Of a stretch of 64,000 bases of DNA, positions 1 through 64,000 are shown piece by piece. The stretch comes from Bacteroidales bacterium (lineage in GTDB: Bacteria > Bacteroidota > Bacteroidia > Bacteroidales > VadinHA17), in contig JALONV010000002.1 of the NCBI GenBank assembly GCA_025454755.1, forward strand, positions 10,052 to 74,051. The letters are read 5' to 3'. The notes beneath the pieces are model-generated. The model was given only the letters and a program-made list of their open reading frames with translations. It had not been told where the DNA came from and did no database searches. The position numbers and the translations under genes are program-made. How positions within the stretch are numbered: the first letter of the stretch is position 1; each line of letters opens with the position of its first letter.

Positions 1-2
1 GC

Positions 3-590
3 AGTGTTGGATATATACCCGATTCACTCATCTCGGAATTCAAGACCAGAAACGGCAGGATCGTAAAAGACGGAGGAGGCATTACCCCGGATATTGAAAA
101 TCTGCCGGAACCATTAAGCCAGATAACTGCAGAGCTTTATATAAGATACTTCATCTTTGATTTTGCGACTCAGTATTACTGGTCTCATCCGGATCTTAAA
201 TCGTCTTCTGATTTTGTTTTTACTGACCAGGATTATGCCAACTTTAAGAATATGCTTGTCGATCGTAAATTCAGTTATAAAACAGTAACCGAAGCTTCTC
301 TTAATCAACTTATTGACAATGCAAAAAAAGAGAAATACTACGATATTCACAAGGATCTTTTTACACAGCTTGAAAAGGATGTGACACACAGCCTGGAACA
401 TGATCTGAACGTCTTCAAACCTGAAATAACAGAACTTATCGAAGAAGAAATAATCGGCCGCTATTTTTATGAAGCCGGGGCAATTGCTTATGGACTTAAA
501 AAAGACAGACAGGTGAGCAGGGCAATTGAAATTCTTAATAATCCTTCACAGTACAACCTGGTATTAAGCGGAAAGTCCACTCCTGTTTAG
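3..590 (+). CDS. S41-family carboxy-terminal processing peptidase, C-terminal part (gene starts upstream of window)
   Basis: The frame is open from base 3 to TAG 588-590, so track ORF 252..590 is only the tail of a longer gene. Translated 'FKTRNGRIVKDGGGITPDIE' matches my recollection of the region after the catalytic domain of Bacteroidota S41/Ctp peptidases. Confidence 0.6.
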   Translation, partial: SVGYIPDSLISEFKTRNGRIVKDGGGITPDIENLPEPLSQITAELYIRYFIFDFATQYYWSHPDLKSSSDFVFTDQDYANFKNMLVDRKFSYKTVTEASLNQLIDNAKKEKYYDIHKDLFTQLEKDVTHSLEHDLNVFKPEITELIEEEIIGRYFYEAGAIAYGLKKDRQVSRAIEILNNPSQYNLVLSGKSTPV

Positions 591-1048
591 GCAGGGTTTT
601 CATGAACCCATTCATGCGAATTGTCTTCGAAGATCTCTTTTTTCCAGACTGGCAGCTTTCCTTTTATTAATTCCACAGTCTTTGCGCATGCATCTATTGC
701 CTGATGGCGATGGCCTGCCGATACAAGCACCATAAGAGATACTTCTCCGGCCATTACTCTTCCTGTTGAATGGAGAATATGAAGGTCTTTCACGTCAGGA
801 AACTCTTTCAGTATTTCCTGCTTTATATTCCCTGCTTCCTTTTTTGCCATTTCAGGGTAAGCAGAATATTCAATTGCAATGACTTTTTTTAAGCCCTTAA
901 CATCATCTCTTACCTGGCCAATGAAAATAGAATGGCCTCCGAGATTTTTATTTTTACCCATAATGCTGAGCCAGTAAGAAATTGTTTCCTGTGTTACCGG
1001 GCCTTCATTTAAAATATTTTCTTCTATTTTCATGCCCTTAATTATCAA
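587..1048 (-). CDS. moaE: molybdopterin synthase catalytic subunit MoaE
   Basis: 153 aa. 'FIGQVRDD..IEYSAYPEMA..HSTGRVMAGEVSLMVLVSAGHRHQAIDACAKTVELIKGKLPVWKKE' fits the MoaE pattern. It has an ATGA overlap with moaD. Confidence 0.85.
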   Translation of the reverse strand: MIIKGMKIEENILNEGPVTQETISYWLSIMGKNKNLGGHSIFIGQVRDDVKGLKKVIAIEYSAYPEMAKKEAGNIKQEILKEFPDVKDLHILHSTGRVMAGEVSLMVLVSAGHRHQAIDACAKTVELIKGKLPVWKKEIFEDNSHEWVHENPA

Positions 1049-1278
1049 CCCCCTGCAAACGGAGGCATAAATACCACTTCATCAAAATTCTTCAGTTCTG
1101 GATCTTCATTTACCATTTCACTGTTTACGGCAATCCTGTAATTATAATGGATTATTTCCGGAAATTCATCCCGGATCCTGAACATAAGATCGCTATAAGA
1201 TGCAATATCACGATAATGCTTGAACATGGTATGTGTAACCTCAGCAAGTACTCCAAAAAACAACACACGTATTTCCAT
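1045..1278 (-). CDS. moaD: MoaD/ThiS-type sulfur carrier protein
   Basis: 77 aa with a C-terminal Gly-Gly ('PPFAGG'). It is translationally coupled to moaE. Confidence 0.8.
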   Translation of the reverse strand: MEIRVLFFGVLAEVTHTMFKHYRDIASYSDLMFRIRDEFPEIIHYNYRIAVNSEMVNEDPELKNFDEVVFMPPFAGG

Positions 1279-1290
1279 AAATATTTATTT

Positions 1291-1377
1291 GCCCCCCTGC
1301 CTAAAGGGGGAGTGTAACTTTTCGTAAAAATAATATTTTATATGGGGTTTTAGCCCCCCTTCAGGGGGGATGGGGGG
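1291..1377. repeat. GC-rich double-hairpin intergenic element, copy 1
   Basis: The layout is CCCCCCTGCCTAAAGGGGG (1292-1310), an AT-rich spacer with GGGGTTT, then CCCCCC TTCA GGGGGG (1354-1369), AT, and GGGGGG (1372-1377). It directly abuts the polA stop (TTA 1378-1380). Confidence 0.85.
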
Positions 1378-4221
1378 TTATTTAGCTTCAAACCAATTCC
1401 GCCCCGTCCCCCAGTCAACCTTAAGCGGGATATCGAGTTTCGCGGCATTCGACATTTCATCAATTACCATAATCTTTAGCTTTTCAAGTTCTGAATCGGG
1501 CACCTCAAAAATGAGTTCGTCATGAACCTGCAGAATCATTTTCGATCTATACTTACCTTCTTTCAGCCTGTTGTCGATCCTTATCATGGCGATCTTAATA
1601 ATATCGGCAGCGGAGCCCTGTATGGGGGCATTTATGGCATTTCGTTCTGCATTGCCTCTTACCACCTGATTGCGGGAATGTATGTCGCGCAGATATCTTC
1701 TCCGTCCGAACATTGTGGTTACATATCCTTTATCTCTGGCCTTTTTTATGCTCTCATCCATGTAGGTTTTAACTCCCGGATAGGACGTAAAATATCCGTC
1801 AATGAGCTCCCTGGCTTCTTTTCGACCAATGGTAAGCCGCTCCGATAATCCAAACGAAGAAATGCCGTATATTATCCCGAAATTTGCAGTCTTTGCCCTG
1901 CTTCTCATTTCCCGCGTTACATCCTTTATATCAACACCAAAAATTTTGGAAGCAGTAGCCGCATGAATGTCATTTCCGGAAAGGAAATCTGATATCATGC
2001 TTTTATCCCGGCTGAGATGTGCCATCAGTCTCAGTTCTATCTGGGAATAATCCGCTGAAAAGAAAATATGGCCTTTTTCAGGTACAAACGCTTTTCTTAT
2101 CTCCCGGCCCCTTTCATCTCTTACCGGAATATTCTGAAGGTTGGGATTATTGGAGCTCAGTCTGCCTGTGGCAGCTACTGCCTGATTAAATGAAGTGTGA
2201 ATTCGGCCGGTCTTTCTGTCAATGAGTTGAGGCAATGCTTCAACATACGTCGTTAATAGCTTCTTTAATCCCCTGTATTCTAACACTTTATCAATAATTG
2301 GATGCTTATGTGCAAGGCGTTGAAGTATCTCTTCATTTGTAACAAACTGTCTGGTGCTTGTCATTCTTGCTTTGTCGTCAAGCTTCAGTTTTAAGAATAA
2401 TATATCTCCGAGCTGTTTGGGAGAAGAGATATTAAACTCTGTACCCGCAAGATTGAATATCTCTTTTTCAAGGAAAATAATATCATCCCGCAAGCTTGCA
2501 GTGATGAATTTGAGTTCCGCGGTATTCAGAATTACACCATTGCGTTCCATGAGTGCCAGAACGGGAATAAGAGGCATTTCAATATTGGACGATAACTCTG
2601 CAAGCCCTTCTGATTTTATTCTTGGTTCAAAAACATTCTTAAGCTGAAGTGTTACATCGGCATCCTCAACCGCATATTCCTTCAGCTTATCATTATCAAC
2701 TGAACGCATGTTTTTTTGCGTTTCGCCTTTCTCTCCGATCAACGATTCGATATGCACAGGAGTGTAGGAAAGATAGGTTTCCGATAGCAGGTTCATATTA
2801 TGGCGCATATCCGGCTCAAGAAGGTAATGGGCGATCATCGTGTCAAACAATGGTCCCCTGATCTCGATGCCATAATTTGCCAGCACCTGGATGTCAAATT
2901 TAAGATTCTGTCCGATTTTAATTATCGCCGGGTTTTCAAGAACCGGTCTGATTATGCTGAGAAGCCTGTGTGTCTCTTCCCTTGATTCCGGGAAGCGTAC
3001 AAGGTATCCTTTACTTTTTTCCCATGAAAATGCAATTGCTACAATTTCCGACTCAAGCGGATTGATGCTGGTGGTCTCCGTATCGAAACATATCTCCTTT
3101 TGCCCGGATGCGATTTCTGTCAATTTTCTTAATGACTGATCATCAGCGATAAGAATATATTCATGTTCCACATTCTCAATTGTCGATTTTGTAGTGTTGA
3201 CGATTGTCTCTTCTGTCTCTTCAGGGCCAAAAAAGAGAGAGCCCTGTACAGAGCCGGAGGAGGCATTCTGTTCTTGTTTTTCAGTTGCTGCAGGTCCTGC
3301 CACGGGCTTCTCGTGCTTTTCTATTTCAGAGAGTATCCTGGCAGCTACGGTTCTGAATTCAAGCTCCTCAAACAGGGTTTTCAGCTTCAGAGGATCAGGA
3401 ATTTCTGTTTCAAGTTCTTTTTCATTAAGATCAACCGGCACCCGAGTATCTATGGTTGCCAGTCTTTTTGACAATTCGATTTTTTCCCTGTTTCCTTCTA
3501 TGATTTCTTTCAGCTTCCCTTTTAGTTTGTCAGTATGTTTGAACAGCTCTTCCACTGAACCATATTCTGATATCAGTTTCATGGCTGTCTTTGGTCCCAC
3601 TCCCGGAGCTCCGGGAATATTATCGGAAGTGTCGCCCATGAGTGCAAGGATATCAATTACCTGTTTCGGATCCTTTACCTGGAATTCCCTTTTTATATCT
3701 TCAACACCCCATTGAACTGATTCATTCCCGCTTCTTGAGGGCTTGAACATCCGGACATTGTCAGTAACCAGCTGTGCAAAATCCTTATCAGGAGTCATCA
3801 TATATGTCGTGAATCCTTTTTCAGAGGCCTTTCTTGCCAGAGTTCCTATTACATCATCGGCTTCATAGCCCGGATAATCTATAACCGGAATTTTATAAGC
3901 CTCAATCAGTTTCTTGATATAAGGCACGGCTTTTTTTATGTCTTCAGGCGTCTCATCCCTGTTCGCCTTGTACTCAGGGTACATTTCATGCCTGAAGGTT
4001 GGCGTGGGAGTATCAAACACTACTGCAATATGTGTGGGTTTCTGTTTTTGCAGAACCTCTTCCAGTGTAAGAAGAAATCCAAATACAGCAGAAGTATTGA
4101 GCCCTTTGGATGTAATCCTGGGATTCTTAATGAATGCATAATACGATCTGAATATCAGGGCATATGCATCAAGTAAGAATAGTTTTTTCGGGATGTTCTC
4201 AATCATGTTTCTTTTCTTCAA
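1378..4221 (-). CDS. polA: DNA polymerase I
   Basis: 947 aa. It has a 5'-nuclease N-terminus ('LLDAYALIFRSYYA'), a 3'-5' exonuclease region ('CFDTETTS') and a family A polymerase domain ('RRRAKTANFGIIYG', 'QVHDELIFE'). Confidence 0.97.
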   Translation of the reverse strand: MKKRNMIENIPKKLFLLDAYALIFRSYYAFIKNPRITSKGLNTSAVFGFLLTLEEVLQKQKPTHIAVVFDTPTPTFRHEMYPEYKANRDETPEDIKKAVPYIKKLIEAYKIPVIDYPGYEADDVIGTLARKASEKGFTTYMMTPDKDFAQLVTDNVRMFKPSRSGNESVQWGVEDIKREFQVKDPKQVIDILALMGDTSDNIPGAPGVGPKTAMKLISEYGSVEELFKHTDKLKGKLKEIIEGNREKIELSKRLATIDTRVPVDLNEKELETEIPDPLKLKTLFEELEFRTVAARILSEIEKHEKPVAGPAATEKQEQNASSGSVQGSLFFGPEETEETIVNTTKSTIENVEHEYILIADDQSLRKLTEIASGQKEICFDTETTSINPLESEIVAIAFSWEKSKGYLVRFPESREETHRLLSIIRPVLENPAIIKIGQNLKFDIQVLANYGIEIRGPLFDTMIAHYLLEPDMRHNMNLLSETYLSYTPVHIESLIGEKGETQKNMRSVDNDKLKEYAVEDADVTLQLKNVFEPRIKSEGLAELSSNIEMPLIPVLALMERNGVILNTAELKFITASLRDDIIFLEKEIFNLAGTEFNISSPKQLGDILFLKLKLDDKARMTSTRQFVTNEEILQRLAHKHPIIDKVLEYRGLKKLLTTYVEALPQLIDRKTGRIHTSFNQAVAATGRLSSNNPNLQNIPVRDERGREIRKAFVPEKGHIFFSADYSQIELRLMAHLSRDKSMISDFLSGNDIHAATASKIFGVDIKDVTREMRSRAKTANFGIIYGISSFGLSERLTIGRKEARELIDGYFTSYPGVKTYMDESIKKARDKGYVTTMFGRRRYLRDIHSRNQVVRGNAERNAINAPIQGSAADIIKIAMIRIDNRLKEGKYRSKMILQVHDELIFEVPDSELEKLKIMVIDEMSNAAKLDIPLKVDWGTGRNWFEAK

Positions 4222-4250
4222 TAATTATAATGTCATTTGCCTTAATGTCA

Positions 4251-4357
4251 GACCCCCTGGCCGCTGCGCGGCCCTCCCGCCTAAGCAGGACTAAAACCCA
4301 GTACTAAATAAGATTTCCTTATTGGGTTTCAACCCCCCTTCAGGGGGGGCTGGGGGG
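4251..4357. repeat. GC-rich double-hairpin intergenic element, copy 2
   Basis: The left part is degenerate, with nested hairpins GGCCGC TGC GCGGCC (4259-4273) and TCCCGC CTAA GCAGGA (4275-4290). The right part is CCCCCC TTCA GGGGGGG (4333-4349), CT, and GGGGGG (4352-4357). It abuts the queD stop (TTA 4358-4360). Confidence 0.85.
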
Positions 4358-4810
4358 TTATCTATTATCTTCTGCAAACCATTCGGCGTATGATTTTGCG
4401 GTTTCATATAGTTTCAGGCTGTGAAGTGAGATCCCTTCAGGCATTTCATTAATGAGCCTGCCTGCAAAATCAGCAACAAGATTTTCGCAGGTGGGCTGGT
4501 AATCAACGATTACTGTATTCCCGAAGGTTTTTTCCAGCATTCCCTTTTTTTCTTCGTCAAAATTCCTGCTGATCACAACTGAATGGTCGAACAGATTTAC
4601 AATCTTCTTAAGGACAATATTCTTTAGTTCGGTAAAATCGATTACCATTCCGTTTTTCGGATTGTCTGCATCATTTACAGGAACACCCGATAAAGTCACG
4701 AAAAGCCGGTATGAGTGGCCATGAACATTTCTGCACGGACCATCATAATTTCCAAGTACATGTGCCATCTCAAAAGTGAACTCTCTTGTGACCCTGATTA
4801 TTGAATTCAT
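4358..4810 (-). CDS. queD: 6-carboxy-5,6,7,8-tetrahydropterin synthase (6-pyruvoyl-tetrahydropterin synthase family)
   Basis: 150 aa. 'REFTFEMAHVL..CRNVHGHSYRLFVTL' carries the Cys/His-His zinc and catalytic motif of the QueD/PTPS family. Confidence 0.88.
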   Translation of the reverse strand: MNSIIRVTREFTFEMAHVLGNYDGPCRNVHGHSYRLFVTLSGVPVNDADNPKNGMVIDFTELKNIVLKKIVNLFDHSVVISRNFDEEKKGMLEKTFGNTVIVDYQPTCENLVADFAGRLINEMPEGISLHSLKLYETAKSYAEWFAEDNR

Positions 4811-4972
4811 AATTATTGTTTTGAAGACTTCCCAAAATTAGTTATTCTGCCGGATTTAACAGTTCGAATAAAGCGCCACCGCTGTTCGAAAGCCTGTTTA
4901 TTAACAATAATTAAACAAAAATTTGCTTAATTTGCGTAAATTGCGTCCTTTGGATTAATTAAAATCCACATC

Positions 4973-6619
4973 ATGGAAGAGATCATACAAAAACTAACTT
5001 TCCCTGCATTATTCAACGAAACTATCCGCAGATGCGGCAAATCGCGAGCTTACGCTTTTGTGGGAGAAGAACCGATAACTTACGAAGAAGCAGGAAGAAA
5101 GATCCAGGCTTTATCAGCATTTCTTGAAAAAGCAGACATACACCCGGGTGACAGAGTTGCCCTGCTTAGCACCAATATGCCAAACTGGCCATTAGCCTAT
5201 TTTTCAGTAACGTTCATGGGGGCCGTAATTGTTCCGATACTTCCGGATTTTTCTGTTACGGAAGTTGCAAATGTACTGGAGCACTCCGGAGCCAGGGCTA
5301 TTTTTATATCATCAGGGCTTGTATCGAGAATTGAAGGATTCAGGTCGGAAAATCTAAAGACAGTAATCTCTCTGGAAGATTTTTCCATTGTCAGTTCCGA
5401 AAAGAATTTATCGGGATTTGATCCCGGTGCAACACCATCACAAAACTATGATGTAAAGGAAGATGACCTTGCAGCTATAATCTATACTTCGGGGACAACG
5501 GGTCGTTCAAAAGGAGTAATGCTGACACATAAAAACATAACATTCAATGCATTCAAGGGATATAAAATTCAGCCTGTTGATGAAAATGACCGTTTTTTGT
5601 CGGTGCTTCCACTGTCGCATACTTATGAGAATACCCTGGGATTGATTCTGCCGCTAATCGGAGGATCATGTGTCTATTATTTAAGAAAGCCTCCCACTCC
5701 GCCTGTGCTGATGCCGGCGCTTGAACTGGTTAAACCCACTGTCATGCTGACTGTTCCCCTGATTATGGAAAAAGTATATTTTAACAAGATTCTTCCGGCT
5801 TTCAGGGAAAAACTTATACTTAAGCTTCTCTATAAAATCCCGATCTTCAGGAAATTGCTCCACCTTGCTGCCGGTAAAAAGCTGTATAAAACATTTGGTG
5901 GAAATCTTAAATTTTTCGGTATCGGAGGAGCCAAGCTTAACAGAAGCGCTGAACAATTCCTTAGCGAAGCTAAATTCCCATATGCCATCGGCTATGGTCT
6001 GACTGAAACTTCACCTCTTCTTGCGGGTGCCAATCCCAGCAAAACGGTATTTCTATCAACCGGACCGGCAATTGAAGATATTGAATTGAAAATCAATAAT
6101 CCGGATAAGAAAACCGGAGAAGGAGAAATCTGGGCAAGAGGAGCAACTGTTATGAAAGGTTATTACAAGGAACCTGAAATGACAGCCGAAGTGCTGACTC
6201 CTGATGGCTGGTTCAAAACCGGAGATCTTGGTGTGCTTGACAAAAACAACAACCTTTTCATCAGGGGAAGACTTAAAAATATGATTGTTGGTGCAAGCGG
6301 TGAGAATATTTATCCCGAAGAGATCGAGTCTGTTATCAACAATTTCCGTTTTGTGGTTGAATCGCTTGTTGTTCAGCAGAAAGGAAAACTTGTAGCTTAT
6401 GTTCACCTTAACATGGAAGAGCTTGAAAAGAAATATCAGAACCTGAAACAGGACATGTCGGATAAATACGAAGAGAAAAAGGAAGAGTTGCTGGCTGAGT
6501 TAAAGGAATACGTCAATTCACAGGTCAATAAGTTCAGCCAGATACAAAAGGTTGAGCTTCAGCCTGTCCCGTTTCAGAAAACAGCAACACTTAAAATAAA
6601 AAGGTTTCTGTACACATAA
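4973..6619 (+). CDS. AMP-dependent synthetase/ligase, long-chain-fatty-acid--CoA ligase-like
   Basis: 548 aa. AMP-binding signature 'IIYTSGTTGRSKGVMLTHKN', followed by 'GYGLTETS' and 'WFKTGDLG'. Confidence 0.85.
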   Translation: MEEIIQKLTFPALFNETIRRCGKSRAYAFVGEEPITYEEAGRKIQALSAFLEKADIHPGDRVALLSTNMPNWPLAYFSVTFMGAVIVPILPDFSVTEVANVLEHSGARAIFISSGLVSRIEGFRSENLKTVISLEDFSIVSSEKNLSGFDPGATPSQNYDVKEDDLAAIIYTSGTTGRSKGVMLTHKNITFNAFKGYKIQPVDENDRFLSVLPLSHTYENTLGLILPLIGGSCVYYLRKPPTPPVLMPALELVKPTVMLTVPLIMEKVYFNKILPAFREKLILKLLYKIPIFRKLLHLAAGKKLYKTFGGNLKFFGIGGAKLNRSAEQFLSEAKFPYAIGYGLTETSPLLAGANPSKTVFLSTGPAIEDIELKINNPDKKTGEGEIWARGATVMKGYYKEPEMTAEVLTPDGWFKTGDLGVLDKNNNLFIRGRLKNMIVGASGENIYPEEIESVINNFRFVVESLVVQQKGKLVAYVHLNMEELEKKYQNLKQDMSDKYEEKKEELLAELKEYVNSQVNKFSQIQKVELQPVPFQKTATLKIKRFLYT

Positions 6620-6642
6620 ATATTTATACAGATCAGGATTAA

Positions 6643-6679
6643 ATGTTAAGAGACGCTCAAATTGGGCGTCTCTTAACAT
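6643..6679. terminator. bidirectional hairpin between convergent ligase and SOD genes
   Basis: ATGTTAAGAGACGC (6643-6656) and GCGTCTCTTAACAT (6666-6679) form a perfect 14-bp stem with a 9-nt loop. Confidence 0.7.
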
Positions 6680-6704
6680 TAATATTCGTTGTGGCGCAAA
6701 AAAA

Positions 6705-7430
6705 TTATTTCAAAGCTTCTTTATATAATTTGTTCACTTCATTCCAGTTTACAACATTCCAGAATGCCTCAACATAATCAGCTCTTTTATTCTGATATTT
6801 CAGGTAATAGGCATGCTCCCATACATCAATTGTCAGAATCGGAGTCCCCTTTAGTGGTGAAATATCCATAAGGGGATTGTCCTGGTTGGGCGTACTGCCA
6901 ACTGCCAGGGCTTTATCAGCTGCAACTACCAGCCATGCCCATCCGCTTCCAAAACGTGTCTTTGCAGCATTGCTGAATGTTTCTTTGAATTTGTCAAATG
7001 AACCGAAAGCTTTTTCAATGGCCGCAGATAGTTCGGGAGAGGGACCTGCAGATCCTTTTCCAAGGATCCTCCAGAAGAATACGTGATTATAATAACCTCC
7101 GCCATTGTTCTTTATCGGATCTCCGGCCTTCGATATCTCTGAGAATACTTTTCCGAGGGGCATGTTCTCATAGGCAGTGCCCTTTATCGCAGCCACATAA
7201 TTATTAAAATATGCCCTGTGGTGTTTGTCGTAATGTATTTCCATTGTCCTTGCATCTAAATAAGGCTCAAGCGCATCATATGCGTATGGCAGTGCAGGGA
7301 ATTCTTTTGTGCTTAAATTTTCCATATCAGTTGTATTTGAATTAGTTACCTGCCCGGAAAGGGAAAATAATGCAGTAAGCATCAAGGTAATCACCAACCC
7401 GGATTTTTTTTCTAAATTTATATTTGCCAT
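6705..7430 (-). CDS. Fe/Mn-family superoxide dismutase, Mn-type, with N-terminal signal peptide
   Basis: 241 aa with 'HYDKHHRAYFNNYV' and 'STPNQDNPL..DVWEHAYYLKYQNKRADYVEAFWNVVNW'. The NQD motif is as in E. coli SodA. About 40 extra N-terminal residues include the hydrophobic 'GLVITLMLTALFSLSG'. Confidence 0.9.
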   Translation of the reverse strand: MANINLEKKSGLVITLMLTALFSLSGQVTNSNTTDMENLSTKEFPALPYAYDALEPYLDARTMEIHYDKHHRAYFNNYVAAIKGTAYENMPLGKVFSEISKAGDPIKNNGGGYYNHVFFWRILGKGSAGPSPELSAAIEKAFGSFDKFKETFSNAAKTRFGSGWAWLVVAADKALAVGSTPNQDNPLMDISPLKGTPILTIDVWEHAYYLKYQNKRADYVEAFWNVVNWNEVNKLYKEALK

Positions 7431-7608
7431 TTATGTTAGTTTGGTTGTTAAACAAGTAAACCCAAAGAATGTTCAAATATTATTTTTCTGACAAAATATT
7501 GCATAAGAGCCCGTTAAAGCAAAATTATTATTTATTATGCAACTTTTAGCTTAATTTTACCGTTATATAAATAACCTGAAACGTTTACACAACTTAATAC
7601 AACATAAT

Positions 7609-8427
7609 ATGAAAAAGTATTTCACTTTATTGCTGTTGACAGTTTTCCTTGCAAGTATAATGACCAGCTGCAAGAAAAAACATGGAGATCCTCCGATACT
7701 GCCTCCACAGGAATCCATGATAATTGACTTCTCTAATTTTGAATCGGGGAAGAAATCATCGGATTTCACGGCTCAGAAAGGCGTTAATGACTATAACTGG
7801 GGATTTTCTGCCCTTGTCGCAAAATATTGGACAGATGTTATATTTGTGACCCTTGCTGTTCCGGTGGCAGCATTTGATCTGGCGCTTGATCAGGATCCTG
7901 TCTGGATTGAGAAGAACACATGGCAGTGGAGCTATGATGTAACAGTCCTTTCCGTTAAATTTAAAGCCAGGCTTGTAGGTCTGATCAGGTCAACTGATGT
8001 TTTATGGAAAATGTATATTACCCGGGAAGGGACAGGTGGTTTTGCTGAATTCCTCTGGTTTGAAGGCACTTCAAACCTTGACAGAAAAGGCGGATCCTGG
8101 ACTCTCAATTATAGTTCTTCTGATCAGACGCCGGTGCTTTCAGTAACCTGGACCGGAGACGGAACAAAAGTAACCTATGTCAAATATACATATGTCAGAA
8201 ATGGCACATTCAAGAACAGCTACATAGAGTACAAAACATCAGCGACTTCTGCAAGCTTCGACTCAAGTTATAAAATTTATTATTCCACTAATGGAGTAGA
8301 TTATAACGAAATGAATGTTGAGTGGAATTCTGTAAATTTCAGCGGCAGGGTAAAATGCCAGGCCTTCTATTCTGATACCAACTGGCATTGCTGGAATGAA
8401 AACTATGTTGATATCACATGCCCGTAA
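7609..8427 (+). CDS. hypothetical lipoprotein
   Basis: 272 aa. The signal peptide ends in lipobox-like 'IMTSC'. I recognise no family. Confidence 0.65.
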   Translation: MKKYFTLLLLTVFLASIMTSCKKKHGDPPILPPQESMIIDFSNFESGKKSSDFTAQKGVNDYNWGFSALVAKYWTDVIFVTLAVPVAAFDLALDQDPVWIEKNTWQWSYDVTVLSVKFKARLVGLIRSTDVLWKMYITREGTGGFAEFLWFEGTSNLDRKGGSWTLNYSSSDQTPVLSVTWTGDGTKVTYVKYTYVRNGTFKNSYIEYKTSATSASFDSSYKIYYSTNGVDYNEMNVEWNSVNFSGRVKCQAFYSDTNWHCWNENYVDITCP

Positions 8428-8457
8428 AACCAATATTACCGTAATGATTAAACTTGT

Positions 8458-8491
8458 AGAGACGCCCCGTTTGGGCGTCTCTGCAGTTTTT
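8458..8491 (+). terminator. rho-independent-type terminator after lipoprotein gene
   Basis: AGAGACGCCC (8458-8467) pairs with GGGCGTCTCT (8473-8482) across a 5-nt loop. It is followed by GCAGTTTTT. Confidence 0.7.
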
Positions 8492-8508
8492 ATGACGTTT
8501 GTCTGCAT

Positions 8509-9174
8509 TTAATGTCCTGCGGCAATTCTCTGCAGTTCATCTGATTCAACTATCCTTTGTCCTGGTTTACCCTGAAGCAGGTCTATCATGGCTTTTGCAA
8601 CATCCCTGCCATGTATAGCCCTGAATTTCCTTAATTTTCCCATCAGGACCGGCTGAACAGTTTTCATTACTACCTTTCCTATAATTTCACCTGTCCTTCT
8701 TTCTTTCCTGTCGCCGAAAAGCATTGATGGCCTGACAATCACAATTCTTTCAAAACCGGTTTTCAGAATCTCTTCTTCCATTTCTCCCTTTATCCTGAGA
8801 TAATAATTTGTTGATCCTGATGCTGCACCAATAGATGAAACAACTGCCACTCCCCTGACACCATTATTTCGCGCCATTTTTGAAACAAGAACAGGAAGAT
8901 CCCTGTCTATTTTTTCCATATTCGCAACTGAACCTGCTTTTCTTATTGTTGTGCCCAGGCAAATAAACAGATCGTCTCCCTGGATCTTTGCGGACAGGCT
9001 TTCCGTATCGGAGAAATCAGTTACTATTTCTTCTACTCCGGGAAGAGAAATTCCTGTTTGCTGCCTTACAAATATCCTGACTGTTGAATAAGTATTTGTT
9101 TTTGCCAGTTCCTCCAGAAGCAGATTGCCGACAAGTCCTGTAGCTCCGAATAAAATTGCTGTTTTTCCTCCCAT
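8509..9174 (-). CDS. NAD(P)H-binding atypical SDR-family oxidoreductase
   Basis: 221 aa with the N-terminal Rossmann motif 'ILFGATGLVGN'. Confidence 0.75.
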   Translation of the reverse strand: MGGKTAILFGATGLVGNLLLEELAKTNTYSTVRIFVRQQTGISLPGVEEIVTDFSDTESLSAKIQGDDLFICLGTTIRKAGSVANMEKIDRDLPVLVSKMARNNGVRGVAVVSSIGAASGSTNYYLRIKGEMEEEILKTGFERIVIVRPSMLFGDRKERRTGEIIGKVVMKTVQPVLMGKLRKFRAIHGRDVAKAMIDLLQGKPGQRIVESDELQRIAAGH

Positions 9175-9265
9175 TCTATGAAAATATTGAAGCGGAAAGT
9201 TACAAAAACATCTGTTCCTGGATAAATTTCTGCCAATATGTTTTTGTTTTTAAATTATTTTATCT

Positions 9266-9292
9266 TAACTTTGTGTTTCAAAGTACTTTTAA
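9266..9292 (+). promoter_or_regulatory. -7 box TAACTTTG overlapping operator-like palindrome ACTTTG-N5-CAAAGT-ACTTT (site 1)
   Basis: TAACTTTG (9266-9273) matches the Bacteroidota TAnnTTTG consensus. ACTTTG is at 9268-9273 and CAAAGT at 9279-9284. A near-identical 27-nt block recurs at 10246-10272. The site ends 18 nt before ATG 9303. Confidence 0.55.
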
Positions 9293-9302
9293 CAATTGCC
9301 TT

Positions 9303-9938
9303 ATGGAGACCCAATCAGAATACATTGAAGATCTCAGGATCATCAAAAAAGTAATGGAAGAATCTTCCCGCTTCCTGTCACTAAGCGGGCTGTCGGGGTT
9401 GTTTGCCGGACTCATCGCCCTGGCCGGAGCTGCAATTGCCGTTTTTGTGTTTCCTGACGGGAAAATTCTTCTCCGCGGTGGTTTTTTTCTTGAACAGCCG
9501 GTTGATGATTTAATCCTTTTAAAGATAAGATTATCAATATTGGCATTGGTCGTTCTTATCCTTGCAATAAGTATATCACTTTGGTTTTCTTACAGGAAGG
9601 CTCGCCGGAAAGGTCTGAAGATGTGGACCCCGGTATCAAAAAAGTTACTTGCCAGTCTTCTTGTTCCGCTCGTTACCGGAGGGATTCTGATAATCATTTT
9701 TTATCTCCAGCATAACTGGCAACTGGTAATTCCGTCGATGCTTGTTTTTTATGGCCTTGCATTGGTTGGTGCCGGGAAATTCACATATAATGATGTTCAT
9801 TATCTTGGCCTGACAGAAATCATTACCGGTATTGCCGCTTTAATTTTACCAGCTTACGGAATTATTTTTTGGTGCTTTGGCTTTGGTCTGCTGCATATAA
9901 TATACGGACTATTGATGTACAGAAAATACGAAAGATGA
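9303..9938 (+). CDS. hypothetical multi-pass membrane protein
   Basis: I place the start at ATG 9303 ('METQSEYIEDL'), because the track ORF start at 9156 overlaps the divergent gene. There are about 5 hydrophobic segments. It has an ATGA overlap with the next gene. Confidence 0.65.
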   Translation: METQSEYIEDLRIIKKVMEESSRFLSLSGLSGLFAGLIALAGAAIAVFVFPDGKILLRGGFFLEQPVDDLILLKIRLSILALVVLILAISISLWFSYRKARRKGLKMWTPVSKKLLASLLVPLVTGGILIIIFYLQHNWQLVIPSMLVFYGLALVGAGKFTYNDVHYLGLTEIITGIAALILPAYGIIFWCFGFGLLHIIYGLLMYRKYER

Positions 9939-10231
9939 AAGTTGATATTTCCGGTTTAAGCAAATTCTTTGAGAATCGCATAAGACTGGGGATAATGTCA
10001 ATCCTCATCGTTAATGATTCTTACGACTTCAACAGCCTTAAAGCTGCATTGTGTGTGACCGACGGCAACCTTGCCAGCCACTTGAAGGCTCTCGAAGAAA
10101 ATGGTTTGATAATGGTCAGTAAGAAGTTCATTGGCAAAAAACCGAATACAAGTTACTCTGCAACCGAATCCGGAGAAAAGATCTTCCGTTTGCATCTTAA
10201 AGCTCTTGAAGACATCATTCGAAAGAAATAA
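9935..10231 (+). CDS. small winged-helix transcriptional regulator (ArsR/HTH_34-like)
   Basis: About 98 aa from ATG 9935. 'RIRLGIMSILIVNDSYDFNSLKAALCVTDGNLASHLKALEENGLI' is a typical wHTH recognition region. Confidence 0.75.
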   Translation: MKVDISGLSKFFENRIRLGIMSILIVNDSYDFNSLKAALCVTDGNLASHLKALEENGLIMVSKKFIGKKPNTSYSATESGEKIFRLHLKALEDIIRKK

Positions 10232-10247
10232 TTTTTTTTATTAATTC

Positions 10248-10272
10248 ACTTTGTATATCAAAGTACTTTTAA
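10248..10272 (+). promoter_or_regulatory. operator-like palindrome ACTTTG-N5-CAAAGT-ACTTT (site 2)
   Basis: ACTTTG is at 10248-10253 and CAAAGT at 10259-10264, followed by ACTTTTAA. The site lies 21 nt before the creD ATG (10286). Confidence 0.5.
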
Positions 10273-10285
10273 ACCCTTTATAATT

Positions 10286-11590
10286 ATGAAAATTGAAATC
10301 AATGACAACAAAAAATGGCAGCACTCCCTGACATTGAAGATCATTTTGCTTGCAGTAATGGGACTTTTTCTTCTTATCCCGCTTGAAATGATAAAATCGA
10401 TTATCAGTGAAAGGCAGCAGAATTCTGAAAAAGTCAGACAGGAAATAGCTCTGCAATGGGCCGGAAAGCAAAACGTGTCCGGCCCGGTCTTAAATATTCC
10501 CGTGCGAATCATTCCCGGCGATGAAAAAGCTCAGCCTTATAAAATACTGTTTCATATTATGCCCGAAGCACTTAATGTATCAGGTGCTGTTCAGACAGAA
10601 AAAAGATACAGAAGCATCTATGAGGCTGTTGTTTTCAATTCAAACCTCGGGTTGTCGGGAGAGTTTCTTATCCCCGGGATCAATATTGATCAGAAAAATG
10701 AAATACTATGGAAAGAAGCATATTTTACACTTGGCATAAGCGATAACCGTGGATTGAAAGGAGCCGTTGCTCTTAAATCAGGTGCTTCTGTCATTGATGC
10801 CGTACCGGGACTTATGGATACGGAAGTTTTCAGTTCGGGGATATCTTTCCCTTTTCCTCTGAGTGAGATGGAAAAAACATTGTCATTCAACCTGGATCTC
10901 AGTCTTTCCGGATCGGAAGATCTTGGTTTCTCTCCCGTTGGAAAAACGACCCGTGTTTCTCTCACTTCTTCATGGACATCCCCCGGATTTAACGGGAACT
11001 TTCTGCCTTCCGAAAGAACAATTGATGACTCAGGATTTAAGGCCGGATGGCTTATTACCAACCTGAACCGTAATTTTCCTCAGATCTGGTCAGGAAATGA
11101 ATTCAGACCGGCGAATGACTCTTTTGGCGTTGAGTTTGTATTGCTTGCCGATCATTATCAGAAATCGCTCCGAAGTGCCAAATACGGGATTTTATTCATT
11201 GCACTGACTTTTCTCGCTCTTCTCTTTGCAGAAATGGCAGCAGGGGAGAATCTTCACATAATCAGCTACCTGCTTGTTTCCCTGGCACTTGTTCTTTTCT
11301 TTTCACTTCTCAATGCCCTCAGCGAACATTTAGGATTTAACTATGCCTACATTGCTGCTGCATTTTCGACCATTACATTGTTATTCTTTTTCCTGCGGAA
11401 GCTGGTCAAAAACATCAAACCTGTTTTGTTGATTACAGGATTGTTGATATTTCTGTACGCATTTATATATGTTTTACTTACATTGAACGACTACGCTTAT
11501 CTTGCCGGAAACATAGGGCTCTTCGTATTGCTTGCCGTCACAATGGCATTTTCAATAAAGCTCAGGGCATTCAGAATACCTCAGGATTAA
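10286..11590 (+). CDS. creD: cell envelope integrity protein CreD
   Basis: 434 aa. It has an N-terminal TM segment, 'IPLEMIKSIISERQQ', a large extracytoplasmic domain and a C-terminal cluster of TM helices, as in the CreD family. Confidence 0.8.
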   Translation: MKIEINDNKKWQHSLTLKIILLAVMGLFLLIPLEMIKSIISERQQNSEKVRQEIALQWAGKQNVSGPVLNIPVRIIPGDEKAQPYKILFHIMPEALNVSGAVQTEKRYRSIYEAVVFNSNLGLSGEFLIPGINIDQKNEILWKEAYFTLGISDNRGLKGAVALKSGASVIDAVPGLMDTEVFSSGISFPFPLSEMEKTLSFNLDLSLSGSEDLGFSPVGKTTRVSLTSSWTSPGFNGNFLPSERTIDDSGFKAGWLITNLNRNFPQIWSGNEFRPANDSFGVEFVLLADHYQKSLRSAKYGILFIALTFLALLFAEMAAGENLHIISYLLVSLALVLFFSLLNALSEHLGFNYAYIAAAFSTITLLFFFLRKLVKNIKPVLLITGLLIFLYAFIYVLLTLNDYAYLAGNIGLFVLLAVTMAFSIKLRAFRIPQD

Positions 11591-11641
11591 GAAATAAAGA
11601 TTTTTTTGCTAATTTGCGGCCCTTATTTACTGCCAGCATAA

Positions 11642-12250
11642 ATGTCGACCGCAAAGAAGTCTGTTCTGTTTATTCTTCTGATTCTCATCATCGATCAGAT
11701 TCTTAAGATATGGGTTAAAACTCATATGCAGATCGGTGATGAGATCTATATTTTCGGGAATCGCGGGATGCTCCATTTCATTGAAAATAACGGAATGGCA
11801 TTCGGGATGGAAATGGGCGGCAGTACAGGCAAATATATTCTGAGCATCTTCAGGATAATAGCAATTATTGGAATCAGCTGGTTCCTTTCGTCAATAATTA
11901 AGAAAAATGCCAATCTTGGATTTGTGATGGCTGTAAGCGCAATACTGGCCGGAGCAACAGGAAATCTGATTGACAGTGCTTTCTACGGAATTATATTCAG
12001 CGAGAGTTACACTGCGCCTGCAATAATGTTCCCTCCCGGAGGAGGATATTCGTCATTTCTTCAGGGAAGGGTGGTTGATATGTTATATTTCCCGGTTATT
12101 CAGACACACTGGCCGGAATGGTCGCCCTTACGCCCGGGGGAATCATTTGTATTCTTCAGACCGGTATTTAATATCTCCGATTCCGCCATTACCTGCGGTG
12201 TAATTTCAATCCTTATCTGGCAGAAAAAGATGTTTAAGGATTTTAACTAA
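11642..12250 (+). CDS. lspA: lipoprotein signal peptidase (signal peptidase II)
   Basis: 202 aa with 'NNGMAFGM', 'GNLIDSAFYG', 'VVDMLYF' and 'FNISDSAI'. Confidence 0.88.
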   Translation: MSTAKKSVLFILLILIIDQILKIWVKTHMQIGDEIYIFGNRGMLHFIENNGMAFGMEMGGSTGKYILSIFRIIAIIGISWFLSSIIKKNANLGFVMAVSAILAGATGNLIDSAFYGIIFSESYTAPAIMFPPGGGYSSFLQGRVVDMLYFPVIQTHWPEWSPLRPGESFVFFRPVFNISDSAITCGVISILIWQKKMFKDFN

Positions 12251-12261
12251 AAATTGCCTCT

Positions 12262-12323
12262 AAATCCCTTAAAGGGGACTTATTGTTACTAATTTTCTTA
12301 GGCCCCCTTCAGGGGGTTGGGGG
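12262..12323. repeat. GC-rich double-hairpin intergenic element, copy 3 (short)
   Basis: TCCCTTAAAGGGGA is at about 12265-12278, followed by a spacer. Then come CCCCC TTCA GGGGG (12303-12316), TT, and GGGGG (12319-12323). The right arm lies inside the 3' end of ORF 12298..12615. Confidence 0.75.
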
Positions 12324-12615
12324 CACAACACTCCCCAACACTTATCAGAACGTTCTTCAGGTTTGAATGTTTAAGAAAATACCACGTATTCTTCCCTTCC
12401 CGCTTTGACGAAAGGACTCCTCTGTCTTTCAATATCACAAGATGATGAGATGCCGTGGCCTGTCCGATTCCCAGTTTCCTGTGGATTTCCGTTACAGTTC
12501 TCTTCTTTCCGTCCTCAAGGTACTGAACGATTGATATTCTTACCGGATGTGCTATTGCCTTAAGCAGATTTGCAGCTTTGTCAAGGACTTCAGGATTAAG
12601 TTCCTTTAATTCCAT
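12298..12615 (-). CDS. ArsR/SmtB-family transcriptional regulator
   Basis: 105 aa with 'LKAIAHPVRISIVQYL' and 'EIHRKLGIGQATASHHLVILKDRGVL'. The last 8 codons ('APNPLKGA') are encoded by repeat copy 3. Confidence 0.85.
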   Translation of the reverse strand: MELKELNPEVLDKAANLLKAIAHPVRISIVQYLEDGKKRTVTEIHRKLGIGQATASHHLVILKDRGVLSSKREGKNTWYFLKHSNLKNVLISVGECCAPNPLKGA

Positions 12616-12660
12616 CTGAAACTATTTAGTAAACAAATATATATAAATACATTGATATGT

Positions 12661-12738
12661 CGGGCGTCAGGCGTCAGGCATCAGGCATCAGGAAGAATAA
12701 ATTGACTACCTGTTGCCCGACGCCCGATGCCTGGCGCC
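12661..12738. repeat. heptad-repeat hairpin (GCRTCAG x4 facing CCYGRYG x3-4)
   Basis: The left arm is CGGGCGTCAGGCGTCAGGCATCAGGCATCAGG (12661-12692). The right arm is TGTTGCCCGACGCCCGATGCCTGGCGCC (12711-12738). The arms are imperfectly complementary, with transition mismatches. It sits in the divergent arsR/polyprenyl-synthase promoter region. Confidence 0.8.
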
Positions 12739-12755
12739 TTCATCAAGTTTTATTG

Positions 12756-12763
12756 TATATTTG
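12756..12763 (+). promoter_or_regulatory. candidate -7 promoter box TATATTTG
   Basis: It is an exact TAnnTTTG match and lies 15 nt upstream of ATG 12779. Confidence 0.45.
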
Positions 12764-12778
12764 ACCTAAAGAACCTTT

Positions 12779-13753
12779 ATGTCGATACTTGCTGAAATAA
12801 AGAAACCTGTTGAAAGGGAGATGGTTGAATTTGAAGTCTATTTCAACAGAAACATGAAAAGCAATATTCCACTGCTAAAGATTATTCTGAATTACATTTT
12901 ACGTCGCAAGGGAAAACAAATGAGACCTTTGCTTGTACTTCTTACTGCAGGTCTAAACGGTAAAATCACTGAATCTGCTTATGTTGCGGCCACCCTTATA
13001 GAGCTTCTTCACACTGCTTCGCTTGTCCATGATGACGTGGTTGATGAAGCAGAAGAGAGGCGTGGAGCATTATCCATAAATGCCCTCTGGAATTCTAAAA
13101 TTGCAGTTCTTGTAGGTGATTATATGCTTTCAAAGGGATTGCTGATAAGTGTTGAAAACTCAAGGTACGACATGCTTGAGATCGTATCTGAAGCTGTTAA
13201 ATCGATGGCTGAAGGCGAGTTGCTTCAATTGCAGAAAGCCAGGAAACTTAACATAAAGGAAGATGACTATTATAAGATCATAATAAGCAAAACCGCGGCG
13301 CTTATTGCTGCCTGTACAGCTACCGGCGCCAGGTCTGTCACTGAAGATCCGGATACAATTCAGCTCATGAAGGATTTTGGCGAAAATATTGGCATTGCCT
13401 TTCAGATCAGAGACGATATTCTCGATTATGAAGCCAACGGTCTGACCGGAAAAATAATCGGTAATGACATAAAAGAGCGTAAAATTACTCTTCCCCTGAT
13501 TCATTCCCTTGAGCTCGCATCAGCATCACGCAGGCGGGAAATAATGTCGATCGTAAAGAAAAAGAAGAAAACCAAGGATGAGATTGATGCGGCTATCCGC
13601 TTTGTCAACACTTCCGGAGGCCTGGAATATGCAGAAATCCGCATGAACGGATTCCGCGATAAAGCCCTTGCAATATTGGACACCTACCCGGATTCTGAAT
13701 ATAAAAATTCCCTTAAAAAATTTGTATCTTTTACTACTTCAAGAAATATCTGA
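12779..13753 (+). CDS. polyprenyl diphosphate synthase (trans-isoprenyl diphosphate synthase family)
   Basis: 324 aa with both aspartate-rich motifs, 'LVHDDVVDEAEERRG' and 'FQIRDDILDY'. Confidence 0.9.
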   Translation: MSILAEIKKPVEREMVEFEVYFNRNMKSNIPLLKIILNYILRRKGKQMRPLLVLLTAGLNGKITESAYVAATLIELLHTASLVHDDVVDEAEERRGALSINALWNSKIAVLVGDYMLSKGLLISVENSRYDMLEIVSEAVKSMAEGELLQLQKARKLNIKEDDYYKIIISKTAALIAACTATGARSVTEDPDTIQLMKDFGENIGIAFQIRDDILDYEANGLTGKIIGNDIKERKITLPLIHSLELASASRRREIMSIVKKKKKTKDEIDAAIRFVNTSGGLEYAEIRMNGFRDKALAILDTYPDSEYKNSLKKFVSFTTSRNI

Positions 13754-13758
13754 TTACT

Positions 13759-15048
13759 TTATCCCGCCGCTTCAAGCTTTATTTTTGCGACTTTCTCCAG
13801 GTCTTTCAGGTAATATCTTGACCCTATAAAAAAGAGAACAGATCCCGTAATCAGTATAAAAGGAAGAATTGAAAGAGCTGTTTCAATATTTGTTTTATCA
13901 TATATCAGACCTATCAACATGGGGGCCATTGCAGATCCCAGGAGGTTTTGCACAATGACGGCAATAGAATAGGATATTGCCCTCAATCCGGGATGGATTA
14001 CATCCTGTGTCACCGATGCAGCTCCTGCTATAAAACACATAATGAGTACTCCCATGCATAGCAGCAGAATATACTGAAAAGTTCCGGGCTGCATTTTCAG
14101 AGCAATAAAAAGAACAATTGCAGTACACAATGTTGAAAGTGCCGGGAACAGCAACCTTGCTTCCGGACGATGTTTTTCCCAGGCGCTAGTCAGATATCCG
14201 CCAAGCGGAGCGCCCACCAGTGCAAGGACCATTACCACGCTTGCTTTTCCCCCCGCTTTATCCATTGGCATTCCCTGAACATTCTGAAATAAAGTTGATA
14301 ACCATGTTATAAGAGCTGTTGTTACAAAAACCACACATGCCATGCCGAAATAAGTGTAAATAACTGATGGCCGGGTAATAAATTCCCTGACCATATCTTT
14401 CTTATTCATCTTGACTTTCTGCTGCTTTTTCTTATCAAGGAATGCAAGATCAACTGTTTTATAATCTTTCAGGAACAGGAACAACAATGCAATTACCAGT
14501 CCCGGGGCAGCAACAATACCAAAAGCATGTTTCCACCCTAAGTGAACTGCAATTACTCCTCCCAGTAAGTGCCCTATTGCAGTTCCCAGAGGAATGGCAG
14601 CATTCCAGAGACCCATCATCCTTGATCTTTTTTCCATCGGGAATAATGCTGATATCATGGCACTTCCCCCCGGAGCGTAACCTGCTTCTCCTATCCCAAT
14701 TAACGCCCGGGCCAGGAACAACTGGATGTAATTTCCTGTCAGTGCACATAAGGCAGTAGCAATGCTCCACATGATTGCCATTATTCCTATAGTCTTTGTC
14801 CGGCTCCAGCGGTCGACAAGCAGCGATATCGGAAATGTGAGCAGCACTATTGCCCAGTAAACTGCAGAAACAAGCATGCCTTCCTGCATGTGGGTTATTT
14901 TCAGGGCAGCTCCAATTGATGGCCACATGGATGTAATTACCATCCTGTCGATATAATCAAACATGTAGAGAAGGAACAGCAGCACAAAAACATAGTATGA
15001 ATATCTTTTGGAAAAAAGATATCCCTGCGGAGTTTCAGAATTTTTCAT
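13759..15048 (-). CDS. MFS transporter
   Basis: 429 aa with about 12 TM segments and the MFS loop motif 'LLVDRWSRTKTIG'. Confidence 0.8.
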   Translation of the reverse strand: MKNSETPQGYLFSKRYSYYVFVLLFLLYMFDYIDRMVITSMWPSIGAALKITHMQEGMLVSAVYWAIVLLTFPISLLVDRWSRTKTIGIMAIMWSIATALCALTGNYIQLFLARALIGIGEAGYAPGGSAMISALFPMEKRSRMMGLWNAAIPLGTAIGHLLGGVIAVHLGWKHAFGIVAAPGLVIALLFLFLKDYKTVDLAFLDKKKQQKVKMNKKDMVREFITRPSVIYTYFGMACVVFVTTALITWLSTLFQNVQGMPMDKAGGKASVVMVLALVGAPLGGYLTSAWEKHRPEARLLFPALSTLCTAIVLFIALKMQPGTFQYILLLCMGVLIMCFIAGAASVTQDVIHPGLRAISYSIAVIVQNLLGSAMAPMLIGLIYDKTNIETALSILPFILITGSVLFFIGSRYYLKDLEKVAKIKLEAAG

Positions 15049-15187
15049 TTTGTTTTTTTAATTACCCGGTTACCAAGTAAATAAAAAATATTTCAGTTGG
15101 TATTTTTTTGTGTAATTTTAAGTCTTTATACTTAGAGTCCTTTTTGAAAACAAATCTACTTTCATCACACAAAAACTAACTGACTTT

Positions 15188-15637
15188 ATGGTAACATTAA
15201 AACAAATTGAGGAATTTATTGCATCGGAACCAATAGCAATGGTGGGCGTATCCCGTAATCCCAAAAAATTCGGATTTACCGTTTTCCGTGAGTTAAAAGA
15301 AAAAGGGATGAATATCATCCCGGTAAACCCTCATGCCGGAGAGATACACGGTGTAAAAGTTTATCCCGATATCAAATCTCTTCCTGCTGAAGTAAAGGGC
15401 CTGCTTGTGATGACCAGGAAATCCGCCACCGCCGGAGTAATTAAAGAAGCCATGGAAAAAGGCATAAAACAGATCTGGATCCAGCAGATGTCTGAATCTC
15501 CGGAAGCACTTAAAGCGCTTGAGGGAACAGGTATAAACTATATTTCAGGTCAGTGTTTCCTTATGTACTACAAGCCTCACAGCATTCACAAATTCCATGG
15601 GAAGCTGAAGAAATTCTTCGGATGCTGGCCAAAATAA
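15188..15637 (+). CDS. CoA-binding domain protein (YccU-like)
   Basis: 149 aa. 'IAMVGVSRNPKKFGFTVFRELKEKGMNIIPVNP' is typical of the CoA_binding_2 family. Confidence 0.75.
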   Translation: MVTLKQIEEFIASEPIAMVGVSRNPKKFGFTVFRELKEKGMNIIPVNPHAGEIHGVKVYPDIKSLPAEVKGLLVMTRKSATAGVIKEAMEKGIKQIWIQQMSESPEALKALEGTGINYISGQCFLMYYKPHSIHKFHGKLKKFFGCWPK

Positions 15638-15643
15638 ATACTG

Positions 15644-17392
15644 ATGCTTGTCCGGAATATACTTCCGCTGAAAAAGGAATTTTCCGTTCCCGGTGAATAT
15701 GATATTTACCCTTCATTCAAAATCAGAGAGAACCTGATTTCCGAAGGTTATGAATCGATTGCCCGGGAAATCTGCAGGCACAGGGTAATAAAAATCGACG
15801 GATTTTCAGGTGTTTTTTTTGATGAGTTCAAAAGGGAAATAGATTTTTTCCTGAATCCTTCAGGATATAAAGCAGTCTGGCATGACACAGGAAGGTTCAT
15901 GAGTGATCCCGAAAAGATTCTGAACCTTACAACGCCTTTTTCGGGGGGCAATGATCCTCTCTTTGGCACCAGGTGTACACTCGCTCTCATAGATTTCTTC
16001 AGAGACGAATTCCCCGGGAACATGATCTGTGAAAATGATAATGAAATAATCATTTTCTACGGCCCCGGCGCTTCTCTGACAGAACTGCCGGGATTACTCT
16101 TATATATCGATATCCCAAAGAATGAGATACAATTCCGGGCCCGCGCAGGAAGCATATGCAACCTGGGATTGTCTGAACCTTCTGATCCGAAGGAAATGTA
16201 CAAGCGCTTCTATTTTATCGACTGGCCGGTATTAAACAGGCATAAACAGAACATTCTTCAATATATTGACATATTCGTAGACGGACAAAGACCCGAAAAT
16301 CCTGTCTGGATTTCAGGGAACGACCTTCGTGAATCGCTTAACACGATAAGCTGTAATCCTTTTCGTGCCAGACCCTGGTTTGAACCAGGACCATGGGGCG
16401 GGAAATGGATATTAAACAATATCGGAGGCCTCAGTAAAAATGTTGATAATTATGCATGGTCCTTCGAGCTGATTACACCTGAAAACGGAATTCTCCTTGA
16501 GAGTTCAGGGATCCTTCTCGAAGTCTCCTTTGATTGTATTATGTATCAGAATGCCGAAAGGGTCCTGGGAGATTGTTACGGCCGCTTTGGATCTGATTTT
16601 CCCATAAGATTTGATTTTCTCGACACCTTTGATGGAGGAAATCTTTCAATACAATGCCATCCCGGGCCAGAATATACTAAAACGAACTTTGGGGAGAATT
16701 TCACCCAGGAAGAGTCATATTATATTCTCGATACAAAAGATAACGCATCTGTGTTCCTGGGATTTCATGATGATATTGACCGGGAGGAATTCAAATCTGC
16801 ACTTATTGTGAGCCGCGATAGCGGGATTCCTTTCGATGCCCGAAAATTTGTTCAGTCGCTGCCTTCCAGCAAACATGATCTTTTCCTGATCCCATATGGA
16901 ACAATTCACGGATCCTGCAAAAATAATCTTGTCCTTGAGATAAGCACAACTCCGTATATCTTTACATTCAAGATGTATGACTGGCAAAGGAAAGACCTCG
17001 ACGGAAGGCCAAGAACACTCAATATTGAAAGAGCTATGGAAAATCTCATTTTCGAAAGAAAAGGGGCATATGTCAGAGAAAAACTCATTTCGCATCCGGA
17101 AGAGATCGTTTCAGGAAACGGATGGAAACTGGTTTGCCTGCCGACTCACGATACACACCTGTATGGAGTGCAGAGATATCATTTCCGGGGTGAAATAGAA
17201 ATAGAAACTAACAATAAATGCCTGGTAATGAATCTTGTGGAAGGTGTTGCTATTGAAGTTCTTTCTTTATCCGGCACAAGAAAGATATTTTCCTTTGCTG
17301 AAACATTTATTGTCCCGGCTGCAGGCAGACAAATTAAAGTAAAGAATTTATCTGAAGATGAAGCGATCCTTGTTTTTGCGTTTGTTAAATAA
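15644..17392 (+). CDS. type I phosphomannose-isomerase-like cupin protein with long N-terminal extension
   Basis: 582 aa. The putative PMI zinc ligands are present: 'LSIQCHP' (Q,H), 'QEESYYILD' (E) and 'YGTIHGS' (H). The roughly 300-aa N-terminal part is unrecognised. Confidence 0.6.
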   Translation: MLVRNILPLKKEFSVPGEYDIYPSFKIRENLISEGYESIAREICRHRVIKIDGFSGVFFDEFKREIDFFLNPSGYKAVWHDTGRFMSDPEKILNLTTPFSGGNDPLFGTRCTLALIDFFRDEFPGNMICENDNEIIIFYGPGASLTELPGLLLYIDIPKNEIQFRARAGSICNLGLSEPSDPKEMYKRFYFIDWPVLNRHKQNILQYIDIFVDGQRPENPVWISGNDLRESLNTISCNPFRARPWFEPGPWGGKWILNNIGGLSKNVDNYAWSFELITPENGILLESSGILLEVSFDCIMYQNAERVLGDCYGRFGSDFPIRFDFLDTFDGGNLSIQCHPGPEYTKTNFGENFTQEESYYILDTKDNASVFLGFHDDIDREEFKSALIVSRDSGIPFDARKFVQSLPSSKHDLFLIPYGTIHGSCKNNLVLEISTTPYIFTFKMYDWQRKDLDGRPRTLNIERAMENLIFERKGAYVREKLISHPEEIVSGNGWKLVCLPTHDTHLYGVQRYHFRGEIEIETNNKCLVMNLVEGVAIEVLSLSGTRKIFSFAETFIVPAAGRQIKVKNLSEDEAILVFAFVK

Positions 17393-17400
17393 TTAACAAT

Positions 17401-20400
17401 ATGAAAAAATTACTCCTTTTTATTTTATACTTTTTTCAGCTGGCATCTTTTACAGGACATTCGCAGGTTTTCTTCACAGATGAAGATTTGCTTGTAAACG
17501 GTTTTGCTCAAAAAATCTCGGGCCAGGATTTCAATTATCACTCCTTTATCCCGGGCCTAAGGGAGAGCATATTGACAAGGGCAACCGGAGGAAAAGATTT
17601 TCTTGAATGGTCAACTGAGGTTGCTGAAAAGCAGGCAGGGAAAAAATATGCCGCATTTGTCTGGATTTCTGCAATCGGATCCAGTCCGGGATTTGCAGGA
17701 ATGGACCTTGAGACAGACGCCGGACAAAAATTCACCTTCCATACCGATGGAAATGGCAGATGGACAATTTCTTCATCTGACGGATCGTCGCTCAGTTTCA
17801 CCTCCATGATGATTGACCAGCACGGAGATCATCACGGATATATGGTGCTGAGAATACCAATGAATGACGTAATTGAAGGTAAACCGCTGAGAATAAAGGT
17901 AACAGGACAAAAAGCCGGGCTAACCTCCTGGTACATGACTTACAGGAAAGCTGTAAAAACAGGTATTTCACTGAAAACTTATCCTGCAATTATCAAAAAA
18001 GAGAATCAGGAACTGCAACTGGTTGAGGCAACGATATTCTATTTCGGTAAAGAAGCGGAAGCAAGAATATATGCAGGGGAAAAGATCATTGCCCGGACAA
18101 AGCTTAATTTCGGATACAACACAGTAAGCTCAGGCCTTCCTGCAGTTGATAAACCAACAGCGGTAAGACTCAGGGTTGAGGCAGGGAAGTTTTCTGCTGC
18201 AGCTGATGTAATGCTCAATCCGGTAAGAAGGTGGAAAGTGGACCTCATTCAGCATTCACATACAGATATAGGATATACGAGGTCTCAAACAGAAATTCTT
18301 GCCGAGCACCTGAGATATATTGATTATGCCCTCGATTATTGTGATGCAACCGACAGTTATCCTGAAAATGCTAAGTTCAGATGGACCTGTGAAGCATCCT
18401 GGCCGGTTGATGAATACCTGAAGACCCGGCCGGCAGGACAGGTTAACCGGCTGTTGAAAAGGATACGTGAAGGAAGGATAGAGGTTACCGGCATGTATTT
18501 CAACTTTGATGAGCTTCCTGACGAACAGATACTTGCGGCATCGCTGGCAGCCGCGGGAAGGATCAGGGATAAGGGAATTTCTGTCGATGTGGCAATGCAG
18601 AATGACGTGAACGGCATCGGATGGTGTATGAACGACTACTTCAATCAGATGGGTATTAAGTATCTCAATATGGGAACTCATGGTCACCGTGCCCTGATAT
18701 GCTTCGACAAGCCTACGATGTTCTGGTGGGAATCGCCTTCAGGCAAAAGGCTCTTAACATTCAGAGCGGAACACTACATGACCGGGAATACGGTATTCGA
18801 AATGCAGACAGGCGACCTTGAGCGGTTCAGGAACAACGTGCTGGAATACCTTAAAACACTTGAAGCAAAGAATTACCAGTTTGACGAAATAGCAATACAG
18901 CATTCCGGATACCATACCGATAATTCACCTCCTTCGACAATCGCCTGTGAACTGATAAAAAAATGGAATGAGCTTTATGAATGGCCGAAATTATCCATTT
19001 CTACAACTGCATCCTTTTTCGCAAAGATGGAAAAAGATCATGGCCGGGAATTTCCTGTTATCAGAGGCGCCTGGCCCGACTGGTGGACTGATGGATTCGG
19101 AGCCTCTGCAAGGGAGACAGCAACAACCAGGAAAGCTGCTGCATCGCTTATTGCAAACACAGGCGGGCTCTCAATGGCTAAACTGCAAAACATCAGTCTT
19201 CCTGATGCAACGATGAAAAAAACAGATCTTGTTAACGAGGCGCTTTTATTCTATACTGAACATACGACAGGATATTCTGAAAGTGTCAGGGAGCCCTATG
19301 GCCTCCAGACAATGGAACAAAGAGCGCTCAAAGAATCGTATGCCTGGGAGGCAAACAGGAGGGCAGCTGCACTTGGTGAAGATGTCCTTGGACTTCTGCA
19401 GGATAAATTCGCAAGGGAACCAGATCCTTCTCTTTTGGTTTTCAACACTCTGAACTGGACCAGGTCGGGGCCCGTGACCGTTTACATCGACCATCAGATA
19501 GTACCGAAGGGAAAAAAACCTTTTGTTTACGATTCCGGAGGAAATCTTTGTCCTGCACAGGCTCTTTCAAGCAGGTCCGACGGCACATACTGGATGATCT
19601 GGGTCGGGGATATTCCGCCCTTCGGATACAAAAAATTCCTGATCCGCCCTGATAATGAAGAAAAAACAACCGGGAGCCACATTGCGGAGACGGTTTTTGA
19701 AAACAAATGGTACAGGATATTGGTTGATCCATTAAAGGGAGTAATAAAGTCGTTGTATGACAAGGATTTATCAATTGAACTTATTGATAATGATTCGCAG
19801 TACGGAATGGCTGAATTCATCCTGGAAAAGCTCGGCAACCGCAGCCAGATGGAGAGCAAAAAGCTGGATGATTTCACCCGTCAGCAGCTCGATACAATAT
19901 GGTTTGATTCCGTAATCCGGGGACCGGTTTTTACAACCATCAGGTTTTTCGGAGAAACGGAAACTGCCATTTATCCAAAAGGATACTCGCTGGATATCAG
20001 GCTTTTCAACACAGATAAAAGGATTGAGTTCCAATGTTCACTTGTGAAAAAAAGCATAGTTACCCCGGAAGGCATTTATATTGCATTCCCTTTCCATCTT
20101 AAGGATGCCAGGCACTTCACCGAAGTTCAGGGAGGAGTAATTGAAACAGGCAAAGACCAGATCCCGGGATCTTCAAATGACTGGTACACCGTGCAGGGTT
20201 TTACATCACTGAAAAATCTATCAACACAGATCGTATTCGGGTGCACGGAAATGCCTCTGATGCAATTTGGGGCCATAAATACGGGACGATATAAGGCAGG
20301 TGCCATGCCGCAGGGAACGCATATCTTTTCATGGCCAATGAATAATTACTGGGTCACAAACTTCAATGCTGACCAGCGGGGCGGACATACATGGACATAC

Positions 20401-20769
20401 TATCTGACCTCATCGGAGGATATCTCAAACGTCTTTGCAACAAGATTCGGATGGGGCTCACGCATCCCGTTTCTGACCAGGGTCCTTCCGGGAGGAGGTC
20501 CGGGTGATGACAATAAGTCTGCGTCTCTGATCTCCGGCTGGGATGAAAATCTCATCCTGGTAAGCGCCAGACCGGTTGAAAATGAAAAGTATTTATTCAT
20601 TCATCTGAGGGAAATAAATGGCAAAAAAGTCACTCCCTTGCTGACCTCAATCAACGGGAAGCCTTTTAAGATTACAGCCTCTGATCCTGCAGGAAAACCT
20701 TATGAAGACCAGGATATTACAATCAATCCACTGGAATCAAGGTTCTTTTTGCTTGAAATTGTCCCATGA
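17401..20769 (+). CDS. glycoside hydrolase family 38 (alpha-mannosidase-like), secreted
   Basis: 1122 aa with a signal peptide ('LASFTGHSQ'). The GH38 N-terminal motif is 'DLIQHSHTDIGYT'. Its size is typical of GH38 with central and C-terminal domains. Confidence 0.75.
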   Translation: MKKLLLFILYFFQLASFTGHSQVFFTDEDLLVNGFAQKISGQDFNYHSFIPGLRESILTRATGGKDFLEWSTEVAEKQAGKKYAAFVWISAIGSSPGFAGMDLETDAGQKFTFHTDGNGRWTISSSDGSSLSFTSMMIDQHGDHHGYMVLRIPMNDVIEGKPLRIKVTGQKAGLTSWYMTYRKAVKTGISLKTYPAIIKKENQELQLVEATIFYFGKEAEARIYAGEKIIARTKLNFGYNTVSSGLPAVDKPTAVRLRVEAGKFSAAADVMLNPVRRWKVDLIQHSHTDIGYTRSQTEILAEHLRYIDYALDYCDATDSYPENAKFRWTCEASWPVDEYLKTRPAGQVNRLLKRIREGRIEVTGMYFNFDELPDEQILAASLAAAGRIRDKGISVDVAMQNDVNGIGWCMNDYFNQMGIKYLNMGTHGHRALICFDKPTMFWWESPSGKRLLTFRAEHYMTGNTVFEMQTGDLERFRNNVLEYLKTLEAKNYQFDEIAIQHSGYHTDNSPPSTIACELIKKWNELYEWPKLSISTTASFFAKMEKDHGREFPVIRGAWPDWWTDGFGASARETATTRKAAASLIANTGGLSMAKLQNISLPDATMKKTDLVNEALLFYTEHTTGYSESVREPYGLQTMEQRALKESYAWEANRRAAALGEDVLGLLQDKFAREPDPSLLVFNTLNWTRSGPVTVYIDHQIVPKGKKPFVYDSGGNLCPAQALSSRSDGTYWMIWVGDIPPFGYKKFLIRPDNEEKTTGSHIAETVFENKWYRILVDPLKGVIKSLYDKDLSIELIDNDSQYGMAEFILEKLGNRSQMESKKLDDFTRQQLDTIWFDSVIRGPVFTTIRFFGETETAIYPKGYSLDIRLFNTDKRIEFQCSLVKKSIVTPEGIYIAFPFHLKDARHFTEVQGGVIETGKDQIPGSSNDWYTVQGFTSLKNLSTQIVFGCTEMPLMQFGAINTGRYKAGAMPQGTHIFSWPMNNYWVTNFNADQRGGHTWTYYLTSSEDISNVFATRFGWGSRIPFLTRVLPGGGPGDDNKSASLISGWDENLILVSARPVENEKYLFIHLREINGKKVTPLLTSINGKPFKITASDPAGKPYEDQDITINPLESRFFLLEIVP

Positions 20770-20819
20770 CCGCGTTCTGAGATATTTTGTAAATTGGAGC
20801 CCTGTTAACTTGCTTATTT

Positions 20820-21227
20820 ATGACTGTACCGGAATATGCTCACTGCCTGGAATTTATGGTGCGCGATTATGAGTGCGATATCCAGGGTGTGGTAAACAAT
20901 GCCAATTACCAGCACTACCTTGAACATGCCCGTCATGAATTCCTTCTTTTAAAAGGTTTAAGCTTTTCAAAACTTCATGAAGAAGGAATTGACCTTATTG
21001 TTACAAGAGTTGAGATCGATTATAAATATCCCCTGCGTAGTCATGATAAATTTGTTGTAAAGACTAATCTTCAGAGGGAAGGAAATGTAAGGCTGGTCTT
21101 TTTACAGGATATATATCGGATTCCGGACGAAAAGCTTATAATCAAAGCCCGGGTTGAAGGTGTGGCAACAAAAAAGGGGAAACCCTCCCACCCCGGGGAT
21201 ATACTTATGAAACTTGGCCTTGATTAA
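20820..21227 (+). CDS. acyl-CoA thioesterase, hotdog fold (YbgC/4HBT-like)
   Basis: 135 aa with 'RDYECDIQGVVNNANYQHYLEHARHEFL'. Confidence 0.8.
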   Translation: MTVPEYAHCLEFMVRDYECDIQGVVNNANYQHYLEHARHEFLLLKGLSFSKLHEEGIDLIVTRVEIDYKYPLRSHDKFVVKTNLQREGNVRLVFLQDIYRIPDEKLIIKARVEGVATKKGKPSHPGDILMKLGLD

Positions 21228-21270
21228 ACGTCAGAAATAAATCCGATTGTTTAACTAATACTTACAGAAA

Positions 21271-22191
21271 ATGGCAAAAAGAACTCTTACCAGAAGAGAG
21301 TTTATCGGCACTGTTGTTGCCGGTGCCGGATTCATTTTTGCAGGGCAGGCTGCATTTGCACATCCTTCTTTAAACTTAAGGAAAACAGGAGCCCCTTTCA
21401 AGATAATAACCCTTGGTAAATCCGGAATTAAAACAACACTTCTGGGAATGGGCACCGGTTTCAACGGTGGAAACCGAACATCTGCAATCACACGGACAGG
21501 AAATGCTGAATCGATAATCCGGTATGCCTTTGATAAAGGGATTAAATTTTTTGATTGTGCTGACACATACGGAACACATCCCTATGCGATGAAGGCACTG
21601 AAAGATATACCCAGGGAAAAATATACATTCTGCTCAAAGATATGGATGACCCGTGGGGGAATTCCAGAGCCTGAAAGACCTGATGCAGATATCGTTGTGG
21701 ACAGGTTCCGCAAAGAGCTGAATACCGATTACCTGGATATTGTACAGATTCATTGTATGACTGGTGCAACCTGGACAGACGAACACAAGAAACAGATGGA
21801 TATCCTTGAAAATCTCAAGTCAAAAGGGATCATTCGCGCTCATGGTGTTTCGGTTCATTCACTGCCAGCCCTTCAAACTGCAGCAGAGAGTCCCTGGGTG
21901 GACGTGATACATGTTCGGATCAATCCGTTCGGCGCTTCAATGGATTCAAAAAATCCCGATGATGTTGTCCCGGTGATAAAGAAGCTTCACGATTCCGGAA
22001 AGGGCGTTATCGGAATGAAACTTCTCGGCAACGGCAGTTTCAGCAACGACACTGAAAAAGTTGATCAATCAATCAGGTATGTTCTTGCCCTGGGAACTGT
22101 TGATATGGTAATTGTCGGTTTCGAAAAATCCGAACAGATTGATGATTATGTAACCAGAATTGAAAATGCTTCAATGCCTGCCGGCAAATAA
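21271..22191 (+). CDS. aldo/keto reductase with twin-arginine (Tat) signal peptide
   Basis: 306 aa. The N-terminus 'TLTRREFIGTVVAGAGFIFAGQAAFA' fits the S/T-R-R-x-F-L consensus. The AKR core includes 'GIKFFDCADTYG'. Confidence 0.8.
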   Translation: MAKRTLTRREFIGTVVAGAGFIFAGQAAFAHPSLNLRKTGAPFKIITLGKSGIKTTLLGMGTGFNGGNRTSAITRTGNAESIIRYAFDKGIKFFDCADTYGTHPYAMKALKDIPREKYTFCSKIWMTRGGIPEPERPDADIVVDRFRKELNTDYLDIVQIHCMTGATWTDEHKKQMDILENLKSKGIIRAHGVSVHSLPALQTAAESPWVDVIHVRINPFGASMDSKNPDDVVPVIKKLHDSGKGVIGMKLLGNGSFSNDTEKVDQSIRYVLALGTVDMVIVGFEKSEQIDDYVTRIENASMPAGK

Positions 22192-22212
22192 TAGAATTAA
22201 ACTGATAAGGAA

Positions 22213-23118
22213 ATGCTGAATAAGATCTCATTGCTTTGTGTTATTTCTGTGTGCCTTTCCTGGCCGGGAAACTGCCAGGAGGAGGGTCTTTCAAATATTA
22301 TTAAGCCAGGAGCACAGCTTGAGAAGCTTGCAGGGGGATTTCTTTTCACTGAAGGGCCGACTGCAGATGAAAAGGGAAATGTTTATTTCACCGATCAGCC
22401 AAATGACCGCATCATGTTGTGGAATGATGATTCTCATCTTTCCATATTTATGGAGCCCTCCGGGCGATCCAACGGACTGGCGCTTGATCCGTACGGGAAT
22501 ATTTGGTCGTGTGCTGATGAGAACAATGAGATCTGGTGTATATCACCTGATGGAAAAGTAAAAAAAATCATAGGGAGTTTTGAAGATAAGCCTTTTAACG
22601 GCCCGAATGATCTTTGGATTGATCCTAAAGGAGGTGTCTATTTTACAGATCCTTTTTATCGCCGCACATGGTGGAGACACAGCGAAATGCCTCAGGAAAA
22701 AATGAGGGTATATTATCTTTCCCCGGATTTAAAAACCTTATTTATCGTTGCAGAAGATCTTCTGCAGCCAAACGGAATAGTTGGAACCCCTGATGGGAAA
22801 AAATTGTTTGTCGCCGATATCAGGGGCAATAAAACCTGGTCATTTACTATTAATCCCGATGGAATTTTATCTGATAAAACTCTTTTTTGTGAACTTGGTT
22901 CTGATGGTATGACCATTGATACAGAAGGCAACATTTATCTTACTGGAAAAGGCGTCACTGTCTTTGATAAAACGGGGAGGCTCCTCGGCAATATTCCTGT
23001 CCCGGAAAGCTGGACAGCAAATGTTTGTTTCGGTGGGAAAAACAGAAAAACACTCTTTATAACGGCAAGCAAAGGATTCTATAGGATCAGGATGAAAGTA
23101 CGGGGAACTGCCGGGTAA
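22213..23118 (+). CDS. SMP-30/gluconolactonase/LRE-family protein with Sec signal peptide
   Basis: 301 aa with 'LFTEGPTADEKGNVYFTDQPN', 'PNDLWIDPKGGVYFTD', 'LLQPNGI' and 'SDGMTIDTEGNIY'. The N-terminus is hydrophobic. Confidence 0.8.
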   Translation: MLNKISLLCVISVCLSWPGNCQEEGLSNIIKPGAQLEKLAGGFLFTEGPTADEKGNVYFTDQPNDRIMLWNDDSHLSIFMEPSGRSNGLALDPYGNIWSCADENNEIWCISPDGKVKKIIGSFEDKPFNGPNDLWIDPKGGVYFTDPFYRRTWWRHSEMPQEKMRVYYLSPDLKTLFIVAEDLLQPNGIVGTPDGKKLFVADIRGNKTWSFTINPDGILSDKTLFCELGSDGMTIDTEGNIYLTGKGVTVFDKTGRLLGNIPVPESWTANVCFGGKNRKTLFITASKGFYRIRMKVRGTAG

Positions 23119-23147
23119 CCTTTTTTAAATTGGTGGCAGGGTATTAA

Positions 23148-23272
23148 GATTGCTTCGTCGCTTCGCTCCTCGCAATGACGGTTGATTATTATGACTCGTT
23201 AAACTGTAACAAGGCTAAGTTTAGTAACTGTCATTGCGAGGAGACACGCGCCAGTGTGGCGCCGAAGCAATC
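23148..23272. repeat. inverted-repeat (MITE/REP-like) element, GATTGCTTCG...CTCGCAATGAC type, copy A
   Basis: The left arm is GATTGCTTCGTCGCTTCGCTCCTCGCAATGAC (23148-23179). The right arm is GTCATTGCGAGGAG[ACACGCGCCAGTGTGGCGC]CGAAGCAATC (23230-23272). The central loop is about 50 nt and AT-rich. Confidence 0.85.
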
Positions 23273-23305
23273 CTTCTAAATAACCACTACCCCGATTAAA
23301 GGACC

Positions 23306-23367
23306 TGTCAATCCCGAGCGCTTTGAGGGCCGTAGCTTAAGCGAAGGTGATCAGCGAGGGATCTCAC
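23306..23367. repeat. second GC-rich hairpin type (ATCCCGAGCG ... CGAGGGAT)
   Basis: TGTCAATCCCGAGCG (23306-23320) faces CAGCGAGGGATCTCACA (23351-23367). ATCCC pairs with GGGAT, with an internal bulge. There is one copy only in this window. Confidence 0.5.
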
Positions 23368-23448
23368 AATAGAAAATTTCCGAGTTATTAACTTCCATGT
23401 ATTAGGAAAGGAAATTTTCTTATACTTGTATCCTTATTTCAATTTACG

Positions 23449-23640
23449 ATGGACGGAAGACGAAGGGCAGATATTAAACCGGGAATTGCAGTACTGGTTG
23501 AACTGGCGGAAGACAAAAGGACGGGAAGGCTTACCGGGGGAAAGGTAAAGGAAATTCTGACATCATCACCACACCATCCTCATGGGATAAAGGTTTTACT
23601 CGAAAATGGGCTGGTTGGCCGGATAAAGCAAATTATCTGA
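23449..23640 (+). CDS. YwbE-family small protein (DUF2196)
   Basis: 63 aa. 'RADIKPGIAVLVELAEDKRTGRLTGGKVKEILTSSPHHPHGIKVLLENGLVGR' matches the YwbE family as I remember it. Confidence 0.75.
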   Translation: MDGRRRADIKPGIAVLVELAEDKRTGRLTGGKVKEILTSSPHHPHGIKVLLENGLVGRIKQII

Positions 23641-23684
23641 CAGCTATCCCTGGTCTATATTAGTCAATCATTCAAAAAATTAAC

Positions 23685-23692
23685 TAAATTTG
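23685..23692 (+). promoter_or_regulatory. candidate -7 promoter box TAAATTTG
   Basis: It is an exact TAnnTTTG match, 62 nt upstream of ATG 23754. The leader contains the hairpin CATGAAA..TTTCATG. Confidence 0.45.
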
Positions 23693-23753
23693 CACCCTCA
23701 TGAAATCATGATGGTTTTCATGTCCTGTTTTTATTAATTCAATTGATTTAAAG

Positions 23754-25079
23754 ATGAAATATGAGGATTTTTTGGTTTCATCCCTTGGAAGGGGAAATGT
23801 TGTTTCACCGTTGAAACAAAGCCAGAGGGAAGATAGTCCTGTTTATAAATTCGTCGAAGATAACGACAGGATCATTTATGACAACTCCCTTGAATATTAC
23901 ACTAAATGCATGCAAACAGGAGAGGCACCCGTATCGTTTGAAAAAGCAGGTCCAAAAGAGATGATCTTTTTTGAACCGGCAAAAACAAAGGTTGGAATTG
24001 TAACCTGCGGTGGTATCTGTCCTGGACTTAACAATGTCATTCGCAGCATCGTAAATCAGCTTTTCTATCGTTATGGCATAAGCAGGGTTCTCGGATTTAA
24101 ATACGGATATGAAGGATTCATTTCTGATTTCAATCACGAGGTAATTGAGTTTACGCCAGAAATGGTCAGTGATATTCACATTGCCGGAGGAACAATCCTG
24201 GGAACTTCCCGTGGAAACCAGGATGTCGGGAAAATAGTTGACACAATGGAGATCATGAATATAAATGTCCTTTTCTGCATAGGCGGAGATGGCACTCTGC
24301 GGGGGGCACATGCAATTCATCAGGAGATCCAGAAGAGAAAACTTAAGATTGCCATAGCCGGTATTCCCAAGACAATAGACAACGATATTGACTTGATCCA
24401 GAAGTCATTTGGATTTGAGACTGCATTTTCGATAGCCAATGATATTATCAGGAACGCACATAATGAAGCCCAGGGCGCATATAACGGAATAGCAATGGTA
24501 AAACTTATGGGCCGTGATTCGGGATTCATTGCTGCAAGCGCTTCGCTGGCAACCCAGGAAGTGAATTTCGTGCTTGTCCCGGAGATAAGTTTCGATCTTT
24601 ACGGACCCAGAGGGTTTCTCAAAGTTCTTCGTAAGCGTCTTGAAACCAAGCATCATGCGGTGGTAGTCGTTGCAGAAGGTGCCGGACAGGAGCTGATCGC
24701 TTCAAAAGACACGGAAAAAGATGCTTCAGGAAACGTGAAACATAAGGATATAGGGATCTATCTCAAGGAAAAAATAAAAGAAGAATTCGATACTAAGGAT
24801 TTTCCCTATTCAATTAAATATATTGATCCAAGCTATATAATCAGGAGCGCTCCCGCCAATCCAAATGACAGTAAGTTCTGTAACCTTCTTGCACAGAATG
24901 CTGTGCATGCAGCACTTTCGGGAAGAACCGATTTCGTAATCGGATACTGGAATAATGAGTTCACCCTGCTGCCCATACCGATGGCGGTGGCTAAACGCAA
25001 GAAAATTGATGTTGAGGGTGAATTATGGTGGAACGTTCTCGAAGCTACCGGCCAGCCGATCAGCATGAAAAATCCCTGA
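23754..25079 (+). CDS. pfkA: 6-phosphofructokinase (long, plant/PFP-related clade; ATP-type by GGDG motif)
   Basis: 441 aa with 'GIVTCGGICPGLNNVIR', 'IGGDGTLRGA', 'PKTIDNDI' and 'MGRDSG'. The GGDG motif (rather than GGDD) suggests ATP dependence. Confidence 0.8.
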   Translation: MKYEDFLVSSLGRGNVVSPLKQSQREDSPVYKFVEDNDRIIYDNSLEYYTKCMQTGEAPVSFEKAGPKEMIFFEPAKTKVGIVTCGGICPGLNNVIRSIVNQLFYRYGISRVLGFKYGYEGFISDFNHEVIEFTPEMVSDIHIAGGTILGTSRGNQDVGKIVDTMEIMNINVLFCIGGDGTLRGAHAIHQEIQKRKLKIAIAGIPKTIDNDIDLIQKSFGFETAFSIANDIIRNAHNEAQGAYNGIAMVKLMGRDSGFIAASASLATQEVNFVLVPEISFDLYGPRGFLKVLRKRLETKHHAVVVVAEGAGQELIASKDTEKDASGNVKHKDIGIYLKEKIKEEFDTKDFPYSIKYIDPSYIIRSAPANPNDSKFCNLLAQNAVHAALSGRTDFVIGYWNNEFTLLPIPMAVAKRKKIDVEGELWWNVLEATGQPISMKNP

Positions 25080-25522
25080 AAAGGTCAAAAACAGGCCTTT
25101 TTTTCAATCTTTGGCTAAATAATATAATTCCTTCGCGGAGTATGTAAAACTACTTCCTGTGTAAGAATAATGATGAAATTTTAGATTTACAGAGGGGCCG
25201 CGGTCTAAAGTCCTGAAATAAGATAATTTTACATTCTGATTTAGCCGCATTTTTATGAAAAAGCTGATCCCCCTGCTTATTGTAAAATTGTTTCGAGTGA
25301 TGTTCTGAGTATAGGAATGGTTCCGGTTTTTAATTTCAGAGTTGAACTCTGATTTTTCGACTATTTACATGTTTTAGTCGAAATATTCCCCTTTACGCCC
25401 TTAAAATCCACGCCTCGTTGTCAGGAATACGGGAAATTTTCAATTCTCGTGAGGTTAAAATGTTGAAATATTCCACTTACCTTGCTGATTATCTGTAATA
25501 TCTGAAGACATAATTCTCTTTT

Positions 25523-25537
25523 GTTCCACGTGGAAAC
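25523..25537. repeat. GTTCCACGTGGAA(AC) palindrome, copy 1
   Basis: TTCCACGTGGAA (25524-35) is a perfect palindrome. It lies just downstream of the uvrC stop (25543-45 on the minus strand) and is preceded by CTCTTTT. Confidence 0.75.
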
Positions 25538-25542
25538 CAGCG

Positions 25543-27330
25543 CTATTTTTTAAAGAATTCTGTTAGCGCTATCGCTTTTTTATTGCCAATCAATTTTTTT
25601 AGCTCCTCAAAGGGGGCATTTCTGATTTTTTCCACTGAACCTATTTCTTTCAATAAAATCTCCTTTGTCTTTGTACCAATACCATTTATGATATCAAGAT
25701 CCGACCTTATCATGTCATTGGAACGTTTCTCCCTGTGAAAGCTTATTCCAAAACGGTGAGCTTCATTTCTAAGCTGTTGAATTATCTTAAGGCTTATTGA
25801 ATTCTTATCAAGATACAGTGGTATACTATCGCCAGGGAAATAGATCTCTTCAAGTTTCTTGGCAATACCTATAACGGTTAATTTGTCATCAAGGTTAAGC
25901 TTTTTAAGGCTTTTCATTGCCGAGGAGAGTTGTCCTTTGCCTCCGTCAACAATTATTAACTGTGGCAGCTTCTGACCTTCCTCGGTCATTCTTTTATACC
26001 TCCTGTAAACTATCTCCTCCATTGAACTGAAATCATCGGGACCCGAAACAGTCTTAATGTTGAAATGTCTGTATTCCTTCTTGCTTGGTCGCGCATTCCT
26101 GAAAACAACGCAGGCTGCCACAGGATTTTTACCCATTATATTGGAATTGTCGAAACACTCCATGTGTGCCGGCAATTCGCTCATGTGAAGATCATTTTTA
26201 AGCTTCTCCAAATTCCTGCTGGTGCGGTTTTCCGGAGGTTTTTCCTCTTTTTTCTTTTTCTTCTCCAGTTTATAGTATATTGCATTTCTTTGCGCAAGTT
26301 CCAGTAATTTGAGCTTCTCAGCTCTTTCGGGCATAGTATATTTTACTCTTTCCAATAGAATATCAGGCATAAAAGGCACAATTATTTCAGGTGAATCGCT
26401 TGATAATCTCTGCCTTATCTCAGTAATTGCGAATCCAAGAAGTGAATCCTTTTCTTCATCGATCCGACTTTTTAGATCAAGGGTAAATGCTTGTATTACA
26501 GCACCATCTACAACTTTCAGATAGTTGATATATGTGTTTTCGTCCTCCTGTTCCAATGCGAAAACGTCGACATTTTTAATTGTTGTGCTTACTACAGTTG
26601 AGCGACTCTGGTATTTTGAAAGAATCTCGATTTTTTCTTTTATCATCTGCGCTTCTTCAAACCGCATCCCTTTTGAAAATCCATTCATTATTTTCCTCAG
26701 ATGTGTCTGGACCATTGAAATATTGCCTTTTAGGATATTTTTGATCTGCCGGATGGATTCTTCATAATCGTCTATGGTTTGAAGCCCGATACACGGGGCT
26801 TTGCAATTGCCCAGATGATATTCAAGGCAGACTCTGAATTTACCTGATTTTATATTTGAGTTTGTAAGATTCAATGAGCAGGTTCTCAGCTTGTACAGCT
26901 GCCTCAGCATCTCCAGCAATGTTTTTACCATTAACCCTGAAGTGTAAGGTCCAAAATAGGCGGATCCGTCTTTGATTGTGTTACGAGTGCTGAACACTCT
27001 CGGGAAAGGTTCTTTCTTTATACATATCCAGGGAAATGTTTTATCGTCTTTTAACAGTATATTGTATCTGGGCTGGTGTCTTTTAATCAGGTTGTTCTCA
27101 AGCAAAAGAGCATCTGATTCGTTATCGACAACAATGTGTCTGATTTCAACCGCTTTTTTTAGCATTATATTGGTTTTCCCTGACTGGTTCTTTGAAAAAT
27201 ATGAAGTTACCCGCTTCTTAAGATTCTTAGCCTTTCCTACATAAATTATTGTACCATTGTTGTCGAGAAACTGGTAAACTCCGGGGTTGCCGGGGATATG
27301 AGGTAATATTTTTAAAGGGTCGACTGGCAT
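25543..27330 (-). CDS. uvrC: excinuclease ABC subunit C
   Basis: 595 aa with the GIY-YIG N-terminus 'GVYQFLDNNGTIIYVGKAKNLKKRV'. The length and C-terminal HhH region are typical. Confidence 0.95.
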   Translation of the reverse strand: MPVDPLKILPHIPGNPGVYQFLDNNGTIIYVGKAKNLKKRVTSYFSKNQSGKTNIMLKKAVEIRHIVVDNESDALLLENNLIKRHQPRYNILLKDDKTFPWICIKKEPFPRVFSTRNTIKDGSAYFGPYTSGLMVKTLLEMLRQLYKLRTCSLNLTNSNIKSGKFRVCLEYHLGNCKAPCIGLQTIDDYEESIRQIKNILKGNISMVQTHLRKIMNGFSKGMRFEEAQMIKEKIEILSKYQSRSTVVSTTIKNVDVFALEQEDENTYINYLKVVDGAVIQAFTLDLKSRIDEEKDSLLGFAITEIRQRLSSDSPEIIVPFMPDILLERVKYTMPERAEKLKLLELAQRNAIYYKLEKKKKKEEKPPENRTSRNLEKLKNDLHMSELPAHMECFDNSNIMGKNPVAACVVFRNARPSKKEYRHFNIKTVSGPDDFSSMEEIVYRRYKRMTEEGQKLPQLIIVDGGKGQLSSAMKSLKKLNLDDKLTVIGIAKKLEEIYFPGDSIPLYLDKNSISLKIIQQLRNEAHRFGISFHREKRSNDMIRSDLDIINGIGTKTKEILLKEIGSVEKIRNAPFEELKKLIGNKKAIALTEFFKK

Positions 27331-27356
27331 TGGACAAAGATAGGAAATAGTTGCAG

Positions 27357-27499
27357 GATTGCTTCGTCGCGGAGTTTACCCCGCGAAGCGGGGCTCCTCG
27401 CAATGAGGATAATTCAAATATCGATTGTAAATCTTTATAGATCGTTTATTATCAGATCTGCGGTCATTGCGAGTCCCGCCTAAGCGGGACGAAGCAATC
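27357..27499. repeat. inverted-repeat (MITE/REP-like) element, GATTGCTTCG...CTCGCAATGA type, copy B
   Basis: The left arm is GATTGCTTCGTC[GCGGAGTTTACCCCGCGAAGCGGGG]CTCCTCGCAATGA (27357-27406). The right arm is GTCATTGCGAG[TCCCGCCTAAGCGGGA]CGAAGCAATC (27463-27499). The loop is about 56 nt and AT-rich. Confidence 0.85.
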
Positions 27500-27517
27500 T
27501 TCCCGGACTACCACAAA

Positions 27518-29134
27518 TTATATAAACAGCGGCACATGTTTAAACCGTATCCCGTCAAATAACCCGCGGTCGCTTAATTTGAGCTCAGGGATTACCAGGA
27601 GTGCCATAAAGGAAAGAGTCATGAAGGGCGCAGACATTGTACATCCAAGATCTTTAACAATTGCTGAGAGTTTTTCATATTCTGCTGCCACCACCTGACA
27701 TGTTTTTGTTGACATTATTCCTGCAATATCAAGCTGCAGGGAATTTATCCTGCCGGATGAGGAAACTGCCAGTCCACCTTTCATTTTAACTACTTCATTT
27801 ACAACGGTTACAATATCTTTATCATTTGTTCCGATTGAGATAATATTATGGCTGTCATGGGCTACTGAACTGGCAAATGCTCCTGTTTTAAGTCCAAAGC
27901 CTTTAATGAATCCTGCAGAAGGCGGCAAATCTCTGTATCTGTCCTTGACAACTATTTTGAGTACATCGGATGACAGATCTGAATTAACCATGTTTCCCTT
28001 CCGCGGTTCATGAATTGTTTCTTTTGTAAAGAGCTCCCCGTCAAATGCCGTAATCACACGCATTTTATTGCCTGCTCTTCTAACCTGTATTTCCTCTTCC
28101 TTTATCTGAGAACATCTGAATTTGTTAATTGGACTCCCAGGTAAGTATTCAAAAAGCACTTTACCCCTGTCGAAAACTTTTTGTCCGCTGATCCAGGTTT
28201 CAACTACATTCATTCTTTTCAGATCGTCTACAATTATAAAATCTGCCGGATCTCCAGGTCTCAATAAACCGGCATCCAGTCCGTAATGCAGTACAGGGTT
28301 TATTGTCACACTTCTCAGCACATTAAAAAGATCATATCCTTCTTCTATGAGAGCCGCAACAAGCTTTTCAAGATGTCTTTTCTGCAGCATTTCAGGGTGA
28401 ATATCATCACTGCTCAACATTATCATTTCCGGGTAATCATTATATAAGTTCTTAAGTGCATTTAGATTTCTTCCTGCACTCCCTTCCCTTATAATAACCT
28501 TCATTCCCAGGCTTATTTTTTCAATTGCTTCTTCATATGAACTGCATTCATGATCAGTTGATATCCCTGCCGATATATATTTCCTCAGGTTTTCTCCGGT
28601 CAGTCCCGGGGCATGGCCGTCGATGGGCTTATTAAGTTCTTTTGCTATCTTTATCTTTCTTAATATTTCATCATTCTGATTTATAACGCCCGGAAAATTC
28701 ATCATTTCCGCAAGGAACAGTATTTCATTTTTTTTCAGAAGCTCTGATATTTCATCCGCGCCTATAGATGCTCCGTTTGATTCCATGTTTGTTGCCGGGA
28801 CACAAGAAGGAGCGCCGAAATAAAACCTGAATGGCGTTTTTCTCCCATCATCAATCATGAATTTTACTCCATCACTTCCTACAACATTTGCTATTTCATG
28901 AGGATCAGACACTACACCTATTGTTCCATGTGGAACACTTGCCATTGCAAATGATCCGGGCGTTAGCATTGAGCTTTCAATATGCACATGAGCATCTATA
29001 AACCCGGGAAGAATGTATATTTCTGATTTCCCCGGGATTTCATTTATTGTAATAATCCTGCCGTCTATAATGCATATTTCAGCATTCAATATTTTTCTAT
29101 TATGAATATCGACCAGCCTTGCTGTAAGTTTCAT
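27518..29134 (-). CDS. ade: adenine deaminase
   Basis: 538 aa with 'LPGFIDAHVHIESSMLTP' and 'VSDPHEIANV'. Confidence 0.9.
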   Translation of the reverse strand: MKLTARLVDIHNRKILNAEICIIDGRIITINEIPGKSEIYILPGFIDAHVHIESSMLTPGSFAMASVPHGTIGVVSDPHEIANVVGSDGVKFMIDDGRKTPFRFYFGAPSCVPATNMESNGASIGADEISELLKKNEILFLAEMMNFPGVINQNDEILRKIKIAKELNKPIDGHAPGLTGENLRKYISAGISTDHECSSYEEAIEKISLGMKVIIREGSAGRNLNALKNLYNDYPEMIMLSSDDIHPEMLQKRHLEKLVAALIEEGYDLFNVLRSVTINPVLHYGLDAGLLRPGDPADFIIVDDLKRMNVVETWISGQKVFDRGKVLFEYLPGSPINKFRCSQIKEEEIQVRRAGNKMRVITAFDGELFTKETIHEPRKGNMVNSDLSSDVLKIVVKDRYRDLPPSAGFIKGFGLKTGAFASSVAHDSHNIISIGTNDKDIVTVVNEVVKMKGGLAVSSSGRINSLQLDIAGIMSTKTCQVVAAEYEKLSAIVKDLGCTMSAPFMTLSFMALLVIPELKLSDRGLFDGIRFKHVPLFI

Positions 29135-29158
29135 AATTTTTTTCTAAATTATTATTTT

Positions 29159-29174
29159 TGTTCCACGTGGAACA
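29159..29174. repeat. TGTTCCACGTGGAACA perfect 16-bp palindrome, copy 2
   Basis: It lies 4 nt downstream of the mnmG stop (29178-80) and 25 nt upstream of the ade start. It is preceded by TTATTTT. Confidence 0.8.
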
Positions 29175-29177
29175 CAT

Positions 29178-31052
29178 TTATCTGCCCAGATACATTAGCA
29201 AAATATTGACGTCTGATGGTGAAACGCCGCTTATTCTACCTGCCTGCCCAATATTTTCCGGTTTTATTTTTTCTAGTTTTTGCCGTCCCTCTGTAGAAAT
29301 GGATAATAATTCACTATAGTTTATATCCTCAGGAATCTTTAATTTCTCAAGTCTTTTAATTTTATCTGCAATAACTTTTTCTCTTACAATGTATCCTTCA
29401 TACTTAATCTTTATTTCTACTGATTCCAGAATTTCATCCTTTCTTTGATATATTTCTTTCAACAGTTCTTTTCCTCCATCAATTTCTTTTAACAGATTCT
29501 CAATCCTTACCTGAGGCCTTAATGCGATTGTCGCGGCCTTTACTTTCTGACTTATTTCTGCTGTATTCAGATTCTTCAGGAAATTGTTTAATTGCGTTGG
29601 ACTAACACTTTTTTCATTCAGGAATTTTAAAACTTTTTCTATCATCCTTCTCTTCTCTTCCAATAATTCTATTCTTTCTTTACCTGCCAGTCCTATTTTA
29701 AACCCTTTTCCTGTAAGTCGTTCATCAGCATTGTCCTGTCTCAACAAAATTCTGTATTCTGCCCTTGAAGTAAACATTCTATATGGCTCATCTACTCCTT
29801 TTGTCACCAGGTCGTCTATTAATACTCCAATGTATGATTCCTCTCTTCCAAGTATTAATTCTTTCTTTCCTTTTGACTTTAATACTGCATTTATTCCGGC
29901 CATTAATCCCTGGGCGGCGGCTTCTTCGTATCCGGTTGTACCATTGATTTGTCCGGCAAAATAGAGGTTTTCTATTTTCTTTGTTTCCAGTGTATTCTTT
30001 AATTGAGTAGGTTGAAAAAAGTCATATTCTATTGCATAGCCCGGCCTGAATATTTCTACATTTTCAAGCCCTTTTACTTTCCTTAACGCATTTATCTGTG
30101 CCTCAAGAGGCAGGCTGCTTGCAAAACCGTTCACATAATACTCTATTGTTTCTGTACCTTCTGGCTCAATAAACAGCTGATGTGCGCTTTTATCTTTAAA
30201 CGTCACTATTTTATCTTCAATGCTGGGGCAATATCTCGGGCCTCTTCCCTTTATTATTCCTTTAAAAAGAGGACTGAATTCCAATCCTTTTCTTAATTCT
30301 TCATGAACCTTTTCGTTTGTATGAGTAATAAAACAGCTTTTTTGTATTTCAACCATTCTCTTATTCTTCACAAAAGAAAAACTCCTTTCTTCACTGTCTC
30401 CTTTCTGCTCAGTCATTTTTTTGAAATCAATTGAACGTCCGTCAATTCTTGCGCTTGTTCCGGTTTTCATTCTTTCAACTTCAAAGCCTATCTGAGACAG
30501 CTGATCACTTAAACCATTTGATGCAGCATCCCCGGATCTTCCTCCTGTAGCTCTTTTAAAACCAACATGCATCATTGCATTCAGGAATGTTCCGTTCGTG
30601 AGTATTACAGCTCCTGCTAAAAATCTGTTTCCGAATATTGTTTCAATTCCAATTGCCTTCTTTCCTTCTATAATAACTTTTACAGCCTGCTCCTGCCAGA
30701 TGTTTAGCTTTTCTGTTTTTTCAAGTTCTTTCCTCCACTCCATGGTAAATTTTTGCCTGTCGCATTGTGCCCTGGGACTCCACATGGCCGGTCCTTTTGA
30801 TCGGTTAAGCATCCTGAATTGAATCATGCTTCTGTCTGTTACAATCCCGCTTAATCCTCCAAGAGCATCAATCTCCCTTACTATTTGTCCTTTTGCTATA
30901 CCGCCCATAGCAGGATTGCAAGACATTTGAGCCAGTTTTGTCATGTCCATTGTAATCAGAACTGTTCTTGCCCCCATTTCAGCGGCTGCGTGAGCAGCTT
31001 CGCATCCTGCATGCCCTCCACCAACGACAATTATATCATGTCTGAATTCCAT
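29178..31052 (-). CDS. mnmG: tRNA uridine-5-carboxymethylaminomethyl(34) synthesis enzyme MnmG (GidA)
   Basis: 624 aa with the FAD motif 'IVVGGGHAGCEAA' and 'GQINGTTGYEEAAAQG'. Confidence 0.95.
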   Translation of the reverse strand: MEFRHDIIVVGGGHAGCEAAHAAAEMGARTVLITMDMTKLAQMSCNPAMGGIAKGQIVREIDALGGLSGIVTDRSMIQFRMLNRSKGPAMWSPRAQCDRQKFTMEWRKELEKTEKLNIWQEQAVKVIIEGKKAIGIETIFGNRFLAGAVILTNGTFLNAMMHVGFKRATGGRSGDAASNGLSDQLSQIGFEVERMKTGTSARIDGRSIDFKKMTEQKGDSEERSFSFVKNKRMVEIQKSCFITHTNEKVHEELRKGLEFSPLFKGIIKGRGPRYCPSIEDKIVTFKDKSAHQLFIEPEGTETIEYYVNGFASSLPLEAQINALRKVKGLENVEIFRPGYAIEYDFFQPTQLKNTLETKKIENLYFAGQINGTTGYEEAAAQGLMAGINAVLKSKGKKELILGREESYIGVLIDDLVTKGVDEPYRMFTSRAEYRILLRQDNADERLTGKGFKIGLAGKERIELLEEKRRMIEKVLKFLNEKSVSPTQLNNFLKNLNTAEISQKVKAATIALRPQVRIENLLKEIDGGKELLKEIYQRKDEILESVEIKIKYEGYIVREKVIADKIKRLEKLKIPEDINYSELLSISTEGRQKLEKIKPENIGQAGRISGVSPSDVNILLMYLGR

Positions 31053-31476
31053 ATACCAGTTTATTTGCGATATTAATCCATTTTCTTTCTTTTTCTCGCA
31101 TTATCATTTTACCCTTCATTTTTTTGTCATCGTATCCACAAAGATGAAGGGTTCCGTGTATTATCACTCTTAGAATTTCTTCTTTTAAACTAACTTTATA
31201 GTTGTTCGCGTTATTCCTTACAGTTTCTACGCTTATATAGACTTCCCCATTAATAATATTTTCTTTATTATCGCTGAATGCAATAACGTCTGTGAAATAA
31301 TCATGCTTGAGAAATTCCCTGTTAATTTCAATAATATTTTCGTCGGATGTTAAAATAAAAGAAAGGTCACCGGGAGTTTTTTTCTCTTCCCTGATGACCT
31401 TCTCAATTAGTTTCTTCACTTTTTTGCTTAATCTCAGCCTGAACTTTACCTGATCATAGAATATATTTATTTTCAA
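31036..31476 (-). CDS. ybeY: rRNA maturation RNase YbeY
   Basis: 146 aa with the zinc motif 'IHGTLHLCGYDD'. It overlaps mnmG by 17 nt. Confidence 0.9.
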   Translation of the reverse strand: MKINIFYDQVKFRLRLSKKVKKLIEKVIREEKKTPGDLSFILTSDENIIEINREFLKHDYFTDVIAFSDNKENIINGEVYISVETVRNNANNYKVSLKEEILRVIIHGTLHLCGYDDKKMKGKMIMREKERKWINIANKLVYGIQT

Positions 31477-31877
31477 GATATAATGTGTTTAAAAGTCATT
31501 TTTACGCTGTTTCCTTTTCTGTTGAATTCTATTTCATCTGCAAGCTTGCTCATTAAAAAAACACCTCTTCCGTTAACATGTTCAATATTTTCCGGTTCAG
31601 TAGGATCCGGAACTTCACCTGGTTTAAATCCTTTCCCCTGATCCTCAACAGTGATTTTCAATGAATTATTTTCAAGAATTATTTCAATATCTACAAATTT
31701 CTTTTCATCAGATTTATTGCCATGGACAATGGCATTGTTCACGGCTTCCATAATTGATACCAGAATTTTCCCATAGTTTTCCTGGTTTATCCCTGCATCT
31801 CTTGTAATGCTGTCAACAGCATTCTCAACAATGCTTAAATTGCTCAGTTTTGAAGATATTCTTAACTTTTTTATCAT
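31473..31877 (-). CDS. HATPase_c-family anti-sigma-factor-like serine kinase (RsbW/SpoIIAB-like)
   Basis: 134 aa with N-box 'EAVNNAIVHG', G1 'DQGKGF' and G2 'GRGVFLM'. It overlaps ybeY by 4 nt. Confidence 0.7.
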   Translation of the reverse strand: MIKKLRISSKLSNLSIVENAVDSITRDAGINQENYGKILVSIMEAVNNAIVHGNKSDEKKFVDIEIILENNSLKITVEDQGKGFKPGEVPDPTEPENIEHVNGRGVFLMSKLADEIEFNRKGNSVKMTFKHIIS

Positions 31878-31934
31878 CTCCTATTAAAACAACCCTTTTA
31901 TACTCAGATAATAGTCAAATTGTTTCAGTTAATT

Positions 31935-33113
31935 TCAAATTTTCGCCAGCCACAGCTCCGGATCCATATATTTTCCTTCAAAAATCATGAATTTAATAAT
32001 ACTGTTATATTCAGATGCTTTATCATTGAATACATCTCCAATTATTTGTTTTGTTTCTACAATTTCACCTTTTTTAACTTTCACATTCACCAGGTTATTA
32101 TAAACAGAAAGATATTTACCATGACGTATTATGACTGTCATATTGGATCCTGAAATGGCAGTGATTGCAGTTACTTCTCCTTTAAAAACACTTCTGGCCA
32201 TTGTTTTGCCTGAACTTGTTATTTCTATTCCTATATTCTCTTCCGTAAGGTATTTCAGTACGGGGTGCTGATGTTTTCCAAAATGTGCCGTTATAACACC
32301 TCTCTCAACCGGCCAGGGCAGTCTTCCCTTATTTTCAAGGAAATTATCCCCAATTAGCTTTTGTTCAGGAGTTAATGCTGTAACTGAACTCTTTTTCCTT
32401 TCTTCCTCTATTATTCTTGCCAGTTCTTTTTCAAGTTTTTTTGCTTTCTTTTTCTTTTCCTCAAGCTCTCTTTGCAATTGTTTTTCCCTGGCATTTAATG
32501 ACTTCACCATTTTTTGCTTTTTTGCCTGTTCGTTTTGCAAAAGGCCTTTTTGCAGAACTTCCCTGTGCTGAAGATCAGATATATTTCTCAAATCAATTTC
32601 CAGCCTTTTTTTCGATTCTTCTATTTCCTCTATAATTTCTGATATAATTTCTGATTCGTTCCTTCTGATTTTTGTTACCTGTTGAAGGTATTTAACTCTT
32701 TTGTATCCCTGATTAAAATCCTTGGCCGATAATATGAATACAAGCTCCGGATTACTCTTTTTTGATTTGTATGAGTTTATTATAGCATTTGAATATTCTC
32801 TTCTTAATTTAATCAAATCTTCTTCCATCATTTCAATTGCAAGTCTGTTAAGTTCAATTCTTTCGTTAAGTAAATTAATTTCTTCTCCCATCCCTTTTAT
32901 TACTGACTCCCGCAAATTCAATTTATTACCCAAGATCTTAAGCGCATTCAGGCTTGCGCTTTTCTCTTTAGATGTGCTTATAAGAAGGTTGTCAACGTAT
33001 GCAATCTCCTCAAGGTTTTTCTTTCTCTGTTCTTCAATTTCGGCTCTTGTCTGGGCCCCTGAGATTGCACAGGCAAATAGAAACACCATATTAAAAATAA
33101 TAAGCCTTCTCAT
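31935..33113 (-). CDS. EnvC-like murein hydrolase activator (coiled coil + degenerate LytM/M23 domain)
   Basis: 392 aa with a signal peptide, a long K/E-rich coiled coil and a C-terminal M23-like fold. I cannot see the HxxxD and HxH metal ligands ('IIRHGKYLSVYNNL', 'SIIKFMIFEG'). Confidence 0.7.
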   Translation of the reverse strand: MRRLIIFNMVFLFACAISGAQTRAEIEEQRKKNLEEIAYVDNLLISTSKEKSASLNALKILGNKLNLRESVIKGMGEEINLLNERIELNRLAIEMMEEDLIKLRREYSNAIINSYKSKKSNPELVFILSAKDFNQGYKRVKYLQQVTKIRRNESEIISEIIEEIEESKKRLEIDLRNISDLQHREVLQKGLLQNEQAKKQKMVKSLNAREKQLQRELEEKKKKAKKLEKELARIIEEERKKSSVTALTPEQKLIGDNFLENKGRLPWPVERGVITAHFGKHQHPVLKYLTEENIGIEITSSGKTMARSVFKGEVTAITAISGSNMTVIIRHGKYLSVYNNLVNVKVKKGEIVETKQIIGDVFNDKASEYNSIIKFMIFEGKYMDPELWLAKI

Positions 33114-33868
33114 TTAAGCATAATAGATTCATAATTTGAACCAGGAATAAAAATCAGTTTCTCTACTGTATTGAAAACAATTTTTTTAATTTCAATCCTT
33201 ATATAAGATCCTGTTTTTGTTTCAATTATATTTATAACTGCCGGATATATCATATTTTCGTATTTATGGAAGTTTTTATATTTAATTTCTAACCGGCTAT
33301 CACCGTTTTCGCTATTTATGCCTGAGCCAATTACTTTTCCTTCTCTGCAATCTATGGTCATCGTCAAAGCCTTTTCTCCCATATTATTTAAAAAAACTCC
33401 CTTGCCCTCCTTGCAATCTATTATTTCTTTTCCTGCACCATCCACATCAATAAAATCTCCAAATATTAGCGGTAATGATCTGAAAGAAATTCCATATTTA
33501 TCTTCCATATACGCTGCTGATCCGCAATAAATTTTTTTGTGAATCCTGTCGTTTGCCAGAATCGTGTCATTAGTTAAAAATATCCTTACCACCTCAATAC
33601 CACTTTTTGATCGGATGCTGATAAGGTACTTACCTTCTTTCTGATATTTTATACTTGCTACCAGATCGGTTCTTGTTTCTTCAGCATTTACTTTAACCTC
33701 AGCTTTTTGAATAGAGAAATCATTATTTGTAATGTTCCTTTTAACAATTTCGTTTTCAGAAATTGATGAAGGAGATCCCAAATCAATATTAGCGGTTATA
33801 CTCTTTCTTGATGTTGAACATCCGTAAGTTACCAGGATTAAAAATATTATGTGTTTTACTTTTTGCAA
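33110..33868 (-). CDS. DUF4292-like lipoprotein
   Basis: 252 aa with lipobox 'LVTYGCS'. The gene order TPR / this gene / M23-like is one I recall as conserved in Bacteroidota. The family assignment is from memory only. Confidence 0.55.
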   Translation of the reverse strand: MQKVKHIIFLILVTYGCSTSRKSITANIDLGSPSSISENEIVKRNITNNDFSIQKAEVKVNAEETRTDLVASIKYQKEGKYLISIRSKSGIEVVRIFLTNDTILANDRIHKKIYCGSAAYMEDKYGISFRSLPLIFGDFIDVDGAGKEIIDCKEGKGVFLNNMGEKALTMTIDCREGKVIGSGINSENGDSRLEIKYKNFHKYENMIYPAVINIIETKTGSYIRIEIKKIVFNTVEKLIFIPGSNYESIMLK

Positions 33869-35586
33869 TTTTCAATTTCTGCTTTTAATTGAGTCTTCGA
33901 ATTGTCATACTCTATTGCTTTTTCCCAGTTCTTTATTGCCTCGCTGCATTTGTGTCTTTTCTTAAGAATATATCCATAGTGCTCGAAGTATTCTGCATCA
34001 TGAATATTATTTTTGCTAATGATTCCCTCCATTATTTTTGATGCACTTTTATACTTTCCTCTTTTATATAGCACCCATGCATAAGTATCAAGAAAAGTGC
34101 TGTTTTCCGGCTCTTTTTCAATTACTTTCTTCGCCATTTCTTCAGCTTCCCTTAGCTTCAGGTTTCTCTCTGCAAGGTAATATGCATAATTATTTAATAA
34201 CGTTAAATCATCCTTGTTTCTTTTAAGTGCTTCATCAAAAGTTTTAAATGCCTTATCATAATCCTTCATCCTGTAATAAACATCTGCCCTGACAGAAAGA
34301 ACCTGTAAAAGCATTTCATCATTCGCACCTGCAAGAATATCTGCTTTTCTAAGCTCTTCCAGTGCAACTTCATATTTTTTATTCTCATTGGCTGCAGTTG
34401 CATACAGCAATTTTGCTATATATGATCTGTTGAATCTGGTTGCACATTGTTCGCTTCTAAGCTCAAGATTTTTATAGTCGCCCTTCTGAAGATAGGCAAG
34501 TAAAAGCTTTTCCCATGCAAAATAATTCTCTGGTCTTTTTATTATGATTTCTTCAAGCCTTTGAACTGCTTCACTTGTTTTTCCCAGCTTTATAAGAAGC
34601 TCCGTTCTGAGCAGTGAAATAATATCATCATCCGGATAAGCAGCTTCAAAAACCATCAATGATAATATCATCTTTTCTCCGCTGTTTTTAATCATTTCCG
34701 GCGTTTCAATTAACTGAGCAAAGAGTGATATTTTATCTTCTCTTTGCACCTTGTCATTAATTGCTACAACATTCACCAGTAACACCAGGTCTTCATACTT
34801 TTTTTCTTCAATCAGGAAATCACAAAGAGCAAGCTGTATCTGGGGATTGCCGGGATTAATATCTATTAATTTCTTATAAACCTGCTCTGCATTCTCCGGC
34901 TCACCCTTTCCTCTGTATATTTCGGCCAGAAGCCCATTTAAAAGTATTTCATCAGGATATTGCTTAAGAAGAACCTGCGCCCGTTCCAGTGCCTCGTCCC
35001 ATTTTCCTGCCCACATGAGATTTTTTACTATTCCTGTAGAAGATGACATGTTAACACCATATTTTTCATCAAGGTTTTCGAATATCTTAAGAGCTTTGTC
35101 AAAATTTCTGCTTTCTGAATAAAGGTTTGCGAGGGTAATCTGAAGTGTTTGCTTTTCAGGAAACTTAGCTGCTGCTTTCTCATAGAACATTGTTGCGCTG
35201 TCCAGTTTTTTCTCTTCATAATATGTGCCAGCAAGCATCATCATATACCATAGATTCTCCTTACCGATGTTGTATGCTTTAAGCGCATATTTTTTGCCGT
35301 TCTTCAGATCTCCCGAAGCAATTAATATCTGTGCCATCTGAAAGTATGCAGCATCACTTTCAGGATTTATAATTATGCTGTTTTCCAGGTATTTAAGCGC
35401 CTCCCCGCCGTTTCCCATTAATTTCTGTTTTATACCTTCAACAAAAAGGTAATTGAATGTTGCCGTATCGTACGGTTTAATTCTGCCTCCGGAGACTTCT
35501 GCAGGAACGATCCTGTTATTGCAAGCACTCAGAATTCCTGACAGCAGAACCAATCCAAATGATATTTTATAAATCCCTTTTGCCAT
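33856..35586 (-). CDS. tetratricopeptide-repeat lipoprotein
   Basis: 576 aa with lipobox 'ILSACN' and many TPR-like 34-aa units (A/Y/L periodicity, for example 'AEYFEHYGYILKKRHKCSEAIKNWEKAIEYD'). Confidence 0.8.
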   Translation of the reverse strand: MAKGIYKISFGLVLLSGILSACNNRIVPAEVSGGRIKPYDTATFNYLFVEGIKQKLMGNGGEALKYLENSIIINPESDAAYFQMAQILIASGDLKNGKKYALKAYNIGKENLWYMMMLAGTYYEEKKLDSATMFYEKAAAKFPEKQTLQITLANLYSESRNFDKALKIFENLDEKYGVNMSSSTGIVKNLMWAGKWDEALERAQVLLKQYPDEILLNGLLAEIYRGKGEPENAEQVYKKLIDINPGNPQIQLALCDFLIEEKKYEDLVLLVNVVAINDKVQREDKISLFAQLIETPEMIKNSGEKMILSLMVFEAAYPDDDIISLLRTELLIKLGKTSEAVQRLEEIIIKRPENYFAWEKLLLAYLQKGDYKNLELRSEQCATRFNRSYIAKLLYATAANENKKYEVALEELRKADILAGANDEMLLQVLSVRADVYYRMKDYDKAFKTFDEALKRNKDDLTLLNNYAYYLAERNLKLREAEEMAKKVIEKEPENSTFLDTYAWVLYKRGKYKSASKIMEGIISKNNIHDAEYFEHYGYILKKRHKCSEAIKNWEKAIEYDNSKTQLKAEIENCKK

Positions 35587-35630
35587 TCTTATTCTTTTAC
35601 AGTATGACCAAATCCTCTTTTATTTCCATT

Positions 35631-37100
35631 TCATTTTTTCTTAAAGAACACCGTCAGTGTTTTGTCTTTATACTGTGCATAAATTATGAAAATGATTATC
35701 ATTAAGGTATTGACTGCAATTTCAATCGCTGTGTTTTTATAGTTGAACAGCCGCGCCAAAATTACAAATCCTGTTGCCAGAAGGAAATAGGGTATCAGCT
35801 TCCCCATTCTGTACTCAATTCTATAATGTCTTGATGCAAAGATGAATGACATTATTATCATTGCACCATAAGATGCCACATGCGCCCAGGCTGATGCCAT
35901 ATAACCATAGACGGGAATTAAGAAAACATTTATAAGAACTGTAATGACTGCTCCAATCAGAGTTATGTATATGCCAAATCTCGTAAGGTCATTAAGCTTG
36001 TACCAGATGCTGTGATTTATGTAAATTCCATACAGAAGATATCCCATGCTTACTATCGGAACGACAATCAGAGATTCACGGAAATTGGGCCCGATTATAA
36101 ATTTAAATCCCTTTATGTACATGTTGAGCCCCAAAAAGACCAGGAGCATAGCAATTACAAAGTACTTCATTACAAAAGCATATGTTTCCTTTGCATTCTC
36201 CTTTTTTGCCCTTTCGAAAAAGAATGGTTCTGCTGCAAATCTGAACATTTGAATAAAGAGCGCCATCAGCACTGCGACTTTGTATCCCGCTCCATATACA
36301 CCAACTGTTTCAAGACCCGTTTCGTTTCCTAATATCCTTCTGAGTATTACTTTGTCGAGTACATCATTCAACGATCCGCCTAAACCTGCAATTAGAAGAG
36401 GGAAGGAGTAAATAATCATTCTCTGCCAGATCTTTTTATCAAAAACAGGTTTTGCTTTTAATATGAAGGGCAAAAGCATCAGCAATGTTGAAACAGAGGC
36501 GATCAGGTTAGCAACAAAAACATAACCAACTCTGTATCCGGGATCATATATCTTTCTGAACCAGCCATCGCTGTTCTGCCAGATCTTAGGAGCTGCAATC
36601 AACAGGAACAGGACCGTAACAATATTTATTGCAACATTGGCAACCTTAATTATGCTGAAAATCCCCGGTCTGTTTTCTTTCCTCAGCCTGGCAAAAGGAA
36701 TCGCACAAAATGCATCTATTGCCATTATTGCGGCAGTCATCAGTACAAAATCGTGATGATCAGGATAATTCAATACAGAAGAAACGGGTCCTATAAATAC
36801 CCAGACAAAGAGTAAAAATAACACTGAGGTGCTGAAAAGGCTTATTATCGAAGTGCTGTAAACCTTCTCATAATTTTCCTTGTTCTGTGCAAACCTGAAA
36901 AATCCGGTTTCCATACCATAGGTCAGAACAATAAGCAGAATGGCCATCCATGCATACAGTTCAGTGACGACTCCGTATTCAGCCTGCTTGAATATCCTGG
37001 TATAGAAAAATGCAAAAATGGCGTAATTCAGGAATCTTGGTATAATGGTCCCGAATCCATATACTGCAGTCTGTTTGGCCAGCGTCCTTACTTCGTTCAC
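35631..37100 (-). CDS. MOP-superfamily oligosaccharide/polysaccharide flippase (Wzx/MurJ-like)
   Basis: 489 aa with about 12-14 TM segments. The N-terminus 'LAKQTAVYGFGTIIPRFLNY' is typical of polysaccharide biosynthesis flippases. Confidence 0.7.
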   Translation of the reverse strand: MNEVRTLAKQTAVYGFGTIIPRFLNYAIFAFFYTRIFKQAEYGVVTELYAWMAILLIVLTYGMETGFFRFAQNKENYEKVYSTSIISLFSTSVLFLLFVWVFIGPVSSVLNYPDHHDFVLMTAAIMAIDAFCAIPFARLRKENRPGIFSIIKVANVAINIVTVLFLLIAAPKIWQNSDGWFRKIYDPGYRVGYVFVANLIASVSTLLMLLPFILKAKPVFDKKIWQRMIIYSFPLLIAGLGGSLNDVLDKVILRRILGNETGLETVGVYGAGYKVAVLMALFIQMFRFAAEPFFFERAKKENAKETYAFVMKYFVIAMLLVFLGLNMYIKGFKFIIGPNFRESLIVVPIVSMGYLLYGIYINHSIWYKLNDLTRFGIYITLIGAVITVLINVFLIPVYGYMASAWAHVASYGAMIIMSFIFASRHYRIEYRMGKLIPYFLLATGFVILARLFNYKNTAIEIAVNTLMIIIFIIYAQYKDKTLTVFFKKK

Positions 37101-37129
37101 TTTTTCTTTTATGATCGCGCAAAGTTAAA

Positions 37130-37137
37130 TATCTTTG
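37130..37137 (+). promoter_or_regulatory. candidate -7 promoter box TATCTTTG
   Basis: It is an exact TAnnTTTG match, 42 nt upstream of ATG 37180. Confidence 0.45.
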
Positions 37138-37179
37138 CCTACAGATTTGCAGAACATTATTAACCATAAGAAAATATTC

Positions 37180-37995
37180 ATGAACAAGATATTTACGTGG
37201 ATCCTGACTTTCTCATTTTTCTTTACTTTTTTATCCTGCATTGCTCCCGGAGATAATGAAAATACCGTTATTTTGATGAAAACCTCGCTTGGAGACATCA
37301 AATTGAAACTCTATGATGAAACTCCTGTCCACCGGGATAACTTCATTAAACTGGTTAATTCAGGCTTCTACGAGGGCATATCCTTTCACCGGGTTATTAA
37401 CAGCTTCATGATCCAGGCCGGGGATCCTCTTACCAGAACGGTTCCTATACCAGAATCGGCGGATTCGCTGAATACATATACAATTCCATCGGAGTTTAAT
37501 AAAAATCTATTCCATAAAAAGGGTGCACTTGCGGCTGCAAGGGAAGGTAATGATGTCAATCCGGATATGAGGTCGTCGGGAACACACTTTTACATTGTTC
37601 AGGGAACCTTGCTTGCTGAACAGGATCTGCAAATCGCTGAACAGAAAATCATCTCCAATATTAAGCAGGCAGTATTCAATAAAATGATCCGGCAAATAGC
37701 TGACAGTGCAAAATTCTCAGGAACTCCTCTTTCGGAAGGAGAAATTCAGGATATCGCCTCTGTCAGATTGTTTGAATTCTTCACCGCTAATCCGGTCTAT
37801 GAAATCCCGGAAAATCAACGCGAAGTATACAAGACCATTGGTGGTGTTCCTCGTCTTGATGGCACTTATACTGTTTTTGGAGAAGTTCTGGAAGGGCTTG
37901 ATGTAGTCGATAAGATTGCCGCAGTTAATACAGATGCTGCCGACAAGCCTCTGGAAGAGGTTAAAATTCTGAAAATCAAAATAGTTAGTAAATAA
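37180..37995 (+). CDS. cyclophilin-type peptidyl-prolyl cis-trans isomerase, exported
   Basis: The start is moved to ATG 37180 ('MNKIFTWILTF..LSC' signal/lipobox). The cyclophilin core includes 'FHRVINSFMIQAGDP' and 'YTVFGEVLEGLDVVDKI'. Confidence 0.85.
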   Translation: MNKIFTWILTFSFFFTFLSCIAPGDNENTVILMKTSLGDIKLKLYDETPVHRDNFIKLVNSGFYEGISFHRVINSFMIQAGDPLTRTVPIPESADSLNTYTIPSEFNKNLFHKKGALAAAREGNDVNPDMRSSGTHFYIVQGTLLAEQDLQIAEQKIISNIKQAVFNKMIRQIADSAKFSGTPLSEGEIQDIASVRLFEFFTANPVYEIPENQREVYKTIGGVPRLDGTYTVFGEVLEGLDVVDKIAAVNTDAADKPLEEVKILKIKIVSK

Positions 37996-38019
37996 TCACT
38001 TTAAACTAATAACCTGTAA

Positions 38020-39060
38020 ATGCTCGAAATAATCAACTCTCTTCTGGCTGAAATCTCAGAGGCAAAAGTCAGGGGGCAAGAAGATCTCGAATCTTTTCGT
38101 CTCAGATTTCTCAGTAAAAAAGGCCTGATCTCAGATCTGTTTGAAGAATTCAAGAATGTTTCTGCATCTGAGAAAAAAGAAATTGGTCAGAAATTGAATC
38201 TCCTTAAGCAGAGTGCTTTTAATAAATATAACTCGCTTAAATCTGAAATCCAGGCACCCGACAGCGGTTCAAAAATTGAAGATCTGACAAGGCCTTCTTA
38301 TCCCTTTAATCTCGGATCTCGTCATCCGATCTCAATAATCAGAAATGAAATAATCAGCATTTTTGAACGTATTGGTTTTACCGTATCAGAAGGTCCTGAA
38401 ATTGAGGATGATGATCATGTTTTCACCAAGTTGAATTTTGCACCCGAGCATCCTGCAAGAGATATGCAGGACACGTTTTATATTTCAAGGATATCATCTG
38501 AAGACTCCTGTCGCGGTGATATTCTATTGCGTACTCATACATCATCAGTACAGGTGCGTGTTATGCAAAGTCAGAAGCCGCCCATAAGGACGATCTCTCC
38601 CGGCCGGGTTTTCAGAAATGAAGCCATTTCTGCCAGGGCACATTGTATTTTCCATCAGGTCGAAGGTCTCTACATTGATGAAAATGTTTCATTTGCGGAT
38701 TTGCGCCAGACTTTGTTGTTCTTTGCCCGTGAGATGTATGGCAAGGAAGTCAGCATCCGGCTCAGACCCTCTTATTTTCCCTTTACGGAACCTTCGGCTG
38801 AAATGGATGTAAGCTGCACAATCTGCGGCGGGAAAGGCTGTAATGTGTGCAAATATACCGGCTGGCTGGAAGTCCTGGGTTGCGGAATGGTTCATCCTGC
38901 AGTTCTGGAAGCATGCGGGATAGACAGCAGAAAATATACCGGTTTTGCATTCGGCATGGGCATCGAAAGACCTGCGATGCTTAAATACCAGATCAATGAT
39001 CTGCGGCTCTATTTCGAGAATGACATCCGGTTCCTTGACCAGTTTAAAACTGCATTCTGA
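38020..39060 (+). CDS. pheS: phenylalanine--tRNA ligase alpha subunit
   Basis: 346 aa with 'HPARDMQDTFY', 'LRTHTSSVQ' and 'FPFTEPSAEMDV'. Confidence 0.95.
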   Translation: MLEIINSLLAEISEAKVRGQEDLESFRLRFLSKKGLISDLFEEFKNVSASEKKEIGQKLNLLKQSAFNKYNSLKSEIQAPDSGSKIEDLTRPSYPFNLGSRHPISIIRNEIISIFERIGFTVSEGPEIEDDDHVFTKLNFAPEHPARDMQDTFYISRISSEDSCRGDILLRTHTSSVQVRVMQSQKPPIRTISPGRVFRNEAISARAHCIFHQVEGLYIDENVSFADLRQTLLFFAREMYGKEVSIRLRPSYFPFTEPSAEMDVSCTICGGKGCNVCKYTGWLEVLGCGMVHPAVLEACGIDSRKYTGFAFGMGIERPAMLKYQINDLRLYFENDIRFLDQFKTAF

Positions 39061-39119
39061 ATAGTTTGAACTTTTTATGTATCTTTCTGTTATTCTTTAC
39101 AGTGTATTTAAATCATCAT

Positions 39120-39830
39120 ATGAAGCATCACGAAGTTCCTGTTCCGTTCTGTGACAAATGTGCCCTGGAAACCGGGTCAATCTTCAGATACCTGAGCCGT
39201 GAAGAGGTTGATATGATAAATTTTGAAAAGGAGTTCAGGCAGTTTAAGAGGGGAGATGTCCTCTATAATGAAGGGAGCCGGATAAGCGGTTTTTACTGCA
39301 TCCACCGCGGGATAATAAAAGTTTTCAAGACCGGCCTTGATGGAAAGGAGCAGATTATTCGCTTTGCAAAACCCGGAGATATAATTGCCTACAGAAGTGT
39401 ACTGAGCAACGAGGTTGCATGTACTTCAGCAAAGGTTATCGAGGAGTGCCAGGTGTGCTTCATCCCTGCGGAAATACTTATCTCACTTGTAAAATCAAAC
39501 CCCACTTATGCTCATGAATTGTTAAAACTTGCATGTCATGAGCTTGGTGAGGCTAATTCATTTATAACTGACATTGCACAGAAAACAGTTCGCGAAAGAC
39601 TGGCCGAGATTCTTCTTCTGCTTGTTCATGATTTCGGACTTGACAGCCAGGATTATCTTCAGATATCTCTCACCCGCGAAGAGCTGGCAAACATTGTCGG
39701 TACAGCAACAGAATCAGTAATAAGATTATTATCAGAATTTAAAACTGACAGGCTTGTAGAACTCAACGGCCGTAAAATAAAAGTTCTGGACAAGAAAGGT
39801 CTCGAAAAGATCAGCAATGTATTCAACTGA
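39120..39830 (+). CDS. Crp/Fnr-family transcriptional regulator
   Basis: The start is moved to ATG 39120. It has a cNMP-binding-like barrel ('GDVLYNEGSRISGFYCIHRGIIKVFK') and the C-terminal HTH 'TREELANIVGTATESVIRLLSEF'. Confidence 0.85.
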   Translation: MKHHEVPVPFCDKCALETGSIFRYLSREEVDMINFEKEFRQFKRGDVLYNEGSRISGFYCIHRGIIKVFKTGLDGKEQIIRFAKPGDIIAYRSVLSNEVACTSAKVIEECQVCFIPAEILISLVKSNPTYAHELLKLACHELGEANSFITDIAQKTVRERLAEILLLLVHDFGLDSQDYLQISLTREELANIVGTATESVIRLLSEFKTDRLVELNGRKIKVLDKKGLEKISNVFN

Positions 39831-39842
39831 TCAAAATCAATA

Positions 39843-40868
39843 TTAAAATAAGGTGCTGCCGGAATCGCGGTTAAAGGTTTTTCCAAGATGCCTGTATGCA
39901 TGTTCGGTGGCCTCCCTGCCTCTTGGTGTTCTCTTAAGGAAGCCCTCTTTTATAAGAAATGGTTCATATACTTCTTCAATGGTTCCGCTCTCTTCACCAA
40001 CAGCGGTGGCAATTGTATTTAAACCAACCGGTCCTCCGCTGAATTTGTTTATTACTACAGAAAGGATCCTGTTATCCATTTCATCGAGTCCGTGCTGGTC
40101 AATATTAAGTGCTTTCAGTCCGTATTTTGTAATTTCAAGGTCAATCCTGCCCGATCCCTTTACCTGGGCGAAATCGCGTATCCTCCTTAAAAGGGCGTTG
40201 GCTATTCTGGGGGTTCCCCTGCTTCTCTTTCCAATCTCGACGGCAGCGCGGTCATCAATAATTACATTCAGGATTTTTGCAGATCTCTTTACGATACCCG
40301 TCAGCACTTCCTGATCATAATATTCAAGATGAAATTTGATACCGAATCTCGCTCTGAGGGGACTTGTCAGAAGGCCGGATCTTGTAGTGGCGCCAATCAG
40401 CGTGAACTTGTTGAGGTTTAATTGCACTGATCTTGCGCTGGGACCCTTGTCAATCATAATATCTATCTGGTAATCCTCCATTGCAGAATAGAGATATTCT
40501 TCGACAACGGGACTCAGTCTGTGTATCTCATCAATAAAAAGCACATCTCCTTCTTCAAGATTTGTCAGAAGGCCTGCCAGATCGCCCGGCTTATCGAGAA
40601 CCGGTCCGGAAGTAACTTTCAGGTTTACTCCCAGTTCATTTGAAATAATAGTGGCTAAAGTGGTTTTGCCCAATCCCGGAGGGCCGTGCAGAAGGACGTG
40701 GTCAAGTGATTCTTTTCTCTGCTTTGCGGCAGTGACAAACACCACAAGATTATCGATCACCTGCTGTTGTCCCTTGAAGTCTGCAAAATTAACAGGACGA
40801 AGTTGTCTGTCAAACTCCCTGTCGGTAACCGTGAAGTCTTCCTTCCGGATATCAAAGTTTTCCTCCAT
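39843..40868 (-). CDS. ruvB: Holliday junction branch migration helicase RuvB
   Basis: 341 aa with Walker A 'GPPGLGKTT', 'LFIDEIHRL' and '[18 protein letters not shown]'. Confidence 0.95.
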
Positions 40869-40881
40869 AGCAGCAAAGTAA

Positions 40882-42435
40882 CTATTTTATAAGCTTTGTA
40901 TCGCTTTCAGGAAGGTTTATTTTAACGCCATTTATGCTGGTTTCAACGTCATCCCTGTAGGTAATGGTTAGATATGGCATGCCCTCTTCATCAAATTTCT
41001 TCCATGTTTTCTGCCGTATCCCGTTTTTATAGAATTGCTCCTCTTTTATTTTTCCGTTTTCGTAATAATAAAGATGCTGACCATCGGGATTGCCCTGAAC
41101 ATAATTACCTTTATATCTTAGTGTCCCGTCATTAAAATAGGATTTCCACAGACCATCTTTCAGCCCGATTATATACTTTCCTTCTTCTGTGTTATCGCCT
41201 GATTTGAATTTCCATTCCCCGTTTCTTTCTCCGTCAGAATAAGTTCCCTGCCCTATTACATCACCGGTTTCAGAATATTCCGCATATGCTCCATCGCGTT
41301 GACCCTGGAAATATTCTTCCTCCCTTAGTATTGCTCCGTTTCCGTAATACCATTTCCAAAGTCCGTCCGGCCGTCCATTGTTAAAGAATCCTGTTTGTTC
41401 TGTTTTCCCTTCTGTAGTATAGAATTTCCATAATCCTGTGCGCCTGTTGTCGCTATAGGTACCTTCGGCTTTTAATTTTCCATCGGGATAAAAATCTTTC
41501 CATTTTCCATTGTGATTGCCGGCTTCATCCACAATTCCTTCAGAAACTTTTAATCCGTTGTCGTTGTAAATAAAAGCATTCGTAACCTTTCCTTCTTTTC
41601 CATATTCACGATGAACGCCAACAGGTACACTATTTCTGTAAGGACCACTGTATATCAGTTTATTATCGGCATCGTACCTGTTTACTATTTCAATATCCGG
41701 CTGGTCCTCTACATTGGATTTTACAATCGATCCGTTTTCATAAAGCATGGTAAGTACCAGTACGCCGCGTTGATCATATTCCTTGTAATAGCCATGAAGA
41801 TTATCGTCCTTATATGTTTTTTCCGTTTTCTTGCCCCCGTTCGGGTAAAATTCGATCCATTCTCCCTGTTTTAATCCATTGCTGTCAGTCCGGTTGATTT
41901 TTTCCCTGCTTACCAGAAAGTCATTATTATATTCCAGAAGAGTTATAATATTTCCGTTTTTATCATATTCTTTTGATAATCCCTCCCGTTTACCTGTATT
42001 GAACGATACGGTCTGCTGTATTTTGCCTTCAGGAAAATAGAAATATCCGGTGCCTTCTTTTCTGCCTCCGGCGTAGAGCTCCTTTGACCAGATATAAACT
42101 CCTGCCGAAGGATCTTTTTTATATTTAAAATAATATCCGTTCTTCTTGTCAAAAAGATAGCTTATCTTATCAGTTGTATCTCCGGCCTGATCATAAAATA
42201 ACCAGATGCTGTCTAATTTGAAATTAGTGTATTTTCCCTCTGATTTTATAACTCCGGTTACATAATATGTTTTCCAATAGCCGTCAGGTTTGCCATTTTT
42301 CATCATTCCCTCGCTAGATATACTGCCATTTGGATATTTAAATACCTGATATCCATCCTTAAGATTTTCAGTTGTTTGCCCTGATATTTTAAGTATTAAA
42401 AACAGAAATAATACTATTGTATACAATTTCTTCAT
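40882..42435 (-). CDS. secreted MORN-variant (YwqK-like) repeat protein
   Basis: 517 aa with a signal peptide and about 20 repeats of the G-x-W-x-x-Y-Y-x-N-G type ('[12 protein letters not shown]', '[13 protein letters not shown]'). Confidence 0.75.
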
Positions 42436-42438
42436 GTC

Positions 42439-43392
42439 TTACAGACCAAGTTGTTCAGATATTTCAAGCATGCGCTGTATTGGTTTATGTGCTGCTTCAA
42501 TTATTTTCTTATTAACGTTTATTTCGGGTTTTTCTGTCTTAATACATCTATAAATTTTTTCCATTGTAATAAGTTTCATGAAATTGCATTCACTGCATCC
42601 GCATGTAGAATCTTTCGGAGGAGCCGGTATAAATATTTTTCCGTGACTTTCTTTTTTCATCTGATGGATTATACCAGGCTCGGTTGCTACTATAAAGCAT
42701 TTTGCCCCATTCTTTTTTGTAAAGCTTAGAAGAGCAGCTGTAGATCCAATAAAATCTGCAATCATTCTTATTGGCAATTCACATTCAGGATGCACTATTA
42801 CTTTTGCATTCTTATTTTCTTCTTTCAGCTTAAGTATTGCTTCAAGAGAGAATTCCTCATGTACATGACATGTTCCATTCCAGATAATTATATCTCTTCC
42901 TGTTTGATTAAGAACATAATTTCCAAGATTCCTGTCCGGTGCAAAAATGATCTTTTCTTTTTCCGGAAGTGATTTTACTATCTGTACTGCATTTGAAGAA
43001 GTGCATGAAATATCTGACAATGCCTTAATTTCAGCAGTGGTATTTACATATGTTATTACTGTTCTGCCTGGATTTTCTTTGAGGAATTTTTTAAAATCCT
43101 TTGCTTTGCATGAGTCAGCAAGTGAGCATCCCGCATTTATATCAGGAAGAAGTACTTTCTTTTCAGGAGCAAGTATTTTTGCTGTTTCTGCCATGAATTT
43201 AACTCCTGCAAACAATATTATATCAGCATCATTTGCTGCTGCTTTTTGAGATAATGCAAGACTGTCTCCCACAAAATCAGCAATATCCTGGATATCTCCT
43301 GTCTGATAATAATGTGCCAGGATGATAGCATTTTTATCTTTCTTCATCCTGTTTATTTCATTAATAATATCTATTGATTTTTCTTTGCTCAT
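42439..43392 (-). CDS. nadA: quinolinate synthase
   Basis: 317 aa with 'ILAHYYQTGDIQDIADFVGDSL' and 'ILFAGVKFMAETAKIL'. The conserved Cys residues are present. Confidence 0.92.
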   Translation of the reverse strand: MSKEKSIDIINEINRMKKDKNAIILAHYYQTGDIQDIADFVGDSLALSQKAAANDADIILFAGVKFMAETAKILAPEKKVLLPDINAGCSLADSCKAKDFKKFLKENPGRTVITYVNTTAEIKALSDISCTSSNAVQIVKSLPEKEKIIFAPDRNLGNYVLNQTGRDIIIWNGTCHVHEEFSLEAILKLKEENKNAKVIVHPECELPIRMIADFIGSTAALLSFTKKNGAKCFIVATEPGIIHQMKKESHGKIFIPAPPKDSTCGCSECNFMKLITMEKIYRCIKTEKPEINVNKKIIEAAHKPIQRMLEISEQLGL

Positions 43393-43870
43393 CTATTAAA
43401 TTGAGGGTTTTCAACAAAGTAAATAATTTATAATTTTTAAAATTTAATTATATATGATTATGATGTTATGCTGTTAATTGTGTTGAAATTAAAATACTAA
43501 TATTATTGCTTTTAAATAAATTATCATTTAACAAACACGTTTTCAACAACATCAAACAAATTTATTAATTGCAAATCAGTTAATTGACATCAGAGTTAAC
43601 AATTGTTATGTAAATGATTAAATCATTGAAAGCAGAACAAATTTATGGTTTTAAATGTTCATTTAAAGTTCATAGCATAACTTTATTCTTTTGAAACGTT
43701 ATAACAAAAATAGTGATTTATCATTTTTATTTTGATTTTGTTAAGAAAACCGGAGTTATTAAGTTTTTTTGAATCTCTTTTAATTTGTTTATAAACATTA
43801 AAACCGTTGATAAAAGAGATATAAGTATATTTTTTTCCTTAAATTAACAGGCTGATTAAAATTACACCTG

Positions 43871-44317
43871 ATGAAGAAGCCAAAAATAGCAATAGTTTCA
43901 GACCATGCAGGTTTTTACCTTAAAGAAAAACTGCTGGATTTTCTGATTAAAGAAAAATATGATGTAAAGGATTTTGGATGTCCTTCGGCAGAGGTTGTAG
44001 ACTATCCCGATTATGGCCACCCTATGGCAAATGCTGTCGCAAAAGGAGAGTTTCAGATTGGAATTTCAATATGCGGTACCGGGAACGGCATAAATATGAC
44101 CGTGAACAAACATCCTGGGATCAGAAGCGCGTTGTGCTGGAACGAAGAAACAGGAAAACTTGCAAGGGCGCATAATGATGCAAATATATGTGCTCTTCCC
44201 GGAAGATTTATTAATGAGGCAGAAGCCTGCCTGATAGTAAGAACGTTCCTTACCACTTCTTTTGAAGGAGGAAGACACAAAAGAAGGATAGATAAAATAC
44301 CGCTAAAAATATATTGA
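43871..44317 (+). CDS. rpiB: ribose 5-phosphate isomerase B
   Basis: 148 aa with 'ICGTGNGINMTVNKHPGIRSALC' and 'ARAHNDANICALPGRF'. Confidence 0.92.
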   Translation: MKKPKIAIVSDHAGFYLKEKLLDFLIKEKYDVKDFGCPSAEVVDYPDYGHPMANAVAKGEFQIGISICGTGNGINMTVNKHPGIRSALCWNEETGKLARAHNDANICALPGRFINEAEACLIVRTFLTTSFEGGRHKRRIDKIPLKIY

Positions 44318-44318
44318 A

Positions 44319-44759
44319 ATGTTTTCAAATTCTTGCAGATACGGAATCAGGGCAATTTTATATATAGCCAGCAAACAGCAGGGGGATGAAAAAACAGGAA
44401 TAAAACAGATCTCAAAGGACCTGGATCTTCCTACTCCCTTTCTTGCAAAAATACTTCAGCAGCTGGCAAAACAAAAAATCCTGAAATCGCTTAAAGGGCC
44501 GCATGGAGGCTTTTCGCTTCTCAGGGATCCGAAAAAAATCACGATCCTTGATATTGTGAAAACCATCGACGGAGAAGAGATATTCACAAATTGCATTATT
44601 CATAACACAACATGTTCCTGTGTGGATAAACATAAAGATCCTTGTCCGCTTCATGATAACTATTCAAAAGTAAGAACGGAACTGATTAATCTTTTCAGCA
44701 CAACAACTGTTCATGAACTTGTAATAAATAAAGACACTCAGGCCAGAATCAATATCTGA
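44319..44759 (+). CDS. Rrf2-family transcriptional regulator
   Basis: 146 aa with 'CRYGIRAILYIA' and 'ISKDLDLPTPFLAKILQQLAKQKIL'. A Cys cluster 'CIIHNTTCSCVDKHKDPC' may bind a metal or Fe-S cluster. Confidence 0.85.
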   Translation: MFSNSCRYGIRAILYIASKQQGDEKTGIKQISKDLDLPTPFLAKILQQLAKQKILKSLKGPHGGFSLLRDPKKITILDIVKTIDGEEIFTNCIIHNTTCSCVDKHKDPCPLHDNYSKVRTELINLFSTTTVHELVINKDTQARINI

Positions 44760-45147
44760 AATTTTCACGACCAAAACGTCTGGCCGCAAGGAAGGAAGCA
44801 ATAGAAAACAATATTCCCGCCAAATTGAACAACAGATCATAAATGCTTCCTGTGCGGGACGTGGTAATCCAGGATTGTAAAAGTTCAAGGATAAATCCGA
44901 AAATAAAAGGTATAATGCCAAGCAGAAGAATAACTTTGGCTTTACTTAAACGGGTCCTGTTTTCGAAAAGCATTAAAGACATAAGTCCGAAATACATGGT
45001 GAAATGAGCAATCTTATCGAAATCGCTGAAGGTGACAAACGAAAATTCATCAAGGGAATCACTGTTTGCAAGACTGAAATAAGCAATAATCACGGAAAAA
45101 ATGAGCGACAATATATTCTTTCTTATCATCGGCAATGTTTGAGACAA
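44749..45147 (-). CDS. VanZ-like membrane protein
   Basis: 132 aa with 4 TM segments and 'DKIAHFTMYFGL', typical of VanZ. It overlaps the 3' end of the convergent Rrf2 gene by 11 nt. Confidence 0.7.
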   Translation of the reverse strand: MSQTLPMIRKNILSLIFSVIIAYFSLANSDSLDEFSFVTFSDFDKIAHFTMYFGLMSLMLFENRTRLSKAKVILLLGIIPFIFGFILELLQSWITTSRTGSIYDLLFNLAGILFSIASFLAARRFGRENFRY

Positions 45148-45203
45148 ATTTAGGCAATAGAATGTTAATTTATTTATAATTTTAAATATTCCAATTTATC
45201 CTG

Positions 45204-46340
45204 ATGGCGGGCATATATATTCATATTCCATTTTGCAAAAAGTTGTGTAATTATTGCGATTTTTATCATGTTATTTCAAATGACAATCATTCTGATTTTA
45301 TAAAAGCGCTTCTTTCGGAGGCAGAGATCAGGAAAGATTATACCGGCACTGAATCCATATCAACAATTTATTTTGGCGGTGGAACCCCGTCGGTTCTTCA
45401 GGCTTCAGAAATAAAGACGATCCTTGACCAACTGAAAAAGGATTTCAAAGTTGAAACCGGCAGCGAAATCACACTTGAAATTAATCCTGATGATGCCGGA
45501 TCAGATTATCTTGAACAATTGAAACAGGCAGGCATCAGCAGAATCAGTCTGGGGGTACAGTCCTGGGACGACAACGATCTGAAACTTCTTAACAGAAGAC
45601 ATACGGGAGCCCAGGCATTGAACGCCGTTGAACAGGCATTCAAAACCGGATTCAACAATGTAACCATCGATCTGATATATGGCATTCCAGGAATGACCAC
45701 TGAAAGATGGGCTTCCAATCTGGACAGGGCGCTCTCAACCGGAATTATACATCTGTCGGCCTATCATCTTACAATTGAGCCAGGTACGGTTTTAGGAAAA
45801 ATGAAAGAAAAGGGCCTCCTGCATGAAATTGATGAGGAGGAAAGCAACTCTCAGTTTAATCTTCTCATAGATAAAATGGAAACCGCAGGTTTTATTCATT
45901 ATGAAATTTCAAATTTCGGCAAGCCGGGATATTTTTCAATTCATAATACAAATTATTGGAAACAAGTTCCTTACCTTGGACTTGGCCCTTCTGCACATTC
46001 TTTTAACAGGTACTCACGACAGTGGAATATACGCGATCTGAAAAAATACATCAATTACGTAAAAAAAGGCAAGGATTTTTTTGAAAGGGAAGAGCTCGAT
46101 ATGAAGACCAGGTTCAATGAGTACATCATGACCTCATTGAGGACAATGTGGGGGATTGATCTTGAATATGTTGAAAAGACATTTGAAAAAGAAGGATATG
46201 ATTATGTCATTAACATGGCGGGGAAATTCATCGGCTATGGAATGATGAAACAGGAAAAAAATACCCTGATCCTTTCAAACCAGGGTAAAATGATATCGGA
46301 TAATATAATTTCTGAGTTTATGATGCCATCAGGCGGATAG
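45204..46340 (+). CDS. hemW: radical SAM heme chaperone HemW (oxygen-independent coproporphyrinogen oxidase-like)
   Basis: 378 aa with 'YIHIPFCKKLCNYCDF' (CX3CX2C) and 'YFGGGTPS'. Confidence 0.88.
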   Translation: MAGIYIHIPFCKKLCNYCDFYHVISNDNHSDFIKALLSEAEIRKDYTGTESISTIYFGGGTPSVLQASEIKTILDQLKKDFKVETGSEITLEINPDDAGSDYLEQLKQAGISRISLGVQSWDDNDLKLLNRRHTGAQALNAVEQAFKTGFNNVTIDLIYGIPGMTTERWASNLDRALSTGIIHLSAYHLTIEPGTVLGKMKEKGLLHEIDEEESNSQFNLLIDKMETAGFIHYEISNFGKPGYFSIHNTNYWKQVPYLGLGPSAHSFNRYSRQWNIRDLKKYINYVKKGKDFFEREELDMKTRFNEYIMTSLRTMWGIDLEYVEKTFEKEGYDYVINMAGKFIGYGMMKQEKNTLILSNQGKMISDNIISEFMMPSGG

Positions 46341-47246
46341 TCACCTTTTTGTCAGCATGAACGTTGTCTTTCCAATAATAATTCCGTCAAGATATACTTC
46401 TGCGCTGTAGTTTCCGGGAACAAAATCGCCTGTATTGTCCAGCCATAGTGTAACGTCAATATCCTGATTCATATAATCGATTGTACGCGTGGCGGAATAA
46501 ATTATCTGATTTCCGTTGTATTCAAAAAGATTATCGGGACTGTTTGTAATTACCAGAGAATCAGGTCTTATGACTCTCATGAAAATTTGTTTTTGCCCGG
46601 CTTCGGCGATCGGATTTTCACGAAGGGTAAAACCGACTCTCAGTTTTTCCATATAATTCAGACGGGACGTCTCCTTGTTCTTCTTGTTTACTGCGACGGC
46701 AGAAATACTTTTTGCCTGGATAACAGAAGCGACTTCAACCTTTTCTGTCAGTTCTTCCTTAACCTTTTTAAGCTCAGTATTGACATTTTGAACCTCAGTA
46801 ATCTTTTGTTTAATCTCAGTGTTTTCTGCGACCAGGATCTTGTTTCTTGTATTTAGTGAGTCTATCTGAACAATATAGCTCTTCATGATATCTCTCATTG
46901 TGGTGATCTCTGCCCTGTATTTCTTAATCAATTGGATCTTGGATGCGTCTTCGGCAAGGAGTTTGATAATTTTTTGTTTCTGACTTTCAATTTCAGCCTT
47001 CAGTGTTTCATTGTCAGTCTTAAGAGTATCATAGGCAACTATCATCTGCCGGAGTTCATTTGCCAGAGAATCTTTTTCCTGGGTAAGTGCCGTTTCAATT
47101 TCAACCATCTTGTTTTTCTGATCAAAATATTGAATAACCAGAAAAACCAGAGCCGCAGTGAGGATCAGCGAAAGAGCGATCATCCCGACAGGCGCACTTC
47201 TTTTTGGTCCCGGAGCCTTTGCCGGATTAATATTTGAATCTTCCAT
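46341..47246 (-). CDS. hypothetical membrane-anchored coiled-coil protein
   Basis: 301 aa with an N-terminal TM segment ('MIALSLILTAALVFLVI'), about 140 aa of heptad-rich sequence and a beta-rich C-terminus. Its stop is immediately adjacent to the hemW stop, with 0-nt spacing. Confidence 0.6.
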   Translation of the reverse strand: MEDSNINPAKAPGPKRSAPVGMIALSLILTAALVFLVIQYFDQKNKMVEIETALTQEKDSLANELRQMIVAYDTLKTDNETLKAEIESQKQKIIKLLAEDASKIQLIKKYRAEITTMRDIMKSYIVQIDSLNTRNKILVAENTEIKQKITEVQNVNTELKKVKEELTEKVEVASVIQAKSISAVAVNKKNKETSRLNYMEKLRVGFTLRENPIAEAGQKQIFMRVIRPDSLVITNSPDNLFEYNGNQIIYSATRTIDYMNQDIDVTLWLDNTGDFVPGNYSAEVYLDGIIIGKTTFMLTKR

Positions 47247-47371
47247 TTATATGATTTTTAATAAGATAAAGGTTTGCAAAAATAATAATATCTGACAACA
47301 TATCGAAATATCATTCCAATGATTAAATTTACAATGAGGCAGAAATTCTTAATTTATTAATTTTCAGCAAC

Positions 47372-48775
47372 ATGAGTGGATTCTTTGGAGTAGTTTCAAA
47401 AAAGGATTGTGTCAGGGATGTTTTTTATGGAACCGACTATCATTCTCATCTTGGAACTAAACGCGCGGGCCTGGTTTTTATTGTTCCAGAAAAAGGATTC
47501 AGGCGCTCAATCCATACGCTTGAAAATGCATATTTCAGGTCGAAATTTGAGGACGAACTGAAAGAATTTACAGGATATTCCGGCATGGGGATTATCAGCG
47601 ATACAGATCCACAACCTATTCTTTTCAATTCTCACCTTGGCCGTTTTGCAATAGTTACGGTCAGCAGGCTCGTCAATATAGAAGAACTTGAAAACAGGAT
47701 ACTTGAAAGAAAAAGACATTTTACCGAGAATTTTGAAGGCAATATAAATCCCACGGAAGTCATAGCAAATCTGATTTGTGAAAAGGAGAGTTTTATTGCC
47801 GGCATTGAAAATGTTTACGACAACATTAAAGGATCTTGCTCGCTGATGATACTTACCGACGATGGAATTATAGCCGCAAGGGATAAACTGGGAAGAACAC
47901 CGGTAGTGATAGGGAAAAAAGACGATGCGTATGCAATCGCATCAGAAACATGTTCTTTTCCGAATACCGGTTTTGAGATTGATTATTACCTGGGACCGGG
48001 GGAAATCGCACATGTCAGTGCTGATGGTTTCAAACAACTCAGGAAGCCGGGAGAAAAAATGCAGATATGTTCATTTTTGTGGGTATATTATGGCTATCCT
48101 CCATCATATTATGAAGGAATAAATGTGGATGAATGCAGATACAGATGCGGAGCCTGCCTGGCAAAACGCGACAAAGTCAAGGCCGATTTTGTCTGCGGTA
48201 TTCCCGATTCTGGCGTAGGCCATGCCATTGGATATGGAAATGAAAAGAAAATACCCAATAAAAGACCTTATTCAAAATATACCGCTACCTGGCCGCGGAG
48301 TTTTCTTCCATCATTCCAGGAACAAAGAGATCTGGTGGCCAGGATGAAACTGATTCCGAACAGGGCTGTAATTGAAGGTAAGAAAATGGTATTTCTTGAC
48401 GATAGTATTGTTCGCGGAACGCAGCTTAAAGACAATACAAACGACATGAGAAAAAACGGAGCCGCTGAAATACATATGAGAATTGCCTGTCCTCCATTGT
48501 TATATTCATGTGATTTTCTGAATTTTACACAATCAAGATCACCAATGGAACTGGCAGCGAGGAGGGCTGTAAAAGAGCTGGGAGGCGAAGAAAAAGATTT
48601 AAAAGAGTTTTCAAATCCCGATTCTGAAAAGTATAAAAAAATGGTTGAGAAAGTTACTGAAAAACTGGACCTGGACTCATTACTATACCAGCGTCTCGAT
48701 GATCTGGTTGAGGTAATCGGGCTGCCCAAGGAAAAACTATGCACACACTGCTGGGATGGCAGCAGTTACTTTTAA
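47372..48775 (+). CDS. PurF-like amidophosphoribosyltransferase paralog (Ser at the Ntn nucleophile position)
   Basis: 467 aa. The N-terminus 'MSGFFGVV..FYGTDYHSHLGTKRAGL' aligns with PurF 'CGVFGI..YYGLHSLQHRGQEGAGI'. The PRTase motif is 'VFLDDSIVRGTQ'. Cys residues at 'CSFLWVYYGYP', 'SCDFLNF' and 'CTHCW' resemble the PurF 4Fe-4S ligands. Confidence 0.7.
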   Translation: MSGFFGVVSKKDCVRDVFYGTDYHSHLGTKRAGLVFIVPEKGFRRSIHTLENAYFRSKFEDELKEFTGYSGMGIISDTDPQPILFNSHLGRFAIVTVSRLVNIEELENRILERKRHFTENFEGNINPTEVIANLICEKESFIAGIENVYDNIKGSCSLMILTDDGIIAARDKLGRTPVVIGKKDDAYAIASETCSFPNTGFEIDYYLGPGEIAHVSADGFKQLRKPGEKMQICSFLWVYYGYPPSYYEGINVDECRYRCGACLAKRDKVKADFVCGIPDSGVGHAIGYGNEKKIPNKRPYSKYTATWPRSFLPSFQEQRDLVARMKLIPNRAVIEGKKMVFLDDSIVRGTQLKDNTNDMRKNGAAEIHMRIACPPLLYSCDFLNFTQSRSPMELAARRAVKELGGEEKDLKEFSNPDSEKYKKMVEKVTEKLDLDSLLYQRLDDLVEVIGLPKEKLCTHCWDGSSYF

Positions 48776-48807
48776 TAGGCCATTTTTTTTAAACCAATTA
48801 TTAATTT

Positions 48808-49650
48808 ATGAAATACGTTGGCGCACATGTATCAGCAGAAGGCGGTGTTCAGAATGCCCCTGTCAATGCCAATGCCATCGGAGCTAAGGCATTCGCACTT
48901 TTCACAAAAAATCAGCGGCAGTGGTTTTCAAGTCCGCTTACATCAAAATCGATCTCTGAATTCAGGGCAAACTGCGAAAAATTCGATTATAAACCGTTCC
49001 AGATACTTCCGCACGACAGCTACCTGATAAACCTCGGACACCCTGAAAAAGAGCCGCTGGAAAAATCAAGAACCTCATTTATGGATGAAATGAAAAGATG
49101 CGAGCTTCTCGGCCTTGACAGGTTGAATTTTCATCCGGGCAGTCATCTGAATAACATTACAATAGATGAGTGTCTTAAAAGAATTGCAGAATCGATTAAT
49201 ATTTCATTCGACAAAACAAAAGGCGTAATTGCGGTCATTGAAAATACTGCAGGCCAGGGAACAAACCTGGGACATACATTTGAACAAATAGCGTTCATAA
49301 TTTACCATGTTGAAGATAAATCGCGTGTTGGTGTCTGCATAGATACCTGTCATGCATACACTTCAGGATATGAGGTGAAAACAAAAAACGGGTTCACTGA
49401 AACATTTAAAAGATTTTCTGAAATAATCGGCATGCAATATTTAAAGGGAATGCATCTGAATGATTCAAAGAAAGACTATGGTACCAGGGTTGACCGTCAT
49501 GAAAACATTGGAGGAGGATTTCTTGGGGAAGAAATTTTTTCGCTGATAATGAACGATAGCCGGTTCGACAATATACCGTTGATTCTTGAAACCCCCGAGG
49601 AATCATTATGGGAAGCAGAAATAAAAAAATTGTATTCATTTATTAAATAA
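48808..49650 (+). CDS. nfo: deoxyribonuclease IV (endonuclease IV)
   Basis: 280 aa with 'GAHVSAEGG', 'NFHPGSH', 'CIDTCHAY' and 'HLNDSK'. Confidence 0.93.
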
Positions 49651-49730
49651 CCCCCCACCCCCCTAAAGGGGGGTTAAAAACCCATAAATTTAATTTTTGG
49701 TTTCACCCCCCCTTCAGAGGGGCAGGGGGG
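49651..49730. repeat. GC-rich double-hairpin intergenic element, copy 4 (most symmetric)
   Basis: The left end is CCCCCC A CCCCCC TAAA GGGGGG (49651-49673), followed by an AT-rich core. The right end is CCCCCCC TTCA GAGGGG CA GGGGGG (49706-49730). The two ends are approximate reverse complements. Confidence 0.85.
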
Positions 49731-50521
49731 TTGGTTAGTTTATCTGAAATAGCTTTCTGAATTTCTAAATCCCTCAGCTTCTCCTTGGTTTTTTTATAAC
49801 CCAGTTCAAAAAGCTCATCTGCTTTTTCCACGCCAAGGATACTATATTTTGTGAGCTCCGGAGGAGCAATCAGAATATCGAATTTATCTCCCTTTTCTTC
49901 GACCTCCTTTGCCTGGTCGAGCATAAATATTCTCACCGCAATGGTAATAAATCCTGATGTTGTAGCTTCATACCCTACTGGATTAACGAAAGACCCGATC
50001 AGCATTTTGCATTTGTTTTCGATAGGCTTAACAGGAAAGTTATCAAGAACTCCGCCATCAACATAATATATCTTATTAATTATCACTGGTTTAAACAATA
50101 AAGGAATGCTTGAGGATGCAATTAAAGCTGTAACCAGTTCCCCTTTTGAAAAATAAACAGGTCTGGCATTATTCAGATCGGTTGCACAAACAATCAAAGG
50201 TATTTTCAATTCTTCAAACCTTTTTGCTTTCAAATTGGCTTTCAGCAATTTCGCAATGCCTGAAATATCGAGCAATCCGTCACGGGGAATAACGGGGCGC
50301 ATTAAATCAAGCTTACTTTGGGGCTTCATTATTTTAAGGATCTCCCTGGGTGAATGACCATCACAGTATAACGCTCCAGCCAGAGAACCAGCACTGGTGC
50401 CGGCAATAATATCAGGGAAAATATCTGATTCATTCAATGCCTGCAATACTCCAAGATGGGCAAAACCCCTTGCTCCGCCACCGCTCAGCACCAAACCGGT
50501 TTTATATTTTTCTTCAGGCAT
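49703..50521 (-). CDS. patatin-like phospholipase
   Basis: 272 aa with 'LVLSGGGARGFAHLGVL', the GxSxG motif 'GTSAGS' and the catalytic Asp region 'YVDGGVLDNFP'. The last residues '..NPPAPLKGG' are encoded by repeat copy 4. Confidence 0.88.
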   Translation of the reverse strand: MPEEKYKTGLVLSGGGARGFAHLGVLQALNESDIFPDIIAGTSAGSLAGALYCDGHSPREILKIMKPQSKLDLMRPVIPRDGLLDISGIAKLLKANLKAKRFEELKIPLIVCATDLNNARPVYFSKGELVTALIASSSIPLLFKPVIINKIYYVDGGVLDNFPVKPIENKCKMLIGSFVNPVGYEATTSGFITIAVRIFMLDQAKEVEEKGDKFDILIAPPELTKYSILGVEKADELFELGYKKTKEKLRDLEIQKAISDKLTNPPAPLKGG

Positions 50522-50534
50522 TTAATGATTAAAA

Positions 50535-51827
50535 TTATTTTAAAATAATATCAAATAACAGCTTAAGATTGAAGAATATGACTGCAGCTGCAATTAAGGA
50601 CAACAAAACGACAAGAAACCTGCTATTGGCATATTTGCCCATGACCTTTTTTGAAGATGTCAGCCAGATCTGAAGCACCACGGTAAATGGCAGCTGAATG
50701 CTCAGGAAAACCTGGGAAAGAATTAATCCTTTAAACGGATCGCCAATGAAGAAAATTATAAGCAAGGCGCCAAACAGGGAAATCAGTACTCCGGTCCGCG
50801 AATGGGTATCCTTAATATCATAAGGTTCTGAAAACATTCCGGAAACTATTGATCCTCCCGCCATTGCGGATGTAATAGAAGAGGCCACACCTGAAAAAAG
50901 AAGAGCTATTGCAAATACAACAGCAGCATTATTGCCCAGTAACGGTTCAAGAAGGCTCTTTGCCTGAGGAAGTTCGGTAACCTCAACATTATGTCTGAAA
51001 AAGGTTGATGCTGCCAGTATTATCATGGAGCTGTTTATAGCCCAGCCGATTATCATCGAAAATAAAGTATCGGCAAATTCGAATTTCAGCTGTTTCTTAA
51101 TGATTTTTTCATTTTCCAGATTCCATTGCCGGCTTTGTATGATCTCGGAATGAAGGAACAAATTATGCGGCATGACGACAGCTCCAAGAACACTCATCAG
51201 CAGGAGCATTGAACCTTGCGGGATTGAAGGCTTAATCCAGGAGACTCCCGCATTCGCCCAATCCACGTCTACGAGAAATAATTCGTATAAAAACGAAAGA
51301 CCTATGATTGAAACAAATGCTATTATCCATTTTTCAATTTTACGGTAAGAATTCGTGAAAAGCATAATAATCACAAATACTGTTATCAGCAATGCCCCTA
51401 TTTTGACTGGCACATTAAAAAGCATTTGTAATGCAATTGATCCTCCAAGTATTTCAGCCAGAGACGTTGAAACGGAAGCCATTACGGCAAATGAAAGAAC
51501 AGATCTGGAAAGCCATGGTTTGAGGTGGATGGTTGCAGCTTCTGAAAGACATAATCCTGAAGCAATACCAAGATGGGCTACGTTATGCTGAAGGATAATA
51601 AGCATGACAGTTGAAAGTGTTACTATCCATAACAGCGTATAACCATATTCAGAACCCGTTGCAATATTGGCAGCCCAGTTTCCCGGGTCTATAAATCCTA
51701 CTGTAACAAGCAATCCGGGACCTATATATTTCAAAATGTCAAGCGCACCGCGGCCGGGTTTATGGTCCTTTCTCCTGAGATCCCTTAAGAAATTTGCGGG
51801 GTTTAATATATGCTTAAGATTGGTCAT
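50535..51827 (-). CDS. mntH: Nramp-family divalent metal (Mn2+/Fe2+) transporter
   Basis: 430 aa with 'GPGLLVTVGFIDPGNWA' (DPGN motif), 'MPHNLFLHS' and about 11 TM segments. Confidence 0.9.
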   Translation of the reverse strand: MTNLKHILNPANFLRDLRRKDHKPGRGALDILKYIGPGLLVTVGFIDPGNWAANIATGSEYGYTLLWIVTLSTVMLIILQHNVAHLGIASGLCLSEAATIHLKPWLSRSVLSFAVMASVSTSLAEILGGSIALQMLFNVPVKIGALLITVFVIIMLFTNSYRKIEKWIIAFVSIIGLSFLYELFLVDVDWANAGVSWIKPSIPQGSMLLLMSVLGAVVMPHNLFLHSEIIQSRQWNLENEKIIKKQLKFEFADTLFSMIIGWAINSSMIILAASTFFRHNVEVTELPQAKSLLEPLLGNNAAVVFAIALLFSGVASSITSAMAGGSIVSGMFSEPYDIKDTHSRTGVLISLFGALLIIFFIGDPFKGLILSQVFLSIQLPFTVVLQIWLTSSKKVMGKYANSRFLVVLLSLIAAAVIFFNLKLLFDIILK

Positions 51828-51894
51828 CCTTACAAAGATACGGATTCCGGACTTTCCTTTGTGCCCCCTTGTGAATACCTTTGTGTGGTAAATA

Positions 51895-53340
51895 TTATTT
51901 CATTAGAACATTTGCGCAACGGTTTAATCCGGTTGGCTTTATCCACTTAATGAAATTCAGGACCGAGAATAAAGATTTAAAAGATTTTATCTCACGAAAA
52001 GCCTGCAGAACCATTCGCGGCCTGAAATAAAACTTCCTGTACGCATAATCCCTGATTTTTTTAATTTCTCCTGCAGACATTGTTTCATTGCCCATTACCG
52101 ACAAGGTTAAATCAAGATCTTCGTAATCGTAATTTAAGGTCCATCCATTTTCAGCTGCTAATCTGCCAAGCTCGGTTTTTGGATAAGGTATTGCACAATA
52201 GAATTGGGCAAAGTCAACATTCTGAAGTGCAAATTTTATGGTTTTTTTCGCAATCTCCCTTGTGTCGCCGGGAAGTCCGAAAACAAAATGCCCCAGCGAG
52301 TTTATTCCCGCATTTTTTACCATAGAAACAGCATTATCAATCTGCTCAATTTTTATTCTTTTACGGGCATTGTTCAGGACATTCTGATCATATGATTCAA
52401 TTCCCAGGCCAAGAAGTATACAGCCTGCTTTTTTCATCTTTTCAAGCAGAACAGGATTCAATGTATCAACTCTTGATGTTGTTGACCATGTAATCTTTAT
52501 ATTTCTCTTTATAATCTCATCACAGATTGCCTCACCGTATGCCGGATCGGTTGTAAAAGATTCACCCCAGAAAAGAAAGCTCCTTATGTCGTGCCTGTCA
52601 GTGCATTCCGCTATTTCCGCCACTACATTTTCAACCGATCGTTTTCTGAACCGCCTGCCGTAATACAGATTTGCAATACAATAAATACAGCTTTCTGAAC
52701 AACCCCGGCCTACACTTATAAGGGTAAACTTTTCACCCGTAGTCGGGAGTCTGTAAGAGTTATTGTTAAGAAGATCACGCGCAGGAAAAGGAAGATCATC
52801 AAGATTATTTTCTGGCAGATTCTGCCTTTCGTTGATAATTATTTCATCGGATTTCCTATAGATCAAGCCCTTTATGCTATTTAATGCGCCCCCTGCTTTA
52901 ATTGTCCCGGTCAATGGTCCGACAACCCATTCCGGTTCATCCATTATGGCGTAATCGACGTGTGGAAATCTCTCAAGCGATTCTTTTTCAAATATTGAAG
53001 GATACATTCCGACAATAATGATCTTAATTCGGGGAATGGCTTTTTTGATCTCAACGCCAGCGCTCATGTCGCCGGCAATAGAAGGAATGGCAGTATTCAG
53101 GACAACCAACTCAGGATAAAATTCAACAGCAAGATCAACCAGTTTTACAATGTCAGTTTTTTCGGCGATGCAATCTACCAGCCTTACTTCATGATTGTCT
53201 TTTCTGAGCACGGCAGAGATATAGCACAACGAAAGTGGCATCCACAATGCAGCCCAGGAAGATTTTGTTTGCATGCATCTTCCTTCGCGGATAAAATCCA
53301 TATTGTTATAAGCCGGTGGATTTATAACCAGTATTTTCAT
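51895..53340 (-). CDS. B12-binding-domain radical SAM protein
   Basis: 481 aa. It has an N-terminal Rossmann-like B12 domain ('MKILVINPP..') and a radical SAM cluster motif 'GRGCSESCIYC' (CX3CX2C). It has an ATGA overlap with the upstream GT2 gene. Confidence 0.8.
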   Translation of the reverse strand: MKILVINPPAYNNMDFIREGRCMQTKSSWAALWMPLSLCYISAVLRKDNHEVRLVDCIAEKTDIVKLVDLAVEFYPELVVLNTAIPSIAGDMSAGVEIKKAIPRIKIIIVGMYPSIFEKESLERFPHVDYAIMDEPEWVVGPLTGTIKAGGALNSIKGLIYRKSDEIIINERQNLPENNLDDLPFPARDLLNNNSYRLPTTGEKFTLISVGRGCSESCIYCIANLYYGRRFRKRSVENVVAEIAECTDRHDIRSFLFWGESFTTDPAYGEAICDEIIKRNIKITWSTTSRVDTLNPVLLEKMKKAGCILLGLGIESYDQNVLNNARKRIKIEQIDNAVSMVKNAGINSLGHFVFGLPGDTREIAKKTIKFALQNVDFAQFYCAIPYPKTELGRLAAENGWTLNYDYEDLDLTLSVMGNETMSAGEIKKIRDYAYRKFYFRPRMVLQAFREIKSFKSLFSVLNFIKWIKPTGLNRCANVLMK

Positions 53341-54011
53341 CCCAAAATCCTCAATTTTAACAGGTTAAATAAATTATCCATTCCGTCAGCGAACATCCTT
53401 AATTTCACTTTTCCGACTCTTTTCCTGTAAGTTGAATCAACCTCCCGGGTTTTAAAATTCCGGGAAGCTCGTATTTTTATTTCCTGGCTTAAAGACATCC
53501 CGGTTCCTTTCAATCTTATTATATCAAGTATTTTCTTCCTTATCACCCACATGCCGCTTTGTGAGTCCTTCAGCTTTGAATTAAACAGAAGATTAGTTGA
53601 TAAGGTTAAAATTTTATTGCCCAGTTTATTAAGAAACATCATAGAATCCCTATCCATTCGGGCAAACCTGTTTGTGCTTATAAAATCAAGATTTTCAGAT
53701 ATCAGAATATTGATAAGTTCCGGGATCTCCTCCATTGGATAACTGCAATCCGAATCTGCAGTAATGATAATTTCCCCCAGTGCTTCTTTAAACCCGGCAA
53801 TGTATTGGCGGCCATAACCTTTCCGGGATATAATTACCCTTGCACCGGCAGACTTTGCACATTCAGCTGTTTTATCAGTACTTCCGCCGTCAACAATAAG
53901 CACGTCTGTTTCATATCCGGTTTCCTTCAGGAAATTAAAAGGGATCATTCCGATCGTTTTTACAATCGATTCCTCTTCATTAAGGGCAGGCATCAGGATT
54001 GTTATCTTCAT
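53337..54011 (-). CDS. family 2 glycosyltransferase, polyprenyl-phosphate sugar synthase-like
   Basis: 224 aa with 'ILMPALNEEESI', 'VLIVDGGSTDKT' and 'ITADSDCSYP' (DxD-type). The small size resembles DPM1/ArnC-type enzymes. Confidence 0.75.
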   Translation of the reverse strand: MKITILMPALNEEESIVKTIGMIPFNFLKETGYETDVLIVDGGSTDKTAECAKSAGARVIISRKGYGRQYIAGFKEALGEIIITADSDCSYPMEEIPELINILISENLDFISTNRFARMDRDSMMFLNKLGNKILTLSTNLLFNSKLKDSQSGMWVIRKKILDIIRLKGTGMSLSQEIKIRASRNFKTREVDSTYRKRVGKVKLRMFADGMDNLFNLLKLRILG

Positions 54012-54246
54012 TTCTAAGTTGTTTCGAGGAATCCCCGGTCAAAAATAGCATTTCAGTGTTAAAAAATGACATTTAACTGACCGCAACAATAATATTTTAA
54101 TTTTGAAGAAAGAAGATTGATTTATCCTGTCAACATTACAAGAATTCAATCCGGGACAAATCGGGATGTTCTTCACGGACAGACTATGAGATAAACTGAA
54201 GTCAGTTTTTCTTAACTTTGTTTATTGATAAACAATCCGGAAGAAA

Positions 54247-54629
54247 ATGTCTCACCAGGATGCATCCAGAAAATCCATCACATTTGCACTTCTTGCAAAC
54301 ATTGGAATTGCGCACACCAAAACAGCCGTCAGAGTGAATTGATAATTGTCCTGGGTGAAGATACTGCCGCATTGCTGGGGCTCTCTTTTGCTCTGGCTGC
54401 AGTTGCATTGTCAATGATTACAGAAAATCCTGTTTTTGATGCGATAGGAAGTATCGGGATCGGAGCTTTGCTTGTCGTTATTTCATTTATTCTCGCAGTA
54501 AAGATCAAAAGTCTGCTCATAGGGCAAAGTACTGACGATGAAACCACTGCAGGAATGCCGGTTCCTGCTTCTTTCATTCCTCGAAAAATCCTGAACGCCG
54601 GACACAGATCTTCTGAGCAGCAGCTCTAG
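54247..54629 (+). pseudogene. cation diffusion facilitator (CDF) transporter relic: internal deletion/frameshift and 3' truncation
   Basis: ATG 54247 gives 'MSHQDASRKSITFALLANIGIAHTKTAVRVN*', a CDF TM1-like N-terminus. A different frame then reads 'VLGEDTAALLGLSFALAAVALSMITENPVFDAIGSIGIGALLVVISFILAVKIKSLLIGQS', like CDF TM5-TM6. TM2-4, including the metal site, and the C-terminal domain are missing. Confidence 0.75.
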
Positions 54630-54665
54630 TGAAATTGTTCAATTTCTTTTTTACCCGTTCCGATG

Positions 54666-56045
54666 CTAAAACTTACCCTTGCAAGGATCGGAAAACGTAT
54701 TCTGGGATTCAAGATAGATATTGATGTCCCTTATAAGGGAAGACGAGACACTCCCGATCAACGCAAATGCAAATAAACAGAATGGCATGTACCAGACTAT
54801 TTCATCAAAACCGAGATGAATATATGCATGAGCTTTAAAAACAATAAACCATGATAAAGGGCCCAGAAGCGCAACCCAGGTTGTCAATGCCAGGGCTCTG
54901 TTTTTTTTTCTGTTTGAATATGTAGTGGGAGATAGTTTTTCAGATACACTGCTAAGCAATGAAAATATTACGGCAAAGCAAACAACTGCAAGAAAGCTGA
55001 TTCTGATCAGGCCAAAATGAACAGCATCCAGACTTAAATAAGTTTTCACAACTTCTGTAATGCTTGACTCCAATGACGCCCTGAAAGCCTCCGGAAAATC
55101 AGCGCTGTCACCAGAGGTCCTTTTTAAAAAGCAGTACCACATATATTTAAAACCATCCCAAAAACTTCCCTTTAAAGTTGAGAGCTGATATGAAAAGAGA
55201 GTTGCATAGATTATTATACCGGCAACAGCCCCTGAAGAAACAGTTATAAATCTTTTAATAAAGAATTTAAAGCTCCATTTATTATAAAACCAGTAGTAAA
55301 ACAAAGGAACTGTAAACATCACCAGGGCTGACGTAACAAATTCAAAACCTGTAAAGAATAATTTAATAAACACCAGAACCACTGAGATCAGAAATAATCT
55401 TCCCGGAGAGATTATAGTTTTGCCCTCAGACTCATAATGCAACAAAATGAGCAATGTTATAAATGGCAGATAAAATGAAGTTAGAACCAGATAAATATCT
55501 CTTCCAAAAAATGTCAGCCAGCAGGAAACAAAGAGCAACAAAAAAGTGATCACTGAAGCATAAAATCCGTAGTATTTTTTAACCCAGCTGACAAAAACAG
55601 TCATGAGAAGTGCAAACAGAAATGAGTTTAACATCCAGAAAAGATAAAGATTCAAATAATTGCTGAACGGAGAGATCTTATCCAGCAGGGCAAAAGTGAT
55701 TCCGGCACCCCCCATCTGGCTGTCATATATTATGAATTCAGTATTCCCGAGCTTTAAGTTATTCTTATAAATGTCAAACTGAAAATAGGTCATGTCATCC
55801 CAGGACATATCTTTCATTATTGAATCATCTTTGACCCAGCCTGTAAGGCCTGCTTCAGAAAAGATGCCATTTGTTTCTGCCCTGATCACCCGGCCAAGAA
55901 CCTGGGATTCGGAATATATATCACTTTTTTCAAATTCTATTTTATCAACCACGCCCCAGATATTGCGATAATAGCTGCTTGCAAATAACAGCAGGGCCAA
56001 TGTGAACAATATCACATTTTTAGCAGTTTTTCTTTTCATTGGCAT
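54666..56045 (-). CDS. large polytopic membrane protein, possible GT-C-like glycosyltransferase/polymerase
   Basis: About 460 aa from ATG 56045 (the track ORF uses a TTG at 56081). One N-terminal TM segment is followed by an extracytoplasmic loop of about 100 aa with acidic pairs ('VKDDS','SWDDM') and then at least 10 TM segments. I recognise no family motif. Confidence 0.5.
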   Translation of the reverse strand: MPMKRKTAKNVILFTLALLLFASSYYRNIWGVVDKIEFEKSDIYSESQVLGRVIRAETNGIFSEAGLTGWVKDDSIMKDMSWDDMTYFQFDIYKNNLKLGNTEFIIYDSQMGGAGITFALLDKISPFSNYLNLYLFWMLNSFLFALLMTVFVSWVKKYYGFYASVITFLLLFVSCWLTFFGRDIYLVLTSFYLPFITLLILLHYESEGKTIISPGRLFLISVVLVFIKLFFTGFEFVTSALVMFTVPLFYYWFYNKWSFKFFIKRFITVSSGAVAGIIIYATLFSYQLSTLKGSFWDGFKYMWYCFLKRTSGDSADFPEAFRASLESSITEVVKTYLSLDAVHFGLIRISFLAVVCFAVIFSLLSSVSEKLSPTTYSNRKKNRALALTTWVALLGPLSWFIVFKAHAYIHLGFDEIVWYMPFCLFAFALIGSVSSSLIRDINIYLESQNTFSDPCKGKF

Positions 56046-56294
56046 CTGATAAGTCTTATAAGAGACACAAAAATTAGACAAATTCTTCTATTTAAACAAG
56101 GGAAAATAGTTTTTATTGTTGTATTTCAGCTGGTTAACCGGGATTGAAATGGCATAAAAGTTAAATTTATGTCTGCAGATAATCCGGGAAGATCTGGCAA
56201 AACTGTTTGCAGCGTTTGCGGTTTCATTTACGTATTAGTAGTATAGCCTGTTTTAATTGCAGGCTTGAGATTTTTAATAATAAATAAAGAAAAT

Positions 56295-57527
56295 ATGAGA
56301 AAAATAATATCAGTAATGGCTTTAATAACAATGCTGGTACTTCACACTGCATGTGAAAAACAGCCGGGAGAACCGGATCTGACACCAAAGCCAATTTCTC
56401 TTACTGCTGCTGCGCCGCAGGCGATTCAAAGCAGCAATGATTTCGGGATAGAGCTATTCAGGAAGGTCGCCGTAACCGATGTGCAGAACCTTATGCTCTC
56501 TCCTCTCAGCGCAAGCACCGCCCTTACCATGCTTCTTAACGGGTGCAGTGGTAATACCTTTACACAACTGCAGGGAACACTCAGATATCCCTCAGAAATG
56601 ACGACCGGAGAGATCAACGAAGCATATAAAAGCCTTGTTGATCAGCTGCTGAGTGCCGATCCGCTGGTAAAACTCTCCCTGGCGAACGCAATATTCTACC
56701 GGAACGGCTTCTCCGTAAAACCACCATTCCTTGCCACCATGAACAATGATTTCAGGGCTACGGTTGAGGGGCTGGATTTTGCATTACCCTCAGCGCTTAC
56801 AACTATAAATAAATGGGCAAACGACAATACTGCCGGCAAGATTCCCAAAGTACTTGATGAAATTTCAAACGATGCTGTCATGTTTATAATGAACGCTCTT
56901 TATTTCAAGGGCGACTGGAGCTACCAGTTCGACAAATCAGCAACCCGGAATCATCCTTTTTACCCCGATGGAGGTACGACGGTTAATGTCAGCACCATGA
57001 ACAGCGAGGTGGGTGCAAAGGTAGTCTATGGAAACAACTACAAGGCGGTGGAGATGCCTTACGGGCGAACCAATTTTACCATGATTGTAATTGTTCCTAC
57101 AGAAACTCTCGCGACATTCTATCCATCATTTACATCCGGAGAATGGAACTCGATAACTTCTGAATTCGACGGAGCTGATGAATATGGGAAGTTAATCGTC
57201 TATATGCCGAAATTCAAATTCTCATATGAGAAATATTTGAACGACCAGCTCCGGGCTCTGGGCATGGTTGATGCTTTTATCCCTTTCCAGGCAAACCTAT
57301 CCGGGATTTCAGATGAGTCGATCTTTGTAAGCTTTGTAAAGCAGAACACATTTGTGGAGGTTGATGAGGTTGGAACAGAAGCAGCTGCTGTCACTACTAT
57401 CGGCATCGAACTTACAAGCATGCCACCGCAGCCAACGCAGTTCGTAATCGATAAATCATTCGTTTTTGCCATCCGGGAACGGACCACCAATACACTTCTT
57501 TTTATAGGGCAGGTATTGAATCCCTGA
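56295..57527 (+). CDS. serpin-family protease inhibitor, lipoprotein
   Basis: The start is moved to ATG 56295 ('MRKIISVMALITMLVLHTAC' lipobox). The serpin hinge and reactive loop read 'EVGTEAAAVTTIGIELTSMPPQPTQF', and the C-terminus reads 'FVFAIRERTTNTLLFIGQVLNP'. Confidence 0.88.
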   Translation: MRKIISVMALITMLVLHTACEKQPGEPDLTPKPISLTAAAPQAIQSSNDFGIELFRKVAVTDVQNLMLSPLSASTALTMLLNGCSGNTFTQLQGTLRYPSEMTTGEINEAYKSLVDQLLSADPLVKLSLANAIFYRNGFSVKPPFLATMNNDFRATVEGLDFALPSALTTINKWANDNTAGKIPKVLDEISNDAVMFIMNALYFKGDWSYQFDKSATRNHPFYPDGGTTVNVSTMNSEVGAKVVYGNNYKAVEMPYGRTNFTMIVIVPTETLATFYPSFTSGEWNSITSEFDGADEYGKLIVYMPKFKFSYEKYLNDQLRALGMVDAFIPFQANLSGISDESIFVSFVKQNTFVEVDEVGTEAAAVTTIGIELTSMPPQPTQFVIDKSFVFAIRERTTNTLLFIGQVLNP

Positions 57528-57578
57528 CCAGATATCCATTTATAAATTAAGAGAAATTTTAAACTTATTTTAAAGAAT

Positions 57579-58865
57579 ATGAAAAACGCTGTTAAAACAT
57601 CAGTTTTACTCCTTGTCCTGGCTGCCTCACTATCCGGCTGCATGGACAGAACAGTGGAGAGGATAACTTATAAAGCCAATGTGCCGGTTTATATGCCGTT
57701 TGCCGAATTCCGAACCAGCTTTCAGAAGAGCGACACAGTTGAGATAACCCACCCCGGCAAAATCTATTTCAAGGATGGTTACTTGTTTGTAAATGAGTAC
57801 GGCAAGGGAATTCACGTCATTGACAATTCAGATCCTGCAAATCCGAAAAAAACAGCTTTTTATAAGATAATGGGGAATGTTGATATGGCAATCAAGGGGA
57901 ATATCCTGTATGCCGACAGCTATATTGACCTTGTTGCGATCGACATAACCGACATCAACAATCCTAAAGAGGAAGGGCGCCTCACAAACGTCTTCCCCGA
58001 AGTAGTGCCTGAAGGCGATGTGTGGTTTCCCTACGCCATGGTCGATAAAACCAGGGGTGTAATAATTGACTGGGAAGTTGAAACCATTACCGAGGAACGT
58101 GATCCGGGCTCTCTCTGGGGCGGATGGATATACCGTGGAGATTTTACGATGATGTCAGCTGCCGAATCCGGTGCCAACTGGTCGGCCGGTGCGGGAACAG
58201 GCGGATCAATGGCCCGTTTCATGCTTAACAACGATTACCTTTACCTGATCTCATATCCCTGGATGCTTAAGACTGTAGATGCAAAAGAGGCCGGTAAAAT
58301 GAGCGTGGTCGACAGCATCAATGTTTCACGCAGCATGGAAACTCTTTTTAAAGTCGGTGATAAAATGTTCATTGGAACAACCACAGGGATGCTCATTTAT
58401 GACATTTCCAACGCGGTACAACCCACCCAGATATCTATCTATAATCATATTACAGCATGTGACCCGGTGGTAGTTGACGGCCAGTATGCTTATGTCACGC
58501 TTCGTACGGGGACCAGATGCACAAACGCACAAAACCTGCTCGATGTAATTGACATTTCATCAATTGCCAATCCATATCTTGTGAAGTCGTACCCTTTATT
58601 CAATCCTCACGGTCTGGGTGTTGACGGCAACCTGCTCTTCATCTGCGACGGCAAAGCAGGACTGAAGATTTACGATAAGTCAGACCCCCTGGCAATTATT
58701 ACCAAACAGCTGGCACATTATCCCGATTTTGACACTTTCGATGTAATACCGATGGATGGCATATTAATGCTCACAGGCGAGAAAGGAATTTATCAGTACG
58801 ATTATTCAGATCCGGGAAACATAGTACAGATAAGCCATATTACCATTGTAGGGGACGGGAAGTAA
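57579..58865 (+). CDS. LVIVD-repeat beta-propeller lipoprotein
   Basis: 428 aa with lipobox 'LSGCM'. It has repeated 'Y(A/V)..g...L.(V/I)IDIS(D/N)..NP' units ('LVAIDITDINNP', 'LLDVIDISSIANP', 'GLKIYDKSDP'). Confidence 0.75.
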   Translation: MKNAVKTSVLLLVLAASLSGCMDRTVERITYKANVPVYMPFAEFRTSFQKSDTVEITHPGKIYFKDGYLFVNEYGKGIHVIDNSDPANPKKTAFYKIMGNVDMAIKGNILYADSYIDLVAIDITDINNPKEEGRLTNVFPEVVPEGDVWFPYAMVDKTRGVIIDWEVETITEERDPGSLWGGWIYRGDFTMMSAAESGANWSAGAGTGGSMARFMLNNDYLYLISYPWMLKTVDAKEAGKMSVVDSINVSRSMETLFKVGDKMFIGTTTGMLIYDISNAVQPTQISIYNHITACDPVVVDGQYAYVTLRTGTRCTNAQNLLDVIDISSIANPYLVKSYPLFNPHGLGVDGNLLFICDGKAGLKIYDKSDPLAIITKQLAHYPDFDTFDVIPMDGILMLTGEKGIYQYDYSDPGNIVQISHITIVGDGK

Positions 58866-58869
58866 TACC

Positions 58870-59613
58870 ATGCATATCAAAAAGACTATAATTGCCCTTC
58901 TGTTGACGGTAATAACATTTACTGTTTCAGCTCAGAAGCGTGAACGGAAAGAGGTTATGCTTAATGACGGCACCGTGATTAAAGGAACCATCGTGGCCGA
59001 TTCATCAGACTTTCTGAAAGTAAAGATAAAAAGGCCGCAGATCATAACATTAAACAAGGCGCTTGTATATTCAACAGGCAGCATCAGGCAAAGCGCATCC
59101 GGATCTGCTGAAAAAAGAGGCTATTCAATCAGGTTATCTGCATCGCTTCTTGCAGGGCGCAATATCAGCGGTAATACAGGAAGCATGAGCATACATCTTT
59201 CAAACGGTTACCAGTTCAGGAACGGTTTCGGTGCAGGATTCGGCACAGGAATTGAAAAACCGGAAGTCTTAATAATGCCGGTTTACGGCGAAATAAGATA
59301 CCAGCCGTTGAAAACAAGACTCTCTCCTTTTCTATGGATGAAAAGCGGTTATGGATTTCCGTTGAACAGACGAGCCGACATTGATTATTACTATTACGGT
59401 TATTCCACCGAATCGAAAGGCGGGGTGATGTTCAATGCCGGCGCCGGTTTAGCCCTTTATTCATGGAACAGGAACGCTGTCAGCATCGGAATTGGTTACC
59501 GTTACCAGAAGTTAATATTCGCGCAGAAGAATATATGGAGACAGGAAGCACAAAATGAACTCATTACATATTTTAACAGATTTGAGGTGCAGTTTGGTTT
59601 TATCTTCAGGTAA
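58870..59613 (+). CDS. outer-membrane beta-barrel protein (hypothetical)
   Basis: 247 aa with a signal peptide 'TFTVSAQ' and alternating G/aromatic strands. The C-terminus 'FEVQFGFIFR' is typical of OM barrels. Confidence 0.6.
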   Translation: MHIKKTIIALLLTVITFTVSAQKRERKEVMLNDGTVIKGTIVADSSDFLKVKIKRPQIITLNKALVYSTGSIRQSASGSAEKRGYSIRLSASLLAGRNISGNTGSMSIHLSNGYQFRNGFGAGFGTGIEKPEVLIMPVYGEIRYQPLKTRLSPFLWMKSGYGFPLNRRADIDYYYYGYSTESKGGVMFNAGAGLALYSWNRNAVSIGIGYRYQKLIFAQKNIWRQEAQNELITYFNRFEVQFGFIFR

Positions 59614-59682
59614 GCAAATAAATGTGAGAAAAAACATCATAAAAACATCCTAATTAAGTTATTTTGAAAGAGCTTAAACAGG

Positions 59683-60279
59683 ATGCGGCTAATGGGCAAG
59701 CAGGAAAAGAATGAGCAGGAACTGTCAGACCTGGAACTTATCAGTCGTTGTTCGGAAAAAGATGTCCGTGCACAGGAGCTGCTTTACAGGCGTTACTTTT
59801 CATTTGCCATGTCGGTGGCCGTCAGGTACACATGCAACGAGGGAGAGGCAATGGAAATAGTGAATGACAGCTTTATGAAGGTACTTGAAAAAACCAGCGA
59901 ATTTGACACCGCCAGGCCTTTCCGGTCATGGTATGGCAGAATAATTGTCAATTCGGCAGTTGACAATTACCGGCGGAATGTAAAACATTCATCACATCTT
60001 CAGATAAGCGATATTGAGGCAACAGAAGAGCAGGAACCTGAAATAGATGCTTCTCTTTCGGCAGCGGATATCCTTCAGTTGTTCAGCAAATTACCGGAAC
60101 AATTCAGGGTAACTTTCAACATGTTTGAGATAGAGGGCTATTCACATTACGAGATAGGCCAAATGCTTGGCATTACCGCATCAAGTTCACGTTCGAACCT
60201 GACCCGGGCCAAGAAGATGCTCAGGGAACTCTACATTAAGAATTTCAATACTGTGATCGGGAACAATGAAGCAATTTGA
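59683..60279 (+). CDS. ECF-type RNA polymerase sigma-70 factor
   Basis: 198 aa with region 2 'ELLYRRYFSFAMSVAVRYTCNEGEAMEIVNDSFMKV' and region 4 HTH 'YSHYEIGQMLGITASSSRSNLTRAKKMLRE'. Confidence 0.88.
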   Translation: MRLMGKQEKNEQELSDLELISRCSEKDVRAQELLYRRYFSFAMSVAVRYTCNEGEAMEIVNDSFMKVLEKTSEFDTARPFRSWYGRIIVNSAVDNYRRNVKHSSHLQISDIEATEEQEPEIDASLSAADILQLFSKLPEQFRVTFNMFEIEGYSHYEIGQMLGITASSSRSNLTRAKKMLRELYIKNFNTVIGNNEAI

Positions 60280-61537
60280 TGATATATTCAGGGAAAATGC
60301 AGATAAAGCATTCGCCGACTATAACGCCGATCATCTGGCCGACGAGGGATGGAATTCATTTATGGCCTCGAGGAAGAAAGAGAGCAGGCTTAAGGCAATT
60401 GTAATACCTCTTTGGGCTAAAGCTGCATCAATAACCCTGATCGTTGGAACAAGCGCTTTAATTACATACCTGGCCATTAACCGGCGCAATGCTGAAGAGA
60501 TACTCTCTTTATCGGAAACAGAATCGAAAATTGAAATACCGGCGACAGTACATTCCGTATCTGAAAGTCCCGCCTCGGCGGTCATCACAGTAAAACCCGG
60601 TCCGGGAAAGATAAACAATGGAGCCAGGAGTATGGTCGGCCTGGCGGCAGAATCTGTTCCGGAAAAGCCCGTCCTGGAAGAACACCTGTACGGAGAGAGA
60701 ACCCCGGAGCCTGACGATCCTGATGTTTTTCCTGTTATTGCGGAAAACAAGTTACTACCGGTTGAAGATACAATTAACCTTACCTCTAAAGAGATACTTA
60801 CTGAGTTGCCCTCCGGAGAAACTAAAGAAACAGCAACCACGGAAGAAAAGAACCGGTACAGCAAGCCCAAATTCATGACCGGCTTGTCCGGAGTACTGGC
60901 GAATGTCAAAAATGCATCATCTGCAGCGCCAGGAGTTTCAATAGGCTTTTACGTGGAGCAAAAGATCACGAAAAGAATTTCATTCAGACCGGGTCTGGCC
61001 CTGGCTATAAATTCGCTGGGCGTTGACAATAAAGGCGGAAATTTCGAGTCAACCTACTCGGTTCCGCTTATTGACGGCAACAACGGAATGCTCGATTCCT
61101 ATAACGGTGAGCTGAGAATGATTGCCATGGAATTGCCCTTGAACATTGTATTCAAAGCGTTTGAAAGGAAGCGCTCAGGGATTTACCTGTCAGCCGGAGC
61201 CTCAACAATGATTTATTTCAGCCAGAAGTTCACAGGCGATTTCGTTAACGAGTACACACAAGAGCAATTTAATGCAACCAGTGGTACAATGGAGTACGAA
61301 AAGAGATCTTCAACGGTTACTGTCGACAACAGCTATAGCGCATTCAGCCATACTGATTATTTCGGACTTGCCAACTTTTCAGCCGGTTATACTCATCCCT
61401 ATGGAAAAACCGCAACACTGCTGATTGAACCATTCATGCAATTTCCGCTCAGTGACCTTACTGCTCTTAATCTTCGTGTTCGTTATGGCGGTATATCGGT
61501 GAAGATCCGTTTTGGCACTAAAATCCCAAAGAAATGA
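60266..61537 (+). CDS. putative anti-sigma factor fused to an outer-membrane beta-barrel (porin-like) domain
   Basis: 423 aa, overlapping the sigma gene by 14 nt. It has a short N-terminal domain, one TM segment ('AIVIPLWAKAASITLIVGTSALITYLAI'), a P/E/T-rich linker and a C-terminal barrel-like domain of about 215 aa ('GVSIGFYVEQKI..ELPLNIVFKA..LRVRYGGISVKIRF'). Confidence 0.6.
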   Translation: MKQFDDIFRENADKAFADYNADHLADEGWNSFMASRKKESRLKAIVIPLWAKAASITLIVGTSALITYLAINRRNAEEILSLSETESKIEIPATVHSVSESPASAVITVKPGPGKINNGARSMVGLAAESVPEKPVLEEHLYGERTPEPDDPDVFPVIAENKLLPVEDTINLTSKEILTELPSGETKETATTEEKNRYSKPKFMTGLSGVLANVKNASSAAPGVSIGFYVEQKITKRISFRPGLALAINSLGVDNKGGNFESTYSVPLIDGNNGMLDSYNGELRMIAMELPLNIVFKAFERKRSGIYLSAGASTMIYFSQKFTGDFVNEYTQEQFNATSGTMEYEKRSSTVTVDNSYSAFSHTDYFGLANFSAGYTHPYGKTATLLIEPFMQFPLSDLTALNLRVRYGGISVKIRFGTKIPKK

Positions 61538-62034
61538 AAAGACTCTTATTTGTTTTATTTATATTGGCAATAGTATTTAATTCTTGTCAAACAAAAACCA
61601 AAGTTATGCCTGTTGATTTAACTGCGGCAAAAAATGCTGTAACAAAAGTTTTAGATTCACATTGGTCTGCAGTGAAAGTAAAAGATGCTGATGCTGTAAT
61701 AGCTTTAGTAACTGATGATTTTCTTTCTTGCGGAACTGATTCAAAAGAATTCTGGAATAAGACAGATATGTACAATACTATTAAACAGATGCTTGCCGAC
61801 ACTTCATTTAAGATGGATATCACAATTGATAAACGTGAAATACGAATTGCTAAAGACGGTAATTCAGCTATTGCCCTGGAGCAAATGTTTATGAAGCCTT
61901 TCAGTCAGAAGATACCGGTTCGGACGATTTATCATCTCGTAAAAATCAATGATATCTGGCTGATTGATTTTACGAGCACCGGTTTTATTCCAGACAATGA
62001 GGATATTGGCAAGCTTAATAAAGCATTGGAGTAA
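61534..62034 (+). CDS. NTF2-fold (SnoaL/DUF4440-like) lipoprotein
   Basis: 166 aa with lipobox 'VFNSCQ' and 'VTKVLDSHWSAVKVKDADAVIALVTDDFLSCGTD'. It has an ATGA overlap with the preceding gene. Confidence 0.6.
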   Translation: MKRLLFVLFILAIVFNSCQTKTKVMPVDLTAAKNAVTKVLDSHWSAVKVKDADAVIALVTDDFLSCGTDSKEFWNKTDMYNTIKQMLADTSFKMDITIDKREIRIAKDGNSAIALEQMFMKPFSQKIPVRTIYHLVKINDIWLIDFTSTGFIPDNEDIGKLNKALE

Positions 62035-62130
62035 GATTCATTTTGAAGTTTGTTAAAATGTATTTTTATAAGTGAAATTTATCTATTAGGTTTATGCAAA
62101 AGTTTTTCATTTCTATTTGCAGTCATACTT

Positions 62131-63123
62131 ATGGAAATACAGAACGAGGAAAAATTCATTAAAGGAGTTGAAAGCTTAATCAATCCTATGGAAGTCAGCA
62201 ATCTCCTCTTCTTCCAGAAACTTAAAGTATTGCTGCCTCCGCTGATTATGAAGCGATTACTGTACAGGGCTTCAAAAAATACTCCCTATATAGGTTTTGT
62301 GATTGATCCATATAGTCTGTTTCTGTTCTTCAGGCTCAGTAATATTGAATATGCAAAATCACTGCTGCCCGATCGTTATGATCTTGCAAAGACCAGATTG
62401 TTTACCGATGATGAGCCGGATTTCTACATGGGAATTGGTAATCTTAATACACGTGCGAGTACTTTTTGGGGTACAAGGCAGGAGGCTTACCTCATTGCAA
62501 CAGATAAAAAAACCGGGTTATTATCTTTCATTTTCATTGATATATTAAGCAATACCATTATAGCGCTGCCGACAAGGGGCATTGCTGATCCAAATTGTAA
62601 AAGAGCTATTTTCACAATTAGTTCAAAAGGCGAGGTCTTTCTGGATATTCAGGAAGACAAGACAAACAGAAAGCTTTTATTAACAGGCAGCTTAAAAAGG
62701 GGAAAGATGCGCAGACTGGATCAAAACCTCTGGCTCATGGGGAATACCTCAATAGGACACTGTAAAAAGTTTGCAAATGGCGATGATATTCCTTTTTCCG
62801 TGATATTTGATCCGGCCGAGGTGATTGAAGCCCTGGATGTTCCGACAGAGGATATTCGCATAACCGAAAACACACTCTTTCCCGGATTGGCACACACGGA
62901 AATAAGTAATGCAATCTGTTTCCCTTTTGCTCAGCACTATATTGCTGACAGCCCGGGTTGTTATACCACACTAAAGGACCGTAATGACCTGGTAATCAAA
63001 TATAATGAAATTGCAAACTACGAAGTATTTAAGACATTTTCCGCCAGGACAATTGTGAAACAACTCTTTATCGGAATAGCGGTTTTTACACTCATTGCAG
63101 TATTACTTATTCTCATTCTGTAG
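62131..63123 (+). CDS. hypothetical protein with C-terminal membrane anchor
   Basis: About 330 aa from ATG 62131 (the track ORF starts at TTG 62050). The C-terminal TM segment is 'LFIGIAVFTLIAVLLILIL'. A weak resemblance to acetoacetate-decarboxylase-like/DUF2071 folds is an impression only. Confidence 0.4.
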   Translation: MEIQNEEKFIKGVESLINPMEVSNLLFFQKLKVLLPPLIMKRLLYRASKNTPYIGFVIDPYSLFLFFRLSNIEYAKSLLPDRYDLAKTRLFTDDEPDFYMGIGNLNTRASTFWGTRQEAYLIATDKKTGLLSFIFIDILSNTIIALPTRGIADPNCKRAIFTISSKGEVFLDIQEDKTNRKLLLTGSLKRGKMRRLDQNLWLMGNTSIGHCKKFANGDDIPFSVIFDPAEVIEALDVPTEDIRITENTLFPGLAHTEISNAICFPFAQHYIADSPGCYTTLKDRNDLVIKYNEIANYEVFKTFSARTIVKQLFIGIAVFTLIAVLLILIL

Positions 63124-63127
63124 GATC

Positions 63128-64000
63128 TTACCTGCTTAGAATTTTGCGTGCAGCAAGTTTGCCGGTAAGAACAGCCATGGGTACTCCGGCCGGACTATAT
63201 GTCCATTGTCCTGCCTGAAATATTGAAGATATTGGTGTTACAACTGCCCGGTTCGCAGCCATAATTTGATTGACTACCGGAACCGGTTCGCGGAATGACC
63301 ACCCGGTAATCGCTCCCTCAGAAGTGCCAACCCTGTTTTTATAATTAAGAGGGGAGAACGAGAAATGTGCTGTTACCTTTTCATTTAACATAGGATAAAC
63401 TGAACCGGCAAGGACCTTAATGATCCGCTCTTCCAGTTCCGTAATAAACTCCTTATACCAGTCTGTTTCAGCGATCATTTTAAACAAATCATAATCAGCA
63501 AGGAAGCTGATTATTAGTCCTGTTTTGCCTGCCGGTGCCAGCTCGGGATCCTTCAGAGCCGGGACAGAAATCTCGTAGGTATTCAGTGCAAGAAATTTAT
63601 CGAGCCAGCTAAAAATCCGGGACCTGTCCGGTCCGCCGGATGAACTTAAAATAGTGTCGAGCTCTCCCCGGTGGATTTCACCCAATCCCTTCCGCGATGG
63701 AGAATAAAAGAAGTGTCCATTTGCAATTCTTTTAAAGCTCTCAATGGGTTCATCCACTTCAACAAAAAGAGTAAAAACGGAATCTCCGCCCCTTTTTTCA
63801 AGCAAGCGGCTTTTAACCTTTTCGAATTTAATCCTGGTCTTTCCGGACAGACCCTCTGTACTGGTTATCCTGTAAAGAGTTTTAAGATCAGCGGCCCAGA
63901 CAAGATTCTGGTATATATAGTCAATTTTATTCTGATCAGTTACCCTCTTTTCAAAGGCCAATACTCTTTCAATGCTCGTTTCCCGTATTATCTCGCCACC
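63128..64000 (-). CDS. NAD(P)/FAD-dependent oxidoreductase, phytoene-desaturase (CrtI)-like, C-terminal part (5' end beyond window)
   Basis: The frame stays open to base 64000. The C-terminus '..IFQAGQWTYSPAGVPMAVLTGKLAARKIL' is typical of the CrtI/amine-oxidase family. Confidence 0.65.
   Translation of the reverse strand, partial: GGEIIRETSIERVLAFEKRVTDQNKIDYIYQNLVWAADLKTLYRITSTEGLSGKTRIKFEKVKSRLLEKRGGDSVFTLFVEVDEPIESFKRIANGHFFYSPSRKGLGEIHRGELDTILSSSGGPDRSRIFSWLDKFLALNTYEISVPALKDPELAPAGKTGLIISFLADYDLFKMIAETDWYKEFITELEERIIKVLAGSVYPMLNEKVTAHFSFSPLNYKNRVGTSEGAITGWSFREPVPVVNQIMAANRAVVTPISSIFQAGQWTYSPAGVPMAVLTGKLAARKILSR

Follow-up and report, generated by a model that had tools for sequence, protein, structure and literature searches.

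What kind of element lies on either side of polA, where a GC-rich double hairpin runs directly into the stop codon of a minus-strand gene: a signal serving its neighbours, or something inserted between them? In the window, i.e. the whole 64-kb stretch of DNA analysed, four such elements with a common architecture had been proposed by a reading of the sequence only, and all four are found, at 1292-1377, 4253-4357, 12257-12323 and 49651-49730. They share one building block, here called the unit: a run of five or six C (the head), a linker of 1-3 nt, and a hairpin in which C5-6 and G5-6 enclose a T[GA]AA loop. Each element consists of two units facing outward, separated by an AT-rich spacer (Table 1). 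Every copy has the right-hand motif, C5-7 TTCA G5-7 N2 G5-6. In the window, where G+C is 40%, C or G runs of six or more are concentrated in the four elements; CCCCCTTCAGGGGG, searched with up to two mismatches, gives 9 strand-matches, confined to the four loci, against 0.20 expected from shuffles (none of 100 shuffles reaches 9). Fold prediction gives strong structures (z-scores from -2.2 to -5.4), and the names of the surrounding genes (polA, PTPS/QueD, ThiS/MoaD, MoaE) are supported by Pfam.

Table 1. Components of the four elements; positions are those of the window, and minus-strand units are written as read on that strand.
Feature	Position	Strand	Description
Copy 1, intact unit	1354-1377	-	TAA, then CCCCCC AT CCCCCC TGAA GGGGGG; head flush with polA stop (1378-1380)
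Copy 1, AT-rich spacer	1311-1353		holds GGGGTTTT
Copy 1, degenerate distal unit	1292-1310	+	CCCCCC TGCC TAAA GGGGG
Copy 2, intact unit	4333-4357	-	TAA, then CCCCCC AG CCCCCCC TGAA GGGGGG; head flush with queD stop (4358-4360)
Copy 2, spacer	4292-4332		inner AAACCC...GGGTTT stem
Copy 2, degenerate distal unit	4253-4291	+	head CCCCC (4253-4257), expanded linker, imperfect hairpin TCCCGC-CTAA-GCAGGA
Copy 3, intact unit	12303-12323	-	CCCCC AA CCCCC TGAA GGGGG
Copy 3, degenerate distal unit	12257-12278	+	CCTC TAAA TCCC TTAAA GGGGA
Copy 4, intact left unit	49651-49673	+	CCCCCC A CCCCCC TAAA GGGGGG
Copy 4, spacer	49674-49705		inner AAAACCC...GGTTT stem; holds TGA stop (49703-49705, minus strand) of patatin-like ORF
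Copy 4, right unit	49706-49730	-	CCCCCC TG CCCCTC TGAA GGGGGGG; one stem mismatch

The claim that GGGGGG-TTA contains the reverse-strand stop of polA and queD is correct, as is the distance of 13 nt between copy 1 and the moaD start codon (1276-1278). The G-run end had also been said to abut the 3' end of a minus-strand gene in all four copies: this is true for polA and queD, but the minus-strand ORFs at copies 3 and 4 continue across the right-hand unit and terminate within the element (12298-12300 and 49703-49705), the unit encoding the C-terminal tail (..PNPLKGA of an ArsR-type ORF, 12298..12615; ..NPPAPLKGG of the patatin-like ORF, 49703..50521). Nor is the orientation, four out of four, a polarity of the whole element: each is an inverted pair, and the count describes the better-preserved arm only. 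In copy 4 the intact left unit is fused to a plus-strand stop, the TAA (49648-49650) of an AP-endonuclease-2-family gene (48808..49650). The GGGTTT attributed to the spacer is present in copies 2 and 4, as one half of an inner AAACCC/GGGTTT stem, but not in copy 3. As to the distal units, the outer C-run of copy 1 pairs, in the predicted fold, with the outer G-run at 1372-1377. In that of copy 2, located 46 nt upstream of the polA ATG as called in the public contig, the linker is enlarged by a GC hairpin, GGCCGC-TGC-GCGGCC (4259-4273), an expansion also found in three other loci (L164, L146, L198). The distal unit of copy 3 starts 6 nt past the lspA stop (12248-12250) and belongs to a subtype, CCCC TAAAT CCCC TAAA GGGG ACTT, found in L080, L096, L113 and L120.

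The pattern C5 TTCA G5 N1-4 G5 occurs in at least 120 genome stretches, nearly all from Bacteroidota, and also in 73 viral or proviral stretches. Loop-by-loop counts of the third run show that the unit is real and polar: a C-run lies upstream of 158 of the 167 TGAA-loop hairpins and of 45 of the 48 with a TAAA loop, which was outside what the search pattern specified; for the reverse-complement loops the counts are 2 of 167 (TTCA) and 0 of 47 (TTTA). Across 202 units, loop 1 is TGAA in 158, TAAA in 43 and TTAA in one, while the linker measures 1-5 nt and is mostly AA, TAA, AG or TG (TAA, on the C-strand, in 28). A position-weight table features a purine at -1 and T or A at -4 to -2 of the unit; past the G-run, T is enriched in the unit alignment only at +3/+4. 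In homopolymer runs, mirror symmetry is trivial. Rare heteropolymeric variants are available from three loci, mirror in two (L082, L034) and direct in the third (L056).

Paired units are arranged heads-out in 47 cases, in tandem in 11 and heads-in in none, with spacers of 7-150 nt; the elements range from 56 to 200 bp, with terminal inverted repeats of about 22-30 nt. A target-site duplication, considered in the sequence-only reading, is absent from the 47 pairs: for k = 2-5, whatever the offset, the observed count matches that expected from shuffles. Unit heads adjoin the stops and the starts of genes alike. Of 26 C-oriented single units, 13 have the upstream ORF's stop within -27 to +3 nt of the head; of 14 G-oriented ones, 8 have the downstream ORF's start within 12 nt. 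In relatives, copies also occupy the nuoJ/nuoK and umuD/umuC junctions, or lie in frame within genes (rfbB, leuS, histidine kinases); C-runs and G-runs read Pro and Gly in every frame, and members therefore survive in frame within genes. In Mucilaginibacter species some units occupy the same position (L014/L092, L046/L052) though their flanks have diverged, which would also fit a host function.

At the two junctions around polA, the spacers of relatives are often short: that between queD and polA does not exceed 30 nt in 37 of 75 (mode 7 nt), nor that between polA and moaD in 11 of 40. Other relatives have, at these two spots, C-unit elements or quite different repeats, and the closest one (95% QueD identity) carries other repeat types at both. 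Since orthologous spacers are often only about 7 nt long, the elements are to be seen as insertions, not as conserved signals; their mobility is suggested by presence and absence among fairly distant relatives (66-95% QueD identity). Of the two possibilities raised for copy 1, transcription of polA-moaDE through the element or a promoter within it, the former is favoured, because polA and moaD are 1-13 nt apart in relatives. Most likely, queD-polA-moaDE would be transcribed straight through copies 2 and 1, which add to the transcript structures of -34 and -60 kcal/mol, as predicted, and are probably tolerated there as passive passengers, not as signals.

The sequence-only reading recognised no known family in these elements; their architecture, however, is that of the BoxC/PIT/TM_ECO intrastrand-triplex motif. 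The intact window units follow its block order, reading C5-7, G5-7 and G5-6, with a first loop within the 3-6 nt of the BoxC class and a short second one; like members of that class, they are multi-copy (four copies in 64 kb), mostly intergenic and often arranged in inverted pairs. The published TM_ECO pattern, CCCTCNCCC N3-6 GGGNGAGGG N3 GGGNGAGGG, does not match them, because their stems are homopolymeric C5-7/G5-7 (interrupted in copy 4, GAGGGG) and not 9-nt long, and their linkers measure 1-2 nt: the window units lie outside TM_ECO proper, and share with it the architectural class only. That no RNA family explains the elements holds true: Rfam gives no match in the window, and permissive scans return only generic hairpins far below threshold.

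Longer relatives of these elements contain a gene. All of the Bacteroidota DUF559 genes examined (10 of 10) lie between heads-out units: 6 of 6 in loci selected for their units, and 4 of 4 in loci found independently, via the DUF559 protein (umuD-X-umuC twice, hutU-X-ispF, nuoJ-X-nuoK, where X is the DUF559 gene). C-termini encoded by the unit (..PPLGG, ..PPSGG, ..NNPL) are present in 35 of 120 Bacteroidota DUF559 homologues and in none of 120 RAYT controls. The insertions in rfbB (L109) and leuS (L050) are of the type unit-DUF559-unit, wholly in frame, and their boundaries coincide exactly with the heads of the two units, so that the three parts must have arrived, or be kept, as one block. 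E. coli ycjD and Enterobacter DUF559 ORFs run, at two different loci, into TM_ECO/BoxC motifs, and of 120 YcjD homologues from enterobacteria, 85 have their end within a TM_ECO motif, with tails of the ..PSPxPSP type. In the two phyla, each DUF559 clade carries its own motif type only. The brackets and the YcjD tails, taken together, suggest a nuclease-repeat partnership similar to that of REP and RAYT; the bracketing appears to be unreported in the literature searched. By sequence similarity (Pfam match 1.5e-34; closest solved structure 3hrl, 2e-23; a marginal match, E 0.88, to the homing endonuclease I-Bth0305I, PDB 3r3p), DUF559 has a Vsr-type, PD-(D/E)XK nuclease fold. Neither the 64-kb window, searched for DUF559 similarity, nor 0.5 Mb of queD-region relatives contains such a gene: for this genome the link is thus one of family resemblance only, and its copies in the window must be derivatives devoid of the gene.

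Of the candidate roles first listed, a REP/MITE-like palindrome comes nearest to the evidence, namely multi-copy inverted pairs throughout the phylum and insertion polymorphism at orthologous sites. On balance we think it probable, with considerable room for doubt, that the four elements are gene-less miniatures of a BoxC-like palindromic repeat family of Bacteroidota, whose full-length relatives carry DUF559. Such elements arrive as insertions, with no target-site duplication, in short intergenic spacers, their heads ending flush with stop or start codons or replacing the last codons of a gene. In the full-length form, the Vsr-like nuclease, encoded between the two units, would recognise the unit in its folded state (the hairpin together with the third run) while the DNA is transiently single-stranded, and the break that it makes would allow copying of the element to new sites; gene-less pairs would be mobilised in trans, as REPINs are by RAYTs. 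The longer relatives may, in this way, account for how such repeats spread.

The repeats may instead be real and BoxC-like while DUF559 is not their engine, but a homing-type selfish gene landing in or beside units already in place, or a gene simply tolerated there, the units spreading or arising by replication slippage, recombination or another enzyme. We regard this as unlikely, though deserving serious attention, as the arrangement varies: units bracket the gene in Bacteroidota, a heads-out pair follows it in Enterobacter and E. coli, and in L080 complete pairs flank it, heads toward it, as they would any gene. As the arrangement differs between phyla, DUF559 could be a neighbour or a secondary invader. 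Its clades, moreover, look site-specific, the umuD/umuC junction recurring in L027, L208 and L209, a habit of homing genes; units are far more numerous than DUF559 genes, and viral contigs with units, 0.63 Mb in all, contain none of the latter; and BoxC copies persist in E. coli genomes devoid of ycjD. Against this stand the rfbB and leuS insertions, bounded exactly by unit heads, and the pairing, in two phyla, of each DUF559 clade with its own motif type, difficult to account for unless the two are functionally connected. A role at 3' ends, as U-tract-less terminators or exonuclease-protecting hairpins selected to follow stops, is improbable. It is favoured by heads that directly adjoin the stop codons of polA, queD and the AP-endonuclease gene, by the 27 of 94 single units located within -30 to +10 nt of a co-oriented stop (as opposed to 1 of 99 when the inner end is considered), by the strength of the predicted structures, and by a mild depletion of units between divergent genes (6 of 96, versus 69 of 663 background spacers). 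Yet no U-tract follows the hairpin on the transcribed strand, the terminator scan calling nothing on the minus strand at the elements, and heads adjoin start codons as often as an inverted pair predicts. Copies are found inside tight operons and in frame within genes, most relatives have no element at the same junctions, and an identical 21-nt sequence across a phylum is not what ordinary terminators keep. In E. coli tests, PIT/BoxC showed neither terminator nor promoter activity (PMC4666352).

Mobilisation of the units as REPs or REPINs by a RAYT (Y1 HUH) transposase, for which a search had been suggested, would agree with inverted, multi-copy, mostly extragenic pairs lacking target-site duplication; in L064 a unit and a RAYT gene are about 600 nt apart, and RAYT subclasses specific to Bacteroidetes, with "atypical" REPs, have been described (PMC6006769). 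This is nevertheless very improbable: the tetranucleotide foot, GT[AG]G or CGTC, is not found upstream of the unit, the base before the C-run being simply a purine, and no RAYT gene flanked by C-units (REPtron) is found among those examined, since the RAYT homologues L122-L127 are flanked by GTAGAGAAAATTCATGAATTTTCTCTAC-type, GTAG "double-foot" REPs, with no C-units in 20 kb. In L064, the RAYT gene has a GTAGAGAAAATTCATGAATTTTCTCTAC-type REP inside it, and the direct repeats of about 190 nt around it merely end in a unit; the subclass 2.6 REPs, in the part of the PMC6006769 supplementary table consulted, are unrelated sequences. Size, copy number and terminal inverted repeats, formed by the heads-out units at both ends, would suit classical MITEs derived from a DDE-transposase insertion sequence with the same termini, an origin hardly to be credited, as duplications are absent and no parent with a transposase is found between distant heads-out units: the ORFs located there are housekeeping genes or DUF559. 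Least of all do we favour action through a G-quadruplex or i-motif, or as a structured non-coding RNA. Copy 1 does feature four plus-strand G-runs along with a strong predicted fold, but this number is an accident of that copy: a pair has three G-runs and three C-runs per strand, and a single unit two and one. Besides the negative Rfam search, spacer sequence is not conserved between genomes, and stems are almost invariant, so that no covariation supports an RNA.

A wider version of the preferred reading, that of DUF559-linked, BoxC-like repeats, is put forward tentatively, with slightly less belief than doubt: every kind of C/G-rich "intrastrand-triplex" repeat would have its cognate partner in a DUF559 nuclease, BoxC/PIT/TM_ECO as well as the Bacteroidota C5/G5 variant, the two forming a hitherto unrecognised REP/RAYT-like system on a PD-(D/E)XK fold. 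If so, the full-length form, a nuclease gene with a unit on each side, would be a small mobile element that can enter operons between their genes, or essential genes in frame with C/G runs as Pro/Gly linkers, and the origin and spread of BoxC, unexplained since the 1990s, would be accounted for.

Among known systems, Rho-independent terminators share with these elements a GC-rich hairpin just past stop codons, but the latter lack the U-tract, have an extra C-run, lie in operons and coding sequences, and are conserved in sequence, not in structure alone. Rickettsia palindromic elements (RPEs; Ogata et al. 2000) are reportedly selfish palindromes, located in frame in protein genes and tolerated as an extra peptide; they are 100-150 bp long, AT-rich and restricted to Rickettsia, and we know of no nuclease gene associated with them. 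Tolerance, in our case, comes instead from C/G runs coding for Pro/Gly linkers. Free-standing homing endonuclease genes (Vsr-like EDxHD, I-Bth0305I, 3r3p) similarly consist of a small Vsr-fold nuclease gene, co-oriented between conserved neighbours, with the same junction (umuD/umuC) recurring in related genomes; unlike in the present family, terminal inverted units of C/G runs are not known from such genes, nor are miniature copies without the gene, left by the hundred. REP/REPIN-RAYT systems (REPtrons) come closer: short hairpin repeats, often inverted doublets, in hundreds of copies without target-site duplication, occasionally in frame within genes, and a cognate nuclease gene flanked by repeats whose type co-varies with the nuclease clade. 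They differ in the GTAG or CGTC head, in the REPs carried by the RAYT loci examined, and in the enzyme, a Y1 HUH transposase there and a Vsr-like PD-(D/E)XK fold here.

The closest likeness is to BoxC/PIT/TM_ECO, described in E. coli and other enterobacteria (Bergler 1992; Bachellier 1990s; Hoyne 2000; Holder et al. 2015, PMC4666352). An intrastrand triplex was shown in vitro for TM_ECO only (PMC4666352), and Holder et al. report no link between TM_ECO and mobile elements and no stable triplex detected in vivo (PMC4666352). Enterobacterial TM_ECO has 9-nt CCCTCNCCC/GGGNGAGGG stems and a fixed 3-nt linker, as opposed to homopolymeric C5-6/G5-6 and 1-4 nt in Bacteroidota, a phylum unmentioned in PMC4666352. 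In both, a C-stem, a loop of 3-6 nt, a G-stem, a short second loop and a second G-stem follow one another; the second loop of TM_ECO is often TTA, and TAA, read on the C-strand, is a common Bacteroidota linker. Both are multi-copy and intergenic, with no known function and with loci varying between relatives; often two motifs are inverted, frequently of two different subtypes, and, according to the present analysis, both are physically linked to DUF559 genes. The same block order places the Bacteroidota repeats with BoxC/PIT/TM_ECO: by analogy, these short, selfish-looking sequences may be regarded as the counterpart of the BoxC "triplex-motif" repeats of E. coli.

All four GC-rich elements of the window are found where the sequence-only reading had placed them. 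The pattern CCCCCTTCAGGGGG, searched with up to two mismatches, matches at these elements only, with 9 strand-matches where dinucleotide-preserving shuffles predict 0.2; G+C content of the window is 40%, and C or G runs six nucleotides long are nearly restricted to the four elements. As originally described, the reverse-strand stop codon next to the G-run is that of polA in copy 1 and that of the PTPS/QueD gene in copy 2. The ThiS/MoaD-family gene downstream of polA, followed by moaE, does start 13 nt from copy 1. The G-run contact claimed also for copies 3 and 4 does not hold: there the stop of the minus-strand ORF lies inside the element, and the final 7-9 codons of the two genes are rewritten by the elements. 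At the left end of copy 4 the unit motif is mirrored and joined directly to the TAA stop of a gene on the plus strand; the "4 of 4" count, taken as element polarity, thus tells only which arm is intact. Upstream of polA, the distal end of copy 2 marks the start of a near-perfect sigma-70-type match (CTGACA, 16 nt, TATAAT; 11/12, the Bacteroidota promoter consensus being different).

Coordinates and locations of the features discussed (L-numbers, comparison loci from other genomes)
Sequence	Position	Feature	Details
Window	1292-1377	Copy 1	GGGGGG-TTA at 1372-1380
Window	4253-4357	Copy 2	GGGGGG-TTA at 4352-4360
Window	12257-12323	Copy 3	ArsR-type regulator (minus strand) reads through right-hand hairpin; element-encoded end ..PNPLKGA*
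Window	49651-49730	Copy 4	Patatin-like protein (minus strand) reads through right-hand hairpin; element-encoded end ..NPPAPLKGG*
Window	4224-4251 (minus)	Sigma-70-type match	
Window	8456-8484	GTAG-headed REP hairpin	GTAGAGACGCCCCGTTTGGGCGTCTCTGC
Window	23231-23273, 27357-27408, 27462-27503	Repeat (t)cattgcgag-[GC hairpin]-cgaagcaatc	Three copies
L064	4966-5655 (minus)	RAYT gene	In-frame GTAG REP (peptide ..GGNVEKIHEFSLPT.. + SQPT repeat)
L064	4621-4810 / 6100-6280	~190-nt direct repeats flanking RAYT	C/G unit at end of each
L093	~2604	In-frame unit, histidine kinase	..TFTPPSGGWGVSVKDNG..
L111	~2800 and ~6457	In-frame units, histidine kinases	..TFTPPSGGWGVSVKDNG..
L121	~7300-7800	Tandem array, period ~122 nt	Unit pair (CCCCCCATCCCCCCAAGGGGGG ... 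CCCCCTTCAGGGGGCAGGGGG) in every period
L214 (E. coli MG1655)	7290-7420	Duplicated ycjD end	Downstream of ycjD
L128, L138, L143, L146, L148, L156, L158, L161-L163, L165, L167, L170, L172, L173, L175, L178, L179, L182, L186, L192, L194, L196, L197, L201	First ~200 nt past queD stop	Second inverted-repeat element	
L128, L139-L141, L151, L161, L165, L171, L172, L186, L194, L195, L206	Past polA stop	ACGGCRCA tandem repeat	

The basic unit, read on its C-first strand, consists of a terminal run of C4-6 (run 1, the "head"), a linker of 1-5 nt, and a hairpin made of a C5-6 run (run 2), a T[GA]AA loop and a G5-6 run (run 3). A scan of one genome per species for C5 TTCA G5 N1-4 G5 gave at least 121 loci; in 121 of them and the window together, 203 units were counted. 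The extra upstream C-run accompanies 158 of the 167 hairpins with a TGAA loop and 45 of the 48 with a TAAA loop, the latter absent from the search pattern; beside the reverse-complement loops it is present in 2 of 167 and 0 of 47 cases. Neighbouring units, at most 250 nt apart, are oriented heads-out in 47 cases, in tandem in 11 and heads-in in none. Spacers of the pairs range from 7 to 150 nt, with sequences unrelated from genome to genome, and no target-site duplication is found across the 47 heads-out pairs. The window elements are heads-out pairs, where the distal unit is decayed in copies 1-3. The distal linker of copy 2 is enlarged by a small GC hairpin, as also occurs, with different hairpin sequences, in L164, L146 and L198. 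The C-unit linker of L198 contains a small palindrome, TCCCGATAGCTATCGGGA (sequence tcccgatagctatcggga), which occurs independently in L040; nesting of such short palindromes within one another seems to take place. Another arrangement, a tandem array of unit pairs, is found in L121.

Single-strand folding of the elements is predicted at -25 to -60 kcal/mol, with z from -2.2 to -5.4; in the predicted folds of copies 1, 2 and 4, the outermost C-run is paired with the outermost G-run. On the choice between a triplex and an alternative hairpin, run 1 and run 2 were compared in heteropolymeric variants; of these there are three only, 2 mirror and 1 direct.

Scan matches come nearly all from Bacteroidota: hosts are Mucilaginibacter, Ferruginibacter, Sediminibacterium, Paludibacter and members of Chitinophagaceae, Saprospiraceae and Cytophagaceae. 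Viral or proviral contigs contribute 73 further unit-bearing stretches. As a rule, heads touch gene boundaries, as would be expected if inverted pairs inserted where genes are only a few nucleotides apart. Among 94 single units, 27 have the head within -30 to +10 nt of a co-oriented ORF stop, while the inner end comes as close to a convergent stop in 1 of 99; for reverse-lying single units between tandem genes, the head is at most 12 nt from the downstream start in 8 of 14. Three paralogous histidine-kinase genes (L093, L111) each have one unit, in frame, in the ATPase domain; its DNA is identical among paralogues and the flanks are different.

Presence or absence of the elements at orthologous sites was followed in 80 orthologous queD loci, of metagenomic origin and with 66-95% QueD identity, which retain the queD-polA-moaD order. 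Spacers of at most 30 nt separate queD and polA in 37 of 75 loci (mode 7 nt), and polA and moaD in 11 of 40; these figures use spacer lengths alone, strict regular-expression classification missing C-unit elements with inserted hairpins or long loops. Longer spacers contain either C-unit elements (e.g. L129, L139, L164, L169, L171; also L142, L146, L151, L161, L184, L198) or unrelated repeats; in L128, the closest relative, other repeat types are located at both junctions. The window elements are insertions, not conserved signals. None of the four contains a gene, all are probably passengers, and two have altered the end of a gene. For the window itself, they are of little importance, being carried along in queD-polA-moaDE and in two other gene neighbourhoods. 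The vicinity of copy 1 to moaD had been read as either transcription through the element or promoter function within it. Since the polA-moaD gap is merely 1-13 nt in several relatives, the likeliest reading, on the basis of gene spacing, is that transcription passes straight through the element.

Two other repeat types were observed in these spacers. An unrelated inverted-repeat element, with ends like AAGTTTGGAGTGCCTAGAGTGCCTAGAG ... CTCTAGGCACTCTAGGCACTCCAAACT, occupies the queD-polA spacer of many relatives, and often begins exactly at the stop codon, or substitutes it. Tandem 8-mers ACGGCRCA (e.g. acggcgcaacggcgcaacggcgtgacggcg) are present in the polA-moaD spacer of many relatives, followed in some cases by a C-unit.

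Most of the roles initially proposed for the elements can be set aside. It remains true that no RNA family fits: Rfam scans, at gathering threshold for the whole window and permissive for two regions, gave no meaningful match, and a literature search on the exact hairpin sequences returned irrelevant matches only. A canonical terminator is rejected, as a U-tract is lacking and relatives are located within tight operons and reading frames; the same locations, along with heads facing starts, speak against the suggested U-tract-less terminator or 3'-end function. The G-quadruplex is dismissed because four G-runs are required and a pair provides three. For a DDE-type MITE, the target-site duplication is missing, and no transposase is found between distant heads-out units, where the ORFs are housekeeping genes and DUF559, a Vsr-like nuclease family.

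The elements are not RAYT-type REPs either. They have no GTAG head. RAYT is the Y1 HUH transposase which had been suggested as a partner; the REPs beside those Bacteroidota RAYT genes that were followed are of the GTAGAGAAAATTCATGAATTTTCTCTAC type, and no C-units occur there in 20 kb. One RAYT is located near a unit (L064); four homologues, followed into long contigs, all feature GTAG "double-foot" REPs and no C-units. RAYT subclass 2.6 REPs, in the part of a supplementary table covered here, are unrelated to C-units (PMC6006769). The L064 gene itself contains a REP and is flanked by unit-ending direct repeats. A hairpin of the "double-foot" type is also found in the window, similar to subclass 2.4 REPs as reported in the same source (PMC6006769); the source genome probably also harbours a classical REP/RAYT system. 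The window contains, in addition, the cattgcgag repeat listed in the table, whose motif recurs in the flanks of L040 and L083.

One of the ORFs enclosed by distant heads-out units, in L027, encodes a DUF559 protein of 124 residues (Pfam E 1.5e-34); the insertion falls precisely at the junction of the umuD stop with the umuC start, and a unit is present on either side of the gene. By tblastn of all loci, six DUF559 genes were identified, each in the unit-selected set and each bracketed by units or unit variants. Four loci reached independently, via DUF559 protein homologues, are all bracketed as well: umuD-[unit-DUF559-unit]-umuC (twice), hutU-[...]-ispF and nuoJ-[...]-nuoK. The right-hand unit is translated as the C-terminus (..IPPSGG, ..PPLGGWGV, ..NNPL) in 35 of 120 DUF559 homologues; unit-encoded C-termini are found in 0 of 120 RAYT control proteins. 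In L109 and L050, the reading frames of rfbB and leuS take in the entire unit-DUF559-unit block without a break, as open frames of 398 and 1117 residues, where units translate as LAPLPPKG.. and ..SPFRGSGGS; in-frame insertions are tolerated because C-runs and G-runs are Pro/Gly codons in every frame. DUF559 has a Vsr-like nuclease fold, with 3hrl as the closest solved structure (E 2e-23) and a marginal match to the homing endonuclease I-Bth0305I. Some stand-alone DUF559 proteins (P0128, P0130, P0132, P0133, P0139, P0147 and others) are named "cyclase" or "imidazole glycerol-phosphate synthase subunit HisF" in one public source, likely by annotation transfer from a HisF gene with a DUF559 insertion.

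The linkage is found in a second phylum. YcjD of E. coli is the DUF559 prototype: its reading frame ends in CCCTCTCCC-TGAAA-GAGCGAGGGGG, and ~170 nt beyond lies CCCTCGCCC-CTCTG-GGGAGAGGG-TTA-GGGTGAGGG, a string matching in the literature the BoxC/PIT/TM_ECO motif (Holder et al. 2015, PMC4666352). The DUF559 gene of Enterobacter asburiae occupies another locus, hemW/yggW-DUF2884; there the ORF extends into two TM_ECO motifs, of types B and A, paired heads-out. Tails of the ..PSPRPSP type, corresponding to translated CCCTCNCCC-CGN-CCCTCNCCC, are present in 85 of 120 YcjD homologues; none of these 120 carries the Bacteroidota C-terminal signature, and none of 120 Bacteroidota DUF559 homologues a TM_ECO-type tail. 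In MG1655, a second copy of the final ~60 nt of ycjD (..ETVLENILQELNRR..) lies ~70 nt downstream (..ETVLENIRQGLNRP..), with a decayed motif after it; some E. coli homologues (P0244, P0252) read through into ..GPLAPLGRGLG. The gene is present in 3378 of 5426 complete E. coli genomes; in a ycjD-less strain, a different, larger region (RND efflux and TetR genes) is located beside fabI, with no clean empty site.

The DUF559 nuclease may recognise the folded unit, in which the third run would join the hairpin as an intrastrand triplex or an alternative hairpin; the fold of the whole element could form a junction closed by the two heads. The nuclease would make the break enabling copying to new sites, and gene-less pairs would be moved in trans. 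Several observations speak against this mechanism: the absence of DUF559 genes from the window, from 0.5 Mb of its relatives and from 0.63 Mb of unit-bearing viral contigs; a gene-repeat arrangement differing between phyla, and also in L080; the persistence of BoxC in ycjD-less E. coli (roughly 2-6 copies vs 4-6 in ycjD-positive genomes, in 28 sampled rows only); and some units retained at the same site across Mucilaginibacter species, despite diverging flanks. DUF559 might thus be a secondary invader of the repeats, not their engine. Secondary invasion is judged unlikely, and a nuclease acting on the folded unit is preferred. The physical linkage is constant in the two phyla, consistent and lineage-matched.

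For annotation, the elements are a source of spurious C-terminal extensions, and account for odd Pro/Gly insertions in proteins of relatives, e.g. histidine kinases, RfbB and LeuS. The DUF559 association, more than the window copies themselves, is the part worth pursuing: it bears on the origin and spread of BoxC/PIT/TM_ECO, and offers a concrete candidate substrate for a large family of unknown function. In the literature searched, no paper links DUF559 to repeats; the repeat family itself belongs to an already known class.

BoxC/PIT/TM_ECO repeats have been present in catalogues since the 1990s. Their "intrastrand triplex motif" is described as 5'-CCCTCNCCC N3-6 GGGNGAGGG N3 GGGNGAGGG, with 23 occurrences in E. 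coli MG1655, always intergenic, and 3610 in 262 proteobacterial genomes; frequently, two subtypes, with TTA or CCG as second loop, form an inverted pair (Holder et al. 2015, PMC4666352). The triplex is formed in vitro and undetectable in vivo, promoter or terminator activity is absent, the loci are unusually variable, and the motif is reported as "not associated" with mobile elements (PMC4666352). The window repeat is a real family, the Bacteroidota variant of this class, and the initial claim that it resembles nothing known therefore fails. The order of blocks is the same, but the Bacteroidota stems are shorter and homopolymeric, and do not match the published TM_ECO pattern; the unit is thus a new variant of the class, not a TM_ECO member. 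Each DUF559 clade is paired with its own motif type, as is also the case for REP/RAYT systems.

Follow-up and report, generated by a model that had tools for sequence, protein, structure and literature searches.

The inverted-repeat element at 27357-27499 of the window (the whole 64,000-nt stretch of DNA that was analysed) is most likely an Ssn-related repeat of a subclass missed by the published search pattern, and each of its arms is probably one short hairpin repeat, oriented and of the SRM (Ssn-related-motif) or NTS-like kind. Ssn nucleases and their hairpin repeats were described mainly from Neisseria (Chenal et al., Nat Commun 2025; PMC11893778), the literature match to the sister sequence GTCATTCCCGC being this same study. 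The Neisseria repeat, NTS (CGTCATTCCCGCGMAVGCGGGAATCYRG), contains dRS3 and is bound and cut by SsnA, a small single-domain GIY-YIG protein (GIY-YIG_unchar_3, cd10448) that cleaves it as single-stranded DNA only and does not cleave RNA (PMC11893778). Cutting depends most on the bases just upstream of the palindrome and binding on the C just after it, while the identity of the loop is dispensable and loop extensions are tolerated (PMC11893778). Homologues of ssn across bacteria are flanked by SRMs of their own in a repeat-gene-repeat layout that has been likened to an insertion sequence, and many repeat-enzyme pairs are expected still to be characterised (PMC11893778).

The window class, which can be written (Y)YGTCATTGCGAG...CGAAGCAATC(YMG), shares with NTS the oriented frame CGTCATT...AATCYRG. 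It is this frame, together with the GIY-YIG genes that flank the module in other genomes, that places the element with the Ssn-related motifs (PMC11893778), so that, as far as the system is concerned, the first-pass annotation was mistaken in not recognising the element as described. The published SRM pattern, HGTCWYN(0-2)YYVSBRHN(0-5)WNVSBRGN(0-2)RNCYNB, has no match in the window and fits neither any of the four modules present there nor the 26- or 32-nt consensus. NTS itself matches the pattern, which is a search aid and not a biological definition. Since the pattern misses the window subclass, counts of such repeats are underestimates.

Two elements of this class are present in the window, at 23148-23272 and 27357-27499, each made of two inverted modules flanking an AT-rich spacer. 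The module plan is GTCATTGCGAG, a variable apex and CGAAGCAATC. In both elements the left arm reads GATTGCTTCG...CTCGCAATGA(C/G), the AT-rich spacer follows, and the right arm reads GTCATTGCGAG...CGAAGCAATC, from which it follows that each arm is one copy of the module and that the two copies are inverted. In the second element these termini lie at 27357-27366 (GATTGCTTCG), 27397-27407 (CTCGCAATGAG), 27463-27473 (GTCATTGCGAG) and 27490-27499 (CGAAGCAATC). As the first-pass annotation had reported, the termini are common to the two elements, and they are matched in the window only there: GTCATTGCGAG at up to one mismatch and CGAAGCAATC as an exact match each occur four times, always within these elements, against a chance expectation of about 0.03 matches for an exact 11-mer in 128 kb (both strands). 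The sequences and coordinates given there for both elements and for the shared 16-mer discussed below also hold.

The four apexes are all different, within a constant arm frame. The left arm of the second element (27357-27407) is one module on the minus strand, CTCATTGCGAG-GAG-CCCCGCTTCGCGGGG-TAAACTCCGC-GA-CGAAGCAATC, with a frame also found at at least 120 genome loci. Its apex is a 30-nt insert containing the mini-hairpin CCCCGC-GAA-GCGGGG (27379-27393), for which GCGGGG-TAAA-CTCCGC is an alternative pairing; the orthologous apex in one relative (L121/L122) reads CCCCGC-CTT-GCGGGG followed by TAAACTCCGC, and unrelated genomes also have long inserts with TAAACTCCG at their end. As a DNA mini-hairpin GCGAAGC is very stable, and tandem G·A pairs can arise between purine-rich GAG/CGAA segments. 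The right arm (27463-27499, plus strand) is the module GTCATTGCGAG-TCCCGCCTAAGCGGGA-CGAAGCAATC, and the hairpin nested at its apex, TCCCGC-CTAA-GCGGGA (27474-27489), has the form of an NTS/dRS3-type palindromic core. In the first copy, the left arm (23148-23179, minus strand) is the canonical 32-nt module GTCATTGCGAG-GAGCGAAGCGA-CGAAGCAATC, GAGCGAAGCGA being the commonest 11-nt insert among the module matches listed in other genomes, and the right arm (23230-23272, plus strand) carries the apex GAG-ACACGCGCC-AGTG-TGGCGC. The internal modules thus differ, as had been claimed, in that a constant frame carries variable, hairpin-forming apexes, and alignment bears out the further statement that the AT-rich spacers of the two copies are unrelated to each other. 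A third hairpin, GTCAATCCCGAG...CAGCGAGGGATC (23307-23363, plus strand), adjoins the first inverted pair; it is of the same general type (GTCA-hairpin-ATC) and of a different subclass, and resembles the repeat GTCATCCCGAGGAACGAGGGATC found beside a Spirosoma GIY-YIG gene.

As single strands the elements are predicted to fold far better than shuffled sequences (z -5.2 to -7.7), with an outer stem, two side hairpins and an inner stem. The element folded as DNA reaches -34.5 kcal/mol (z -5.2), its modules being 26-51 nt long with the foot ATTGC/GCAAT. The 5' flank GTCAT is present in three of the four window modules, the fourth having CTCAT, and all four end in GCAAT-C. The 64-kb window holds these four modules and the one related hairpin, all intergenic, compared with 2-4 modules per 22 kb in its relatives.

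The module is not confined to this lineage. A scan for GTCATTGCGAG-N(4-34)-CGAAGCAATC, counting one genome per species, returned at least 120 loci, and the matches listed come from Alpha- and Gammaproteobacteria, Desulfobacterota, Bacteroidota, Cyanobacteria, Chloroflexi, Patescibacteria, Planctomycetota, Zixibacteria, Firmicutes (Sporomusa) and Helicobacter. Bradyrhizobium, Pedobacter, Nostoc, Sporomusa and Helicobacter are among the genera represented in these matches, complete genomes of cultured strains are among the carriers, and unannotated copies are present on plasmids of Methylosinus, Methylocystis, Novosphingobium, Legionella and Nostocales. The 21 fixed bases of the module are identical across many phyla, and among the matches listed conservation stops 2-3 nt beyond the module ends, which identifies the module, and not the pair, as the unit. 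The bases that follow the module C elsewhere are Y, M and G, the C itself being fixed by the search pattern. The commonest apex among the matches listed is the 5-nt CGNAG, giving a 26-nt module, and the second commonest is GAG-C-GNA-G-CGA, giving the 32-nt module seen in the first arm of the window. The remaining apexes are longer, unrelated to one another in sequence, and fold as hairpins (mean z -2.4 for inserts of at least 13 nt).

When mismatches were allowed, the matches listed were arranged as 101 inverted pairs, 9 tandem pairs and 52 singletons. Ninety of the inverted pairs are in the '+-' orientation, with the GTCAT ends outward and spacers mostly of 23-32 nt, against 11 in the '-+' orientation; both window doublets are of the rarer '-+' form, with spacers longer than elsewhere. 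The common outward-facing doublets could be repeat-gene-repeat units that have lost their gene. Full-text literature searches with the repeat sequence or with translated peptides returned only primers, or nothing. The repeat is presumably the source of many spurious hypothetical proteins, DCFASLAMT and SLRGAKRRSNL being examples of its translations, and such elements should be masked before gene calling.

The probable enzyme partner was sought with an ORF search using a profile built from three small GIY-YIG sequences. GIY-YIG ORFs of about 96 aa with window-type modules on both flanks were found at two loci (L061 and L120), with one GIY-YIG domain recognised by Pfam (E 6e-18). The L061 protein has at least 7,985 relatives, the closest among the matches listed being 66-74% identical and drawn from several phyla. 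Four homologues with 69-72% identity (P0227, P0194, P0139 and P0162) were then picked by contig number and length, with their flanks unseen. Window-type modules adjoin the gene in all four, on both sides in three; in P0139 a degenerate module is present on the upstream side only, and in two of the four the module begins at the stop codon. A single-domain GIY-YIG gene of about 96 aa therefore lies directly beside window-type modules in six of six contexts. The L061 protein also matches a Neisseria gonorrhoeae locus within an NTS repeat array (44% identity, E 9e-17, tblastn). Direct repeats of about 115 nt (GCGCTGAGGGCTGCGACCTCAAG...TTACGTTCAA) lie on either side of the module-GIY-YIG-module unit at L061 4850-5650.

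Homologues in Rhizobium, Shinella, Azospirillum, Photobacterium and Spirosoma are accompanied by GTCAT-palindrome-ATC repeats of their own, and of the plasmid homologues the nearest (Planktothrix, 57%) also has the most similar repeat, GTCATTCTGAGTGAAACGAAGAATC, in which the GAG...CGAA frame is kept. Protein and repeat vary together. The feet of these repeats (ATTGC/GCAAT, GCTGC/GCAGC, GTTGC/GCAAC, ATTCCCGC/GCGGGAAT, ATCCCAGGG/CCCTGGGAT and ATCCTCGGG/CCCGAGGAT) differ in sequence and are all self-complementary, which supports the hairpin; this support for pairing comes from the comparison between repeat classes and not from covariation within the class, where loose matching gives mostly noise and strict matching leaves a foot that hardly varies. 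On the Planktothrix plasmid (L255 395-470 and 1036-1110) each side of the gene has three tandem copies of the 5' repeat half (GTCATTCTGAGT plus 11 nt) ahead of a complete module.

The linkage between module and gene, as read from these genomes, is best described as an association. No ssn-like gene was found in the 64 kb of the window, nor in six relatives at up to 10 kb from uvrC, and no GIY-YIG gene adjoins the module at four plasmid copies, as expected for dispersed copies. A scan of viral contigs with a GIY-YIG alignment gave one distant locus, which is without repeats. When ORFs of at least 90 aa from the module loci listed were clustered, only generic families emerged, apart from a three-locus GIY-YIG cluster, and no recurrent transposase family was found among them. 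Two Ssn-like genes (on the Planktothrix plasmid, L255, and at L290-L294) lie in defence-type neighbourhoods, one of them flanked by an MmeI-type restriction-modification gene and DISARM drmA, the other by an N6/N4 DNA methyltransferase and a ResIII/DEAD helicase.

Taken together with what is established for SsnA and NTS in Neisseria, these features would fit the following mechanism. The module, with its 5' GTCAT tail, its 5-bp foot ATTGC/GCAAT followed by C, its purine-rich GAG/CGAA internal loop and an apex of either 5 nt (CGNAG) or a longer GC-rich hairpin, would fold once the DNA becomes single-stranded. A small single-domain GIY-YIG nuclease (Ssn) would then bind the foot and the following C and cut just upstream, near GTCAT; by this analogy, binding and cleavage by Ssn may be inferred in the organism of the window. 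The apex, which the enzyme would not read, could then drift, lengthen or take in other hairpins, and this would account for the differing nested mini-hairpins of the two copies. Because SsnA tolerates changes and extensions of the loop, a free-running apex can be explained without any mechanism of exchange. Two inverted modules would form a doublet that pairs arm to arm and could flip by recombination between the arms. The family would spread slowly, the copy at 23148 being a gain in the lineage, and copies may persist for long, the ade-uvrC copy being common to species whose UvrC proteins are only 76-89% identical.

The right-arm apex, TCCCGC-CTAA-GCGGGA, is found exactly in the window only at 27474 and, as the first-pass annotation had seen, recurs with 15 of 16 positions identical at 4275-4290 (TCCCGCCTAAGCAGGA, plus strand), where it is a hairpin unit inside a multi-hairpin C-run/G-run element at about 4251-4356. 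The one change in TCCCGCCTAAGCAGGA breaks the stem, and the similarity of the two sites is confined to the 16 nt. A chance match, the outcome named as fatal to the idea of modular exchange, is not what was found: shuffled windows give 0.24 matches at up to three mismatches, and in metagenomes the 16-mer recurs both between C- and G-runs and as an NTS-type core. A metagenome scan for TCCCGCCTAAGCRGGA gave at least 121 sites, and among the matches listed the perfect hairpin outnumbers the A variant by 112 to 9. At least 13 of these loci have TTAA-16-mer-G(A/C)AGGGGGGCAAA downstream of a CCCCCT-AAA-GGGGGA hairpin and next to G6 runs; two (L206 and L233) have the 16-mer nested between a C-run and a G-run, four (L142, L146, L217 and L227) have GTCAT-16-mer-ATCCAG, which is an NTS-type repeat, and others have it within arrays of mini-hairpins. 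The excess of intact hairpins and the recurrent contexts mark the 16-mer as a real and common hairpin unit, which by the contexts it occupies belongs to both the C-run/G-run elements and the NTS-type repeats.

None of the 121 metagenome sites listed places the 16-mer inside a window-type module, and the apexes of the ade-uvrC element look inherited and then diverged in place, so that the proposal of hairpin exchange between repeat families is not borne out. The 16-mer at the window apex is best read as an NTS/dRS3-type core in a position that would be unconstrained by the enzyme. Its placement would fit a mosaic picture, as in BIMEs and Neisseria NIMEs, while active exchange is unsupported. 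It is unlikely, at the same time, that the nesting is the footprint of repeat multiplication, with the folded apex acting as a landing site for other hairpin units and the uvrC pair possibly co-opted. Under that proposal the landing units might include parts of C-run/G-run elements as well as the palindromic cores that belong to other Ssn-repeat classes, the resulting composite sites, assembled from different families in one genome, might be readable by more than one nuclease, and the host might have recruited, for a function of its own, the invertible pair that has long been retained a short distance upstream of the uvrC promoter. The four C6/G6 elements of the window (1290-1384, 4251-4356, 12258-12330 and 49644-49728) are themselves multi-hairpin units, with an outer C-run/G-run stem around several small GC hairpins and one AT-rich hairpin, and have no Rfam match. 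Metagenome relatives (L155, L163, L214, L216, L223, L247, L209, L237 and L173) share this plan with the units in a different order, namely CCCGC-TTCG-GCGGG, CCCCCT-AAA-GGGGGA, an AT-rich hairpin, TCCCGC-CTAA-GCGGGA and GGGGGG.

Gain, loss and inversion were followed in the syntenic region of seven relatives with 76-89% identity in UvrC, a comparison that had been put forward in the first-pass annotation. The pair between ade and uvrC is present in five (L123, L124, L126, L128 and L121/L122, the last being one relative represented by two contigs that have the same UvrC and are both truncated at a contig end, so that a single arm is visible) and absent at the site in two (L125 and L127). Across the five orthologous elements a hand count gives 5 mismatches among about 210 conserved arm positions, which points to selection on the arms or to their homogenisation, and the apexes and spacers are divergent, with apexes ranging from the minimal CGAAG (left arm of L124, both arms of L128) up to hairpins of 16-18 nt. 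The 55-nt AT-rich spacer of the window element (27408-27462) is homologous to those of L123 (9879-9933) and L126 (9887-9942) as the reverse complement relative to uvrC, with alignment scores of 14 and 19 against a shuffle maximum of 8. When inversion is allowed for, the ade-side TCCCGC-TTAG-GCGGGA of the window matches the uvrC-side TCCGCC-GGCT-GGCGGA of L123 and TCCCGCC-CG-GCGGGA of L124, and these correspondences suggest a flip of the entire element in the window genome, presumably by recombination between the inverted arms.

The first copy has a different history. Its site, between genes of the SGL and DUF2196 families, is empty in all five relatives that cover it, its right arm at 23230-23272 included, and the copy lies within a complex, lineage-specific insertion of about 250 nt that also contains the hairpin at 23307-23363. 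On this comparison the 23148 copy is a lineage-specific gain. Several other changes were seen in the same region of the relatives. In L125 (8473-9970), which lacks the repeat pair, ade is broken into four ORFs and may be a pseudogene or an assembly error, and in L123 (16816-17699) an AbiEii/DUF6922 gene pair is inserted between the DUF2196 and SGL genes. Window-type modules also lie downstream of uvrC in L125 (12007-12226, three direct copies and one inverted) and L126 (12014-12088), a position at which the window has none.

In the window the element lies, as the first-pass annotation has it, between the minus-strand genes ade (27518-29134) and uvrC (25543-27330). Its end is some 14 nt upstream of TATCTTTG (27335-27342, minus strand), a box of the form TAnnTTTG situated 4 nt upstream of the uvrC ATG and kept in most relatives (TATATTTG), L128 being different. 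We take TATCTTTG to resemble the Bacteroidota -7 promoter box, which would give a nearly leaderless uvrC mRNA. This setting allows a reading at the level of RNA, in which the doublet terminates or stabilises the ade transcript, or regulates uvrC, and which would account for the retention of the element at this locus. Five relatives indeed retain the pair, with conserved arms, between ade and uvrC, the RNA is predicted to fold strongly (z -6.2) and the element ends close to the box just before the uvrC ATG. However, two relatives lack the pair at this site, the same modules are dispersed beside unrelated genes across many phyla, no T-run follows the element, and its orientation is inverted between species. 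Rfam gave nothing relevant for the window at the gathering threshold, for the element at E up to 10 or for 31 related loci, and RNA is not a substrate of SsnA (PMC11893778). A role in RNA is compatible with an Ssn-related repeat and is nonetheless rather improbable; the elements are not evidence of a new regulatory RNA.

Two mobile-element readings compete with an Ssn-related repeat. REPINs and BIMEs are REP doublets copied by a domesticated Y1 (HUH) transposase, RAYT, and the concept (Bertels & Rainey 2011) fits in that inverted doublets predominate here, are predicted to form hairpins and are extragenic without target duplication. A strict REPIN is very unlikely all the same, because the linked gene is not a RAYT: the gene beside the module is GIY-YIG in all six contexts and not a Y1 transposase, and no transposase family recurs among the module loci listed. 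The module also begins with GTCA where REPs have GTAG or GTGG, does not appear in the RAYT/REP table (Nunvar et al. 2010), and is identical across phyla although REPs are species-specific. The alternative of a miniature inverted-repeat transposable element, in which a DDE transposase would act on the conserved termini as terminal inverted repeats, would suit the inverted termini, the small size and the presence or absence of the element between relatives, yet neither copy is bounded by direct repeats (the flanks are GGTATTAA|...|CTTCTAAA and GTTGCAG|...|TTCCCGG) and no DDE transposase is linked to the module among the loci listed. What is conserved, moreover, is the single module and not the pair, with singletons, tandems and both orientations occurring, and comparison with the empty site reveals a complex insertion of about 250 nt. 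A transposable element of this type is accordingly the least probable of the explanations considered.

The window repeat thus appears to join the known Ssn system and not to represent a new kind of modular hairpin exchange. With this assignment a very widespread, unannotated bacterial repeat gains a probable enzyme partner. Identical frames carrying apexes from 5 nt to more than 40 nt also amount to a natural test of apex tolerance, which matters for the use of such enzymes as ssDNA tools.

Among known systems, REPINs and BIMEs with their RAYT (Bertels & Rainey 2011; Nunvar et al. 2010) have in common with the window class short palindromic extragenic repeats, mostly as inverted doublets forming long hairpins, mosaic combinations of short motifs and a single-copy gene flanked by repeats, whereas the window class has a GIY-YIG nuclease gene, another 5' signature and conservation across phyla. 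The dRS3 and Neisseria intergenic mosaic elements (ATTCCC-N8-GGGAAT) share with the nested 16-mer the core form TCCC-N8-GGGA, and elsewhere the 16-mer occurs as GTCAT-TCCCGCCTAAGCGGGA-ATCCAG; the window 16-mer, in contrast, is without GTCAT/ATC flanks of its own and sits at the apex of another module or in a C-run/G-run element. The likeness to NTS/SsnA extends to a hairpin repeat that is oriented, with (C)GTCAT as its 5' tail and C(YRG) after its palindrome, to intergenic, multi-copy occurrence, often as inverted pairs, to an apex or loop that is unconstrained, and to a position flanking a gene for a single-domain GIY-YIG protein of about 95 aa homologous to the Neisseria protein (for the window class, in other genomes). 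The window class differs from NTS in that its foot ATTGC/GCAAT is followed by a purine-rich GAG/CGAA internal loop where NTS has a continuous ATTCCCGC/GCGGGAAT stem, and in that its apex can contain whole extra hairpins. The GA-rich internal loop, the insertion-tolerant apex, the identity of the frame across phyla and the invertible, long-lived doublet beside uvrC would be the distinctive features of this subclass.

Follow-up and report, generated by a model that had tools for sequence, protein, structure and literature searches.

A probable REP/REPIN-like repeat family at gene ends of uncultured Bacteroidales

We analysed a 64-kb stretch of Bacteroidales DNA, hereafter the window, in which a short palindromic element resides between two convergent genes, nfo, coding for endonuclease IV, and a gene for a patatin-like phospholipase. 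The nfo ORF (48808–49650) ends with a TAA codon, and the element begins on the very next base, as an earlier note on this DNA had described. The two ends given in that note, CCCCCC-A-CCCCCC-TAAA-GGGGGG on the left and CCCCCCC-TTCA-GAGGGG-CA-GGGGGG on the right, are present at positions 49651–49673 and 49706–49730, respectively, and flank the AT-rich core TTAAAAACCCATAAATTTAATTTTTGGTTTCA of 32 nt (49674–49705). The palindrome turned out to be slightly longer than first noted, with AA/TT on the outside and TTAAAAACC/GGTTTCA on the inside. The region 49649–49732 (~85 nt) is composed of two arms of ~36 nt in inverted orientation with an AT-rich centre between them, each arm reading A-C6-n(1-2)-C6-TRAA-G6-YTAAAACC on the sense strand of the gene that it abuts. 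The two ends of the element are, in other words, two inverted copies of one ~36-nt unit (Table 1). No tRNA or tmRNA was found near the element, and the Pfam assignments of 30 ORFs in the window comprised only housekeeping families and no transposase.

Folded as RNA, the 101-nt region forms one long hairpin at -47.2 kcal/mol (z = -3.1), and none of 200 shuffled sequences folded as well. The same region folds at -23.5 kcal/mol as DNA, and the left arm by itself at -16.1 kcal/mol. The arm motif recurs in the window far beyond chance: searching a 16-mer hairpin with at most two mismatches gave seven matches at four sites, compared with 0.00 expected from 100 shuffles. Runs of six or more C or G cluster at the arm sites, with a few isolated single runs elsewhere in the window, which has a GC content of 40%. 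A profile built from arms in other genomes and searched against the window with nhmmer revealed five significant arms at four loci, among which the nfo/patatin copy is the only doublet with both arms intact.

Table 1. Positions of the element between nfo and the patatin-like gene and of the other family arms in the window.
Feature	Position	Strand	Evidence or remark
Degenerate partner arm of the polA/thiS-like pair, C6-TG-CC-TAAA-G5	1292–1310	+	weak, E=0.28
Arm flush with the polA TAA stop (1378–1380)	1343–1380	-	E=2.6e-12
Degenerate 'type-2' partner arm with extra GC hairpin (GCCGCTGCGCGGC), upstream of the polA start	4253–4299	+	
Arm flush with the TAA (4358–4360) of the 6-pyruvoyl-tetrahydropterin synthase (PTPS/QueD-like) gene	4322–4360	-	E=6.6e-9
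C5/G5 arm read through by an ArsR-family ORF	12298–12325	-	E=0.014; significant part 12303–12321
nfo TAA stop (endonuclease IV; Pfam AP_endonuc_2)	49648–49650	+	abuts first C of the element
Left arm, sense for nfo: C6-A-C6-TAAA-G6-TTAAAAACCCA	49651–49684	+	family arm profile, nhmmer E=4.2e-9
AT-rich centre (TAAATTTAATTT)	49685–49696	.	unconserved among family copies
Right arm, sense for patatin: AA-C6-TG-CCCCTC-TGAA-G7-TGAAACCAAA	49697–49732	-	nhmmer E=3.9e-7; direct-repeat family D1/D2
Element-encoded C-terminal extension, AAC CCC CCT GCC CCT CTG AAG GGG GGG TGA = NPPAPLKGG and stop	49703–49732	-	
Native part of the patatin-like phospholipase gene (Pfam Patatin)	49733–50521	-	ortholog lengths

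The patatin-like ORF (49703–50521, reverse strand) runs through the whole right arm and stops at a TGA in the core, the reverse complement of 49703–49705, which gives a translated product ending in ...DKLTNPPAPLKGG. That this tail derives from the element had been proposed from the letters, together with an alignment to orthologs as the way to examine it. The 120 best homologs are proteins from Bacteroidales MAGs with 66–92% identity and a typical length of 262–265 residues, which end in ...(I/V)(S/A)xKL(G/S/L). The NPPAPLKGG tail is foreign to all 120 orthologs. Element-free orthologs that nevertheless end in PPAPLKGG, which would have indicated a conserved protein motif, were sought in the same set and none was found; the motif explanation is ruled out, as the tail is absent from these 120 proteins and the ArsR tail (see below) from the usual ArsR orthologs of 99 residues. 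Because the orthologs lack the tail and the same tail recurs on unrelated ORFs (see below), we conclude that NPPAPLKGG is derived from the element.

The comparison of filled and empty sites led to the same conclusion. The closest ortholog (P0001, 92% identity) is found in two loci, L001 and L002, with the same gene order as in the window, namely Nramp, patatin, nfo, and GATase_7. Both represent the empty site: the TGA of patatin is followed by a single nucleotide and then by the reverse-complement stop of nfo, whereas ~85 nt separate the patatin and nfo genes in the window. The C-terminus of the nfo product is unaltered by the insertion (...LYSFIK in the window vs. ...LYSFVK in the relative), while the patatin stop is lost and the ORF continues to the TGA after the hairpin of the arm. 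The suggestion in the earlier note that the insertion had replaced or extended the 3' end of a gene therefore applies to patatin only, which is extended by nine residues. Its statement that no spacer was left between the genes goes too far, since just 1 nt separates the two genes where the site is uninterrupted. In a more distant relative (82% identity; L003, 6793–6900), whose locus has no nfo gene, a (CAGGTTC)n heptamer array comes after the patatin stop and a truncated arm (CCCCCCACCCCCCCTAATAAACCC) after the array. Other odd tails occur in the patatin orthologs P0047, P0013, and P0056 (...SPLPIKNPPGFQE, ...KTAPL, and ...EITPL, respectively), and may be read-through into other repeats.

At the remaining loci in the window, the polA/thiS-like pair (1292–1310 and 1343–1380), whose partner arm has a shortened second C-run, folds at -34.1 kcal/mol, and the whole QueD/polA element at -60 kcal/mol (z = -4.3). 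A second translated tail was found on the ArsR-family protein. The usual ArsR orthologs of 99 residues end in ...CCKE, and this native end is replaced in the window by ...CCAPNPLKGA, a close variant of the PLKGG tail. The window protein and three relatives with 82–92% identity all end in ...CC(A/T)(P/S)NPLKG(A/D), a sequence for which the arm is again read in the same frame.

We scanned one genome per GTDB species with the pattern CCCCCCTTYAGGGGGGN{1,3}GGGGGGTT, and more than 105 stretches were among the matches listed. Nearly all of those listed are from MAGs labelled Bacteroidales, Bacteroidia or 'Rikenellaceae', originating from fen, peat, lake sediment, soil, and rumen; several listed matches lie within one MAG, and two fall in Chitinophagales. 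Carriage of the family by phages was considered and rejected, with only one family-like contig (L198) among the 20 matches in 2.9 million viral contigs. The consensus of 124 arms from other genomes is tAACCCCCCAnCCCCCCTaAAGGGGGGCTAAaaccC, and the full unit on the sense strand of the abutted gene is (T)A-A-C6-n(1-2)-C6-TRAA-G6-YTAAAACC. Arms of ~36 nt fold individually at -12 to -18 kcal/mol. Solo arms are common, and each presumed terminal inverted repeat is a self-folding unit that also occurs alone.

The architecture of the pairs is nearly invariant, with 37 in '+-' orientation (the A-C6-nn-C6 ends outermost), none in '-+' orientation, and one '++' tandem. Full pairs are 67–116 nt long (median 93), and the spacer between the two hairpins of a pair is 21–55 nt (median 42). 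The inner part common to pairs is YTAAAACC...GGTTTTAR, the rest of the centre being unconserved even within one genome. The element thus consists of two REP-like arms in inverted orientation on either side of an AT-rich centre that varies. A 'type-2' distal arm is present in 20 of 58 pairs and is composed of C5-TTCA-G5, an extra GC hairpin of 14–26 nt, and G5; the stem of the extra hairpin varies from copy to copy, and the arm at 4253–4299 is of this kind. Within a pair, the variable positions (loop R and spacer nn) of one arm differ from those of the other, and it follows from this and from the divergent centres that most copies are old or that the arms evolve independently. Neither did we find element-specific covariation in the inner AAACC/GGTTT helix, where 6.2 of 12 positions pair within elements vs. 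5.9 between elements.

At three loci, L167 (past the polA stop), L134, and L144, both arms have ATTT in the loop rather than the mirror-image TRAA and TTYA. In other doublets, the loop and spacer bases of one arm generally do not mirror those of its partner, so the two arms are not kept identical. At L023, L101, and L110, CTAAACC(A/G)-like 8-mers form a long tandem array behind an arm that is flush with a TAA stop.

The relation of the arms to gene ends was analysed on a restricted sample, since the pattern used for the large scan had a fixed AA in front of the first C-run (TT behind the last G-run) and consequently enriched for TAA-flush arms. Among the 51 arms not chosen by the pattern, a small sample, the stop codon of a long ORF, either TAA or TGA, is exactly flush with the arm in nine, and an ORF runs into the arm in ten. 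The nearest long-ORF stop lies 1–10 nt upstream in six cases and 11–50 nt upstream in ten, with none nearby or beyond these bins for the other 16. ORFs reading into an arm stop at +17, at the TGA or TAA of the loop, or at about +28, at the TAA past the hairpin. In the consensus with a 2-nt spacer, the flush, loop, and post-hairpin stops are in three different frames, so that an ORF deprived of its own stop comes to an end within the arm. In other genomes, at least 11 unrelated long ORFs receive ...PPxPLKGG from this arm, read in the same frame as in patatin, and six ORFs receive ...P(L/Q)PP from another frame. For solo arms, a gene end within 10 nt or a read-in ORF is found on the C-rich-sense side in 33 of 48 and on the other side in 2 of 48. 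The family occupies the short gap, a few bases wide, that separates a stop codon from the following gene, and the proximal arm has its C-rich sequence on the sense strand.

Part of this arrangement can be put down to gene spacing and pair geometry. Because neighbouring genes are often only 1–12 nt apart, the position after a stop codon is the only tolerated insertion point, and because its outer ends are fixed, a pair automatically offers a sense arm to either neighbour. These two factors explain the flush signal and the polarity in part; they do not account in full for the sharp peak at exactly 0 or for the polarity that solo arms show. One alternative to a REP/REPIN-like repeat (see below) is that the arm is primarily a host-selected RNA module of gene 3' ends, a functional cis-element of the mRNA combining stops in three frames with a stable hairpin at the stop, whose spread is secondary. 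Such a module would fix the 3' ends of mRNAs, stop exonucleases, adjust events coupled to termination or insulate adjacent genes. The strong polarity and the exact flush position at real TAA and TGA stops argue for it, as does the enrichment of T at -3 in the seeded arms only where a long ORF truly ends. Yet the fixed architecture of pairs by itself dictates the polarity of their arms, and gene gaps of 1–12 nt account for part of the flush signal without any function.

The comparison of related genomes bears on both readings. At three sites compared with relatives of 92–95% amino-acid identity from one metagenome (L001 and L111), all three differ from the window. The QueD/polA site in L111 is occupied by a different palindromic family of GAGTGCCTA-type repeats, and the polA/thiS site in the relative by tandem octamers of ACGGCNCA. 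Over ~80 QueD loci and 47 polA ends, most are empty, consisting of the stop, a few bases, and ATG, and the C6 element is present in a scattered minority, flush with TAA or TGA. The family is thus interspersed at many unrelated gene ends and present or absent between close relatives. In one MAG (CAWEYU), two pairs, L047 and L064, have centres that are 84% identical and flanks that are unrelated, from which it follows that the whole doublet was copied as a unit, at least there.

Retention was observed as well. At the leuA-leuC junction, six MAGs with 80–96% LeuA identity share TAACCCCCCTGCCCCCCTRAAGGGGGG, TG spacer included; their left arms are identical, and the centre has diverged beyond alignment. 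The arms are held constant either by selection or by the copying process, because the arm stayed identical as the centre diverged. The arm read through by ArsR is likewise retained in relatives down to 82% identity. Both cases are in line with a host-selected RNA module, and so is the occurrence of different hairpin-forming repeat families at the same post-stop sites in related genomes. However, the sites of many close relatives are empty and have no hairpin, and the module is therefore dispensable. The lack of covariation in the inner helix and of an Rfam family also speaks against it, whereas the asymmetry of G-U wobble pairs, which would distinguish selection at the RNA level from selection at the DNA level, is based on too few cases to decide (~11 unique single-mismatch arms). 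We consider an RNA module as the primary explanation possible but unlikely. A related proposal, in which the arm would be a polar 'gene-end cap' that is kept by purifying selection for an RNA-level role or delivered by a mechanism recognising the ends of coding regions and not a target sequence in the DNA, appears equally doubtful to us; its role would be in translation termination, in defining mRNA 3' ends or in insulating tightly packed genes.

The other repeats at these post-stop sites deserve a description of their own. The second palindromic family at QueD-polA has tandem 8–9-mers of the GAGTGCCTA type on the left and the reverse complement on the right; it is found at L111 (989–1050), L126, L129, L144, L150, L165, L179, and ~20 other QueD loci. 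It often starts 0–3 nt past the QueD stop (TAA-GAAGTTTGGAGTGCC), and the ORF runs into the repeat at L169, L177, and L184. A third type of post-stop repeat is represented by the ACGGCNCA tandem octamers, with up to ~15 units beginning 0–2 nt past the polA stop in many relatives (L111, L123, L155, L176, L177, L178, and L189).

The earlier note had described the element as having MITE-like architecture. The terminal inverted repeats are real and typical of the family, as the 37 inverted pairs demonstrate, but the MITE label is not earned. A classical MITE would have arisen by deletion from an insertion sequence that shares its terminal inverted repeats, and a DDE transposase would mobilise it in trans. 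Terminal inverted repeats of ~35 nt, the small size without coding capacity, the presence/absence polymorphism, and the single pair of copies with similar centres in one genome would all fit such an origin. Nonetheless, no target-site duplications were detected in 48 pairs, for which matches of k = 2–5 at four boundary offsets were about as frequent as expected, and no insertion sequence with such ends was found in 1.36 Mb of flanking sequence. Solo arms, common and functionally oriented, are also difficult to reconcile with a MITE. The missing duplications and the heterogeneous centres make a DDE-type MITE very unlikely.

Neither was a dedicated enzyme detected around the arms. A tblastn search of 1.36 Mb of loci with sequences of E. 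coli RayT and IS200 TnpA gave no RAYT/IS200 similarity, a 31-residue match at L106 being spurious, and the HUH...Y motif had no match in six-frame translations of the same 1.36 Mb. The L106 locus also contains a 131-residue ORF (4492–4887, reverse strand) between a solo arm (4427–4450) and a pair (5036–5130), which resembles a DUF559/Vsr-type endonuclease by eye (...FRRQHPI...VDFYC...IEIDG...). As an enzyme of the family it was rejected, for it has no homolog in the other loci and its association with the arms is probably due to chance.

A bidirectional intrinsic terminator that evolved in place between the convergent genes, neither mobile nor copied, is excluded by the distribution of copies, the 26-nt arm recurring at more than 100 unrelated sites in many genomes, and we give it almost no credence despite the GC-rich hairpin between nfo and patatin and the one terminator-like site (49670–49651, reverse strand) flagged by a consensus scan. 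A U-tract is not consistently present: five or more T in the 8 nt past the hairpin occur in one third of the pairs (16 of 48), the mean is 3.3 of 8 including two palindromic T's, and single arms continue into the A-rich YTAAAACC. Furthermore, pairs lie between the close tandem genes leuA-leuC, QueD-polA, and polA-thiS, whose operon status is inferred from their spacing only and where a strong terminator would cut off the downstream genes, and the closest relative has neither spacer nor hairpin at the nfo/patatin site. Rfam 15 gave no match in the window at the gathering score and only generic long-hairpin matches below the threshold at 49600–49790. An integron attC site was rejected on its ends (AAATAAC... 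and ...GTTGGTT/GTTATTT, unlike RYYYAAC...GTTRRRY) and on its surroundings of housekeeping genes with no integrase nearby, and a G-quadruplex because the G-runs cannot provide four G3 tracts with loops.

We therefore favour the explanation that the element is probably one copy of a multicopy, non-coding, non-autonomous palindromic repeat family of Bacteroidales of the REP/REPIN type. The doublet landed in the 1-nt gap between the convergent nfo and patatin genes, leaving the nfo stop flush with the element, displacing the patatin stop, and adding NPPAPLKGG to the protein. An enzyme encoded elsewhere, for which a Y1 HUH transposase of the RAYT type is the best candidate, may act in trans and copy the element as a folded single strand. 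The transcribed hairpin could additionally serve as a barrier to 3' exonucleases or as an insulator of mRNA 3' ends, as REPs do in E. coli. This role is suggested by the analogy with E. coli REPs and by the conservation of the arms, and could in turn explain why the arms stay conserved at orthologous sites.

The likeness to REPs, BIMEs, and REPINs extends over several features. They are short self-folding palindromes with many copies interspersed at gene 3' ends, REPINs are inverted doublets with a less conserved spacer, and REP/IS200-type elements leave no target-site duplication. Long vertical retention alongside variation between relatives, with local gain and loss, is also shared with REPs and REPINs. 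Furthermore, the termini of REPs contribute stop codons in many cases, and REPs are also encountered within ORFs (Di Nocera et al., 2013, PMC3733652), which is equally true of the arms of the Bacteroidales family. The differences are equally clear. The GT[AG]G or CGTC tetranucleotide found in classical REPs at the foot of the stem is absent from the consensus of 124 arms; C-runs outnumber G-runs two to one in the arm, which also has a conserved YTAAAACC tail; and the variant arm bears an extra GC hairpin. No cognate RAYT was detected in the 1.36 Mb around the arms or among 30 ORFs of the window. The strong differences between centres, even within one genome, and the mismatch between the arms of a pair also count against the REP/REPIN explanation. 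One RAYT subclass, 2.6, is specific to Bacteroidetes, and atypical structures that lack the GTAG tag border its genes (Quentin et al., 2018, PMC6006769); the C6 motif is absent from the REP table published for this subclass. The family sequence was not found in the published REP tables and papers searched, nor did anything matching the arm appear in the literature searched on REPs and MITEs of Bacteroidetes.

Among bacterial MITEs that change gene ends, the Correia elements of Neisseria, Rickettsia palindromic elements, Coxiella MITEs, and the RU/ERIC elements of enterobacteria are comparable in having ~70–170 nt, terminal inverted repeats, and long RNA hairpins, and in inserting near or in ORFs, to which they give amino acids or stops. 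They differ in their target-site duplications (TA for Correia) or in-frame insertion and in their fairly homogeneous full-length copies, in contrast to the Bacteroidales family with no duplication, variable centres, and common solo arms. The position of the arms has a further parallel in E. coli, where, as Liang, Rudd and Deutscher reportedly found in 2015, REPs within 15 nt of a stop codon stall terminating ribosomes and trigger trans-translation. The Bacteroidales arms likewise place a stable hairpin within the ribosome footprint of the stop, as judged here from sequence. Pro-Pro before a stop codon is a poor termination context, and the read-through tails of one frame end in Pro-Pro, which invites comparison with the stalling at stop-proximal REPs in E. 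coli, the hosts here being uncultured Bacteroidales.

The phenomenon as such is familiar from Proteobacteria, but the Bacteroidales family, its coupling to stop codons, and the recurrent translated tails appear to be undescribed. Only the family is new: small bacterial repeats of its kind are well known, and it does not represent a new kind of system. The empty sites provide evidence that, in uncultured Bacteroidales, a small repeat alters how housekeeping genes end. Of the 58 genes in the window, two have tails encoded by the repeat, and ...PLKGG also terminates unrelated proteins in other genomes; such tails inflate the protein-family diversity in metagenome catalogues and can mislead the annotation of C-termini. 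The signature A-C6-nn-C6-TRAA-G6 offers an easily searched marker for the poorly characterised REP/RAYT-type systems of Bacteroidota. The family also allows the effect of a stop-flush hairpin on expression to be tested in a phylum without Shine-Dalgarno-led initiation.

The window contains further repeats of possible interest. Two hairpins at 6641–6680 and 8452–8493 share the stem AGAGACGC(C/T)C...GGGCGTCTCT and each lie between convergent genes; the latter begins with GTAG and is followed by a T-run. Both look like GTAG-type REPs or bidirectional terminators. A post-stop element of ~55 nt (...GGTGGCAGGGTATTAAGATTGCTTCGTC-hairpin-CTCGCAATGAC) occurs as an inverted repeat at 23121–23175 and 27480–27526 and has no Rfam match at the gathering score; one of its copies has the mini-hairpin CCCGCTTAGGCGGG, the same kind of insert as in the 'type-2' arms. 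The lowest GC content of the window (0.31) is found at 42001–44000, centred on an AT-rich gap of 480 nt from nadA (42439–43392, reverse strand) to rpiB (43871–44317).
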